Shown: positions 1 through 64,000 of the stretch, piece by piece | How positions within the stretch are numbered: the stretch's first letter is position 1 | How the letters are laid out: each line of letters starts with the position of its first letter | DNA from: Trichosphaerium sp. ATCC 40318 | Taxonomy: Eukaryota; Protista; Tubulinea | Length of the DNA stretch: 64,000 nt | NCBI GenBank assembly: GCA_038496445.1 | Contig: JALMLS010000062.1 | Coordinates: 62,001 to 126,000, forward strand | Direction of reading: 5' to 3' | Position numbers and translations under genes: made by a program | The notes under the pieces: generated by a model | Seen by the model: only the letters and a program-made list of their open reading frames with translations | Database searches by the model: none | Told to the model about the DNA's origin: nothing

Positions 1-1385
1 ACATTGTTGTCCAGCAATTGTGAACGAACGCATTCGATGACCTAGCGCTTCAGGTGTTTGGTTTAACAAAGCGAACAAGTATTTGCCGCCGTTTCCTCCT
101 CGCTTGTAAGGTCCGCAAGTGAAGTACTGAGGATTTCCAGGATCTTTAGGGTCAATAACCATCTTCAAAATTAAGACACTGTCGTAGTTCATTAACACAG
201 CGTAAGCGAACTTTCTTGTTTTTTGGCTTAACATGATTGCGTTAAGGTAATACCAGGTTTGGCCGATATCCTTAGTTTCGAATTTTCCCACTAAAGAGAT
301 GGCGTAAGCGCAAAACCAAGAAGAAGAAAGAGATAGAAATCAAACAAAAGAAGAAAAAAAGGGAAAAACGTACAGCCTTTTTTCAGTTCCCAAATCATCA
401 CAATGTGATACATTTGCACGTTATCATGTTCATCGAAATCTATCAAATTAGACGTAACAGATAGATCTGGTTTTGATATCTTAACATCAGCACCAAAGCA
501 AGTCATGACGCGAGAATGGGTGTCGTGAACTGTTAAGTATTTTAACAACTCAGGGTGATCTACAAAGTATTGTGCGATAACGTCGTTGAACTCTTTCTCG
601 CTCTTCCACTTTTTAATGAGCCTACCTGCCTTCCGTAAGAAATCCCTAGGCACCACTACCATAGCAAAAGGGAATTTAAACTTTCGACACAATTTCAATA
701 TCCTTTCACCAACTTTCTCGTGTGCTGGAGGAAAAAAAAAAATGAGTTGGTTGATTGATTAATACGAGGAATTCAAACATCGAGGGTTAAACGTACACAA
801 CTCAGAAATGCTCGTCAATGTTTTGTTTCTATCAGACCTCGATAACGCAGCATACACCATAACGAGGTAGATGTTTAAAGCCTCGAGTTTAGTGTTTTGT
901 TCAACTTTTTGACGCTTTAAGGTACTAATCTCGGTGCTCATCGCTTCAGTTGTGGTTTCCAGCTTTTCAGTCTTAGCTTCCAGCTTCTCGTTGTTGGCTT
1001 CCATCTTATCAGCCTTTCTTTTCAAGGGAGCAACTGCCGCATCGATCTTATCTTGAATGCCTACGTTATACTCGGCTATGAGCTCTTTGACGTCTTGCTT
1101 GGTATAAATCCTTAAAGCGTGCTCTCGTCGAATAGCATCCTTTTCAAGTATACGCTGTTTGGTAAAGGAATCTATAGAGGTAAAGTTAGAGGTTGAAACT
1201 TACAAGGTATCATTTTATTTGACGAAATTAAAGTGAGTGAAATTCGTACTCATTCGCTTGTTAATAGCCTCAACAAAGTCTGCTTCATGCCAGTTTTCCC
1301 TCCGCATAATCTTCCATTCGTTGGCTATGCGTCTAAGCTCTGTGATATCGAGCTTCTTCAGCTCATCTAACGTGTACTCTTCCAT
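1..1385 (-). CDS. Crinkler-like protein: N-terminal Rho-N/HEH-like helices, coiled coil, PD-(D/E)xK restriction-endonuclease-fold domain; spliced, runs off the window start
   Basis: Joined exons read MEEYTLDELKKLDITELRRIANEW...coiled coil (ORF 759-1025)...ISKPDLSV...IWELKKG|KFETKDIGQTWYYLNAIMLSQKTRKFAYAVLMN. The KPD...ELK...GQxxxY...R.F.Y pattern matches CR-REase domains. GT-AG introns lie near 1172-1250, 729-796 and 291-374. Confidence 0.6.
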
Positions 1386-2443
1386 TTACATTAGGGGCAG
1401 TTGTAGTAGTTGTTGCTTTTTGAAATAATAAAAAAACGGACTTTGATTGACGAGTTAATGTCAGAGTTGATTGGTTGGAATCTTCTCAGAGAATAAAGTG
1501 GAATGACGTACTTGGTAACTCCTTATCAGCCTCTTCATCACTCATCTACAAGATAGCGTTAGGTTGGTCGTAAGAAAGAACTAGAAAAAGAGCGAAGGCA
1601 TGATTATACAAGTCAACAAAAAACGAGATTCACAAGTTTTGAAATCACGTGATGAAAAAATCGTATTGTAGGTAAGAATAGAGGTACTATACCAGTTGAG
1701 TAGGAAACAAGAACAGCAAAAGTTAACAAAATCGAGTCAGTTCACCGAGCGTTTTCCAAAAAAAAACAAACAATGGCCCCAATGGTAAAACTGTTGTACT
1801 GGCAAAGGCAATTTGGGTTTTGCGGGCACATTGAGCGACAAAGCTGGTTTTGAAGAAACAAAAGGTTTTCTGAAGTGATAAACGTTTAGCGTTACTAACG
1901 TTCAAAATACTAATACACGCACGTACTGGAGTTTAATTCTGTTCCTTTAATGCAGGAAATGACGTGCTAGAGTTTATTGCTATTACAATTTAAAAACGCA
2001 CTCACTAGGCGTAGTTAAATTCAGTCTACACACAGTGAGCATATTGTAATAATATAACAACAAAAGCCTAAAAACACTCTATTTGTACCTAATACCATAA
2101 TATTAAATAAGTTTTAGGCGTAGTAGACGCTGCCAAGGTTTGTAATCATCAACAACGGATAACAGCCAAATTGTACGGCTGTAGGTGCCTGACTTAACGT
2201 CTTTCTGGCGGCAGCCAATTTACGCATAGGCCATGTAGAGGCCGCGCATTTCGATTCTTTAGTCACGTGTACCATTACTCAAGATAACCTGTATAGTTCC
2301 ACCAAATCGCACGTTTGTAAGTAGGAAAGTCATTTTTTGACAGGGAGGTTAATTGGGTAGCGTGTCGATTTTCTACATTTTTTACTGTGGGAGACTAAAC
2401 AAGAAATGCACATATTTGTTTACAAACTAAACTCATAAACAAC

Positions 2444-2629
2444 ATGGGCATATACAACACAATTATGGTCTTTTGGAAGCGACACTTTAATGATTTGATG
2501 GCCGTAAGCTTATTTTTGGGCAGCATTTATGGCTTTCAGGCTTTGGCAACTGGTTTCCTTGGTGGTATACTATTACAACCTGCTGAAACACCTTCATTAG
2601 TATCACAAGATGGTGGTATGCCAATGTAA
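2444..2629 (+). CDS. Small (61 aa) single-pass membrane protein, weakly Tom6-like
   Basis: ATG in A-rich context (AAACAACATGG), one hydrophobic segment LMAVSLFLGSIYGFQALATGFLGGILLQP, AATAAA about 100 nt downstream. The family resemblance is only by eye. Confidence 0.35.
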   Translation: MGIYNTIMVFWKRHFNDLMAVSLFLGSIYGFQALATGFLGGILLQPAETPSLVSQDGGMPM

Positions 2630-2926
2630 GCGTAGCTACGCATACAGCAGCGCATGAAACAAAAAAGAACAAAAAGAACATTTACGGCCTTTTTTCCGCA
2701 CAATACTCTCGCCGTTCACGCGGTTTCGTACAATAAACACCGCAATGCATATAGTTAAGCATTTTATTGAAAAAAAGATAGTATGTTATCTAATTACATT
2801 CTCATTGTGATAAACCAGTACGTCTTTCTTTTAATAATATTATGATACAATGTACAAAAAAAAAAAGACGCGTAGAGCTGAGTTGTGTCTCCTTTTTTTC
2901 GATTGTTTTTTTTGTTGTCTTTTTTT

Positions 2927-4051
2927 TCAGTTGACAACAAGAACATTTGGCTTTCTACCTACAAGAACGTTCTGACCCAATAGAATCTTTACCATCAGGA
3001 TAGCTACCAATATAACAACAGCGTATGTTCCAGCAAGAGCACCAATACATGTACCTCCTGCTTGATTCAAGAGACTCTAAAGAAAAACAAAATTTCAGAA
3101 AAAGAAAAAAAGAAGGGCATAACGAAATATTTTTTTACACCGCTAGGATGAGGCTTAAAACTACTCGGAACATGTTTAAAAGGGTTTCTAAAACGGTTTG
3201 AGAATGAATACGTACAAGATAAGACACAACTAAATGAACTACAGGCGCAACTGCGATTTTCCATGAAGGATGCTTGTATGCTTCAAATGAGATGACATTA
3301 AGCATAATATGAAGAGCGACCATAGCTGATTGCATCAACGCTAATAATGAGTGTAAACTAGTTTGTTCTGGTTGTGAAATTCGACCAAAAAAAAAAAATT
3401 GAAAAAAACGCACCTCCTACATGAAAATAGGAAAGCTGAGGACATGCAGGCGTTGGGAAGTCACCTTGGCCTGCACTTGCCCACATTAGAGAGGTGTAGA
3501 GAATCAACGAAGATGACACGGCAAAACCCCAACCAACAGCTAAACACATTTTTAGCAAAGTTTCACGAACGTTGCAAGGAGGCTTTGGTGTTTATTTACG
3601 CCATAACCGAAATAAACCACGAAATAGCACCGGTTCGTACCTAAAGCGCTGAGAAAGTCAGCTGGTTTAGTTCTATCGCCCATCTGAGCCACTTTAGCGT
3701 AAGCGCGGCTGTTATTTTAGCTTAGTAGTGTGATTGGTATTGGTGAGGTACCTGTAGAGTTGCCAAAAGCCATAACGCATCAATTCTTGCATTACAACGC
3801 CAACACCAATTATAAATGGATAAACATGACGCAAAGGTGGTACTGCTGCCCATATCATACTCGTGAGTAACGCAGACAGCATCCAGAAAAACATGCTGTC
3901 GAAATAATTAAATTATGCAATAGTTAACCGTAACTAACCTTCCAATAGCTAATATAGTGAGTTGAGCTGAGCCAGCGATCACAAGAAGAAAAAGTGCTGT
4001 CGCAGGACCATAAGTAATAAATACACTACTCACAAACACAACGTAGGACAT
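2927..4051 (-). CDS. APH1: Gamma-secretase subunit APH-1, multi-exon
   Basis: MSYVVFVSSVFITYGPATALFLLVIA...SMFFWMLSALLTSMIW...GVVMQELMRY...AVGWGFA...GQGDFPTPACPQLSYF...LHIMLNVISFEAY...HLVVSYLSLLN are typical Aph-1 motifs. Ends at TGA 2927-2929. Confidence 0.9.
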
Positions 4052-4144
4052 TTTTTCAAGTGTTTGGCACTTTAATAATTTAATTAAACAACAAACAAAG
4101 TCACAAGTAGTCCTTTCAGAAAAAAAATCGTAGAGGCTTTAAAA

Positions 4145-6200
4145 TCAAGTTTCCATGGCGTCTAACGTATACCAAAGTAAGTATTCGATCGAACAATAAC
4201 AGGACTACAAAAAAATAACGCACCTGGACCGCCGTGTAGCGTTTCGTCTTTTGCCAGTTCTCTACGCACAACTGCTGAGATACCGTGGTGACGGTGATAA
4301 CGTGTAAGCTAGAGAAAATGGTAAGGAATTTTGGTTCTTGTAGAATAACTTACTTTTACAAGAGCTTCTCTTTGTGTATCTGTAATTTGATTTTTATAGC
4401 GTCCAGCGAATGCAAGCAATGACTGATGCCACATGACAGGCAATTGACGGTCTTCGCTCATAAAAGACATGAAATGATTTACAAGAGAATCAAGCACGCT
4501 GTATGGTAAATGGTAACCTTTGCTAACCAATACTCTATATAACACGTCAACGTAAAGTAGTTTTGTAAATCCTTAAAGTTTTCCAAAAACTTTTGGCTAC
4601 GCGTACCTTATGAATAGTGAATTAGCGCCACTGTACTCTAACTGACTTATTTTTACCAAAGCGACTGCGCTGTGAATAGCTGGTATGCGTACTTTACGCA
4701 AAACACTAGCTAAAAGTACTTGTTAATAAACCAGGTTTTATCAGTAGCGTTGCATCGTACCAATGATTTTAGCTTCTGTAAAGGTACAATCACCTGATTC
4801 GCATAACGGCAGAATAAAACCTTTGTAGAAAGGACCTGCTTTAGTGCAGCACTTCTTAAGAGCACGATAGAGACTGAATTTTAGTTTTTTGTATTTCTTG
4901 ATTGCTTCACGAATTCGTGGCAACAACACGAAGCCATTGAATCTACGATATTAATCAGTACATTTGTTTTTATTGTTATGTAGAGCGAGATTTGTAAAGC
5001 TATACTATTTACGTACTGTGTAATTTGGAAGTCTTTGGCACAACCTGTAAAGATTTTGACAGCCTAAGTTAAGAACTTAATTTTTTTGGTCACAAAAACA
5101 ACAAATAAGTTCGTTCAACAAACGCACCGAGTAAACAGCATGATCGGACCATTTTTCTGGTTCTGTTAAAAATAATAGTTCCTATTTACGTAAGAAAGTC
5201 AGTAAAACAGTTTATACTCATCTACAAATCTGTCATGAAAACCGTACCTCCCAATTAGAAAGTTGAGGTAAAATTTGAAAAGGCTTTGACAACTTTCCGT
5301 GTGTGAACCGTTGCATGATTTTACCTATTCTAAATAGAACGTCTTAGTATTCTTTATGATTATGTGAGTTTCGTACTGTTTGTATACATGTATAACCTTT
5401 GGTGGTAGGCTTGATGGAATCTCTAAAAGAAGGCGTTTAGGAATGTGTTACGCTTTTTTCATTAACACATTGTAAGCTTGCAATGTGTCAAAATGACTTG
5501 AAGATTGTGTATTAACTTACCACCATCGTCACCAGTAGGTACTAATGTACTATTCTCGAATTGATCAATTTTAGATAGAATTAGCTCTTTTAGATCAAGT
5601 TGCTTCTTTTGTGTTGTAGGCATGAACATTTCTAGTGCGCGAGCATCTTCAGGGTCCAAATCCTACGCGTGTGAGGTTCTAATTATTGTTTGATGTGTTT
5701 TACTTCAATGTCTCCTTGAAAATATTCTCCAACTTGCGATTCTGTCTCAGATTCGTAGTCTGACGCATCCTCGTCGTATACGTTTGGTAGTTTAGGTACA
5801 GCAAATTCTCGTTCGCTACAGTTCAATTAATACGCCTTTGGTTGATTGCATACAATTCTATCTGTGCGTAGAATGGTACAACGCGCGTTGAGAAGAAAAT
5901 ATGAAATAACATAGAAACGTACTTTTGGTTCTCTTGTTCGAAATTCACTTGTTCTTGTTGCTCTGCAGCTTGTGTGAAGAGTTTTTTGCTTATTTTAGGC
6001 GGAATAACCTAATATTGGTCAATACGCGCTATATCATAGGTAATGCTTACAACTTGCTCGTTTTCAAACTCATTATTACGTTTAGGCCTACGTTCAGCTT
6101 TTCTTTTGGCACGTTGCTCCACAGGGTTCGCTGTCAAGTCAAATCCCAAAGGATTGTGTCTATTACTTTTATTTCTATTTCGTGGAGCTTTGTAGGACAT
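4145..6200 (-). CDS. BYSL: Bystin / Enp1 pre-40S assembly factor, multi-exon
   Basis: DPEDARALEMFM, LLPRIREAIKKYKKLKFSLYRALKK, FYKGFILPLCESGDCT..EAKIIG, LPYSVLDSLVNHF, LPVMWHQSLLAFAGRYK. Confidence 0.93.
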
Positions 6201-6299
6201 TTGTGATGTACAAATCAAAGTATTGTGATGAAAACTCAGAATTTTTAACTCAAAAAAATGGAACCAAAAATGTCAACTGTTGGGATTACAGTACAATAA

Positions 6300-7014
6300 T
6301 TACTTTTTGCGGTCGTGGGAATCAAAAATTAGTGTGACTGGGCCATCATTTACGAGCTCTACTTCCATCATTGCACCAAATTCTCCTTCTAATAAAGTGT
6401 CAAAATTGACAGGAAATGGAGCCTCAAAGATGTACCTGCTACTTTTTCCTCTTTGTGTCCTTTTTTCACAAGTGCTACGAGGTCATCAAAGTACTTCTTA
6501 GCATCTGTAGGGTTCATTGATCTATGAAAGTCTGGTTTATTACCTAGGGTATGTAAGAAGCTATTGTACGCGTAGGAGAAGTTATTTCTGATGTTATAAG
6601 TGATTTTACCTTTCATAATGCCATGAAGTGTAAATTGGCTGACGAGCAATACTGAATCGTTCAATTAGTCGACTAGCGAAACATTTGGTGGTATACCGTC
6701 GTAATCCATGTGCAGTACACTTTTATCCCAAGCTTTACCTTGTTCATTTGGCCATAAGCGCGTGTTTAGTATCTTTCTAGCACTATTGGAGGTACTTTAG
6801 TTATAGTTGGTAGTGTCTTCGAACTACATACAGATATTCGGCGTCAGCTGGTGTGTCTTCGCGGCATATACCAACTAGAACCTACTCGTTCGGTAAAAGG
6901 TTGAATAGATCACTACTAGCTCCGTACAACTACCCCTCGCTCTATTTTGGCAATCTTCTTCCCTTTTACAGTAACCGACGCATTTGTAACGCGTTGTAGA
7001 ATGCCGCGCACCAT
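6300..7014 (-). CDS. DTD1: D-aminoacyl-tRNA deacylase, multi-exon
   Basis: [52 protein letters not shown] (SQFTL and NDGPVT signatures). Confidence 0.95.
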
Positions 7015-7313
7015 TTTGGTCCCTGCATTGACATACAGTGACTTTAGCGGTCTGCCATAGAGCAAAACACTAGCGCCGAGGACGCTGCGCTGTACGTCAT
7101 AGTAGCGCGTGTTATTTATTTCCTTTTTTATCGTGTTATCACGGTAATACAAGGTATCGGCACTTGAAGGTACGGTGTACAACGTAGCAGAAGTTCTGTC
7201 AATTTGTCCTTTTTTGTAATTTTCAAAAGTTATTTGAGCTTCTATTGACACAAGCGTTTTGTAACAGTGCTGACTATGATAATAGCGAACAAAAAGAGTA
7301 CACCACAAACGAA

Positions 7314-8141
7314 ATGGCTGAAAAACCAGATAAAGAGAATGACACGCCTGAAAATACCTCAACCGCACCTAATAAAGACGTGTTGTTGATTGTTCAAAAA
7401 GAAATGATAGCCCAACTGGAGGTTGACGGCTACTTGAACCCTGGGCAAGCTTTGGCGGTATGGAACCGACTCTTAGATACTGCCATGGTATTAACAGACA
7501 CTGGAACAACCGATTTTGATGAAGCAGCAAGTCAGCTTCCAATAGCAACAAATCCTGAACTAGACGATGTAGCTGAAGCTTTCAATACATGGTTAAAGTC
7601 ATTTCAAACGTATGTCTATGAACGTGACTTAATTCATGAAGAGGACGATGGCACGCTACGTGCGCTCTTCGAGAAATTCTTACAAAGCGTTAAACTCTAC
7701 AAAAACGAAACAGTGTTCCAGGGAAGACGCTCTATGACAGAGCGTCAATGGGGCGTTACTTACAACGAGAAAGAAGGCGATGAACCAATTACTTGCGTAC
7801 TAACATTCAGAACTCACCATGAGGCGGATACTGATGAGACGTATAGCGCTGGCTTGTATATTGGTAACCTAAACGTCTTTTACTTCCCCGACACATCCAA
7901 TTTCCTCTCAGAGAACATAAACACTGAAGGAGTAATGGCGTTGCACGCGCACTACAAAACATCTGTTTTTTCAAAACTTAAGAAACCAAACTTTGATGCC
8001 TTCTTTGAGGGGTATATAATGGAACTAGGTTGTGCTTGCATAGAAGAGGACTTTACCTCTTTGTTCGCAGAGGCCATTAAGCCATTGTTAGATGATATCA
8101 TCTCCAAGGGTGCAACAGATAAAATGGATTGTACTAAATAA
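7314..8141 (+). CDS. Intronless acidic hypothetical protein (about 275 aa)
   Basis: Uninterrupted ORF 7245-8141, first ATG at 7314, TAA overlapping AATAAA. No recognised domain. Confidence 0.75.
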   Translation: MAEKPDKENDTPENTSTAPNKDVLLIVQKEMIAQLEVDGYLNPGQALAVWNRLLDTAMVLTDTGTTDFDEAASQLPIATNPELDDVAEAFNTWLKSFQTYVYERDLIHEEDDGTLRALFEKFLQSVKLYKNETVFQGRRSMTERQWGVTYNEKEGDEPITCVLTFRTHHEADTDETYSAGLYIGNLNVFYFPDTSNFLSENINTEGVMALHAHYKTSVFSKLKKPNFDAFFEGYIMELGCACIEEDFTSLFAEAIKPLLDDIISKGATDKMDCTK

Positions 8142-9194
8142 AGGGACGATTTTTGTAAGAAGTTCGCACTTTCAAAAAAATTCTAGGACACCTCAAAAAC
8201 GTTATTTATGTCCAATTTTTGAGTATACTTCAGAACACATATGTGTTTATAATATATATTAACCAGAACTTGCTGGTAATTAATAGTGTGCTTCAATCAA
8301 CTATTTCATTGAAACTAAAACTGAGTTATTTCTGCTTGGGATCATATTCTTATCCTCTAACACCACCATGTTTTGCAGGTAACTCTTTTACATCATGATG
8401 AGTAAGGATTACATTATTTCGTTTAATCTATTTTTTATCACTTTCAGTGTCCCACATAAAGCTATCGTCACCTGTCTCTAGACCGGATTGTTGTCAATTG
8501 GTCGTTCTTTTGAACAATCATTCCAATCCACAAAAACCTTTTTCAAATCTTTCCTTTTGGCCGCAGGTGCTCAATAAATCATGGTGTACGTATGCACAGT
8601 TATAGCGTATTTGATAATTTTGGTATCAAAATACAGAGGTTTCTTTTTCAAAGAAGTTGATGAACTTATTAGTTACATGAAAATGTCAAAAAACTCACTC
8701 TTGCTTGGGTACTTTATTGCATCAGAATGCCACAAAGGTTGATGTAGTTATTTTTTACCACTATAGGAGTTTTAGAGACAGAACTTGGTTTTCGAATGGA
8801 GATACTTCAGGATTTACCAAAAACAGGTTCATTGAAACTGTGTCACTACACTCCGTCAACTATTGCTATAAATTACACTGTGTAATACCACACATATTGA
8901 CTATCACTATGAAAAGTGTGGGATGGTCAATTAGCTCTTGAGGTATTTAATTCCAAAAATCGCTTATTGTCCACTAGTACAGAATATTGGAATTTATCAA
9001 TTACACAAGGCTCGACAAGCTTAAAACTAATCTCAATACATGAAAAATAGCATTAGGTGACACTTCTGTAATTTAAACACTTGTCAAAGCTTGTGTAATT
9101 GTTAATTTTGGGAACTCGCTTTTTTTTTCATTCTGTACCCTGAAAACTAACGTTTTCAGCGTTTCCTGTGCGATGAACGTCATTTGCAGGTACT

Positions 9195-9710
9195 TTATAG
9201 AAACGCCCTCGTATTTTGGTAGCATACGCTCTGTTTTTGCCAATAACCCGTGAATTGCATTTCAAGCACCTTATATGGTGACACAACTCTTGAATCATCT
9301 GTTTGCGTGCATTGAAGCTCAGTTGGTGCTTTTTTAGTTAAGTCAAAACAAAAACCACAAAAAAACTCGTAAAATAGTAAATAATTTATTTTACACTTAG
9401 ATCTTAACAATGGAGCCAGCCATTCTAGGAGTACCTTCACATACGCAAAATCATTAATATGAGAGGTGTGAACTGCATACAAAAATCGTCCCAACAGCAT
9501 CAAGGATGGAATTTTTGTATAATTGTATTCCTCAGTGATGGCTGCATAGTCCTTTAGACTATAGTTATTTCATAATAAAACAAGAATTACGCAATCACGT
9601 TGTTTGGTGGATAAGGAAGTCCTCTCAATAATCCGCGTCAATTCCACCCAGTGGATTGAAAGCTGAGAGATAGCGTTCTCTGCCAATCTTGTATTTTGTT
9701 TGTGAATAGA
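9195..9710 (-). pseudogene. Possible spliced gene fragment of unknown family
   Basis: Protein-like exon-sized stretches (LAENAISQLSIHWVELTRIIE; AAITEEYNYTKIPSLMLLGRFLYAV...WLAPLLRSK) separated by AT-rich intron-like spacers. No clear start. Confidence 0.25.
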
Positions 9711-9921
9711 CTACCAGAAAGTAAAATCATTTGTTCACTTCTCGCAAACGGTTAACGAGCTCTATTCGTCTATTTAATGTTCTTCAACCTTGTCCTTAGA
9801 GTTGCAAACAATATTAATTAGTGACCAAATTCTGCTCAAGCTGTTTAAACTGACCGTTATTAAGTCATAAGTATTTTTTCGTGGACATTTTTTCAAACAG
9901 TTCAATAATACTTCAAACGCA

Positions 9922-10236
9922 ATGACAGACGCAAACAATGTTGAAACTACTGTAAAGAAGCTCCTAGAAGCATGGGCAAAACACTGCGAGACCGTTAAGA
10001 TGATGTCAAGAGCTACAGTTCGTACAAACCATGAAACGTTCAAAAAAATGGTAGAGATCGGTAAACCTGCTCTACCGACTATATTCAAGTCGTATGAGCA
10101 AGACGAACACAGTTTGCTCTATTTCTTCCTTCTAGAAGCAATAATAGCCGGAGATATATATGAGGATGTCCCAGGCGTACGACAACAGAATAAACAAGAT
10201 TGGCTAGCCTATGCAAGGGAAAATGGGTATTTGTAA
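9922..10236 (+). CDS. Intronless 104-aa protein resembling a bacterial hypothetical family
   Basis: Pattern L..W..(x)..S....H..F.KMV.IG..ALP.I......YF.LL.AI......W..Y.RENGY resembles a small uncharacterised bacterial protein family (recognised by eye, not searched). Confidence 0.75.
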   Translation: MTDANNVETTVKKLLEAWAKHCETVKMMSRATVRTNHETFKKMVEIGKPALPTIFKSYEQDEHSLLYFFLLEAIIAGDIYEDVPGVRQQNKQDWLAYARENGYL

Positions 10237-10681
10237 AGTTACACAGAATGTAAAAAATAAACGACAAAAATAGAAAAAAAAACCACAAAGACATTTACTA
10301 CGAGTAATGAAATTCTTTCGCTCAAAAATTGTCAGTAGATTGTTGTAGCCAAGAAGCCATTCTCCATACGTATTATACTAGAGTAAGGCTCTTGACAATT
10401 AATTGTCGGCACGTGTAAAAAACTTGTGAACAGAAACAAACAAAAAACACTTTATTTACACTTATGGAGTTTGACGAAATAAAGTGGATGGTTGTGAGTA
10501 TGAACGCTATCCGTTGATATGTCCCATGGGAATAGTTATTGTGATTATAAGAGCAGAAAGTCATGTGCTCGATACTGATCGGAGATGGCATTGGAAAAGG
10601 AGATTACTGTAAAAAAAGTACATTATTTCAACACAAAAAACTTTAGCTATTTTATTATTATTTTTCTACACTATTTTAGCC

Positions 10682-12912
10682 TTAGCTACTTTCTTTTGAT
10701 TCTTCAACATTAGCAACGTTGGCGAGCTCAACATCTGTAAAAAAGATGCGTTAGAAAAATGACTAGGACAAATTAACAATACCTGTTGAGCCGCTGGTTT
10801 CTGAAGATCTGCTTGAATCTAGGATCAAAGCTGGGCCTCCGTGGTGCTTCAAATCCATGCCAACCTCTTGTTTGTCATCACTGACACGAAGGATACCAAG
10901 TAATTTCAAACCGCCAAATAAAAGTACAGACCAGGTTCCTACCCAAGCAACAATGGATAAAACACCCAATAGCTAGAAGCGCTAGTTTAGTACACAGCTG
11001 TCTGGAGTAATGTTGTTTAAAGCGTTACCTGCATGCCGAATTGTCTACCTCCACCGCCGTAGAATCCACCAAAGTTATCAGTAGAACCGTAAGCAGCCTC
11101 TAGGTTATCTCTTGTGGCGAAAAGGCCAGTAGAAAGGACTAATCAATAGAATTAGCAAGCCTATTTGAAGAAAAACACTTATCAAAAAAATACTTACCAC
11201 CCCAAATACCGCATGCACCATGTACAGGGAAAGCTCCGATAGGATCATCAACTCTTACTAAGAGTAGTAATTGAGCTGCGCCCAAGTATACACCACCAGC
11301 AATAGAACCAATTAGAACAGCAGCCCAAGGTTCTACCAAAGAGCATCCAGCTGTAATTCCGACCTTTAACGTTTGTTAGAGATCTACTTTCTTGAATACT
11401 GTACGTACCAAACCAGCGAGAATACCGTTAATAGTATTGTACAAACTCCATTTCTCTCCGAGTACAAACTTGCCGAAGAATAAAACGACAAGACCACCTG
11501 CAGCAGGTGCCAAAGTTGTGTTTACTGCTACTTTTGCAGCAACATCAATAAGTCCACCAGATACTCCTAGAGTTGAACCTGCGTTGAATCCATACCATCC
11601 AAACCAAAGGATGAATAAACCAAGAGAAGCAAGTGGAGCGTTATGAGGACGGAAAGCACTTTCATTTCCCTAAAAAGCAAGTAAATTATCTTTCAGCAAA
11701 TCTTTTGGCGTTTAGATCGTTTTTTCAGCGCTAAAACAATTTGAGGCACTAACCTTTTTAAACCTGCCCTTACGTGGTCCAACCATTATAGCACCAATAA
11801 GTGCAGCGATTCCTCCGGTAAGATGCACAATACCAGAACCTGCAAAGTCCTAGGAGGAGAATGGAGTCAGTTTTCGTTTTTTCCAGAAAAGCAAAAAAAT
11901 GTTTGTGAATTACGTACCAACATGCCGTTTGCGCCAACTACTATTGGATCAGCAAAAGGTGATAGCCATCCAGTATTGCTCCATCTATAATTAGAATTTA
12001 ATAATTCATTCACGTGAACACAGTTAAAAATATTTACTTCACAAAAAAGCAAGAATAGGTTAAAAAAACCCACTCTTGATACGTACCCCCAGTGAACTAC
12101 GACAGGGTACACCCATCCAGTAATAATAAAACTGTATATCAAGTATGCATAAAAGTTGGTTCGTCTATAAGTTCATACAACGAGTTAGTTAACTGGTAAC
12201 AGCGTTGAGAAAAAAATAAAATAAAAAGATAAAACGATCTTGCGCCCGAAACTTTTCTAAGCTATTGCGTAAACGTACTCTGCCATAGCGCCAGAAACGA
12301 TCGTAGCAGCAGCTCCAGCGAAAGCGAATTGAAAGAGCCATGCTGCCCAGTCATTAAAATCATTTGTAGCTATCATACCGACATCCCATCCTGAAGAAAG
12401 AAACAATGTTAACAAAAACTGAGAACCATTCACTGACTCACCAATGAAAGCATTATTTGCTTTATCGCCATAAGCAAAGCAATAACCAAACAACCAAAAG
12501 GCTAATGCAGCAATACAAGCATCGAGAGTGTTCTGAAAAAAAGAGCGGGTTCTGTTAGCAAAAACTAAAAAAACTACGAACAAAAAAAAGTTTGCTTTCG
12601 GTACATTTTTTTGAAAACGTGGAAACTTCAAAAAAACGAACCTTGATGAGTATATTCTGAGTGTTCTTGTATCTAACTGACCCAGCTTCAAGCATGGCAA
12701 AACCGCACTGCATGAAAAAAACCAAGTATGCGCTCATGAGAACCCATGCTGTATCAGCTGTTGCTTCTATCTTTAAAGGATGTTAGAGGGCCGTTTTATT
12801 GTTGGTCTTTTTTGGGTTTTTCGAAAAAACCAAAGCTGAGACTTACGATAGCTAGCTTAGCTTCTATACTATCTGTTCTATCTGTCAAGTTGCCTATGGC
12901 AGTAGTATTCAT
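10682..12912 (-). CDS. amt: Ammonium transporter (Amt/Mep family, AMT1-like), multi-exon
   Basis: [104 protein letters not shown]. Confidence 0.97.
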
Positions 12913-13675
12913 GACAGTAACGTTCATTTTTTGTAGAAATGAAGTCTTGCTTCCACACGTGTGTATTTGTTAAAAAATGGCAGTAATCTGTTAACGATTC
13001 CCTAAAATTAACTTGCAAGTTGGTAGTAATTTTGGAATATGTCAGGGAACATAAAGGCAAAAGTAAATGGAAAAATGAACGTGTACACAACAACTCCGTC
13101 TAACGAACTGGACATCACGAAAAGAAACAGTAGTCAAGTGTACTACAAAACTGAGAAATTGTAAAACAAAAAAAAACTTCAAAAAAAAAATCTCGAGAGA
13201 ACTTGGGCCATGAAAAAAACCAGCTTTCTATTGTGAGTCGGATTTCGTGTAAGATCGTGTAATAGTTCATGGTTTCAATATTTTGTATTCTGGGCCAAGT
13301 TATTTAGGTGAGATACCAATTGTAGTATTTTTGATAAATAACACTACCAGAAAACTAAAAAAATTTAAACACCGTAACAACTTGTTTGTAAAACACTACC
13401 TCCACGTTAAACATTATACAAAAAACATCTAAAAATTTGTTGTAACCAAAGACAAGAGTGCGTATACCTGCTTTCCCCTCTTTTCTCTAAATTGAATCAA
13501 AATGGATGAATAGCTTTTGTGAAAGTCACGAAGTTCCATCCTGCTTGCCGATACCCGCGTAGATTATGCTTTGCCTATCCCAACCGGAACACGGCGTTCC
13601 TTCGCGTTGAATTATTGTTTGCTATCTAAGTGGCTCTTATGTATACCGTTCTGCGAAGCTTTTATTTTATTTTGT

Positions 13676-16600
13676 TCACTCTCTCGGAGGTGCTTTAGCG
13701 TTCGGGTATAGTTGGTGTATGGCTTCAAGTTCCTGTATTATTCGAGTGAAAGGAGGTCTTATTTCAGGTTTTGCATCCCAGCAACGTTTCATGAGATTAA
13801 TAATTTCTTGAGGACACTAAAACAGATTTTCTTTGTTAGAACAAACAAATGAAGCAAAAAAACACGTACCCAAGCCAGATGTGATAGTTTTGGTCGAAGA
13901 CCGTTTATAACTTGTGTCACTATTGCTATTGGATTCGCTTGATCAGGGTAAGGTAGCTTGAATGGTATTAATAAAGATAGCAAGTAATTTTGTAGCATCT
14001 TTGGTACGTACTTGACGACTCAACACTTCCCACATTACAATACTGTAACTGAAAACGTCCACTTTGTTGTTATACTCTGGTGTTACAGCTGCTTCTGGTG
14101 CCATCCATTGGTAACTACCGCGACATTCTGTTTGGAACTGTACTTCAGTTGAAGATGCAATTTGCTTTGAGATACCTATTAAAGCAAAGTAGTCAGTAAG
14201 TCAAATCTTTTCGTGTGGATATTTTTGTTTTTATGGATTATTTTTTGTTGAAAGAGGTGTACCAAAATCGGATATTTTGACAATGTTGTTTTCATCAACC
14301 AATAAATTGAATGACTTCAGATCCCTTTTTATTGGATTATTATTTTCGAAAGAGATGTTCACCAGTGATTTACCATCACACGTGTGATAAATTTATTACC
14401 TGTGGATGACATCATGTGCGTGTAGGTAAGCCATTCCTTTAGCAGTATCATTAAGCCACGTGATCATTTGACCCCAAGAAATCTAGAAAAAAGTAAGAAA
14501 AGAAAAAAAACAACATTAATGAAATAACAAGAGAAAAGACTTACGTAAACATCTTGCTCAAAAACATCTGATAAACATCCTTGACTCATCCATTCCATTA
14601 TAATCCACACTTCATTTTTCAAGTTTGCAATGCCCTTGAGGAAATAAATAAGTTACAAAGAAAGGTCAAACAAACAAGTAGGGCATAGAAACCTTACCAG
14701 TAACTGAACAATGTTTGGATGATGAAGTCTTTTTAGAAGCTTCAACTCGTTCTTAAAATCTTCTCTAGTGACCTTACTCATTTTTTTACTAAAGAGTAAC
14801 TTCTTCACTGCAACATCAACTAAACAAAAAATAAACTCCAAGCTACCAAAAGAACTTAAAAAAATCATGAAATAAAGATCTTCGAATAATTTAGGTTTTC
14901 CTTAATGGTCAGTAACTTGTCTTAGCACAAGTATACAAAATATACTATTATGAAACTAAAACTATGGCTTGTTAAGCAGTAAAGGTGTTCTCATTCGAAA
15001 AGAACTAATCACTTTTTGTGCAACGTACGTGACCCTGACCAATTCGCTTTATAAACAACTGCATAACTTCCTCTACCAATCTCTTTATCAAAAGAAAGTT
15101 CATCAGGTTCAACTTGAAAACTAGATCGTTCTATGCCACCAACCAAAACTGGACGTGCAGGCAATGGTTTGGTCATACGACTCAATTCACTTGAAGTTAA
15201 GCTATCACGAGCAGGACTACCTGTAGGTCTGGGCGGTGGTCGTTTCATCATTGATGGCGATCCTTTGCAATTCTGATTCAGAGGGCTTTTTGGAGGTCTT
15301 ACAGGAGAGGCTCTCTTGCTAAAGGCAGGTGAAGCGTTTCCGTTCTGTTTAAGCGGTGTCTTTGGTGGCCTTGAAGGCGAAGGTGAAGGTCTACTATGAA
15401 GAGGACTATGGTTTCCTTTGGCCGGACGAATAGGTGACTTTGGTGGCCTTGAAGGTGAAGGCCTGCTATGAAGAGGACTTTGATTCCCTTTTGCTGGACG
15501 CAGTGGCGACTTTGGTGATCCAATAGAACTTGTCTTTTTAGGAGAGCGTGAAGGTGTTCTTGGTAGTGGTCTATCAGCGTTTCTTGATAGATACTTTTCT
15601 GGCATTGAAGGAGATCTTTTTTTCAAGTTGATTCTTTTTACGTTTGATTTTTTAACTGGAAATGGTAAGCTCATCCTGTATGCACCTCCTGAAGGCCTTC
15701 TCTTTGCTAATATTGAATTTACCTTCGGTCTTCTTTTTTTAGGTGATGGCTTTGTAATAACTCTTGATAATCTTACTGGTTGACCTGGGTATTGTTGATA
15801 AGGTGGAATCAATGTTTTTGGCTCTTCCTTCTTTGGCCCTGCTGTGTTTTGGCTTTTATTTGATGCAATTTGTGATGATTTGATAACAGGAGATGATTTT
15901 GGTCTTGTTCTTTCCGCTGTTGGGATACCAAATGCGATGAAGCTAAACTAAAACCAAGACATGTGCGTGAACAAAATGAAGAAAAAAACAATTTTGTTTT
16001 TCTTTGAACTTTCGACAAAGATGTCACGTACAGTTTGTTCTAGGTTGTTTATTTTGTTATTCTTCTCGATGATGTGGATATATGATTTTATGTTAAAAGA
16101 TTGCGGTTGTTGAAGTAAATGTGCAGGAAAGTTGAAAGGAATCCTGTAAACGCCAGGAGTCATTACTACCTATAGAAAAAGCAGAAAGTTTTGAGAATCA
16201 TGTCAAAAATCATAACAAAAAATGTAGAGTAAAAAAAAGTACTTTATCAGAGTGTTCACATGTCCAAGCGTACTGATGCATTTTTTCGAAAAGAACTAAA
16301 GCAATCAACAAGAGTTAAGTCAAATACAATAAAACTTTCTTGAAATTTCAGTAAAATAACATACCACCCATTCCTTTTATCTGCGTATCGCTTGAAAATG
16401 AGCATACAGCAAACCCTGATATTTTATGCGGAGAATCAAAAAGTATTGGATTACTTAAAGGTGGTACGACATTGTTTGCTGATTTGAAAAAAATAAATAA
16501 CTTTTTATCAGCCATGATCGGTAGTGGTATCTTATCAAGCCAAGGTCTATTTATCGAGTAAATAAAATTAACAGACATTATGTGCAGCAATATATAACGA

Positions 16601-17215
16601 AAAAAATCTGCACTGCAGAAGCACGAGCGCTAAAATTGATTTTTTCGAAGTAATTCACAAATCCTCTTTTTTGATGTTTCCCAAAATCACGTGCGTGAAT
16701 TTGCATAAGATCGATAGAGTACATTCTTCTTTTTGTCCCTAATAAATAAGTAAATTTATTTTCACAACAAACCAATAAAGACCACGTAAGGTAATCGAGT
16801 TTTCGATGATGTATTTAAGGTATTTACATTATACGTACGCGAAGAGGAAGTTCAAATTTAGAAGTACAGTCAATGGATGCATCAGTAATTTTAAAAGAAG
16901 TGTCTGCATAGAACTGACGCTTTACCAGTATACCTCTAGTCCATAGTTTTATTTTTATAACCTCTTGAGGATCAGGTACATCGAACATAAACTCTTCGTT
17001 CCACTGATGTTTAAAACAGTTAGATTAGCGATGAATAAAATATCATGTACCTGTCCTAGCCGATTTAGACCTGTTTCGTAACTACCCTTGCCTTTACGGA
17101 AACTTACAGTGCAAAATTTATTTTTTGAAGATAAAAGCCCTGAAAAACACTCCTCTGATGTTTGCTCCACCATAAGCCACATCTGGCCGCAAAAGTCCGT
17201 CTTTTTAGCGGCCAT
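13676..17215 (-). CDS. Tyrosine-kinase-like (TKL) Ser/Thr kinase with N-terminal C2-like domain and Pro/Ser-rich linker, multi-exon
   Basis: WNEEFMFDV (C2); IGRGSYAVVYKANW, VAVKK, HPNIVQLL, AKGMAYLH..VIHRDLKS.NLL, KISDFG, WMAPE, KVDVFSYSIVMWE, CWD.KP..RP.F. The 3' end (TGA 13676-13678) is approximate. Confidence 0.9.
15360..15516 (-). repeat. Coding tandem duplication (about 66-72 bp unit) in the kinase linker
   Basis: PKSPLRPAKGNQSPLHSRPSPSRP / PKSPIRPAKGNHSPLHSRPSPSPSRP with matching DNA. Confidence 0.8.
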
Positions 17216-17830
17216 TGTTAATATTACGTCTTAAAACAATGTAATACGGGCGTCGTTACTAAAGCGTCACGTGATTTGGGCTAAATTAAGCGCTAAATAA
17301 TTGTTGGGTATACTTTGTTTTTTTGGGTAATAAAACCTCACACAAAGAACAATTGAGTGAGCGTTTATTATACTTATCGTGTGGTATTACAAATGACACG
17401 TATAACACTCTCTTTGGTAGTGTATTATACGGGCACATGTGGTTGGGACGTAGAAATGGCGTAGGTGTATAAAATCACGTGTCAATTCAAATATTAATTT
17501 CTTACTTGATGTACGCATATAAAGGCATCGACTGATTGCGTCTTAACGTCTCCGTAATGGATAGATACCTTCGATATACAAGATAAAAACTTTAGGCTAA
17601 TTTCCTCTCCAGATAATAAACAACCAGTGGTAGCAAAGGTTTCGTTGCCAAAACTGGCGTTTGAGCGTTTAACCAGAACTTCACCTTAAGTTTACACTCG
17701 GATCAACAACCTCTCTATAGCGTGTACAAGTAACGTTTTGTGCGTCAATGATCCAGTACGTGTTCTCAACTGCTTTGGGGTTTGTTCGTGTTCAAACAAA
17801 AATAACCTGAAGCTATTTCCAGTTTTGGCA

Positions 17831-17952
17831 GATAATACTATTCTTAGCAGGGAGTGGTAGTGTTGAGTTACATGGTACAGATTGTATTAAAGCGGCGACA
17901 ATAATCATAAACCAACAGACGAGGTACATACCTTTTGTTCTTATTTCCTTCC
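17831..17952 (+). pseudogene. Frameshifted duplicate of one exon plus donor of the downstream C-type lectin gene
   Basis: Aligns to 20008-20131 (ATAATACTA..TTCTTAGCAGGGAGTGG..GTTGAGTTACATG..ACGAG|GTACATACC..TTATTTCCTTCC) with small deletions. Confidence 0.85.
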
Positions 17953-18469
17953 TGTTTTTTTTGATACATTTTCGTTTGGACAATCGTGTGCAATTATAGT
18001 GCTTCTGTACACGTTGTTATTGAGTCTACTATTACTCATCACTTTCTCCCTGTTATCTAGTAGCTTTAGGGATCATTTAAAACGACATGTAGTAAAAAAA
18101 GCAAACAAAAAAAGAACTGCCTAGTTTTACTAAATAAAAAATTACATTTCAAATGGTTCGCCATTTCAAAATTTGTGATAGAACGCCAGTGGCCCTGCTT
18201 GAATCGCTCATGCGCACGAACCCGTACACTCATATCTAGTAGCCCAGTTTGTTTAACATGATTCTGTTTGTACTCTATTGCACAGAAATTTCGTATTGAT
18301 CGGGACGGTACGATTTCGAAAACTACTAGTGTAAATAGAAAACTGTGGAGCGATTAAGTTTCCTAAATAAGAAGGTTAAGCACTCTTGCCCAAAATACCC
18401 AAATAGCCTCACAAACGGGAACCTTGGCTATCTGAGGCGTATTCGCAATTGTAGATTGTTAATAGAACG

Positions 18470-20435
18470 ATGAAAGCACAAAACCGAGTGTTATTTACGC
18501 TAGTTGCGTTCTTTTGCTTGAGTCAAGTGTATGGTGGCGTTGTATCGACGTGCTCTTATGCTGGGAGGAAATATCAGCTTCACGACAACGCACTTTCAAC
18601 TATTGATTATCCAATGGGATGGGAGAGCGCATGTACAGGAGGTATCATCAACAGTTTATTATTTTGTAGAATTAGCGTCAAAGCAACGCGAAAAAGTGGT
18701 TTCCTTCTCGCTAAATTACGGTAGAGTATGAACCTTTAAAAATAACAGGACTGGATGAAGCTGTTGCAATGGCAAACTTTCCGGTACGTAAAAAAAGAGC
18801 ATCTTGGTCTAAAAACTGTTTTTCGCTGACTCTTTGTTTTTCTTTGTACAGCCAATACGACTTAGTTTGGAGAGTGAATCAGCGTGGGCAGATTCGACTA
18901 TTATCATAGAAGCACTGTACAAGTCTTGGGAGAAACCAACGTTTCCCTGTGCCCGATACGAAAGAGGAGTAAGTACTTACTTTATATGGTTAACAGAACA
19001 CAAACCAATACTCATTTTTTTGTATTAGGTAATCCTGAACAGTGGATGTGACAACGTTACACATTTCGTTTGTGAGGCTCCTACAGATGTACAACATTCT
19101 TCTTGTATTCAAACGGTCAATGATTGTACAACAGGTGCTCATAATACAGCAGAGTACGAAGGTAAGTAGCCAGGGCTTTTTTTTTCTTGTTTACTTAAAC
19201 CAGGACACTGTTATTCTCGGTTTAATATTTCATCTCCTTGGATTAACTCAGAGCTTATATGTCGAAAACGTGGTGGATATTTAGCTGTATTATCATCTAG
19301 TGATGAGTTTGATTTTGTACAGAGTAACATTACCGGCACAGATACTAACTTGAGGTGGACATCCTTTGGTCTTACAGCATTCAACCGTAATAATAAATCA
19401 GATTTTGCTTGGGTACGTTTCAACGTTGGTTAAGAGTCTTCGCTTAACTCTTTATTTACTAGCAAACAAGCCCAACATATGAACCTTTTGATTATGGATC
19501 AACATTTTTGCCAATACCTACAATGCCTTGGGATTATGACAACCCTTCCTATGTTGAAGCATGTGGTCTAATGTGCGTTTTTTTTTGTACAACTATTAAC
19601 ATTCTTTCCACCTTTGTAGATGATATGTACATTCTTTTAACACATGCTATTTAGAATAAGTTATGGGAGGTGGGGAGATTATGCATGTTCACTCGATGAG
19701 CTCCCACAGACTGGTGTTTTTCCAATCGTACCTTTATGTGAGTTCGATTTCTTAGCAGGAATGGGTCCTACAACTCAACCAACAGAAGCACCGCCAGAGG
19801 CGCCTTCAGAAATTACACCAACAGATATTACCCCCGCGGCAGTACCAACAACGAGTAATGGAAATGCACCTATTTCTATGGTTTGGAGTGACCATTCAAG
19901 AAAAAATGAGTACATACCGCTCAATGGCATAACGACAATACAGGGTACAAAGTTTGTAATTTTATTTGTAATATATGCTGATACTTTTAGGTCATTTGGA
20001 TGTACCCGATAATACTATATTCTTAGCAGGGAGTGGCAGTGTTGAGTTACATGTTACAGATTGCATTAAAGCGGTGATGATAATCATTAAACCTACAAAC
20101 GAGGTACATACCTTTGTTCTTATTTCCTTCCAAGTTTTTTGATTCGGAAAAAATGTGTTTCTTGTTTTATTTTCAATTTCACGTGCTTATTTCTGTTTTA
20201 GACGTCGAATGTAACAGTTTCACTTAGTGATAGCTGTGATGTAGTACAACTTATTACTCCTGAAGGAGTTTGTAAGAAGGTAACAAAGAAACAGGTATTT
20301 GCAAAAACTATAATTCTTATGGAGTTTAAATTGACAAGCGATACTGATTGTAAATCTGGTGCTAGTGTGCAAACACACACTACAATATATATACTGATAT
20401 TGAGTATATTATCTCTAATCAATGTCTTGCTGTAA
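18470..20435 (+). CDS. Secreted/surface C-type lectin-domain protein (two CTLD-like units, PT-rich stalk, hydrophobic C-terminus, possibly GPI-anchored), multi-exon
   Basis: Signal peptide MKAQNRVLFTLVAFFCLSQVYG; SWINSELICRKRGGYLAVLSSSDEFDFV; WGDYAC...PLCE; C-terminal IYILILSILSLINVLL*. Confidence 0.75.
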
Positions 20436-21006
20436 CCAAGTTGCAGCTTCAAAAAAATATACACGGAAAAAAAAATCCAAAATAAAAGTAGTGAACATCA
20501 AGAGTACCAAGAAACAATACTTATATTTAGTTCCACTAACAAAAAAGGTGAAGGCAGAACAGAATAGGAAGTTCATATGGGTAGAATTTTAAGCTAAAGA
20601 TGTTTACAATTATTTAAGTGTTGTTCCAATACCATTTCTTAGTACAACAAAAGGGTTTAAGTGAGTCAGGCCCATAATGCATCAATGACCTACAAGATGA
20701 CTCACAGAGCTATAAAATATGTAGTAATTTACTTGGTGATCAGAACAATACGAACTACAGCACTTCAACATTCCTGCAAAATCACTAAATCAAATTACTG
20801 ATAACGAAGTCAATTGTAGTTAGTAATCAACACATGACAAGTCCACCTGTTTTTACCACATTCTACTTGTCCTCGTGTTGTAATTTTGTGGTCTTGTACC
20901 CCGATAGATACCAGGTGTATCACGTGATATTCATGTTAGTTATACGTATAAACAGCCAATAATTCATGGTGAGTATTTATTGTCACATGAAACTTTAAAA
21001 CTGGGT

Positions 21007-22466
21007 TTACAATGGATCATACTTGTATGGTGTTGGGCCGAATACATCATCATCTGAGTCATATCTCTTTTTCTTTCGATGATCGTACTTACGTCCAGTA
21101 AAGAAGAACTGAAATAAAACGCCAAAGATCATTAATGCAGGAGTACCACAGAGGAGCAATAAAACTTTCCACGTGCTAATTTCATTAATGGTAAAAAAAC
21201 GACAAAAAAGTTGTGCCACTACACGTGGTAGCCATGTAATTTTTTGTTGATTAATGTGTTTAGTGGTGTCGATTATTTTAATATATCAAAAACGTACTAG
21301 TGAGTTCCATCAGGAAGCTCTTCGTAGAGGATAAGAAGTGGTAACATTTTCATAAAATGAGTTTTTAACCAAATAATATCCAACGCAATCGCTAAGGTTC
21401 ACATTAGTTTCCTTACGTCTCAAGAACACTAAGTACTGTACCTATCGAGTACGCTCCTAGCATAGATGTTGCTATGATGAGAATGATCTTCTGTAATAGT
21501 AGAGCAATGACCCCAAACGACTGAACAAAGAATAAGCAACAGAGATATAAATTGAATCATTTTCAAGAATGTGTCACTCAGTTGTTTCCAGAAAATAATG
21601 CAACATACCAAACCTGCCCCGCCAACGAGTATATACTGATACAGTGTACTAAGAACGTTATTAGACTATAACAAAAAAGAAGTTTGGCCTACCGAGTTAA
21701 GTACTTTGTCCCGATTGGAGTTGTTAGTAAGAGTGCACCAAGTACGAAGCCTATACCGCAGATGAGTCTATATTTGCTCATTCAATAGTGTATACACTCA
21801 CCAAATGTTACTCCTGAAAAGAAGATTCCAACATAAACAATAAAGAGGAGAATTAACCCAAAAATCATGCCTGCACGTGGTTAACAAAAGCGTACGCTAA
21901 AGAGGCGAGAAATATGTGTGCGAAAAAACATAAATTGCCAATTTGATCTATTGTGACGTACCGATTGCTCCAGAAATTAACAAGGTTAAATACCAAGGAA
22001 TGGATACATGGCTACCAAAAGCTACAAGAGATACGAAGAACATGAGTAAGAATCCATTGGTGAACAAAGTTATCTAAACAGAACGTAAAAATCACGTGTT
22101 TAAGAAAATGTGGTAAGAAAAAAAACCAAGAAAGACGTTGATGATTACCCTGAACAGCCTGTAACCCGCTACAAGATAAATTAAGCCAAAAAGAGCCAAT
22201 ACGCCAGTCACAGCTACGAACAAAATTATACATTCGTAATTAATCAGTAGAAGGTGCTACAGACGCGTACCGTAGTCAAAGTACTTTATTACAGGTTCAG
22301 GAAAGTGAGTTACTAGACAGAAAAAAATTAATATTTAGAAATCATTTCGCTTTACTGTTGCTTTGAACTTACGCCATTGGGTCCCGTTATTTGATATTAT
22401 ATCGCTATTATCTAGCGCGCTTATCAAAACAGCAAATAAGAGAACACAAAGGGTGTATCTCAACAT
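21007..22466 (-). CDS. TMEM198/TM7SF3-like (DUF4203) multipass membrane protein, multi-exon
   Basis: Signal peptide, then GLIYLVAGYRLFRVII, ISGAIG, VYVGIFFSG, TSVLGSASIAM, FGVLFQFFFTG. Confidence 0.75.
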
Positions 22467-22696
22467 GAGAGTTATATATGAGGGCGAAGGAACAGTTGTT
22501 ACAAAAATGCGGATGTTTTTGGAATGAATCACGTGGTTTCAAGTCTTCAGCGTCCAAACCCCACGAAATTTCCATAGAAATAGAAACTATTACACTTAAC
22601 AGTGGTAGCATTATTAATAGTTTCCTCACCAAATAAATGTACTTAAGAAGAACTGTTATTGTTTTATTGTATGCCTGTATTTTTATGTTTGTCAGA

Positions 22697-23746
22697 CTAA
22701 AACTTAAAAGTGTACATACCGTATTTTAGATTCATAGAGCATTTTCGGTATTGGGTGCATTGTATTGTCACCTTTTTACAATACACAATTTCAATGTGAT
22801 GAACGTTAAAATCCACAAGTGCCTTTATACCTTCATCTGTTATGCTATTACACGCCTCTAATTTAATTGTATGAACACCTTTGAGGGTTTTGATTGCTTC
22901 ATCTGTAACATGTTTTAAAGCCTTCAAGGTTATTGTATGAACACCTCCAAGTGTCTTAATACCACTGTCTCTTACTTGTCCACAGTTACACAAGGTAACT
23001 GAATGTACATTCTTAAGTGCTTTTATACCTCTATTTGTTATATTGGGACAAAATTCCAAGATGATAGAATGGACATCTTTCAACGCTTCAATGCCTTTGT
23101 CAGATAATCGACAACACTGTGATAATGTGATTTTATGAACACCTTCAAGTGCTTTGTAGCCTTCATCTGTTACTTGATCACATGTCATAATAGTAATGGT
23201 ATGAACACCTTTCAGCGCTTTTATACCTTCATCTGTTATTGAGCTACTCCTAAGGTATATTGTATGTACTCCTTTTAGTGCTTCGACACCTTTATCTGTT
23301 ATTCGTGTACATCCTTCTAACTTAATAGTGTGAACACCTTTGAGTGCTATGATAGCTTTGTCTGTTAAGTTTCTACACTCTACCAAAGAGATTGTATGAA
23401 CTCCTTTGAGAGCTTTGATACTCTTGTCTTTTATAGTATGATCACACAATGTAATATCATGGACTCCCACAAGGTACTTGTAGTTGTCATTAAATTTTGC
23501 ATGTGGATAAATTATAATCCTCTTGGTTTTTATAAATTTCGGTGCTTGCTTCCACAGTCTCTTTAGATTTTTTGGATTATTTATTGCTATAGTTGTGCGC
23601 TTGTATCCAAGGTACTTTCTTGTAATTGTGATGAACAGAGAGCATGTTCGAACAACAGATTGAAGAGAGGACTCGGGAATAAAGTTTAAAATAAGTACTA
23701 TTACCTCCACAGGCAAGTAATCAATAAATTGGGTACTTGACTTCAT
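22697..23746 (-). CDS. Intronless F-box plus about 10 'KGVHTI-L' leucine-rich repeats
   Basis: F-box IDYLPVEVIVLILNFI..SL.SV.RTCS.F; 21-22 aa repeats GVHTIxLxxCxxITDxGIKAL. Confidence 0.9.
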   Translation of the reverse strand: MKSSTQFIDYLPVEVIVLILNFIPESSLQSVVRTCSLFITITRKYLGYKRTTIAINNPKNLKRLWKQAPKFIKTKRIIIYPHAKFNDNYKYLVGVHDITLCDHTIKDKSIKALKGVHTISLVECRNLTDKAIIALKGVHTIKLEGCTRITDKGVEALKGVHTIYLRSSSITDEGIKALKGVHTITIMTCDQVTDEGYKALEGVHKITLSQCCRLSDKGIEALKDVHSIILEFCPNITNRGIKALKNVHSVTLCNCGQVRDSGIKTLGGVHTITLKALKHVTDEAIKTLKGVHTIKLEACNSITDEGIKALVDFNVHHIEIVYCKKVTIQCTQYRKCSMNLKYGMYTFKF

Positions 23747-24015
23747 AATACAATCTTTGGGTCTTTATCTTTTACTAGACGATTGAATAAATTATATTTA
23801 AGCTCCTCGCCCGAGCAAAACTGATGTAAAAGCACGTGGAACTAAAAACAATGACCAAAAAAACAGGCTTTTAAACTAAAAACCCAACGTGAACTTTCTC
23901 AACCGCAAGTACTCCCCACAACCAAGCTGTTACATACGGAAAATACACTTTAGTCACGTGTTTGTAATTATTACAATTGACTTAGGTATTCAGTATTAAA
24001 AGTCGGTACACAGCA

Positions 24016-24846
24016 ATGTTGGCGACATATAACATTAAACCACATCAACAGTTGCCACCAGAGATGTTCATGCGTATTCTACGTTATCTCAATAGAAAGA
24101 ACCGAATTACAGCTTCTGCAGTATCTCACCTATTCAACGCTTTAATTCGCCATCATATTGGTTTTGATTGGTTAACATTATCCACATCATCGGACTACCG
24201 CTTTCTTGTAGGGAGCCCGTTACTTAAAAACACCACAATCGAAATTGACTTTGCTAATCCTCCATCACAAGGTGACCTGGCTTGTCTCAGAGGTGTTCAC
24301 TCCATAAATCTGGATTTTTTAGGTATTACAGATACACAGATACTTGAGCTAGTAAAAGATGGAGAGCATGATATTCACGTGATATCATTGGGCAATGCAG
24401 ATATAACAGATGTTTCACTACATGCACTCAGTGGTGTACACACCATTGATCTTTTATCTTGTTACAGAATTACTGTTGAAGGAATAAAAGCGCTTAAAGA
24501 TGTACATGAGATCACAGTCTCCAATCCAAAAGATTCATGGCTCAATCATCTTTGTAATATACACACTGTTAATATTTATGGTGCTGGAAAAATTACAGAT
24601 GATGGTCTCAAAACATTAACCAATGTCAAACATCTTGATTTGTGTGATAGAAGTATTGGTGAAAGTACAATAACAGACTCGGGTTTGAAGACATTGGTAA
24701 ATCTTGAACACTTGACACTTTCACATTGCTACACAATTACTAAATCGTGTTTGAAACATATGACTTCTCTTAGAACCATTAAAATCACCAAAAGCCTGAT
24801 ATCAAAAGATGATGTAGATGCGTTGGGTATAACTTGGATTGATTAG
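24016..24846 (+). CDS. Intronless F-box plus LRR protein (diverged paralog), divergently transcribed from 22697-23746
   Basis: F-box QLPPEMFMRILRYL...ITASAVSHLF; repeats such as SGVHTIDLLSCYRITVEGIKAL. Confidence 0.88.
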   Translation: MLATYNIKPHQQLPPEMFMRILRYLNRKNRITASAVSHLFNALIRHHIGFDWLTLSTSSDYRFLVGSPLLKNTTIEIDFANPPSQGDLACLRGVHSINLDFLGITDTQILELVKDGEHDIHVISLGNADITDVSLHALSGVHTIDLLSCYRITVEGIKALKDVHEITVSNPKDSWLNHLCNIHTVNIYGAGKITDDGLKTLTNVKHLDLCDRSIGESTITDSGLKTLVNLEHLTLSHCYTITKSCLKHMTSLRTIKITKSLISKDDVDALGITWID

Positions 24847-25322
24847 ATTAGTTTTATTCAACTTACAACTTGGGTAGTTTGTATTACTAACTATAAACAT
24901 GCGATTTGCACAATACTTCTGTTAAGCTGGTGAATAGGTTGTCAACTTTATTCGAACTAAAAGAAGCCGTTGGTGAGCAGCTCTCTGTAAAAAGTACATT
25001 GTGCTGTCACCATCCCTGGCAACATAAAACAGTCTAAGCACAATACCATTACAATTTTGCTGGTCTGTATGTCGCTATCTTTAAAAAAAACATAATGTGA
25101 AAGCTTAAGCAGCTCCCATCCAATAGGGATGTGTATGTGCTTCGATTACTTGTTCGTTGTAATTGCACTGCAACGTGATTTTTAGGTTAATTGTAAATTG
25201 AGCCTGGTAACTGAACAGCTGCATGGTGAAATCATTTGTTTTTATTGATTACTCGTTTTTTCTTTTTTCTTTTTTTTTCCCTTTGGAGGCTTTCAAGACA
25301 GCCCACGTGCTTTGATTTTTTT

Positions 25323-28300
25323 TCAAGATGTAGGCTCACTTTCTGGATCAAAATCTGTAGAAAGTCTTGATACGTAAGATTTAAGATCAGACTTTACACC
25401 AGAATCTAATGCCTTAGTGTATTGGTTTCCTTTAACACCTGCAGAAACATTCATCAAGAAAAATATACAACAATCAAAAGCATGCTTCAGAACACTACTC
25501 TTTGTCTTATTGTATAATTTTAGAATACTTGGTACAACCTTTGGAATGAATGATTGTGCAAGCTATACATAAAAAAGTCAGTAATGAAGCTAAGAAAGAA
25601 AAGAGAACACCCAAACAATCCAAAAAATCCAAAAAAAAAAAAGCATGTGTTTCTCGCTGCCATAGCAATTTTTTCCTTTTATGTTTTTTATAGGTAATTA
25701 ACGGGATGTTTTGATGTAAGGAGCAAGCGTAAAGATAAAAGCGGATAAAGTCAATGGAGAGAAATGAGGTTTTTTGTGTTTGTTTTTTGATTCACTTTGT
25801 TCGGCATCATGTAGTTACATACCTCGTTATTTGCTTTAGCCAATTTAGTAATTTGTTTTACAGAAGCCATAACAATTTCAGTTGAAGTGTCTCCAAGTGT
25901 TGATAGTATTAATTTCATCAACGTTTTAACACGGTCTGTATCTGTATCACTAACGAGCATACATCCCGCAACTCGGATTCCAGCTTTACGTACAACATTC
26001 TAAAGGAAACAATAAGAAAGCTGCCAAAAAACAAGAACCTCCACCAAGGTGGAAAAATATTTGTTTTCGTTCGAAATTCTTACTTTATCCAACATGATGG
26101 CTTCTTCAACTCTTGGGAAAAGACGGTCATACTGATCCTCGAATAGATCAGCGTTTTGTTCCATCATGCAGCTGATAGCTTCTAATCCGCCATGGCACGC
26201 TTCCCAATCACTAGGGTCAACCAAGACATCCCTGAAAGAAATAAGATGAGAAGATGCATCAAAAAAAACGTTTGACATACCCAACCAAGTCATCAACATC
26301 ACTCTCAGTAAAAAATACTAGATGAGCGCCAAGACACTTTGCTGCATGTTGTCTAATTGATTGCTCTTCATGTGAGAGCAATGATACACAAGAGCTTCGT
26401 GTTGAAGATAAAACAGAGGAGGCAATTGTTTGTTTTGGCTCAAGCAACAGAATTTGCTGTAAAGTTGTTAATATCAAGTCTATCAATCAACAACGTACTG
26501 TAAAAGCTCTTAAAGCAAGTGGAATAGCAGGAGAGCTTGATTCCATCAATATTTTTGGAATCTCCTTCAGCATAGACTTCAATTCTTTCTCTGAAAAAAA
26601 ACTCATTAACGAAGTTACAGCGCAGAGGAAAAGGTTCAGTGTTAGTAATCACGTACTTCCTTGAGGATGAAGAACGATCAATTGTGAAATACAAGTAAAA
26701 GCATGATCTCTAAGTAATCTAGAGTCCTCTTTAAGAGCTTTGAAGCAAATAGACTGCATTGGTCCCCATAGATGCTTAATCTTCAATCCACCTTTCTCAA
26801 GAGCAACTCTGTAATAATGTGAGCTTGTTTATAGCTAACAAACTAACGAATCAAACGTACCCTAAGGTCTCAATAACTTGTAATTTGACTTGAAGTGGTG
26901 TTGTTCTTGCAATCCTAATAAGTTTACCAGCAACATCAACCAAATACGCTTTGACTGCATCCGGAGGTGTTAATACCATCAATTTACCTAAAGACAAGAA
27001 GGTTAGTTTTATGTAAATGCACTCTTCATATTAAGTCAAACATACGTATGGCAATGATAGCTACTCTGCGTTCATCATCATTACCAGATTTTATGAAATG
27101 ATAGTAAACATCCAAGAGAGGCTTAAGTGATTTAGGTGTAGCGAATCCAGCTACATCATCCCTCTTTGTTCTATGTAGTCCCAATGATAGCACACCAATT
27201 GATGTATCAAGCAAAGGAAGGTAGTCATAATAAGCAGTAGTTGGAATATGCTAAAGAGACACAAAAAGTTAATACTTATCCGTTTGGAATTCTGCAAACA
27301 TACTTTGATAGCACTGGTAAGAGCTCCACTAGCAGCAACATGAACACGCTCGTTCACATCTGCATGCATCTCTAAGCTCATTTGTACAATAGCATTCATC
27401 AAATTAACATGTGAAACCTCCAAAGCAGTGCCCTATGTCAAACGTAAATAAAAGACGTAAAACAAACCAAAAACCAGTTCGTACTTCACAGTAAAGACGC
27501 ATTACAGCTAGAGCACGGTACTTCTTGTCATCCTAGAACATACTATTAGCTCCACAGAAGGTAAGACATGATGACGTACATCGTCACCTTCAACAAACTT
27601 TCTAAGCTCAGTAATGATGGCGTTAATGCCACTGACAGCAGCATGATCACATACTTGTACAAAAGCCTCTTGAATACGATCGATCATCTCTTGGTTATCA
27701 TCGTCCAGGCTATTAAGTAACGCAGGTACTACTTGCTTCAAGTATGTGCGTAAAGCAGGACCACAAGCTGAGGCAACAGTACCAAGAGCTAGAATGTTGA
27801 ACGAAGTGCAAGGCTCCTACGAAAAGGTTTACAAACAGTAAAAAACTTCTTCTTTTTAGCGTACGGTTATGAGCTTTGGTACAATTCTAGGAAGAACAGT
27901 CTTACTCTTTACACTGAGTACTTGTTGTAAACCAGTCAAGGCAGCTGATCTCTTGTCTAGATCTTCCTCTTCCAAACCAGACATAAGCTTTGGAAGCAAC
28001 TTCTCTGTAAAAAAGAATACAGTTAGTACAAGCAACTGAAATTGTAAAAAGTATCATACCGATTGCTGAGTCTCCAGCAGCGCTTTGTAAAGCATCAAAA
28101 GCAGCTGCAGCTGCTTGTTGTACTCTAGGGTCACTTGAAAGGAATAAGCTAATGTGAAGTATACATGAGAAGAGCCAAATATACGCACGTATCACAAATA
28201 GCAAGTTGTACGACAGGGAACAATTTTCCAAAATTGTTCTGAACTGTTGCTCTACCAGCAGCTGTGATGACTTCCTTAAGTCCTACACATACACCTTCTC

Positions 28301-31300
28301 TTATGTTTGATTCAGGTAAGGCCAAACTCTATAACGAAAGTAAGAGAAGTCAACAAGACGAAACAAAGCCTTCTGTACCTCAGTAAATACTGGAATGACA
28401 TCTTCGATTAATTTAGATCCAAGACGGCTTGTAATCTCTCCAATAGATTTACTTGCAAGGTGCACGTGATCAGGATTTTCGCTACCTATGACAGTGGTTG
28501 TTAGTGTTTGATGTCTCGGTACAGGAGGCAAACAAATGGTTTCGTACCGAGTAATCCTACAGCTCTTTTGACAAGTACAGGTACAATTATCTTTAGCGCT
28601 TTAAGAGGGAACTTAATTGAAACACTCTCCCTCCAAGTAGCATGTGCAGTACTGATAACACGCGGGTTAACATCTGTACGTAACAGGTACATTGATGCCA
28701 ATAAATCAGACGCTCTTGACTTGCCAATAACTTCAAAGATATCTAAAAAAAGCGAGGGTAAGCAATCACAAGATTGGTGAAAAAAACGCATACCGAGTTG
28801 TTCTTCAATGTTTGGATTCTTAGTGAGCTTCTCTGTTAGTTTCTCTGTTAACTGTAATGCACTACGCCTTATACGCCAGTTCTCATGGAAGAAGCTTCTT
28901 TGTAGAGTAGGTAGTAGTAAATCTAGAGATACTTCTGCGTATTCTGTAACAATAGATTTACCAGCTTCTAAAGCTGCTGTTCTTACAGCTTCTAAACATA
29001 GAGATTAATAAAAATATCGGTACAGACAACGTACCTTTGTCATCAGAAAGACCAGTCAAAATGATAGGAAGGATTGTAGGTAGGTAAGGATGCATACGAG
29101 CTCCCATGGCTCTAGGTAAAAAGCGCCATACTTCTTGGTATCCCTTTTTTTTTGTGGTATTAGTACAACGCCAAGATTCAGTTTCTTTGGGCAAATGTCG
29201 TACTTGTCTGCTCTCAAATTGATCTGAAGCACAACCTTCAATGACTTTATCCAAAATTTCATCATCAAATCTGCTTAGAGGTAAACCTTGAATAATTTCT
29301 GCCAAAGCTTGTGCAGCACCTAAACAACTTTCTTAGCAAGACTTTCCAACAAAAAAGTTGCGACTACTCAAAGTTAGACAAAAACATACCACTTCTTTTA
29401 GCCTCTGATTCACCACCACTTAGTTGAGTAAACAACCAAGGTATCATATCGGCAAACTCTTCTTCACCAACACCTGTATCACAAAAAGTCAGAAAAATCA
29501 ATAACTTTGTTTAATTGGTTTGTCTGGTCTTCTAACTTACCTTTAACAAGTGATCCAAGTGCGCGTGCAGCAAAAGCACGGTTCATAGGAATTGTATCTG
29601 TAACAATTTCACGCAATCGGTCTAAAAGTTCAGAGAAATATGGTCTCAAAATAGACGTCTTTGTCAATTTTGACATATTTCCGACAAGTGAAACAGCCAT
29701 ACGCTTAGTCTCTGCTTCTCTAGTTTTCATAGCATTTAATACAAGAGACATAAGCATAGATAAACTAGCTGCATCTATTTGATGGACGAAATTTGTGCTC
29801 TTCAAATCTGAAAGCGCTTTGTTTTGAAATTTAGCAGGTGCTCTGATTGCTTTGATAATAAGAGGAACATGACGTTTGAGCTCAGGGTTACGAATAACAG
29901 TGCCAATCTTACCAAAAGAAGCAATAGCAGCTTGTTCAACCTGGAGAGAAAGGTAAGAGTAAATTCGCCATAGATAAAGACGCTGACTTGTTTTGACAAT
30001 CAAAAAAAATTACAAAAAAAGAATAGCTCCGAGAGGAATCGAACCTCCACCTACGGCTTATGAGACCGCTATGCTTTCCGTTACACCACAAAGCTGTTTG
30101 TGCTTGTTAAGAAGGTGCTGGAATATAGCCGCCGCAAAAAAGCAGTATCACGTGCGTAGGAGATCAGAAAAGGAAGTAGCACTGGAAATGACAGTTTTTC
30201 ATTGAAAACCATAACAAAAATTTTACCTTTAGATCAGCATCGAATACTGCTTTACGCAATAGTGGTACAATATCTGGAAGTAATATAGCGAGTTGCTTAG
30301 GTTGTGCATTTGCCATACTACCAACCAAGTTAAGCGCACAAACCTTTTTATGAGATTTGGTTGCTTTCATTGCAGCAATAACCACTAATGGATCATGTTA
30401 GACAGCTAATATTGCTATTGGTGTAATTAACGCACGTGGTAGAACTCGTTTTGAACAATAAGGTCCAACATTAGCCATAATCTCACGCGAGGCTTCAACA
30501 GCAGCTGTACGAACACGTTCATTGCGGTCACCAACAGAGTCAAGTAGAGTAGGAAGTACATGCTCAACGTAAGGATCAAACAATGTACCCAAAGTTGTAG
30601 GCAGTACTTTAAGCTAACAAAAATGTAAGTTGACACCATGGACAGGCAGTAAACTACAACTGCCAATGGGCTTACCATAACAAGTGCACCCTCTTTGACA
30701 TCAATATCTTTACTATTAGCATACTCTTTAAGACGTGCGAATATGTTGTTATCCTTCAATGAAGTAATACCAAGTCCCTTGGCTAAACCACCAACACCAT
30801 ATCCAGCACCACGCTTGACATACTTTTCTGCATTGGAAGTAGCCTTAAAAAAATCTATCAATGCCCTGAACGAGTGAAATATAATTGTCTACCTTTTCTA
30901 ATAGTTTATCTATCAATTCTTGAGCCTGTGGTCTTTGTTTGACAATAAGTGCTGCCAAACACTTTGATACAGACTAACAAATCAATTAATATAAGAAAGA
31001 TTAACAATTACTTACACGTTGTACACGCTCTGCATTAGTAGAAAGAGTTTCCAGTAATGTGTCAACAATCTTTTCAATCTAAAGCACAACTTGTGAGCAT
31101 AGAACTTAATATAATGTATAACGTACGTTCTCATCGTCATCATTGAGATGTGTACCAAGAGTACCAAGGAAAACAGCAACAGATTCACGCACTTTATGTT
31201 CTGCAGGAGAACTTGGTGTCTGAGTCTCCAAAAAGTTTCCTAAAGACAAACACCATTAACAACATCCTTTCAACGTTTGTTTGTTTGTTTTTGACGTACC

Positions 31301-34300
31301 GAAAAGGTGATTGAGTGCATCAATGTCTCTTGTACCACGAATATTAACAATAGACATACCAGCACGTATAGCAAGATCTCTTACAATTTCATTAGGATCA
31401 CCAGCAGCCATACTTGGTTTCTTCATCATAAAATCGAAGATTTGTACAATAGCGTTTTCTGGTACACTTGTAGATGCGAAAGCGCCTAACAGGTAACATT
31501 AAAACAACCTTTAAAAGAACAACACTCAGTACCCAATATTTTTACAATTGATGATCTGATGAACTTGTTTTTAGCTGATTCTTTAATGTTTCTTAGCTTC
31601 ACCCAAGCCAAATTATCGTTATAGAGTTTGAATAGATTCTTCAATGTTGCATCACAAACTTCTTTGTGTGAATCAACAATAACAGCTACAGCCTTAGCCA
31701 TCATTAACCTAAGCACAACAATCAGCAACAGTTCATTTGTTAAACACAAAACAGCAGTGAGAAGTTGTAATGTACTTACCGTATTGAAGGATGTACTGTT
31801 GCGATTGGGTACATAGCAACCTTTATAGCTTCTACTGGTTCAATTTCGCCATCATACAAGTCTAGAATGTATGCAGCTAAATCAGCATTCTCTTTTACCT
31901 TATCTTGTGCATATAACGTCCTACACAAAGCGGTTAGAGGAAAAAAGATCATAAAAGTAAAGCCACGTACAACAAGGCGAGGATAACTTGGTCTTGCTTG
32001 TAACGATCACTTGTAAAGTTACGGATACACTAATAACAAAGTTAAGATGGCTTTTTGGGTGGAAACATCAAGTTGTAATACCTTGATGGCTTTCAATACA
32101 ACAAGTCTTGAATCTTCACTGGCAACCAATCCACTCTTTAGTAATGTATGAATAATTGGTCTATGTGAAGCAGATGGTGTAACACATCCCATTAAAGTAT
32201 TAGTAGACCTAACAGCACGATCGCGAAGTGATCCATTGTTGTTTACGACAACATAAAACAATATTTCAAGCTAAGAAGAAAAACGATTAGTTTGGTGCTA
32301 ACGTTTTCAATAAAAAGCTCAATGACTCACCATCATCTTAGAAATATGAACATTAGCATGTCTTTCTACTACGCCCAAGGCAAGGTCTTGTGCTTCAGCA
32401 GGATAATCAGGGCTTGCTAGTGGTAGTTCACACAAGTGAAGAGCTTTAAGAATGTGATGTGAGTAGTTAGATTTGTTTCATTCAATGTCGTACCAATAGC
32501 CAAAGCTTGATTCGTTAGAGGATACTGACCATATTTATCATTACGCAATCGGACGAAGGTATCTTTAACCATCTCTGACTTACGCTCTATGACATAAATG
32601 TTAAGATAATATGTATTTGCTTATAAATAGTACCTTGTGTGAGCTTAGGTGCAGAGTAGACATTGATGAGACAATGAGGTATCGATATTTTACTAGAATA
32701 ATAAATTTAGTAGTTGAACAAGATGACCGGTCAGTCATTAGTTGACTGAATTACCTTTCTTGGAACCCAGTAAATGTTGTGTTGCAGAATACATGGAGTG
32801 CATTGGCTGCAAAAGAATGTGATAGCTTGTTTGGTAGCATTTTCAAAAGCATAGGGATAATGACCTCGAAATATGACTGGAATACATCCGGTTGTACAGT
32901 ACAAATACAAGCAAATGTCTAAAAAGAGGTATTAGGTGGAATAACCACAAAAGACTCATATTGTGCTTAAGTCAATTACGTACTCCGTAAACACCGGCAA
33001 GACGCCTAAATACTGTTCCTACGCGTGTGCGGATATCAGCCTCGACTACTAGTTGAGCATCCTGGAGTTTCTTCAACTCTGGGTCAATGTTTTCTTTGCC
33101 TTTTGCAAGATCTTTTCTCATTTCAGCGATTTCTCTTTCTTCTTTTGTGGGTTTCTTAGACTTCACACGTCTACCAATATTGCTAATTTCCACTGTAATA
33201 TTATTAGCATCAGCAAGAACTTTTACAGTAGAAGACAAAGCACATACCTTCTTTGTAAAGAACGCCAGCAGGTGTCTCATAAATTGCGAAGTCGTCTTCA
33301 GAAAATTGAACCCAGTCGTTTGTGTTGGCAAGTTCAAGCATTTTATCAAACAACATCTTAGCGCTTGTTGTATTTAAAAAGTTGCTCAATGCAGCAAGTG
33401 TATATTTTGCTCTGTTTACAAGGAAGTCATTCTATTAATAAAAAAGTAAGAAAAAAGTGAGATTTTTACCAAAAAATCGATTGAATACCTCGCCGACTAG
33501 ACCTTGATCACCGCATGCAATCTCTACAATTTCTGGCATATATTTATCCAATACATTAGGAATACCAGCTTGTTTAAAAATGCCTTTCAAGCGAGATTTA
33601 TAAGGCTGCGCTGTAAAGAAAAAGTTAGTTTTTCTTTAAGTTTGGGTGGTACAAGTTTAACGTAACGTACAGACAAGCGGATGATGAGCAGTGAAAAGTA
33701 ATGTAGGTATTTTCTCTGTAGGAAATTTAAGACTGAGGAAACATCTAAGGGTTCTATATAGGACTTTTTGAGGTGGTTTAACCTCGCTATCTTGAAGCTA
33801 CGGAAAAGTAAGAATGACACTAAACTCCTTTCAAGTACCTTTGTTAAATAGGCAGCGAATGCATCTATAAAGAAACTGCAGCTATTTTTCTCGCAGTACT
33901 CATGTATGACACTACGCATTAGCTTTCTGTTTTCAAACTTGTTTGAAAGTAAGCCAGAAACAAATACTTCAAGAAGTTCTCTGAAAAAAAAAGTTATGAC
34001 ATTAATCGTTCTGTTAAACAGACATACGGTGACTTAGATACAACGTCCAAGTGATTATTGAGAGCAAGAGATACGAACTGAGTAAATAATTGAAACTCAA
34101 TATCATCAAACTTGTCTACAATAGATGGAGAAAACAAGAAGCATGAAGGAGCTAACATTAAATCACAAATACCCTTTTCTTTAGCTGCAGCATCTAAAGC
34201 ACAAAACAACATTAGTATTATGCTAAACTACTACAAAAGGGTGCTGTACGTACCTATCTTGTCATCTAAAGTAGTTGTTTTCAACAAAAAGCACAAACCA

Positions 34301-36438
34301 CTGATATTAAAGCTTGCGCTTCGTACTTTGGCAATATTTGCTTTTAATCCTGTAAAAATCTTGCTGGAAATGTCACTGAACTAAACAACATACCGTTAGA
34401 TTAATACAAAGGTTATAATCTTAAACGTACCGTAGAAGCGAGCAATTGTTTGTTTTCATAAAACGCAACAGGAGCCAAAAAGTACTGACGATGTGTTTGA
34501 TCAGTTATACCATTAGCAAATGCCTTTGTTACTGAATCTGGAATTGTTTCGCACTTGCTTAAATAATACGCAAGGCAAGGAGATAATGATGGGAACACAG
34601 CTACTGACTTTTCACTTGCTTGTATTTTAGCAATAGCATTCACAGCAAGTTCCTATTTTTACGTTGTTAGTACTTGTTGCAAATTTCTGTTTGAGTCACG
34701 TGCCAATACATTAGAAGGTAATCCAGGATGATATAAACTTGTCAAAGCGTCAAGTACACCTACACGCTCATATGGGTATCCTAACTTTCCTCCAAGTTTT
34801 TTAGCCATTAAAGTAACTTGTGCTGATATCTTTTCAATATTTTCTGTTGATTCTCTCCAACACCTTTGAATAGAACCTGTCAATAACCAAAAAAACTGAC
34901 ACAAATAAAAAATAATTGTAAATGTAATCTGAAACAAATAAGAGGATAACGTACTTTATCAAAGCAACACTTCGTGTACGCTTGTCATCGTCTTTACCAG
35001 TAATAAATGTTTCAATAATTTTAATAAGATCACCCAAGTATTCGCCACAATCAAGCTTTGCAGCACCACAGAACCTCTCAATTACAGCTTTATATTGTTA
35101 GTATATTACCACACAAACCTACTAGGTATAAAAAACATTATAAAGCTTACCATAAGCAACATCTGAGCTACGTCTCATTTGGCGTGTGAAAGCAGGTAAA
35201 ACAATTTCACCAAATTCTTTAGGTGTGATATTTCTAAACATAGGCATAAAACAATCTTCTGTTGTCTTATCAAAAGGAACCTTGCCAAAAACTAGGCAAC
35301 ACAGTCAACTTTAAACCGCTGAATAATTTTGTTTCAAAAAAAAATGTTTCAATTTTAAATAAATGTGAAAGGCTTTGTTACCACTTCTAAGCACTTAATT
35401 TCTTTTTAGAAAGTGGCAACGCATCACCCTTTATAGGTGTAATGAACATTGTATCAATATTAAGAGGGTCAAAGCAGACTGACGTCTTTGAAGTGTAAAA
35501 AAACCAATACTCACCCCAATCAACAAACCATGAGATTATTGTCTTGCGGTGTGGACTTGCTTCTGTCTTTGGATCAAACACATAGCTGGCTACAAAATGT
35601 ACAGCACGAAATTGATCTTGTGCACTGCTCAAATGCTTTATATACGCTTCAAGAAGAGCTGGAGTCTATTTTTGTTCATTTAGTCGCGAATCTATGAAAC
35701 AAAAAACTTTTGGGCCTTGTCGCGTTTATGCGCTTTAAACTGGCTGTACAATGCACTACGAGGCGTACCTGCTTGAATATATTTCTCAAATTTTTTGCTA
35801 GCTCTTTGCGACACTTTTGATGCTTTGCTTGATATATACTTAGCGAAATACGTCTATGGGGCAATAAAGTAACGCGTACCAACAACATGTAATAATTGAA
35901 GATGAATTTGCCAGTATTTGGCGTCAGCAGCGTTGGTTAGTTTTATAAATTGGTCTGGGTGGACGCTGGCAAATAAAAAGAAGGTACGCATGAGCCCCAT
36001 GCTTGCATCGCTTCCGGTCTTACCCAAACGACCTGCTCGCTATTATTTATTAGCTGTGCTGTAATATTTACGCTTGGATAGCGTTAATAGCGTACTTTGT
36101 TCCATAATTTTACCCACGGCTTTGTTACATGTTTACCATATTGTTTTAGTATAGTGATAATCCATTGCTATGAAAATTAACGCTTATTGTTACTATTTGT
36201 TTTTGTCATACGTGACCCTTGGCACTATGAGCCCAACCGGTTTGGAATAGCACTTTCGTAGCTTCTACCCATGTTTCTACACTTTCGTCAACAAAAACAA
36301 ATCAAAATATGTTTTAAACACTAAAACAATACCCTCGTTTAGAGTATCAAAGTGATCAGCGTATGGAGATACATTAAAATTGTCTCGTGCAGCTAATTGT
36401 TTAATAGCGAGCAACGGGCTTGTTTCGCTCTCAGTCAT
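25323..36438 (-). CDS. GCN1: eIF2-alpha kinase activator GCN1 (HEAT repeats), dozens of short introns
   Basis: RGAGYGVGGLAKGLGI, PYVEHVLPTLL..VGD..ERVRTAA, PKQLAILLPDIVP, IGTVIRNPEL, TNFVHQIDAASL, WRIRRSALQL, LASMYLLRTD, DVAGFATPKSLKPLL. Start ATG 36438 is inferred; stop TGA 25323-25325. Confidence 0.93.
30002..30020 (-). terminator. RNA polymerase III oligo-T terminator of the intronic tRNA
   Basis: T7 run 3 nt after the discriminator base, followed by a second T-run on the minus strand. Confidence 0.75.
30024..30095 (-). tRNA. tRNA-Met(CAT), initiator-like but atypical, inside GCN1 intron 29941-30226
   Basis: AGCTTTG-TG-GTGT-AACGGAAA-GCAT-A-GCGGT-CTCATAA-GCCGT-AGGT-GGAGG-TTCGATT-CCTCT-CGGAGCT-A folds into a 72-nt cloverleaf, with A-box TGGTGTAACGG and B-box GGTTCGATTCC. 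Confidence 0.85.
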
Positions 36439-36893
36439 TGCATTGAACGAGCTATTAAATTTCTCAAAGGACTAAAGAGAAAAACACCGACCACGTCATT
36501 TCTTGAACCATCCTACATTTTTTACAAAAATGATGTGGCACTTGCGCCGAATTGATACATTACAACAACAATCTAAATGCCCAAGAACTTGACATCAAAA
36601 ATTTTTTTTTTTAACGATGATTTCTTCCTTTCTTTCTCTCAGCGCTGCGATCATTTGAAAGGTTAGTGGTTGAAAGTTGTGTTGTCGAGTCTAAATGTGG
36701 TGTATTTGGGCGTTTGCAGTCAAGAACAGTATTTTGGAACAATTTCGAACTTTACCACAGGCTTTTCGTTGAACGTTGAAGCTTACTTAATATTTTGCCA
36801 AGCCTCAAGTTACAATTCCAAGTACTTGCCTTGTGCCCACAGTTCCTAGCCTTCGAAGCTTTCATACCTAAAAAATACATTGGCTTTAACACC

Positions 36894-38111
36894 ATGGAAG
36901 ATCACGCTCAAATCAATTTGCTACGCCTCCCAGTAGAGCTACAGCTAGATATATTAGATTTAGACCCTGGATTAGACCTAAAATGGGCTCTTTTATCTAA
37001 ACGGACGGCAATGATGTTAAAATATGATGAAAACCTCAAAAAACATGGAAAATGGGTTAAATACATTGCAACATGTCAGTCAGATGAAAACCGTTATGTC
37101 AATAAAGAATTTCAAGTCGTAGTACAAGAGAACTGGCAACACGGTGAACGACATGGAGACTATAAACGCTATTATGAAAACGGCCAACTAAAGGAACATT
37201 GTTCTTTTTTTCGAGGAAAAACAAACGGAGAGTGTAGATGTTGGTATGGTAATGGCACTTTAGCGGTATCTTGTAGCTATTTAAATGGAAACCTTAATGG
37301 AGAATGTAAGCATTTTCATAAGAAGATAGGTGAAGCTGTACTGAAGAAGTATTGTATCTATGACAACGGTAAAATAGTTGGAGAGTTCAGGACTTGGCAT
37401 TCAAATAAGGTATTGGATGAAAAGTGTTTTTTTGAGAATGGCGTACAAGAAGGAGAATATAAAAAATGGAATGTCCACAGCCAATTAATTGAAGAGTGTT
37501 TTTACATTAAAGGAGAGAAAGATGGAGAGTATAAGAGATGGCATCAAAATGGAGCGTTAGCTGAAAAGTGTTTCTATGTTAAAGGAGTTAAACAAGGGGA
37601 GTATAGACAATGGTATGAAACCTCAACAGATAAGCAAAGGTACACTTATGTTGATGGTGTTTTGGAAGGTAGTTATACTACTTGGTACTCTAATGGTACT
37701 CTTGAGGTTCATTGTAATTATAAAGACGGTTTAAGAGAAGGTGAATATGATTGGTATTTTGAGGGTGTTTTAACAAAAAAGACAAACTATGTTAGTGGGA
37801 GGATTGAAGGAGAGCAAAAGAGTTGGCATCCAAATGGTAAATTATATGAACAATTTCATTTTAGGAACGGTAAGATGGAAGGCAATTATAAGCAATGGCA
37901 TGATAATGGTACGTTATGGAAACAACAAAGCTATGTAAAAGGGAAAAGAGAAGGAAATTATTTACAATGGTATAAAGATGGTTCACTAGAGGTTGAATGT
38001 GTTTATGTAAATGATAAGGCGGAAGGTGTATCTAAAGTATATGATACTGAGGGTAACTTGATACCATTACTGTACACAGAATACCGTGATTACAGAAGGA
38101 ATAAAGAGTGA
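36894..38111 (+). CDS. Intronless F-box-like plus about 13 MORN-variant (YwqK-type) repeats
   Basis: N-terminal LLRLPVELQLDIL...WALLSKR; 24-aa repeats GxxxGEYKxWxxNGxLxxxCxYxx. Confidence 0.88.
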   Translation: MEDHAQINLLRLPVELQLDILDLDPGLDLKWALLSKRTAMMLKYDENLKKHGKWVKYIATCQSDENRYVNKEFQVVVQENWQHGERHGDYKRYYENGQLKEHCSFFRGKTNGECRCWYGNGTLAVSCSYLNGNLNGECKHFHKKIGEAVLKKYCIYDNGKIVGEFRTWHSNKVLDEKCFFENGVQEGEYKKWNVHSQLIEECFYIKGEKDGEYKRWHQNGALAEKCFYVKGVKQGEYRQWYETSTDKQRYTYVDGVLEGSYTTWYSNGTLEVHCNYKDGLREGEYDWYFEGVLTKKTNYVSGRIEGEQKSWHPNGKLYEQFHFRNGKMEGNYKQWHDNGTLWKQQSYVKGKREGNYLQWYKDGSLEVECVYVNDKAEGVSKVYDTEGNLIPLLYTEYRDYRRNKE

Positions 38112-38150
38112 AGAATTTTTTTTATTTTGTCAGGTTTTTTTTTAGAGATG

Positions 38151-39676
38151 TTACTCATTGTCACCTTCAATGACTATTATTGTGTCTTTTGTTTCTTCAT
38201 TATCAGTTTTATTTGTACTGGATAATGACGTAACTTCAGTAGCTGCTTCGTCTTTAGTTACTTTAGATTTTTTTTTGCGTGGTTTTTTTTCACCAACCTC
38301 TTCTGATGATTCATTGTCAAGTTCAGAGCTTTCCTCATCCAAAGCACTTTCGCTATTACCATTGCTTGACTCTCCAGAACTGTCATCTTCGGAACTATCA
38401 TCCTCAGAACTATCATCCTCCGAACTATCATCCTCAGAACTGTCATCTTCGGAACTATCATCTTCGGAACTATCATCTTCGGAACTATCATCTTCTGAAC
38501 TGTTGTCAGCTTCAGACTTTCCTTTTGATGAGCCGTCTGAGCTACTACTATCTTCTTCATGACCACCAGCACGATCATTGTACTTATCTAACTCTTCTTT
38601 AATATCAATCCACTCATCTGTGTCATTATCCATATGTGCAAATAACGCCGCTTCTTCACGATCTTCCTCTGTTTCACGTGTTTTTCGGATGTACCTTAAA
38701 AAAACTGGTTAGAATACAAAACCTCGCTAAAGATTGCTCCGTACTTGGCGCCTTTATGGTTCAACAGTGGTACCCAGAATAACCTCAATGAGCGCTCACT
38801 GTCATAAAGAATTTGATGCTTGCTATGCAAAACTTCTTGCCGAAATCTCTCAACAAGAGGCTTCTTGTAGCGAACAAAACCAAGTTCACCAAGAGATATA
38901 ATAATACGACTTATTCTAAGTTTATTGTGCCCATGATTTGCAAAGTTCCTGAATCTCTTTCTCCAGTTAGTAGGATTACGCTTTATAGTCCCTTTCTTAT
39001 AATTCGTCAATCTTAATCCATAAAAATTGAGCATCATCCTAGACATACAAAGTTAACACTCCCACCAAAGAAAAAAAAAGGAATAAAAAAAAGTGTTTGA
39101 AGAAACGTACATGTAGGACTTTAGAAAGCGAACGTTTATGTACATATTATTACGCATAGCCTTTGCTTCATCCTTACCAAGCTCTTCTGATCTCCAACTC
39201 ATACCTAAACACATAAACAACCGGTCAATTAATTCCGGATTTCCAAAATTTTCCGGCTTTTTTAGGGTTTTCTTTTACCTGGTCCTTCAAAGACAGGGAA
39301 TAACCATTGTATGTATCCGTGATGTCTTTCAAGTCTCCCGTGCTTTGAATACCATGACGTTAACATTGTTTCAATCTTGGCGCCATCTGGCTGAGAGGCA
39401 ATCTCGTTGTTGTAGAATTGGTAGTTTGCCTGTTTTTCTGGTGGTAACGAGCGCTAAGGGTCTCGTAAGTACTGGTGGGTAACTGAACTAGTGACTGGCT
39501 TGTAGCTGACGGTAATAAAAAAGATATTGAAGGGATTCTTAGTCAAAAATGTCAAGTGTGGCGTTGAGGATCAAATGAGTGCTATATACCTTTGCTCTGG
39601 TCGTCCTTGAGTACAAGGATTGAACCGCCCGTTCGCGAGGGTTTCCATAAGTTTCGCTTTGAGGCTGTCGTCCCAT
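38151..39676 (-). CDS. Opioid growth factor receptor (OGFr) N-domain protein with acidic tail, multi-exon
   Basis: ANYQFYNNEIASQPDG, LERHHGYIQWLFP, MMLNFYGLRL, HGHNKLRISRIIISLGELG. Confidence 0.85.
38377..38502 (-). repeat. 15-bp coding minisatellite, (SSEDD) x about 8
   Basis: GAACTRTCATCYTCN repeated in tandem in the OGFr-like tail. Confidence 0.95.
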
Positions 39677-40095
39677 AATTCGCTCCCTAAAGTTCTTTAG
39701 TGATATTAAGTATTCACGTAGCGTGTGAGGCGCTTCCGCGACAAGCAAACGGGTTTTTAGTTCAGCGAAAGCCCGAGGTGATCATTGGGTATGCAATGAC
39801 GCAGCTGCGCGCCGAATGTTAACATTGTGTACATAACACCTGTCTAATAATAAATATTTATAGTACGCACCAACAGTGGTAGAGAACACATATGGCGATC
39901 AATATAACCGCGAACGTCTGCAATTTAACAGTCATTAAACGGTTTTACTATTAAACGGCACGTACGCCCGCCAAGGCAATCCCTATAACTTGACCTTGAT
40001 CCACCATGCTGTCCCACCCGTCTTGAAGCTTGTACAAAATGTAGTTGTGGCTTAAGAGTTTCCATTCAGAAAACAAACGCCCATAGTGTACCCAA

Positions 40096-42089
40096 ATGGC
40101 TTCTAAGGACAAATTGAGCAATACCTCAGCAGATGAGGATCTAAATCAATTTCTCACAAGCACAAAAGCGTGGTTGAGTGAATGCGATAAAAAGGAGTCC
40201 AAGAAGGATACTCGCACATTTCTAGAACGTTATCCGTTCCTTGCACCTGAAGAAACCGGCAAAGTATTTAATTTAAGCTTAATGGACATCTTACTTGACA
40301 TAGAAACCAATTAAAACACAACACATTAACTTTGAACCAAAAACGAAGCCAACTAACTCGAACGTATCAAAAGTCTCTAAAAAACCTACGTCAGGCGTAG
40401 ATTATTCAAAATGGGATAAATTCGACGCTGTACGAGCCAGTCTAATAAATTGACAATTAAAAAACAAAAACAGGAAGAAGCACTCAAGTCAGACAACAAA
40501 AAAGAAGCACTGACACTCAAAGACAAGGTATTGTTTTTTATCCAGATAGCCATACATGCATTGTGACTTGCTACTTAGGGTAATGCAAAGTTCAAGCAAG
40601 GCAAATTCAAAGAAGCAATAGACTTGTACGTTTCAGATGATGACATTTTGACAATGTGTCAAAAAAAAAATTACGAGAAAAAACCTCTTTGTTTCTTCTA
40701 ACTCGTGTTGTAGCTACTCTAAGGCTATTGCTATGGATCCTCAAAATGCAGTGTTTCCTGCTAATCGTGCTATGGCTGAGTTAAAACTAAAGAATTTTGA
40801 GAACGTCATAGACGATGCAACATTAGCGATTAAACTTGATAAGAAGTACGCAAAAGCATATCTTCGAAGAGGATTTGCTCGGTTAGAGCTTAAAAAATAT
40901 GCGCAAGCAATGTCAGGTATCACTTAAATAGCTCTAAAGTATGTTATATTAATAAGAAGCCTTTAGATTACAAGACTGTTATCCGTTTGGAGCCTGCTAA
41001 TAAGCAAGCTAGAGCACAATTTGAAAAGATTCAAAAAATTATTAACCAACAAAAAGTCGTTCCTGTAAAATCTATGCAACGCACGTTTCCTTTACAAATG
41101 TTATGTATCCTGATATACTTCACAGCTTCTCAACCAACGCGCACAGAGAAGAACGAAAAAATTCTCATACAACCTATATCAACAAAGAAGAAACAAACGC
41201 CCAAAACATCAACAAATACATTACCTCCAAAACATGTTTACAGAAAACCTCAAAAGGCTACTCAGAAGCCAGTAGAGCCAAGAAAGAAACAACCAAAGAT
41301 ACAAGAAGTCAAAGAAGAAGAGGTAAAGGAAGAAACGCGTAAAACAACACAAACAACTGAAAAAACCAAAAAAGGTACAACTTTTGCTCACATCGATCTC
41401 CTTCTTTTATTTGTTCTAATTTTTTCTTCTTTTACAAAGCACGGTCTTTGTTTGGTGTTCCTACTGCTGCACCAAAGTCATTTCCAGAGTTTGAGCGTAA
41501 CTGGAAGGTTATTAAGAATGAAGGAGAATCTGTTGCTAAGTACTTGCAAATGATATCACCAAAGATATTCCCTAAGCTTATAGATCATCATTTAACCGAG
41601 GATATGTTAATTTCATTTACTAGAGTTATGGCTGATAACAAATATTTCAGGTAAAGAAGTGTAGAACATTTCAAAAAACACGATCTTTTTTTACTGTCCT
41701 TTGTCCCTTTTTTTTTTTTTGTTGAATCAAGACGTATAATAGCTCTGTTTTCTTCTTTTTTTTATAATGATTACGTGTACTATTCACAAATATTCTCGTG
41801 ACAAAGTCATAAAGATATTTTGGTGAAAGGTGTTGCACATGGGTCGTTATCTACTGTTTTCGTTGGTTTTTGCTTTTTTTAAATTTAACTTCTACGTAAT
41901 TACTCACCTCCGCTTAGTGATAAATCTCTTTTAGATTATACTATTGCTTTATCTAAAGTACCGCGTATCTCTACTTTAATTATGTTCCTTGGAAGTACGG
42001 ACAAGGTTTTTCTGAACAGCATACTTGATAGACTAAAATCAATCTGTACAAAGGAACAACTTGTAACAATAAAAAAAGCTCTCACGTGA
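40096..42089 (+). CDS. RPAP3: RPAP3/Tah1-like TPR co-chaperone (R2TP), multi-exon
   Basis: DYSKWDKFD, KDKGNAKFKQGKFKEAI..YSKAI, AVFPANRAMAELKLK, KAYLRRG, LEPANKQA; C-terminal PKSFPEFERNWK...YLQMI.P...LSKVPRISTLIMFL. Confidence 0.85.
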
Positions 42090-42315
42090 CGAAACTATAA
42101 AAAAGTTAGAACAACGATCCTGTGTTATGACACTAAAATGCGTATCTCACTCACAGTTTCTTTGTCAAGAGGTACAATCTCGTCACGTACTTCTAAGAGT
42201 GCAGTAGAGAGCGCACAAGTTGAAAAAAACAGGGTGCGAAAGTCTGTGTTTTGTAAAATGTGGGTCAATTTTTCACAATCACGTTTGCTTCCTGTCGATT
42301 GAACCTTGTTTCGTT

Positions 42316-44860
42316 ATGTCGCTCAGTTATCAAAAAACTATTGCGCTATGCGCAATAGTAGTATTATTCTATGCAAATAATGCTCTTGCCCAAGCTCCGA
42401 TTATCACCAGTTGCCCGGCCCTTACTACAGTACGTGATGAGTATCATAGCATCGAACTACAAAAAAAAAAATTAGACTTGTTGTTTCTTGGACCTAAATA
42501 ATATCACGTGGAGGCTTATAAATATAAACGAGCATATTTTTGAATAAACAAAGGTAATCTAATGAATTGTTTAATTAGAGTGGATGTCAGCCAATAATGA
42601 ACCCTATGAGTTCAATAACATCAGGATGTCCAGAGCAGATGATTGAAAATCTATCTCCACCAGTACGAACAAAAATACAATAACCAAAGGTAGATTTTCT
42701 TTCTTTCTTACTCTTTTTTCTTTTAAGACTCTTGGTACTGGTTGTACTCGCATGGATACGTTTACTTTTACGGTAACGAGAAGAGACCTTTGTTGTTTTG
42801 TTCCGTCACGTGATTATTATTTTCTCACGTGATATTTAAGGTCACTGACCCATGTAACATGTTGACGGATATGTGTTCATTCACTGTCGCAAGAAACCAA
42901 CCTAATATCCCGCCTACGCTTTTCCAAGGTGTTGATCCGCGTGTACCTCTCGTTGGATACTTACCTTGTGGCTCCGATACATCATCAAGCGTTCTTGGTT
43001 CACCTCAGGTACGCAAAACCAAAAAGGAAAAAAATCGTAAAAGTCTCACGTAAAAATAGCATTTTAGTTTTTTTTTTGTTTACAAAATTCTCCTTTTGTG
43101 AAGCGCTTTTTTAACTTGATATTTATAGTTCCTTGATGATTGTGATGGTCTATTTCAAGGTCAGGAAGAAAATACACAAACAGACGATGGTTGTATCACT
43201 ACAATTGATCGCGTCTTTACCGGTGTAGACTCTTGCAATGCAGCTGTTATGTTCAACCAAGTTATCTTTGTAGCAACAGATAGTGACCGTAAGTATGAAG
43301 GTCACCTTCAAAAAAACCTCACGATGATTTACGCACTCCTTCAATCGCTTGTTTTTTGTGTAATCTCCGATCTCTTTTTCTTAGTACTTTTTTCGTTTTT
43401 CTCGTGTTTTTGTTGGTACAGTTTTATTCGTCTAACGTTTGGACTTAGCACCAACGCTTACGCCTCCCGCCAATATTGACTTCGTTGGCGATCCAAATAA
43501 TCTCCCACCACCAACTGTTCTCGGTCAAGCAAGTTGTGTTGATCCTTGCAGTAATACAACAACAAACTGGACAGACGCAATAACATCAGTAAACCCAACT
43601 GTAGTGACTAGGTACCAGATCTTTTTTTGAACAAATTGCTGTTTTGTAGAATGTGTTTTATTTTCTGGTTTACCACAAGCACATCATACATGATAGTTTA
43701 TCGAGACGTAAACTAGTAAATTTTTTTTTTGCGTAAATTATCACGTGATGTTTTTGTTTTTTGATTGGAAAATCGACTGCAAAAAAACTTGAAACTCCGC
43801 CTTACTGTATGTTGGTGACTTATTTAAGGACATTCAATTGTTATGATGAATGTATGAACTTGGCTGCAGCTGTAGGTCAACAAATCACAATTGTTCCACC
43901 ACCAACAGCAGCACCACCACCAACAGCAGCGCCTACAGCCGCACCAACCTCAACTCAAATCTCAGGCGATCCTCACTTCCGAGGATTCCTCAATCAAATC
44001 TATGATTTCCGTACGCAGGCGGCTCAACCTAACGCCCCTACTCTCCCATAACATCTCAATACCTTACAATCGCTTTATAATAGATGGAACACCAAATGCT
44101 ATGTTTAATTTGATAACATCCAAAGACCTTCAAATCAACTCATTGTTTCTCGACTCTGACTTGATTAAACGTGCAAACAAACTCCGTACTTATATGGGAG
44201 CTATCGGTATCACTTCAGCTCAAGGAAAAGCAAAGATTAGTATCGAATGTGACCGTGAAGAGGTTCGTTAAAATGAACATTTCAAAAAACCAAAGCTGTT
44301 AACAAATGTGTAGGGCGAAAGACATATCAAAGTAAACGGTGTTGAAGTCACTCCAGGAGATCACTTTAAGTTCGGTAAAACTTCTTTCAAAATGACCCAT
44401 GCCAAGAATGGAAGGTATGAAACGAAGTGTTAATCCAGTGAGTGCTCATGTTCCTTAGATGCGTATTTTCCACACCTGTATTGCAGTTGTCTATTAGATT
44501 TTCAGTATCAACTTACTCCAGTTGTCATCTTAACATGAGGGCTAAGCTCTTAGCTAAGCCACCTACGCCTATGCATGGTGTTTTGGGACAAACTACAAAC
44601 CCAGAAAAAGCAAATCTCGAGGGAGACGGTGATCAAGGAGTTGGTGTTGTTGATGTACGCTAAAAGTAGTTTTTCCTTCTTTCTTTTTTTTTTCACATCA
44701 CTTACAACTTTTTTTCAAAAAGGGCACGTGGGAAGAATACCGCCTTACTTCTGATGATCTTTTCGGTACTGATTTCAAGTATAATCTATACACTGGCGAG
44801 AGAGAAAGTTACAAAAACCTTCAACCAATGGAAGACCCAGAAGACGCTATTTCCGATTAA
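42316..44860 (+). CDS. Secreted Cys-rich protein: HYR/Ig-like repeats, PTAAP stalk, C-terminal GDPHF (VWD/root-cap-like) domain, multi-exon
   Basis: Signal peptide; repeats of the type VTDPCN..CSFTV and RTFNCYDECMN; PPPTAAPPPTAAPT; ISGDPHFRGF..YDF, FNLITS..LQINSLF, MHGVLGQT, DLFGTDFKYN. Confidence 0.7.
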
Positions 44861-45086
44861 AGAAAAAAAAAAGTGATAACTTTTTTTGTAATGTCGGATT
44901 AACGTTCGCCACCCCCTTTTAGCTAAAATACAATCTTTTCGAAATAATGCAGTATGTATCTTTGAGATTTGGTGGGTCTTCAGGGAGTTAATCACAAATA
45001 GAAAAAAGGGTTTGGTAAGCTGGTATGAGGTATAGTACATTTATTTTAGGAGGTGTTGTTACAATACAAGGTTTTTAGAGCTTAAG

Positions 45087-45683
45087 TTATTTCTTGCAAG
45101 CACGAGAGAAACTCGTGATGCGTGTTGTTGACGCAAAGTGCATCAACCTTGTGTCCAATAGAGCCAGTGCTGTTGTGTTTTGTTCGAAGCATTTCCGTAC
45201 AAAATTAATCATACACTCTGGAGCCTTGGCTTCTATCAGCCTGTTTATTTGTCGCCCAGAATTCGTGTAATGTGCTGTGAGGTACTCGAGTCCCGTTGTG
45301 TTGATCATATCGACCCATTCATCGCCGTGGTCGCCGAGAAACAGTTCTACAGCCAAGTAGCCAATGTGAGAGACATCTGTAGTCATGGAATCACCTTCGT
45401 CTGGGAATTTGTAGGTGTCACCGTTGCCGATCTTTTGGGCTCCATTTATACCACCGAGTTGTATCTGACCCTTTGGCATGCTAATGGTTTTCGAAGATAC
45501 AGTCAAGTGCGCGTAGCCATCCTTGTGGATGGTTGCTACTTGCGTTACCGTCTCCTTTAGTACCGTTGCTGTAGCGCGGATGCTGAGGTGCTTAGGAGCA
45601 AGTTGGTGTAGCGATTTCACCTTGCGCTTTGCCGTACGTTTGGTGAATAGGTTGGTGATCGATGTTGTGATAAAGGAAAGCAT
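45087..45683 (-). CDS. Intronless orphan with degenerate protein-kinase C-lobe (probable pseudokinase fragment)
   Basis: DVSHIGYLAVELFLG resembles subdomain IX and PECMINFVRKCFE..TALALL resembles subdomain XI. No HRD or DFG. Sequence is more GC-rich than its neighbours. Confidence 0.55.
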   Translation of the reverse strand: MLSFITTSITNLFTKRTAKRKVKSLHQLAPKHLSIRATATVLKETVTQVATIHKDGYAHLTVSSKTISMPKGQIQLGGINGAQKIGNGDTYKFPDEGDSMTTDVSHIGYLAVELFLGDHGDEWVDMINTTGLEYLTAHYTNSGRQINRLIEAKAPECMINFVRKCFEQNTTALALLDTRLMHFASTTRITSFSRACKK

Positions 45684-46385
45684 TAGAGGAGTTGTTGATG
45701 TTGAGTAGTTGTATTTTGACTTAAAATGCGATAAGCTTAGCCGAACTGCGTTAAACTATTTGCGGTATAAACAGTTCGTATTCTGCCCAGTTGCCAGTGT
45801 TGACTTTTTCAAATATTTAAAAAAAGCGCCAAAAGGAATTGATCACTCACGGAATGGCGGTATAGTATCTGGAAAATAACCTCAGACGCAGGGAGAAATA
45901 GTAAGGAGTGCGAAAAACGTTTTGCCGTGTCGTTACACCCATCTTGGCGAAATCACGTTTTGTTTACTGAAACGTCGCCAAAAAGGTCTAAATAGGCAGG
46001 TGACGTTGTAGAGTGCTGTATTTAATAACTTGCGAGTTGTTCAAAGCTATTTACTAAGAATAACAGTACGCGATGTTGTAGGCCGACAATGCATCAATAA
46101 TTAGTTAGGTACAGCGATATTAGGTCACTAGGAGTTGTTTGGAAGAAATCTACTCCAAACAACTGTAGTGTATTTGCACGCGTCAACCAAGCGCACTGCG
46201 CTGTTTTACAAAGGCTCAAACCTCTTCTTTAGTCGAAGAACAATCATTTTATTTATGTCCATCAACTACTGCGATTGGAACGAACAAGGGGTACTCTGCT
46301 AGCAGTTTCTACGCGTTGCGGAGAAATATTTCAAGTCGCCAAGAAAAAAAAATTAACACATGTTAATTTTTCAGCACCCATAGGC

Positions 46386-46505
46386 CCTCCTACGGAGATT
46401 GATTCACCAATGCTATGGTTACTAAGCCGGGTACTTAGAGATTGCACAACCCTCCATACGGAGATAGATTCACCGATGCCTCTCATGGAACATTGGTTAC
46501 TAAGC
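46386..46505. repeat. Short imperfect direct duplication (about 40-55 bp) in an intergenic region
   Basis: CCTCCTACGGAGATTGATTCACCAATGC..TGGTTACTAAGC versus CCTCCATACGGAGATAGATTCACCGATGC..TGGTTACTAAGC. Confidence 0.7.
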
Positions 46506-47059
46506 TGTGTGTATCTTTGCTTGTTGGGTTTTTCTGTATTGTGCTAACAACTCACATGCTTTCAAGTCTGGGCAAGCGTCATGTGGATGTATCAATATTA
46601 CTGGTTCAACTCGATACACTTTATAAATACTCTGGTTTCCTTTTATCTAAGTAAATATCAATTGTAAATAAATTATGGGATTCAAAAAATGCAAAATAAT
46701 GAAGCTTTCACACTTTTAATGCGCGGAAACACATTATGAGGGGTTGATTATACGTTCTGGATAGGTTTGGGGTTGTTTAATAAAAAGGATAACAACCCTC
46801 CTTTAATCGAATCAAAGTTGGCTTAGTACGTACTGTACACGCACAGAAATGCAAGTATTTCTTCCAAGATGATGAGAAACCAAAAAAAAAGGTAATCAAA
46901 TGCCCCAAACGATTAGTTCTTCGTTCCTATTCATGTAAAAAGCTCGTGCACACTATTTAACATGTTAACATTTGGTTAAAGCCAGAATCTTCGAACAAGA
47001 AAGCTACGAAAATGCTTCGTACCTTTTAATTTGTGGCTACAGCCACTCTCACGATTTTT

Positions 47060-48140
47060 GAGCGCGAATGAGGTGCTTTGATATTTCTACCAAGCCAATT
47101 TTATCGAAAACCTGAATACTTGAATTCCACGCCAAGAACTTACTCCTGAAGATGACTATTGCTTCGTCAAGTTTTGTTTAATTCGAATCTCGCTCTACTT
47201 CTCTCTTGCTGTAGCACTAACACTGTATCCGCATCGCGTTAGTGCATATTATCCTGTTGTGCTGCGGCGTTGGGTTATAAATACGCTCTTTCATGTAGAG
47301 ACTGTATATAGAAACAGAGCCATAACGACGACGAGTTCAAGCTGTGTTTGAACGTTGGGGTGAAATTGTAGTCATGAATAGATGCGACTGAAAATATTAA
47401 TTGCACAAGATTGTCATTTTGGCCTAAACAATGGTTAAAAGATGCAATAGAAAGCTTTGTGTGTACGTACCTTCAAAATAATTGTGTCTACACGTTATCT
47501 ACGAAATTAAACGTTTAGCGTGCTAGTTGCACTGAATGCATGCATGTATTTCTAGAGAACCGTGTAACTCTAAGTAAATACATGAAACAACAAGACGGCA
47601 AATGAATAATATTAGGTACCGCTTTATCACGAGTGAGCAACTGGTGATTCTATAAAACAACGCATTTTATTGCTATAAACACAACCACTTTCTACAGAGG
47701 TTGCTAATCGCTTGAGGCAACTGCCAGCTCTTATAAGGTGAAAGGTAGTGCATTTACAGCAATTGCGCCGAGTTTGAAGCTGAATCATCTTGTGGACAAG
47801 TATCGCGGTATGTATCCTGACGCAACGTCTTGTGTGCTCACTATCTTTTTATAGTTAGACACGTACTAATTACAAATTACTCTGTCCGATGGAACTCAAG
47901 TTCGTACCAGCACTTCCTTGTGTAGATAATAGGTGCTGTTTCTTACAGAACCTGCAGAGTTATTTACCAGCAGTTTTTTTGGTTGGGTGATCAAAAGGCC
48001 GTATACTTCTGGATTGTGTTTTAATGTGCAGTGGTATGCTATGACCACGCGACGCAACTAACCTAACGCTTTTTTTAGCCTGCTGGGGTTTATTGGATTG
48101 AAAACGCTCAAATAACCCATTCGTTCATTAAAGTGTTCTA
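47060..48140 (+). pseudogene. Possible decayed multi-exon gene
   Basis: Exon-sized segments bounded by YAG and GTATG/GTACG signals, with protein-like text broken by stops and frameshifts (RLYIETEP*RRRVQAVFERWGEI is RRM-like; PAGVYWIENAQI). Confidence 0.3.
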
Positions 48141-49313
48141 GGGCAACGTTTTCAAGTACAATAACAAAAAAATCGTATCCTCGTACCTCCATTTATTTCA
48201 GAGTGCGTCAACCACGCCGGCAAATAACAACAGGGCGCATTTAACATACTGTTGCGTTTTACAAATCATGTTGGCCATAAGATTCGAATTAGCTACTGGT
48301 AATTAGATAAAACTATCAATTACTTCATTATTTCGGCGAGGGTTTAATAAATAGTGCGTACGTTGCTTTAATAATTGATCATTTTTTTTTTCTGGACAGC
48401 TTAACAAACTCTAAGTCAACCACCAAGTTTCAATAATCTTGAATGACAAAACGCTGCGCGTTACCAATGTAGTTTACGTGGTAAAGCGTAAGCTAAACTG
48501 AGTGATGAACGTATTTTGTATGGCAAAATGACACATTGTGCCAAAATAGGTTCACTGAATATCGCTTAATTGCTTGCACCAGGTACTTCTACTACATCTG
48601 AACGTCCTTAGCCTTCATTTTGATTTGGCAGAAAAACCCAGATCCTGATTCTAAAGGCATTTTCATGCCAATATAGTAGCGACACCTGTTCCGACGCCTA
48701 AGCTGACTGAGGTACCGAACCCTTACAGCTGTATTTCTTTCCTCCAGGTTGTCTGAAAAGAAGAATGTTAATTCTAGCATTTAATGCACTTTTAGTTCTT
48801 ATGTATGGTGCAACTTTGTAACAAATACCATTCGGACAACCATATTTGCACTCTCATTAACCCAACTGCTTTGTCCAACTTCTTTGAAAGATAAAACCAC
48901 GTGTTTACTGTTTTTGGGTTCTTGTTGTACGTATCTTGAAGTTGAAACACAACTGTAAAACTGGCTGATTTGTTGTTAGTAAGCTATTACTCTTCTTCAA
49001 AGCCGAGCTGTATGGTTGTGTCCTTTTAAAACGTCAAAATCAGTCAGGGTAACATAAACTATTTCTTCCTTAAGCTGAGGCATTTAAGTGTTGTAATAGC
49101 CGCTAAAGAGTGCCTAGCAATGCAAGGGATTGTAATTAGGCGTTGTATTGCCCGTACTACAAATTCTAGAAGACCTACTCGCATTGCGCGTCGTACATAC
49201 CATGTTTCTAGTATACGCGCTAAGGAATCATTTTTTAGCTCCGTAATTAACAAAGTAACCAATTATGCGTTAACTCAAGTATTATGAACTTATTTTATAT
49301 GTAGACAGTTAAA

Positions 49314-51979
49314 ATGGCTACTGGTGCTGTAACTGACGCTGTAAAAGATACTGTAGAAACTGTAAGTGTCAACAAAATTTAAAAGCTGTAACTTATTCTA
49401 CGGAGGCCGGTATAGTAAGAAATGTGGTTGGTGATGCAGTACAGAAGCCTTTAGACTTAATCCAAGGTAAAACGCAAGAAAAACTTTATTCGCGCGCCAA
49501 CGTGCTAGTATCATTACCTAGAGCACTGAAAAGCGACTACACCGTTATACAAAATAAATATCACTAATTGGTCACCAAAAGGTGTCGCAGAGAAACCACC
49601 CCTGTTAATTGGCAGAGATAAGGAACTACGATACCTAGGCGAGATGGTAAACGAAAATGACGCAACAAGCGTTAATTTTATTCATGGTCCTAAAGGTACA
49701 AAAAAAAAGCGTTAAAAGTTTACGTCTTCATTGGGTAATAACTCTTTACCTGACCTTGATTGTAGGCCAAGGTAAGAGTACACTATTAAAAGGGGCTTTG
49801 TGGGGGAGAAAGCGTGTTATAAAAATAAGTTTTGGCGAGGTACACATGCTGTAACAACAAGCAAAAAGAAATTAATGAAACTTTTTCTATTCATATTTGT
49901 TTGGCGTTAATATCTTTGTAGTCTTCTCCAAGCAATGTTGATGAGTTGTATCGCATACTACAACAAACATTTAATCCATATTCTGTCGAAGCAACAGGAG
50001 AGAGGTACTATAAGAGTGACGAGAAGGACTTCATGCTTTTGTGATAAAACCATTGAGTTTCTGATTTTGTTGCAGTTTGAAAGTAACACTCGGACGTATT
50101 CTACCAAAAGTATCCCTAAAGTTTATTGATATATCAATTGGTGGAGAAAAAACAAAATACGAGAAATCAGATCTTACTGGACTACTTAAAGGTACCAACA
50201 CTTAACAACAACATTTTCTCATTTTTTTCTCTTTCCCATAAAGGCTTGGAAGTGTTGTTTGAGTCAGACAAGGAGTTTAAACCTGTTATTGTTATTGATA
50301 ATTTTGAAAAGTACGTCAATTTTTTTATTTATGTGCACTGGTAAAGCTGTAAAAGATCTTCGACTTTTTGACATTTGACACATTTTGACATCTTCTTATT
50401 TACATTTTTTAGTGCCAGTGATTTGGATTCTAGTGTATTGGATGATTTTATGAAATGGATGGTTAATGTAGCAAATGCTGGAAAAGCCCATTTTATTCTC
50501 ATTTCTGATAGTGACTACTTTTTTTATAACCTACGACGTAAAGGTAAACGAAAAAAAAAAAAAACCACTAATGGCTTTTCTTCTTTTTTTCTTAACTTTT
50601 TACAACTTTAGCCACTTATGGTCAAGACTTGTTTGGTATTTGCGTTGGTGATTTACCTATAACTGCTACACTCGAATTCGTGGAGCACAACAGAGACATG
50701 GTATCAATGAATGAGTCTCAAGTGAGTAGTGTTACACGCGTTTTTGGTGGTCGGTACGCTTTTTTTGCTTTGTTATCAAGTTAAACACGAACAAGCCACG
50801 TTTTGTTCAGGGTTGGCGTGTAATTTGTATTAATGTGCTTATTTTTATTACTATACAGAGTTGGTCACTTGAAGACATTCCTAAAATTTTTGAAGAGGTT
50901 GGGAGCGAGTTTTGATAAAAGTAAGTTTAAGATCATTTAGTTTTTGATAACATTAAAATTTATTTTGTTAAATAATTTGTTAAGAGGCTAGTTGGCGTAC
51001 TCTCGAGCCTGTTCACAATAGAGTTAGCGAAGCTTATAATCCAAAGCAATTTTACTCGCTATACACTGAAGCTAGGCCTCAATGGACTCCAGGGCAATGG
51101 CAAAGAGGTACAACTAAAAAACCTAAGGAGCAAATTACAAAAATCCATCTTGCTCAATATTTATTGCATACTACTCACCTCAGTGTGATGTTGATAAAAA
51201 TACGTTTTTTTGATTCTGCTTAAAACGCAAGAACTTCTCATCATAATGTTGTGGACAACTCAGTAACCTATTATTAGTAATGCAAATGTTTGTTGAAAGA
51301 GACTTTGCATTTATTCCAGAGAAAGAGATGCGTTCTGTTATTCGTGCATTTAATAAGCGAGATCCAATTGGATCCATGTTAGAATGTGGTTTAATTTGCT
51401 ATAGGCACGTGACAAAACTGTCAAGTCTTATTTTTTTTTTGAATACTTCAATACTCTTTGATATCAAATCATTAATTCTACGTAGAGTAGCTCAGAGTCT
51501 TTCTGGTGAGTTACAACAAGATACACCTGGTTTCGTACCTACAAGTCCAGGCGCATATTGGACAATGGCTGAATGCTTAGAAAAGAAACCATATCCTAGT
51601 ACGTCAAAACAAGTCCACATTCAATTTTTGTAAGCCGAGAACTTATTCTTTTTAGTGCAATTATTGCGAGTTAGCATTAGAGGTGAAAACTACCATCAAC
51701 AAGTTCCAATTCAAGAAATATCGTATGATGGTGTTTCACACGCTATCGCTAGTAGATTTGGACGACAGCCTGAGGATATTATTACCATGGAGAAGAAGTG
51801 TACGTATCGCAAACTTTTTTTTTGTTTTTTTTTGTTTTTTGGAGGTTTCTTACTTATGACTTGTAGTAAACAATCAATTGCTATCAGATGATGATGATAT
51901 GATAGAACTAGACTGGTGGGATAATGTAGTAGTTACATTTGCCGAACCTGATGGAGTCTCAGACGACAAAGAAGAATAA
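49314..51979 (+). CDS. P-loop ATPase (ATPase_2/AAA_16-like) with C-terminal ubiquitin-fold-like domain, multi-exon
   Basis: LIGRDKELRYL, Walker A HGPK|GQGKSTLL, Walker B VIVIDNFE, HFILISD, FGGR|VG.L. Confidence 0.75.
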
Positions 51980-52043
51980 AATAGTTTTGTAAAAAAAAAA
52001 GCAAATAAAAAAACAAAGACCTTGTTTAGGACGATTTTATTGT

Positions 52044-53418
<1,375 letters not shown>

Positions 53419-53899
53419 TGTAGATAAAAGCAATTGAATCAAACCAAAGCGGAAAACTCAGAAAAAAAAAGCAAGTACAATCAGTTTTCGCTGTGAATCG
53501 TAGTACGCTTTGTAGAAGTTGAGATTACAGTAAGAGAAATTTGAAGAAATCCGGGTAAATGCCTTGCCGAGAAGAAAACTCACTCCTTTTCGTGTATTTT
53601 TTGAATGAAAGAAGAAAGACAATTTGCTGGTTTTTCGATTCGCAAATGACGCCATAGTGAAAAAGTAGCACTGTGAGCTTTCAACAACAAAGATTTGCGT
53701 GCTGGTGACCATAAAACAGAGGCACCTAGTCCACACTGCTTGCCTAGGCAAAACCGAGGACTTTTGAAGCTTTAATACAGATGGACTTCAAGCTTATAGT
53801 AAAAATCTTACTTCTGTAATCAAAATACTCGTGTTTACTCTGTGCAAGATATACAATTCTTATCAACAATAATACAGGTTTCAACAAGAATAATATATT

Positions 53900-55870
53900 C
53901 ATGTCACTTGCTACTCAGTCGCCCTTTTTAAACAGTAAGAAGAGTTGAAAAAAAATTGTTTGTTATATCTTCTTGCCTCATACTCACGTTTGTTAGTTCT
54001 TCCATATCACTGTAACCATTTGTCGCTTCACTACCACTCACACCATCACTATCCATATCGCTTTGTTCCAAAGAAAATCCTTCGGATTCAGATAATCGAT
54101 CTGAAAGCTTATCAATTTCATTTGGCGATAGCTTTTCTGACGCTGCTTTTCTTTTTCTCTTCTTCCTTGACCTTGATTTTGTTTTTTTACCAAATCCTCT
54201 ATGTTTTGCGCTAACAGAAGATCTACTTGTTAACACACGTACACGAGTATCAACACTGAGCACTATAGTAAAATAAATCAGAATTCAATCCAAAAAAATC
54301 ACGTGACAAAACCAACCTCGTGAATGCATGCTTAGTGTATTTCCCTAGTTTAACACTCAGTTAGTACACAAATGAGTGATGAATAAAAAACTATAGACTC
54401 ATATTCTTGTACCCCAGGCATTGATATCCGAGAACTTCTCGGTCGATTTTTAGCGCCAGGAAGCTCCTGTTTAACAAAAGTAAGTTGAATATTAAATGCA
54501 GAATTATATTTATTACAGCTTCGCCAAGGAGTAGAGAGTGTTGTACTGTTTCTGCTTTTCCGTTTTCTAGTGCTTTTGTTAATATTCCAATAAGACGTTT
54601 TTTTTCTTTCACGTGCTCTTTAAACTTGTTTTCATTTTTGACTTTATTTCCGGAGCTAATCCTGGTATTGGTGGAAGACTGATCATCTTGAGAGAGCTGT
54701 TTTGGTCTACGAGAGGTCATTGGAGATATCATATACAAGAGTTTTAGTAGTAGGTAAGTTACCTAAGGCTTCTTGAAGAGATTGGACACCAACCTATTTG
54801 TCATATTACATAAATGAACTAGAAAAAAACCCAACTTGACAGCGTACAGCAGAAGGCTTATTATTGTGCATAAATAAAACGCTAAGAGATGTGTTTGTAT
54901 GAAGCATTGACGATAGTCTTAATAAACCCTGTTGTGAAAGATAAGAAGCTTCATCCCAAAAAAAAAAAACGAAATTAAATTGTCCATCTTTGTTGAGCGC
55001 GTACGTCATCTGTAATTCCGTTATAACTATTCGAAATAGTGAGTTGTTATATTTAACAATAGATTATTTATTACCTCAAGTCTAGCACTTCAATACTCTT
55101 ATTGCCTTCCAAACAAGCGGCAACAATATCGACACCTAAAAAAAGAATTATTGGCTCAAAATATACTAGCGCCGATTTCTCACCTTCATCACCCATGCTA
55201 TTACCTCCAAGGTCTGCGTATTATTATCAGTATATGCTATTTATTCAGGAAAACCTTACCTAGTACGCGTATTGCGCTCTTTCCTTTCAGTGCATCACAT
55301 ACAGCTTTTAAATGTGTTGTAGAGATAGCCGTACAGCCAAGATTTATTTCTAAAGCGGAATCACGTGATGATCCACAAACAAGTGGGATATTGCTTTACT
55401 CACCCGTCAGAGACTTTGAAGAACGTATAGTATTGCATAAATGATCAACTGAACAAAAGTTAACGCTTGAAACACAAAGGATCCAATCACTTTAGGTTTC
55501 TACTGTCTTTTTTTTTTCGACGTTTTAAGCATAGACCATCACGTGGGTACGGTATTTATAAGTGAAATTTTAAATTCTAACTGTATATAACGTACCAGTT
55601 AGTGCTGATAGCGTAGACCAGCTCAGGTCTAGTGTGAGTGCTGCGGAGATGGATTAAGCCTAATTATTTAGAGGATAAATTACCTCGTCTCATGGCCATT
55701 CTATTTACCAAATACAAGCGCAACCAAAGTCCGGAATCAATCTATAACCTGCACCCAGTACCTCGCACTAAATAGGTGAGCATTAAGTCATACAGCTCAG
55801 AAGATAGTGGTGGCTTATGCGAGTGCTTACGAGCTACTCACAGTCTCGCAAAACTAGCTACAAAATTCAT
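53900..55870 (-). CDS. RNI-like LRR protein with charged C-terminal tail, multi-exon; both ends uncertain
   Basis: LTLDLSWSTL, INLGCTAI, VAACLEGNKSIEVLDL, LSSMLHTNTSLSVLFMHNN. Confidence 0.55.
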
Positions 55871-56141
55871 CTAAAACGTTTTATGGAAAGGGTAAACACG
55901 TGCCCAAGTGTATTGCGTCTAACAGGTGTACACGTATTTGTCTAAACAAACTAGGCGCTTTACGTCAAGCCAAACAATAAACTTGCGTAAATCATTCAGC
56001 TAGTAAGCAATGACGTAAGTTTTCTGGTTTATTAATAGCACCGCCTTGTATGTAGCTAAACACGAAGGCATTGTACTGTAACGACATGCCTGAAGCAATT
56101 CGTCCTTAACAACGTTTTTTTTTAATTTGTACGGCAACCAA

Positions 56142-57423
<1,282 letters not shown>

Positions 57424-58467
57424 TGTGCAAGGACAACTACAGCATCATTAGTATCGAGACACTGCATCGGCTTTCGCAACAATACAGCCTTTTGCATAGC
57501 ACCAAATTACAATGGACTTAACTTGGCTATCTGGGTATTAATATGTGACTCACTGTTACCAGTAACGTGCCAATCATTATCACAAGTACTTGATGTGATG
57601 TGTTCAAGTAAATTGTAGAATGATTGAGCGTGGCTTTAAATAAAAGGAAAGCTAAGTTCCCATAACAGTGTAACTAACATCATGTCTCTTGACCTCACCC
57701 ACAACCGTTGTTACCTGTTTTCGGTACAGCATAACCGCTACTATACGCACACGATCGTTACATGATTTTCAATGAATGTAATCGAAACTATTGGAAGTGA
57801 ACGATTTTTTTGGTCTCAAGTTTCGTAATCAATCACTTTTGAAAAAAAAACCAAAAGACATGCTTTGCACAACTGCCCCACGTTATGCGCTCTAGGTCAA
57901 CTACAATGTTCTCATGCACTTAGGGCCAGTAAAGTGCTAACAAATATAGTTGAATGTCTTTGGATTGGCCTATGTCCTTGTTTTTGTTCGAATGGCTTCG
58001 AGACCGGATGCGCCGGCAGAAGAGGAGAGACCGCTCCAACTCCCACCTTTGATGAGTTGCAAAGATTCTTTTAAACCGAGTTTTCTAGCTTGTAAAAAAA
58101 AAGTGGTTTTGTTACATACGCTTATAAGGTATCGTAGTGCGCGACAATATCGTTTTGAGGTCACTACGTTTGTCGTTGAGCAAATTGTCAATCACGTTTT
58201 GATTGAAAACTGTTTTGAAACTTTTTTCGCTCAAAGCGTTTGGTGATAAAACAAACTCGAGCAAGACCACACGGTGATAAAGCTATATCCAGCGTATACC
58301 GTCGCACAACGCTCAAGAGTTTTTACAAATAAGAATTGAAACAAAGAAAAAAGACGCGTTTAGGACTTGACTGGAGTAGAAATAACAAAAACAAAAAAAA
58401 AATTTACGAACAAGTAGAAGAATACAAGTTTTATTTGACAGGTTGGCGATTTTAGCCGGAAAATTAT

Positions 58468-59645
<1,178 letters not shown>

Positions 59646-60198
59646 TCATTTCACTGAACTTGGCTGAAATTTAAACATTTTTCAAACCTTGAACTCTGTT
59701 AGTGGAACGCAATTACTTGTGAATCGATTGAGAGGCGACTAGAGGTGATTTTACGAGCGTTTCTAATGTTTAAGTAAACATCTCTGCAAAGCAATCTATT
59801 TGTCGTCAAAGGCACTTACTCAATGACTGCGCTAAGTGGCGGAGTTGTTTGCAGAACCTAGATGCTTCATATCGAAGTAATAGCTGTATACTCTAATGTT
59901 CTTTTGCGTCAACTATCAAGTTTATTGAAAAAAGCCGCATTTCTGCGGATATTGTAATTACCTACCCAATATTTTAGCTACAGATACTTTTACTTGCCTT
60001 CAAACTATGCAAGCAGTCATCTTAAGTAGTGGACAACAATGTGTTGTCGAAAATTGAGATTATCTTTTCAGTGTTAATCCTGGTTTTTCAGGCCACCAAC
60101 ATTCTGTCAAAGTTAGTGTGCTCGTACTTTACAAAACGTGCGTGCTTGACAAACAACTTGGGCGATAACGATGGAGAAAAATTGTTTTTTGTTTGTCA

Positions 60199-63190
60199 TT
60201 ATTTTACATGTAGGTGGTACGAATAATCATCAACTTCTTTGAACTCTTGTTCCGTCTTTTTCTTATTATTGCGTAAGCAACCAACCCAATGACAGCAACA
60301 ACAATTATTATTCCAATGACTAAAGCACCGATATGAATAGGCTTCAGTGTTCGTGCTGGAGCTTCTAAAAAAACCCAACATTTGCCACAAAAATAGAGTG
60401 AAAAAAACTAAGTCTGACGTACTGTCTGCTTTGTATTCTGGAACGTCTTGTGTAGCAGAAATAGCAACGCCAACTTCTTGTTTATCTTGAGGATAGTATT
60501 GGTATGCTAATGTGTATTGACCTATGTTCTTTGTGCAACTAGATTTAACTACAACGACATTACCATGTTGTAGTTTTTCTGCAAACAAAGTGCTAGTGGA
60601 TACTCGGCCAAGAAGAACGAAAAAGCTGTTTCTTCTTAGCGTACCCTTCCTAATTAGGTCCCAACACGTACTTTCTCACTTTATTTTGTTCCCGAAGCTC
60701 ATCGTATGGTAAATATAGTGTAATAGAATGTTGTAAAAGTTTATACTGCGGAACAAGTGTGCTACTGATGGAAAAATTTCCACTAACTCAAGACTATAAG
60801 TATCAAAACTGAGGGTTAACACTAAAATGGGTGCCAAAACAAAGTTCAGTATGGGTTGTTTCAAAGGGATTTATTGTGTCAATATATTGTTAAGATATAC
60901 GCCATAATACAGTATAGAAGCATCGCTAAGCCACTTAGAAATACCTTGCTTTGTGGCAGATGTATTCCGTAGACATACCATATTAACACCTTCTAACACT
61001 TTGATACCATCATCTGTAATGGCGTTGCAGTCGTCAAGGTTAATCATATAGGCTCCACCAAGTGATTTAATACCTTCATCTGTTACTGAAGTGTTGACAA
61101 GGTCAATAGTGTGGACACCACAAAGTGCATTGACGTTAGTTATTTGATTACAGTAACTAAGGCATATGTCATGAACGCCAGAAAGAAACTTGATGCCTTT
61201 GTCTGTGATAGCGTCACAGCAAGCAAGCTTAATGGTATGAACACCAGAAAGCGCTTGTAATCCTTTATCAGTTATACCTTCACAGTAACTGAGATTGATG
61301 GTATGAACACCAGAAAGCGCTTGTACACCTTTGTCTGTTACTAGAGTTCTGTACAAGTTAATTTCATGAACACCAGAAAGTGCTTGTAATCCTTTATCAG
61401 TTATAGGAGTGTTGTTCAGGCTAATAGTATGAACTCCAGAAAGGGATTTGATGCCTTCATCTGTAATTGTTTCGCAGGAGGCAAGTTGAATTGTATGAAC
61501 ACCTGAAAGTGCGTGCAATCCTTCATCAGTTATGGGAGTGGCAATCAAGTTAATGTTATGAACACCAGAGAGGGACTTGATACCTTCATCTGTAATTCCT
61601 TGACAATAACTAACATTGATGGTATGAACACCAGAAAGCCCTTTTAAGCCTTTGTCAGTTACATAAGTGCCTTCTAAGTTAATTTTATGAACGCCTGAGA
61701 GTGACTTGATGCCTTTGTCTGTGATAGCTCTGCAGTTCTCAAGGTCGATGGTGTGAACACCTGACAGTGCTCGTAAGCCGTTATCAGATATAGGAGTGTT
61801 GTTCAGGCTAATAGTATGGACTCCAGAAAGGGATTTGATGCCTTCATCTGTAATTGTTTTACAGAAGTCAAGACAAACGGTATGAATACCTTTGAGTGCT
61901 TTTACTCCCTTTTCTGTGACACCGCATAAAGTGAGGTCAACGGCATGAACACCAGAAAGTGCTTGGAAAGCTTCACCTGTAACAGAAGTGCCACAAAGCC
62001 TAAGAATATGAGCGCCTTGTAATGCTTTGATGCCTTCATCTGTTACTGAAGTGGTGGAAAGGCTAATAGTATGAACGCCTGAAAGTAGTTTTATAGCTTC
62101 ATCACTGATATTACAGCGGTCAAGCTTAATGGTATGAACACCAGTCAGTGATTTGACACCTTCATCAGTTACTGAAGTGCCGCTAAGGTTAATGGTATGA
62201 ACACCAGCCAGTGCTTTGACACCTTCATCTCTAATGTGTTGACAATCCGAAAGATCAATATTATGAACACCAGAAAGCGCTTGTAAGCCTTCATCTGTGA
62301 TATTCTTACAGTGCTTAAGGTTAATGGTGTGAACACCAGAAAGCAATTTAACACCTTCATCTGTGATAGTCATACAGTGCTCAAGGTTAATGGTATGAAC
62401 ACCTGAAAGTGATTTCATGCTTTCATCTGTAATGCTCACGCAATAAGAAAGATCAACGTTCTGAACACCAGATATTTCTTTGAGAATTATATCAGCGTGC
62501 TTGCCCCTTATTTTGATTTTTGTAGATTGTACACCGCAACTATGTCTTACGAGCGCTTTTGCCTGGTCGACAGTACGCAAGGTAACGCTTTCGTATCCAA
62601 TAACATCATGAATAATAGAAGCAAGCGCATTGCATGTTTGACAAGCTGCAAATCGCGCTTTTGTAGTTTTCCGTAGAATAAAAGCTAGAATCTCCGTAGG
62701 CAAGTCCAAAACGCATGTTTGTGCGCTAATATGATGTTTAGCGCACTAATTAGAGTATTAAAGCGTTTACGTACCTTGGTACGTTAGTTTTAGAGGCTAT
62801 CGACATCGTAATCAATAAATCTTTTGTTTTACCGGAGTTTGTTTTTATTTCGAAATAAAAGTCAGCTAATTTCGTGTTATTTTGTCCATGCATTTTGCGT
62901 GTCAAAAGTGAGATACATACAGCACTTTATATTGCTACAAGTTCATTGAGGATGAGCCCAAAACACCGGTTCTGTTCGGTCATTACAGTAGGTACAGAAT
63001 TATCAACATTACTGTCAACCAAGAACTCCAGGATCATTGCTAAAAGCAGACCTTTGCCCGGTGTTATTGTAGGTACAGAATGCGTGCCAATTAGTTTGAA
63101 GTGCGTTAGTTGACAAGTTGAAGGTGAAAGCAAAAGCAAGGTAATGCTAATAGGAAACCTCTAAACCAGTAGCTACTACATCTCCCACTA
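60199..63190 (-). pseudogene. Decayed type I membrane glycoprotein gene whose intron (about 60783-62774) contains the F-box/LRR ORF
   Basis: Phase-compatible exons on both sides of the LRR ORF: HYLAFAFTFNLS..FCTYNNTGQS|NVDNS..LNE(frameshift)TCSNIKCS|DFYFEIKT..MSIASKTNVPS|GNFSISSTLVPQY..|TLFAEKLQ..|..GALVIGIIIVVAVIGLVAYAIIRKRR. No start or signal-peptide exon was found. Confidence 0.55.
60871..62806 (-). CDS. F-box plus about 24 'SGVHTI-L' LRRs; short first exon (62775-62806) and one 1.86-kb exon (60871-62725)
   Basis: The long ORF has no ATG of its own before the F-box. ATG 62806 MSIASKTNVP-AG|GTACGT joins in frame through the 49-nt intron 62726-62774 to AQTCVLDLPTEILAFIL. Confidence 0.88.
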
Positions 63191-63242
63191 TATCGCAAAC
63201 ACGACGTCAGAGTATATTTACAAATTCTTTATTAATAAACAA

Positions 63243-64000
63243 TTACTGTGGTAGTGCCATAGTATGTATATCAGAGTAGAATGACGTTGGCGTGTATGGA
63301 ATACCAGCACCCATAGAAACGAGTACTTGCCGTCTACCAATCTTGCACATTGCATGGAAGAATCTAGGACCAGGTGGAGCACCTCCTTGCTTTACACGAT
63401 GCATTTTTCCACGTGCTATTTTACAACAATAAGTTTCAAAAAAAAAGAGACTCGTTAAAACAAGAGGTTAACGTACAGACATCAAAGATGAATAACTCCT
63501 TAGAAATAACTCCAGATAAAGCACCACCATAAGTGAATATCCTTGGGTAGTCATCACTTGGAAGCACATCTGCAGTATGCCACTAAAACATATAAGATTA
63601 AATTACTTTTCTTTGAAATTGGTTTAAAAATTTTGACTAAACAAACACGTACAGCCATGCCATGGAAGAACGGAGGAAATTGGAAAGGTATTTTCTCCCA
63701 AGACATACTATCTAATCTCAAACAGAACACTTCCTTTGAGAAATGTTCCATGCCATTCTCAGAAGAGTAACCGCCAATGAAAAACACTTTGTTTCCAATA
63801 ACAGTAGCAGAAGCTCCATCTCTTGCCGAAGGACCTTCATTCGTTGTCTTAACATTTGACCACGTGCCAGTAGCTAATCAAAATAACGTTAGTAACCTAT
63901 TGTCCCTATCAAACACTAGTATATACGTACTTGTATCCAAGCAAAGCAAGTCATCAAAGAAGTCTTCTGGAACAATTGTCGAACCACCAAAGATATAAAT
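63243..64000 (-). CDS. Kelch-repeat protein, 3' part, multi-exon
   Basis: YIFGGST, GPSARDGASATVIGNKVFFIGG, FFHGMA, IFTYGG, PGPRFFHAMC; stop TAA 63243-63245. Confidence 0.85.

Follow-up and report, generated by a model that had tools for sequence, protein, structure and literature searches.

An intronless open reading frame (ORF) for an F-box/leucine-rich repeat (LRR) protein, found in the 64,000-nt stretch of DNA analysed here (hereafter, the window), may owe its start codon to the first coding exon of another gene. In the explanation that we tentatively favour, giving it slightly less than an even chance, this LRR ORF occupies the former first intron of a small membrane-protein gene, has lost its own ATG and uses the first coding exon of that gene. 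Nested genes and exon capture are already well-known phenomena. If the shared exon is real, the locus would be a clean and small case of an intronless copy gaining a start by borrowing a host exon, in a microbial eukaryote whose introns are numerous and tiny, and it would give a handle on the spread of F-box/LRR repeat families. Its main present value is a corrected gene model, made of a two-exon F-box/LRR gene and a flagged headless fragment of a membrane-protein gene. All the features of the locus are on the minus strand, and the coordinates of the original prediction, made from the DNA letters, all hold, each of its splice sites, phases and peptides having been recovered in the sequence; the anatomy, phases and splice-site quality described below, as well as the assignment to a family, are direct observations. 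The F-box/LRR gene is composed of the following elements:

62775 to 62806, minus strand: mini-exon 1, with its ATG at 62806-62804, ten codons (MSIASKTNVP) plus AG, phase 2
62726 to 62774, minus strand: intron of 49 nt, GTACGT ... CTAAT / GCTAAAC ... TTAG, the acceptor AG ending at 62726
60871 to 62725, minus strand: exon 2, the intronless F-box/LRR ORF, 617 codons plus TAA
about 62709 to 62599, minus strand: F-box, within exon 2
62499 to 60925, minus strand: about 27 LRRs, with 63-66 and 129-nt periodicity
60870 to 60875, minus strand: AATAAA on the LRR stop codon, the likely LRR poly(A) signal

As had been noticed originally, no ATG precedes the F-box in the LRR ORF. The first in-frame methionine is residue 103, already past the F-box, and a stop codon in the same frame lies only 7 codons before the acceptor at 62726. 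An F-box protein would be possible from this ORF only through splicing to the mini-exon, a conclusion that the sequence supports. The donor proposed for this splice (AG/GTACGT, intron from 62774, phase 2) is present and scores 12.7 bits (89th percentile of the 53 introns inferred in the window), the LRR acceptor at 62726 scores 4.5 bits (17th percentile of the same set), and the length of 49 nt falls in the 42-102 nt span of these introns. The expected 62775/62725 junction is in frame and gives the peptide MSIASKTNVP-S-AQTCVLDLPTEIL. At the sequence level, this is the arrangement looked for in exon capture, with a host donor joined in frame to an acceptor just 5′ of an intronless ORF. The mini-exon itself is best read as a first exon, rather than an internal one.

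The encoded protein has the two parts of the FBXL type: an N-terminal F-box of ~40 residues with the LPxE(I/L)...I motif and a three-helix pattern, and C-terminal cysteine-containing, RI-like LRRs. The LRR part matches Pfam LRR_6 (156 bits, E 1.8e-47) and, weakly, KDM2B. Taken alone, the focal F-box matches Pfam F-box-like with E 0.0045 and 17.2 bits, under the 24.3-bit cut-off; the F-box of a paralog at 24016 clears the Pfam cut-off (28.5 vs 20.5 bits). A profile of the N-terminal region, built from the focal copy, its paralogs and its relatives, found FBXL3 as the best PDB match (3.3e-5), followed by FBXL2, FBXL5 and FBXL17 (to 1e-3), with other F-box chains weaker. The locus reads as a complete, ordinary two-exon F-box/LRR gene, whose product, judging from its family, would be an SCF-type substrate receptor. 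As regards its AATAAA, this motif falls between -2 and +45 nt of the stop for 8 of 13 ORF ends, compared with an expectation of ~5%. Like FBXL2, FBXL3, FBXL5, FBXL17 and KDM2B, the focal protein starts with an F-box followed by cysteine-containing (LRR_6) repeats; it differs from these receptors in its ~27 repeats with recent internal duplication, in its F-box below the Pfam cut-off when taken alone, and in the position of its start codon on a separate mini-exon. Both paralogs in the window, as well as the database relatives, have an ATG of their own, placed 8-12 residues ahead of the LPxE(I/L) of the F-box. In place of this family ATG, the focal copy has ATT (62730-62728), abutting the acceptor AG. 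The best relatives share 34-48% identity with the LRR ORF over the aligned part only.

Downstream of the LRR stop codon (TAA, 60873-60871), a short spacer leads to the remains of a second coding unit:

60783 to 60870, minus strand: spacer of 88 nt, with a TTAAC branch-like site and the acceptor TTAG, its AG at 60784-60783
60672 to 60782, minus strand: exon A, S-GNFSISSTLVPQYKLLQHSITLYLPYDELREQNKVR, phase 2 in and phase 2 out, donor GTACGT at 60671
60593 to 60671, minus strand: intron A/B of 79 nt, GTACGT ... CACTAG
60423 to 60592, minus strand: exon B, TLFAEKLQHGNVVVVKSSCTKNIGQYTLAYQYYPQDKQEVGVAISATQDVPEYKAD, donor GTACGT at 60422, phase 1
60365 to 60422, minus strand: intron B/C of 58 nt, GTACGT ... 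TTTTTTTAG, phase 1, donor 11.9 bits, acceptor 5.9 bits
60204 to 60364, minus strand: exon C, with stalk, transmembrane (TM) helix, RKRR and a 15-residue tail; TAA at 60206-60204
60332 to 60264, minus strand: TM helix IGALVIGIIIVVAVIGLVAYAII, in exon C
60263 to 60252, minus strand: RKRR, in exon C, directly after the TM helix

The original prediction placed a second acceptor less than 90 nt past the LRR stop, and its AG indeed ends at 60783, 88 nt after the stop. This acceptor of exon A scores 7.5 bits, which corresponds to the 42nd percentile of the inferred introns and to about the 95th of all YAG sites. The alternative junction, 62775/60782, is likewise in frame as anticipated (...NVP-S-GNFSISSTLVPQY), continuing through two further exons to the TM helix and RKRR. 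Exons A-C total 146 codons (144 whole, two split by introns), with consistent phases and two GTACGT donors, and the codon score is coding-like in exons B and C. The best coding signal of the locus is that of exon B (0.25 per codon, 99th percentile of 757 ORFs of 35-75 codons; GC1 0.55, GC3 0.21), and the frame containing it stays open for ~163 codons, in a window of 64 kb with only 12 ORFs of at least 150 aa. Exon A has a neutral codon score (-0.01 per codon) and a coding-like GC1>GC2>GC3 pattern. The in-phase acceptor of intron A/B is weak (1.7 bits, 2nd percentile); a rival TTTGCAG acceptor 14 nt further downstream scores 4.4 bits, but it does not keep the phase and runs into a stop. In exon C, the TM helix is followed by a basic stop-transfer cluster, as in type I membrane proteins; the signal peptide of such a protein, however, would need a hydrophobic exon with an ATG and a usable phase-2 donor, and none was found from exon A to the stop of the kelch gene.

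Exons A-C hold no in-frame ATG, and the 88-nt spacer is devoid of any ATG. Since the other intergenic gaps here measure 437 and 630 nt, 88 nt cannot fit a 3′ end, a promoter and a first exon; with neither a start of their own nor room for a promoter, these exons need a phase-2 donor. Some other ways of starting or joining them were considered and discarded. An independent start at ATG 60703 encodes MSFGNKIK and meets a stop ahead of the GTACGT donor; it would be workable only via an atypical GTGAGA donor and the weak acceptor. The alternative-frame ATG at 62630, which opens a signal-peptide-like ORF, is followed by a donor of only -1.4 bits. Splicing of the LRR ORF onto exons A-C, which would yield a TM-anchored LRR protein, finds no phase-compatible donor near the LRR 3′ end, and all the combinations hit stops.

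A common first exon for the LRR gene and the membrane exons may explain these observations, on circumstantial grounds. From exon A to the stop of the kelch gene, no consensus phase-2 donor other than that at 62774 has an ATG ahead of it in open frame, and the spacer leaves exons A-C without an alternative start. The LRR ORF, for its part, needs the mini-exon splice to keep its F-box, and this splice has a strong donor and a 49-nt intron within the local range. The ATT of the focal copy, where paralogs and relatives have their own ATG, also favours sharing, as do the intact phases of exons A-C, the coding-like character of B and C, and an exon A acceptor (7.5 bits) that beats that of the LRR ORF (4.5 bits). 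The nesting in a long intron has a precedent in the window, a tRNA-Met inside an intron of ~285 nt. Against the shared exon, the phases would agree by chance in one case out of three, an intron of 1,992 nt is required vs 42-102 nt for the 53 inferred introns, and transcripts should already terminate at the AATAAA on the LRR stop, short of exon A. No signal peptide would be present on the membrane protein, the A/B junction depends on a 2nd-percentile acceptor beside a better out-of-phase one, there is no homolog of A-C to show the true 5′ exon, no target-site duplication, terminal repeat or A-tail surrounds the LRR ORF, and its composition does not differ from that of the other window genes. 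An LRR ORF within the intron, together with a shared first exon, is a reasonable reading of the sequence. As the simplest history for both units, we infer from it that the mini-exon and exons A-C share a common ancestry, and an order of events in which the LRR ORF came to sit within the former first intron of the membrane-protein gene and, its own ATG lost, would use the first coding exon of that gene. With the proximal acceptor and the LRR poly(A) signal probably capturing nearly all transcripts today, the membrane exons would have little or no expression.

The region upstream of the mini-exon had been interpreted as further, dead exons of the membrane gene. Two elements are relevant there:

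62866 to 62920, minus strand: intron-like stretch of 55 nt, GTATGT ... TAG, whose removal would take out the ATG at 62893
62927 to 63139, minus strand: 70-codon ORF taken as a dead upstream exon, beginning with the hydrophobic run ITLLLLSPSTC

The mini-exon frame is open upstream to the acceptor at 62866, as originally described, whereas the internal-exon status deduced from it does no better than chance: ahead of Met 62806, only 33 codons are open (P roughly 0.1-0.3 at this composition), and an in-frame ATG at 62893-62891 inside the same open frame means that the mini-exon need not be internal. The intron-like stretch combines a donor of 10.2 bits with an acceptor of 2.7 bits (9th percentile of the 53 inferred introns), and its phase is mismatched with the preceding ORF. 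This 70-codon ORF does not stand out from chance as a dead exon either, with a codon score (-0.04 per codon) equal to the median for window ORFs of similar size; it matches nothing in Pfam and does not resemble exons A-C. The stop codon of this ORF falls within a TATAAAG motif (62931-62925) situated 125 nt ahead of the ATG at 62806; TATAAA is expected by chance in that span with a probability of ~9%. Among the other genes checked, no TATA box was found in the 200-nt upstream regions, except for one TATATA, 11 nt ahead of where a multi-pass membrane gene was approximately taken to start. A reassignment of TAG, which would allow reading through the M-stop-stop-LLV-stop peptide at 63180, is out, as TAG ends the paralogs at 22697 and 24846.

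Among the competing explanations, a serious one, though on balance doubtful, is that two unrelated units lie side by side. The LRR gene would always have had its mini-exon, and the membrane exons would be the relic of a 5′-truncated neighbour, with promoter and first exon(s) lost by deletion or rearrangement and a phase that matches by chance. The self-sufficiency of the LRR gene (TATAAAG 125 nt before the ATG, strong donor, modal-length intron, AATAAA on the stop) agrees with this, together with the absence of insertion hallmarks, of the signal-peptide exon expected for a type I membrane protein and of any inferred intron near 2 kb in the window; the weak A/B acceptor and the neutral codon score of exon A would fit early decay. 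Yet three coincidences are needed, namely the phase match (1/3), an intronic breakpoint that spared both a branch site and a good acceptor, and 146 codons with four splice signals still unbroken, and no reason is given why only this family member is without its own ATG. We regard as quite improbable a live dual-output locus, where one promoter and one coding first exon would serve two unrelated proteins by choice of the 3′ splice site: the F-box/LRR protein through the 49-nt intron, and a tail-anchored membrane protein of ~158 residues through the 1,992-nt intron and read-through of the poly(A) signal. Tail-anchored proteins need no signal peptide under the topology rules, and a TM helix so near the C-terminus (within ~20 residues), with a basic tail behind it, would suit such anchoring; exons A-C are intact, and the distal acceptor outscores the proximal one. 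These points are countered by an intron ~20 times the local norm, an AATAAA placed on the LRR stop, the weak A/B acceptor and the lack of conservation evidence.

The full version of the original prediction, in which the mini-exon is an internal exon (acceptor 62866) and the membrane gene has five exons, the first of them (62927-63190) dead, looks very unlikely. The open frame from 62866 to the ATG, the 55-nt GTATGT...TAG stretch just upstream and the hydrophobic start of the 70-codon ORF (ITLLLLSPSTC) would suit it, but the open frame is chance-sized and holds the in-frame ATG at 62893, the 62866 acceptor reaches only 2.7 bits, and the GC1 of the extended exon is 0.24 vs 0.40-0.56 in local coding exons. 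In addition, the 70-codon ORF has the codon score of the chance median, resembles neither exons A-C nor anything in Pfam, and takes its "stop" from the TATAAAG motif. Finally, we find it hardly credible that exons A-C are no gene at all, either chance ORFs in the LRR 3′ flank or, as a variant, a sequence whose exon A acceptor is the trans-splice site of an operon. Nematode-type operons do show a comparable spacing between poly(A) signal and acceptor, which the 88 nt from AATAAA to the acceptor resemble, no homolog of exons A-C is available, and the codon score of exon A is neutral; a spliced-leader operon was nevertheless rejected because exons A-C lack an in-frame ATG. The chance origin has to face the ~163-codon open frame around exon B, rare in the window, the two perfect GTACGT donors with matching phases, the clean TM helix and RKRR obtained after splicing, and the 99th-percentile codon score of exon B.

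Homologs of the membrane gene were searched exon by exon, with the upstream and downstream pieces treated separately. A word search with exon B found no homolog, and a full HMMER search of 1.84 billion proteins with exons A-C produced repeat-summation matches only, none of them a credible homolog. All seven matches (E 1e-10 to 3e-4) are repeat proteins, six with Ig-like, PKD or Y_Y_Y repeats and the remaining one without any Pfam domain, and each score adds up 8-11 stretches, none above 12.8 bits. Such matches are only a lead for a possible beta-sandwich: no significant match to an Ig V-set-like domain was obtained, Pfam returned nothing for exons A and B, and exon C gave only TM-type noise. 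Neither a paralog of the membrane exons in the window (tblastn) nor a match in metagenome scans (mini-exon DNA; exon B protein pattern) was detected. A protein joining the upstream and downstream peptides, which the proposed membrane gene called for, was not found among these collections; they hold no close relative of the source genome (best LRR match at 34-48% identity), so the missing homolog is weak evidence. Smith-Waterman comparisons with shuffles gave no significant similarity between the upstream and downstream peptides, the best pair being the start of exon A against the end of exon B (p = 0.05 among six tests).

Regarding the origin of the LRR ORF, the proposal of an inserted copy is not borne out by its surroundings, which show no target-site duplication, terminal repeat or A-tail; the flanking repeats are short and of chance size, and no A-run follows the stop. 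Its composition matches that of the other window genes, and a foreign origin by composition is discarded, given a GC3 like theirs. The suggestion that the family colonises new loci fares no better: the window contains two further members, both old paralogs (26-27% identity over the N-terminal 100 residues), and neither is nested according to their flanks. The gene after the 22.7-kb paralog is the multi-pass membrane gene, which has its own ATG.

There are some known systems to which the locus can be compared. In the cholinergic locus, the first intron of ChAT houses the intronless VAChT gene, which reads in the direction of ChAT; the two share a 5′ exon and differ in the downstream acceptor chosen. 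The nesting proposed for the LRR ORF would likewise give two genes one first exon in common; the cholinergic exon is non-coding and both products are proven, whereas the exon here, whose sharing is deduced, would contribute the ATG and ten codons. In the TRIM5-CypA fusion (TRIMCyp), an intronless ORF is joined in frame to upstream host exons through an acceptor just 5′ of the ORF (PMC2279257). The proposed LRR protein would similarly start with host-encoded residues, in this case only ten codons of an orphan host gene, with no hallmarks of retroposition and as judged from sequence.

A third resemblance is to the repeat proteins of amoebal giant viruses (F-box, LRR, FNIP, MORN), families for which background is available (PMC5753266). 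Three of the best matches to the LRR ORF (P0001, P0004 and P0007) are on densely packed contigs, which encode topoisomerase IB, bacterial-type topoisomerase IA, RNA_pol_N and thymidylate synthase, and a moumouvirus F-box/FNIP protein was also matched. A scan of a viral contig collection recovered no close relative of the LRR ORF. It seems unlikely to us that an intronless LRR gene, from a family with its nearest database relatives in giant viruses, landed in the first intron of the host membrane-protein gene, lost its ATG and now depends on a ten-codon host exon, with one promoter, two proteins and a 2-kb intron. The identity to the giant-virus families is only 28-36%, and the GC3 and codon use of the window copies are like those of the other window genes.

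The F-box/LRR gene, taken alone and as read from its sequence, is a complete and ordinary two-exon gene. It lies in eukaryotic, intron-dense sequence (37.5% GC, zero N), where introns start at GTACGT, GTATGT or GTAAGT, end at TAG or CAG, carry a branch-like CTAAC, TTAAC or CTGAC, and measure 42-102 nt (n=53, inferred from ORF continuity across the window). The splice sites, phases and coordinates of the original prediction all hold, and the sequence anatomy of the locus is real.

Features of the locus, in minus-strand order
63245-63243, minus: stop TAA of a kelch-repeat gene (named by eye), AATAAA 12 nt beyond
437 nt: spacer between the kelch and F-box/LRR genes
62806-62775, minus: mini-exon, ATG at 62806, ten codons MSIASKTNVP plus AG, donor GTACGT from 62774, phase 2
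49 nt, minus: intron of the LRR gene, acceptor AG ending at 62726
60873-60871, minus: TAA ending the LRR ORF
88 nt: spacer between the F-box/LRR gene and the membrane exons
60783, minus: end of the exon A acceptor AG; split codon AG/T = Ser, then GNFSISSTLVPQY
60782-60672, minus: exon A, donor GTACGT, phase 2
79 nt, minus: intron A/B, acceptor CACTAG
60592-60423, minus: exon B, donor GTACGT, phase 1
58 nt, minus: intron B/C
60364-60207, minus: exon C, IGALVIGIIIVVAVIGLVAYAII, then RKRR, then a short tail
60206-60204, minus: stop of the three-exon membrane-protein gene
630 nt: spacer between the membrane and polyubiquitin genes
downstream of the membrane exons, minus: polyubiquitin gene, four units, two introns

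The split codon at the LRR junction (AG/C) encodes Ser and leads into AQTCVLDLPTEIL. As had been noticed, the LRR ORF lacks an ATG ahead of its F-box: a stop closes the frame just 7 codons upstream of the 62726 acceptor and the first in-frame Met is residue 103, past the F-box, so that an F-box protein would be possible only through the mini-exon splice. The donor of this intron scores 12.7 bits and its acceptor 4.5 bits (89th and 17th percentiles of the inferred introns, respectively); the same donor is also compatible with the acceptor at 60783, with an in-frame Ser at both junctions. The LRR stop codon is overlapped by AATAAA, a motif lying -2 to +45 nt from the stop in 8 of 13 ORF ends window-wide, against ~5% expected, and therefore the LRR gene would have its own 3′-end signal and the 3′ UTRs of this genome appear to be very short. 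Beyond its TAA, the LRR frame stays open for ~65 codons (60676-60870, minus strand, IPLKQPILNFVLAPILVLTL...; chance roughly 2%), with a codon score that is not coding-like.

The mini-exon had been regarded as an internal exon of the membrane-protein gene, preceded by dead exons, an idea that the sequence leaves unsupported. Its upstream frame is open for just 33 codons and holds an in-frame ATG at 62893, so the mini-exon can be explained simply as a first exon; the candidate acceptor at 62866 reaches 2.7 bits, and an exon extended to it would have a GC1 of 0.24, unlike the coding exons of the window. The supposed dead exons correspond to a 70-codon ORF (62927-63139) with a chance-median codon score, no family match in Pfam and no similarity to exons A-C, whose “stop” is a TATAAAG motif. 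This motif lies 125 nt upstream of the mini-exon ATG (chance ~9%), and the 200-nt upstream regions of the other genes checked lack a TATA box with one exception, a TATATA 11 nt ahead of the approximate start taken for a multi-pass membrane gene; as promoter evidence for the LRR gene it is weak. Upstream of the mini-exon there is also an 18-nt direct repeat (62983-63000 and 63064-63081, 89% identical, 81 nt apart).

The LRR ORF matches LRR_6 in Pfam (1.8e-47), where the F-box match is sub-threshold. An N-terminal profile of the focal copy, its paralogs and database relatives matched FBXL3 in the PDB (3.3e-5), also FBXL2, FBXL5 and FBXL17, and more weakly further F-box chains.

Paralogs and an F-box-like/MORN ORF in the window, and nearest relatives of the focal LRR protein in databases
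22697-23746, minus: F-box/LRR paralog, intronless, own ATG
24016-24846, plus: F-box/LRR paralog, intronless, own ATG
36795-38111, plus: F-box-like/MORN ORF, intronless, LPVELQLDIL motif, then MORN_2 repeats (3.9e-31); own ATG at residue 34 of the ORF
database contig L001, 575-3007: closest relative
database contig L002, 8001-9404: closest relative
database contig L004, 8001-9563: closest relative

In both paralogs, a head-to-head pair with 270 nt between them, and in the F-box-like/MORN ORF, the LPxE(I/L) motif follows an own Met by 8-12 residues. The focal copy carries ATT (62730-62728) at the paralogs' Met position, directly adjoining the acceptor AG; that an original ATG was lost there is a lead, not a demonstration. 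The proposal that this family colonises new loci finds no backing in the window, where the remaining members are old, non-nested paralogs; the 22.7-kb paralog is followed downstream (~22470-21010, minus strand) by a multi-pass membrane gene that has an ATG of its own. In a protein database of 5.8 billion clusters, from which the proteins of this genome itself are absent, the closest match to the LRR protein has 34-48% identity over the aligned part. Three of the best matches (P0001, P0004 and P0007) sit on densely packed contigs carrying topoisomerase IB, bacterial-type topoisomerase IA, RNA_pol_N and thymidylate synthase, and these contigs, which carry the closest relatives, resemble giant viruses. 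The matches further include a moumouvirus F-box/FNIP protein, and amoebal giant viruses are known to carry such repeat families (PMC5753266). No close relative of the LRR family turned up in a scan of a collection of viral contigs.

Exons A-C have the look of genuine coding sequence. Exon B lies in a frame open for ~163 codons, in a window with just 12 ORFs of 150 aa or more; exons B and C reach the 99th and 90th codon-score percentiles among 757 ORFs of 35-75 codons; exons A and B follow GC1>GC2>GC3 as other coding exons of the window do, and in the spliced order a clean TM helix appears, followed by a basic cluster. Judged by searches run exon by exon, they are orphans: word search and Pfam gave no match, and a full search of 1.84 billion proteins gave seven (E 1e-10 to 3e-4), all long repeat proteins (six with V-set or Y_Y_Y/PKD repeats, one without a Pfam domain), whose scores add up 8-11 stretches, none above 12.8 bits. 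Totals of this kind are inflated by near-identical repeats, and an Ig-like beta-sandwich is therefore kept as a lead only. The neutral codon score of exon A and the 1.7 bits of exon B's sole in-phase acceptor hint that the gene may be decaying; at the latter site (60578-60593, minus strand) a stronger TTTGCAG acceptor 14 nt downstream is out of phase and leads to a stop. An alternative-frame ORF in the F-box region (62550-62630, minus strand, MRLLLLFMMLLDTKALPCVLS), signal-peptide-like, ends at a phase-2 GTAAGA donor of -1.4 bits and was taken as chance.

Where does the membrane gene start? No ATG occurs in the 88-nt spacer, nor any in frame in exons A-C, and we consider that exon sharing with the LRR gene is reasonable but unproven; a history in which the LRR gene lies within a membrane-gene intron, behind a shared first exon, falls a little short of an even call. 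Exon A requires a phase-2 donor; of the consensus ones as far as the kelch stop, 62774 alone has an ATG upstream in an open frame. The exon A acceptor (7.5 bits) is stronger than that of the LRR gene, and the spacer contains a branch-like TTAAC. With neighbouring gaps of 437 and 630 nt, 88 nt would be too short to accommodate a 3′ end together with promoter and first exon. Moreover, the focal copy alone among the family members seen in the window lacks its own ATG, and nesting has a local precedent, a tRNA-Met(CAT) (30024-30095, minus strand) in an unusually long intron of ~285 nt (about 29940-30225) of a multi-exon, same-strand GCN1/EF3-HEAT-like gene.

However, the phase match has a 1/3 chance, the intron would be 1,992 nt long, ~20x the local norm, exon A is preceded by the LRR poly(A) signal, and the membrane protein would lack a signal peptide. 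No relative showing the true 5′ exon was found in the window, protein databases or metagenome scans. A chance juxtaposition of the LRR gene with a truncated membrane-gene relic is a serious though rather doubtful explanation. As for exon capture after insertion, the in-frame junction is present, but the LRR ORF is flanked by neither a target-site duplication nor terminal repeats nor an A-tail, and the LRR copies do not differ in GC3 from other window genes.

Nesting and exon sharing are already known as a class of event. In the ChAT/VAChT layout, a gene lies in the first intron and the first exon is common to both, as would be the case for the LRR gene if the shared-exon history is true. In TRIM5-CypA, host exons are joined to an intronless ORF through an acceptor directly upstream of it (PMC2279257); the LRR ORF would likewise be joined to a host exon through its adjacent acceptor. 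Membership is established for neither: the LRR junction is in the sequence, the insertion hallmarks are absent, and a single host gene spanning the mini-exon and exons A-C is putative; if true, the locus would be a further case of a known class, with a TRIM5-CypA-type mechanism and a ChAT/VAChT-type layout. Elsewhere in the window, an exon at 52847-53170 (minus strand) resembles, by eye, the haloalkane dehalogenase/Renilla-luciferase family, which would be unusual for a eukaryote.
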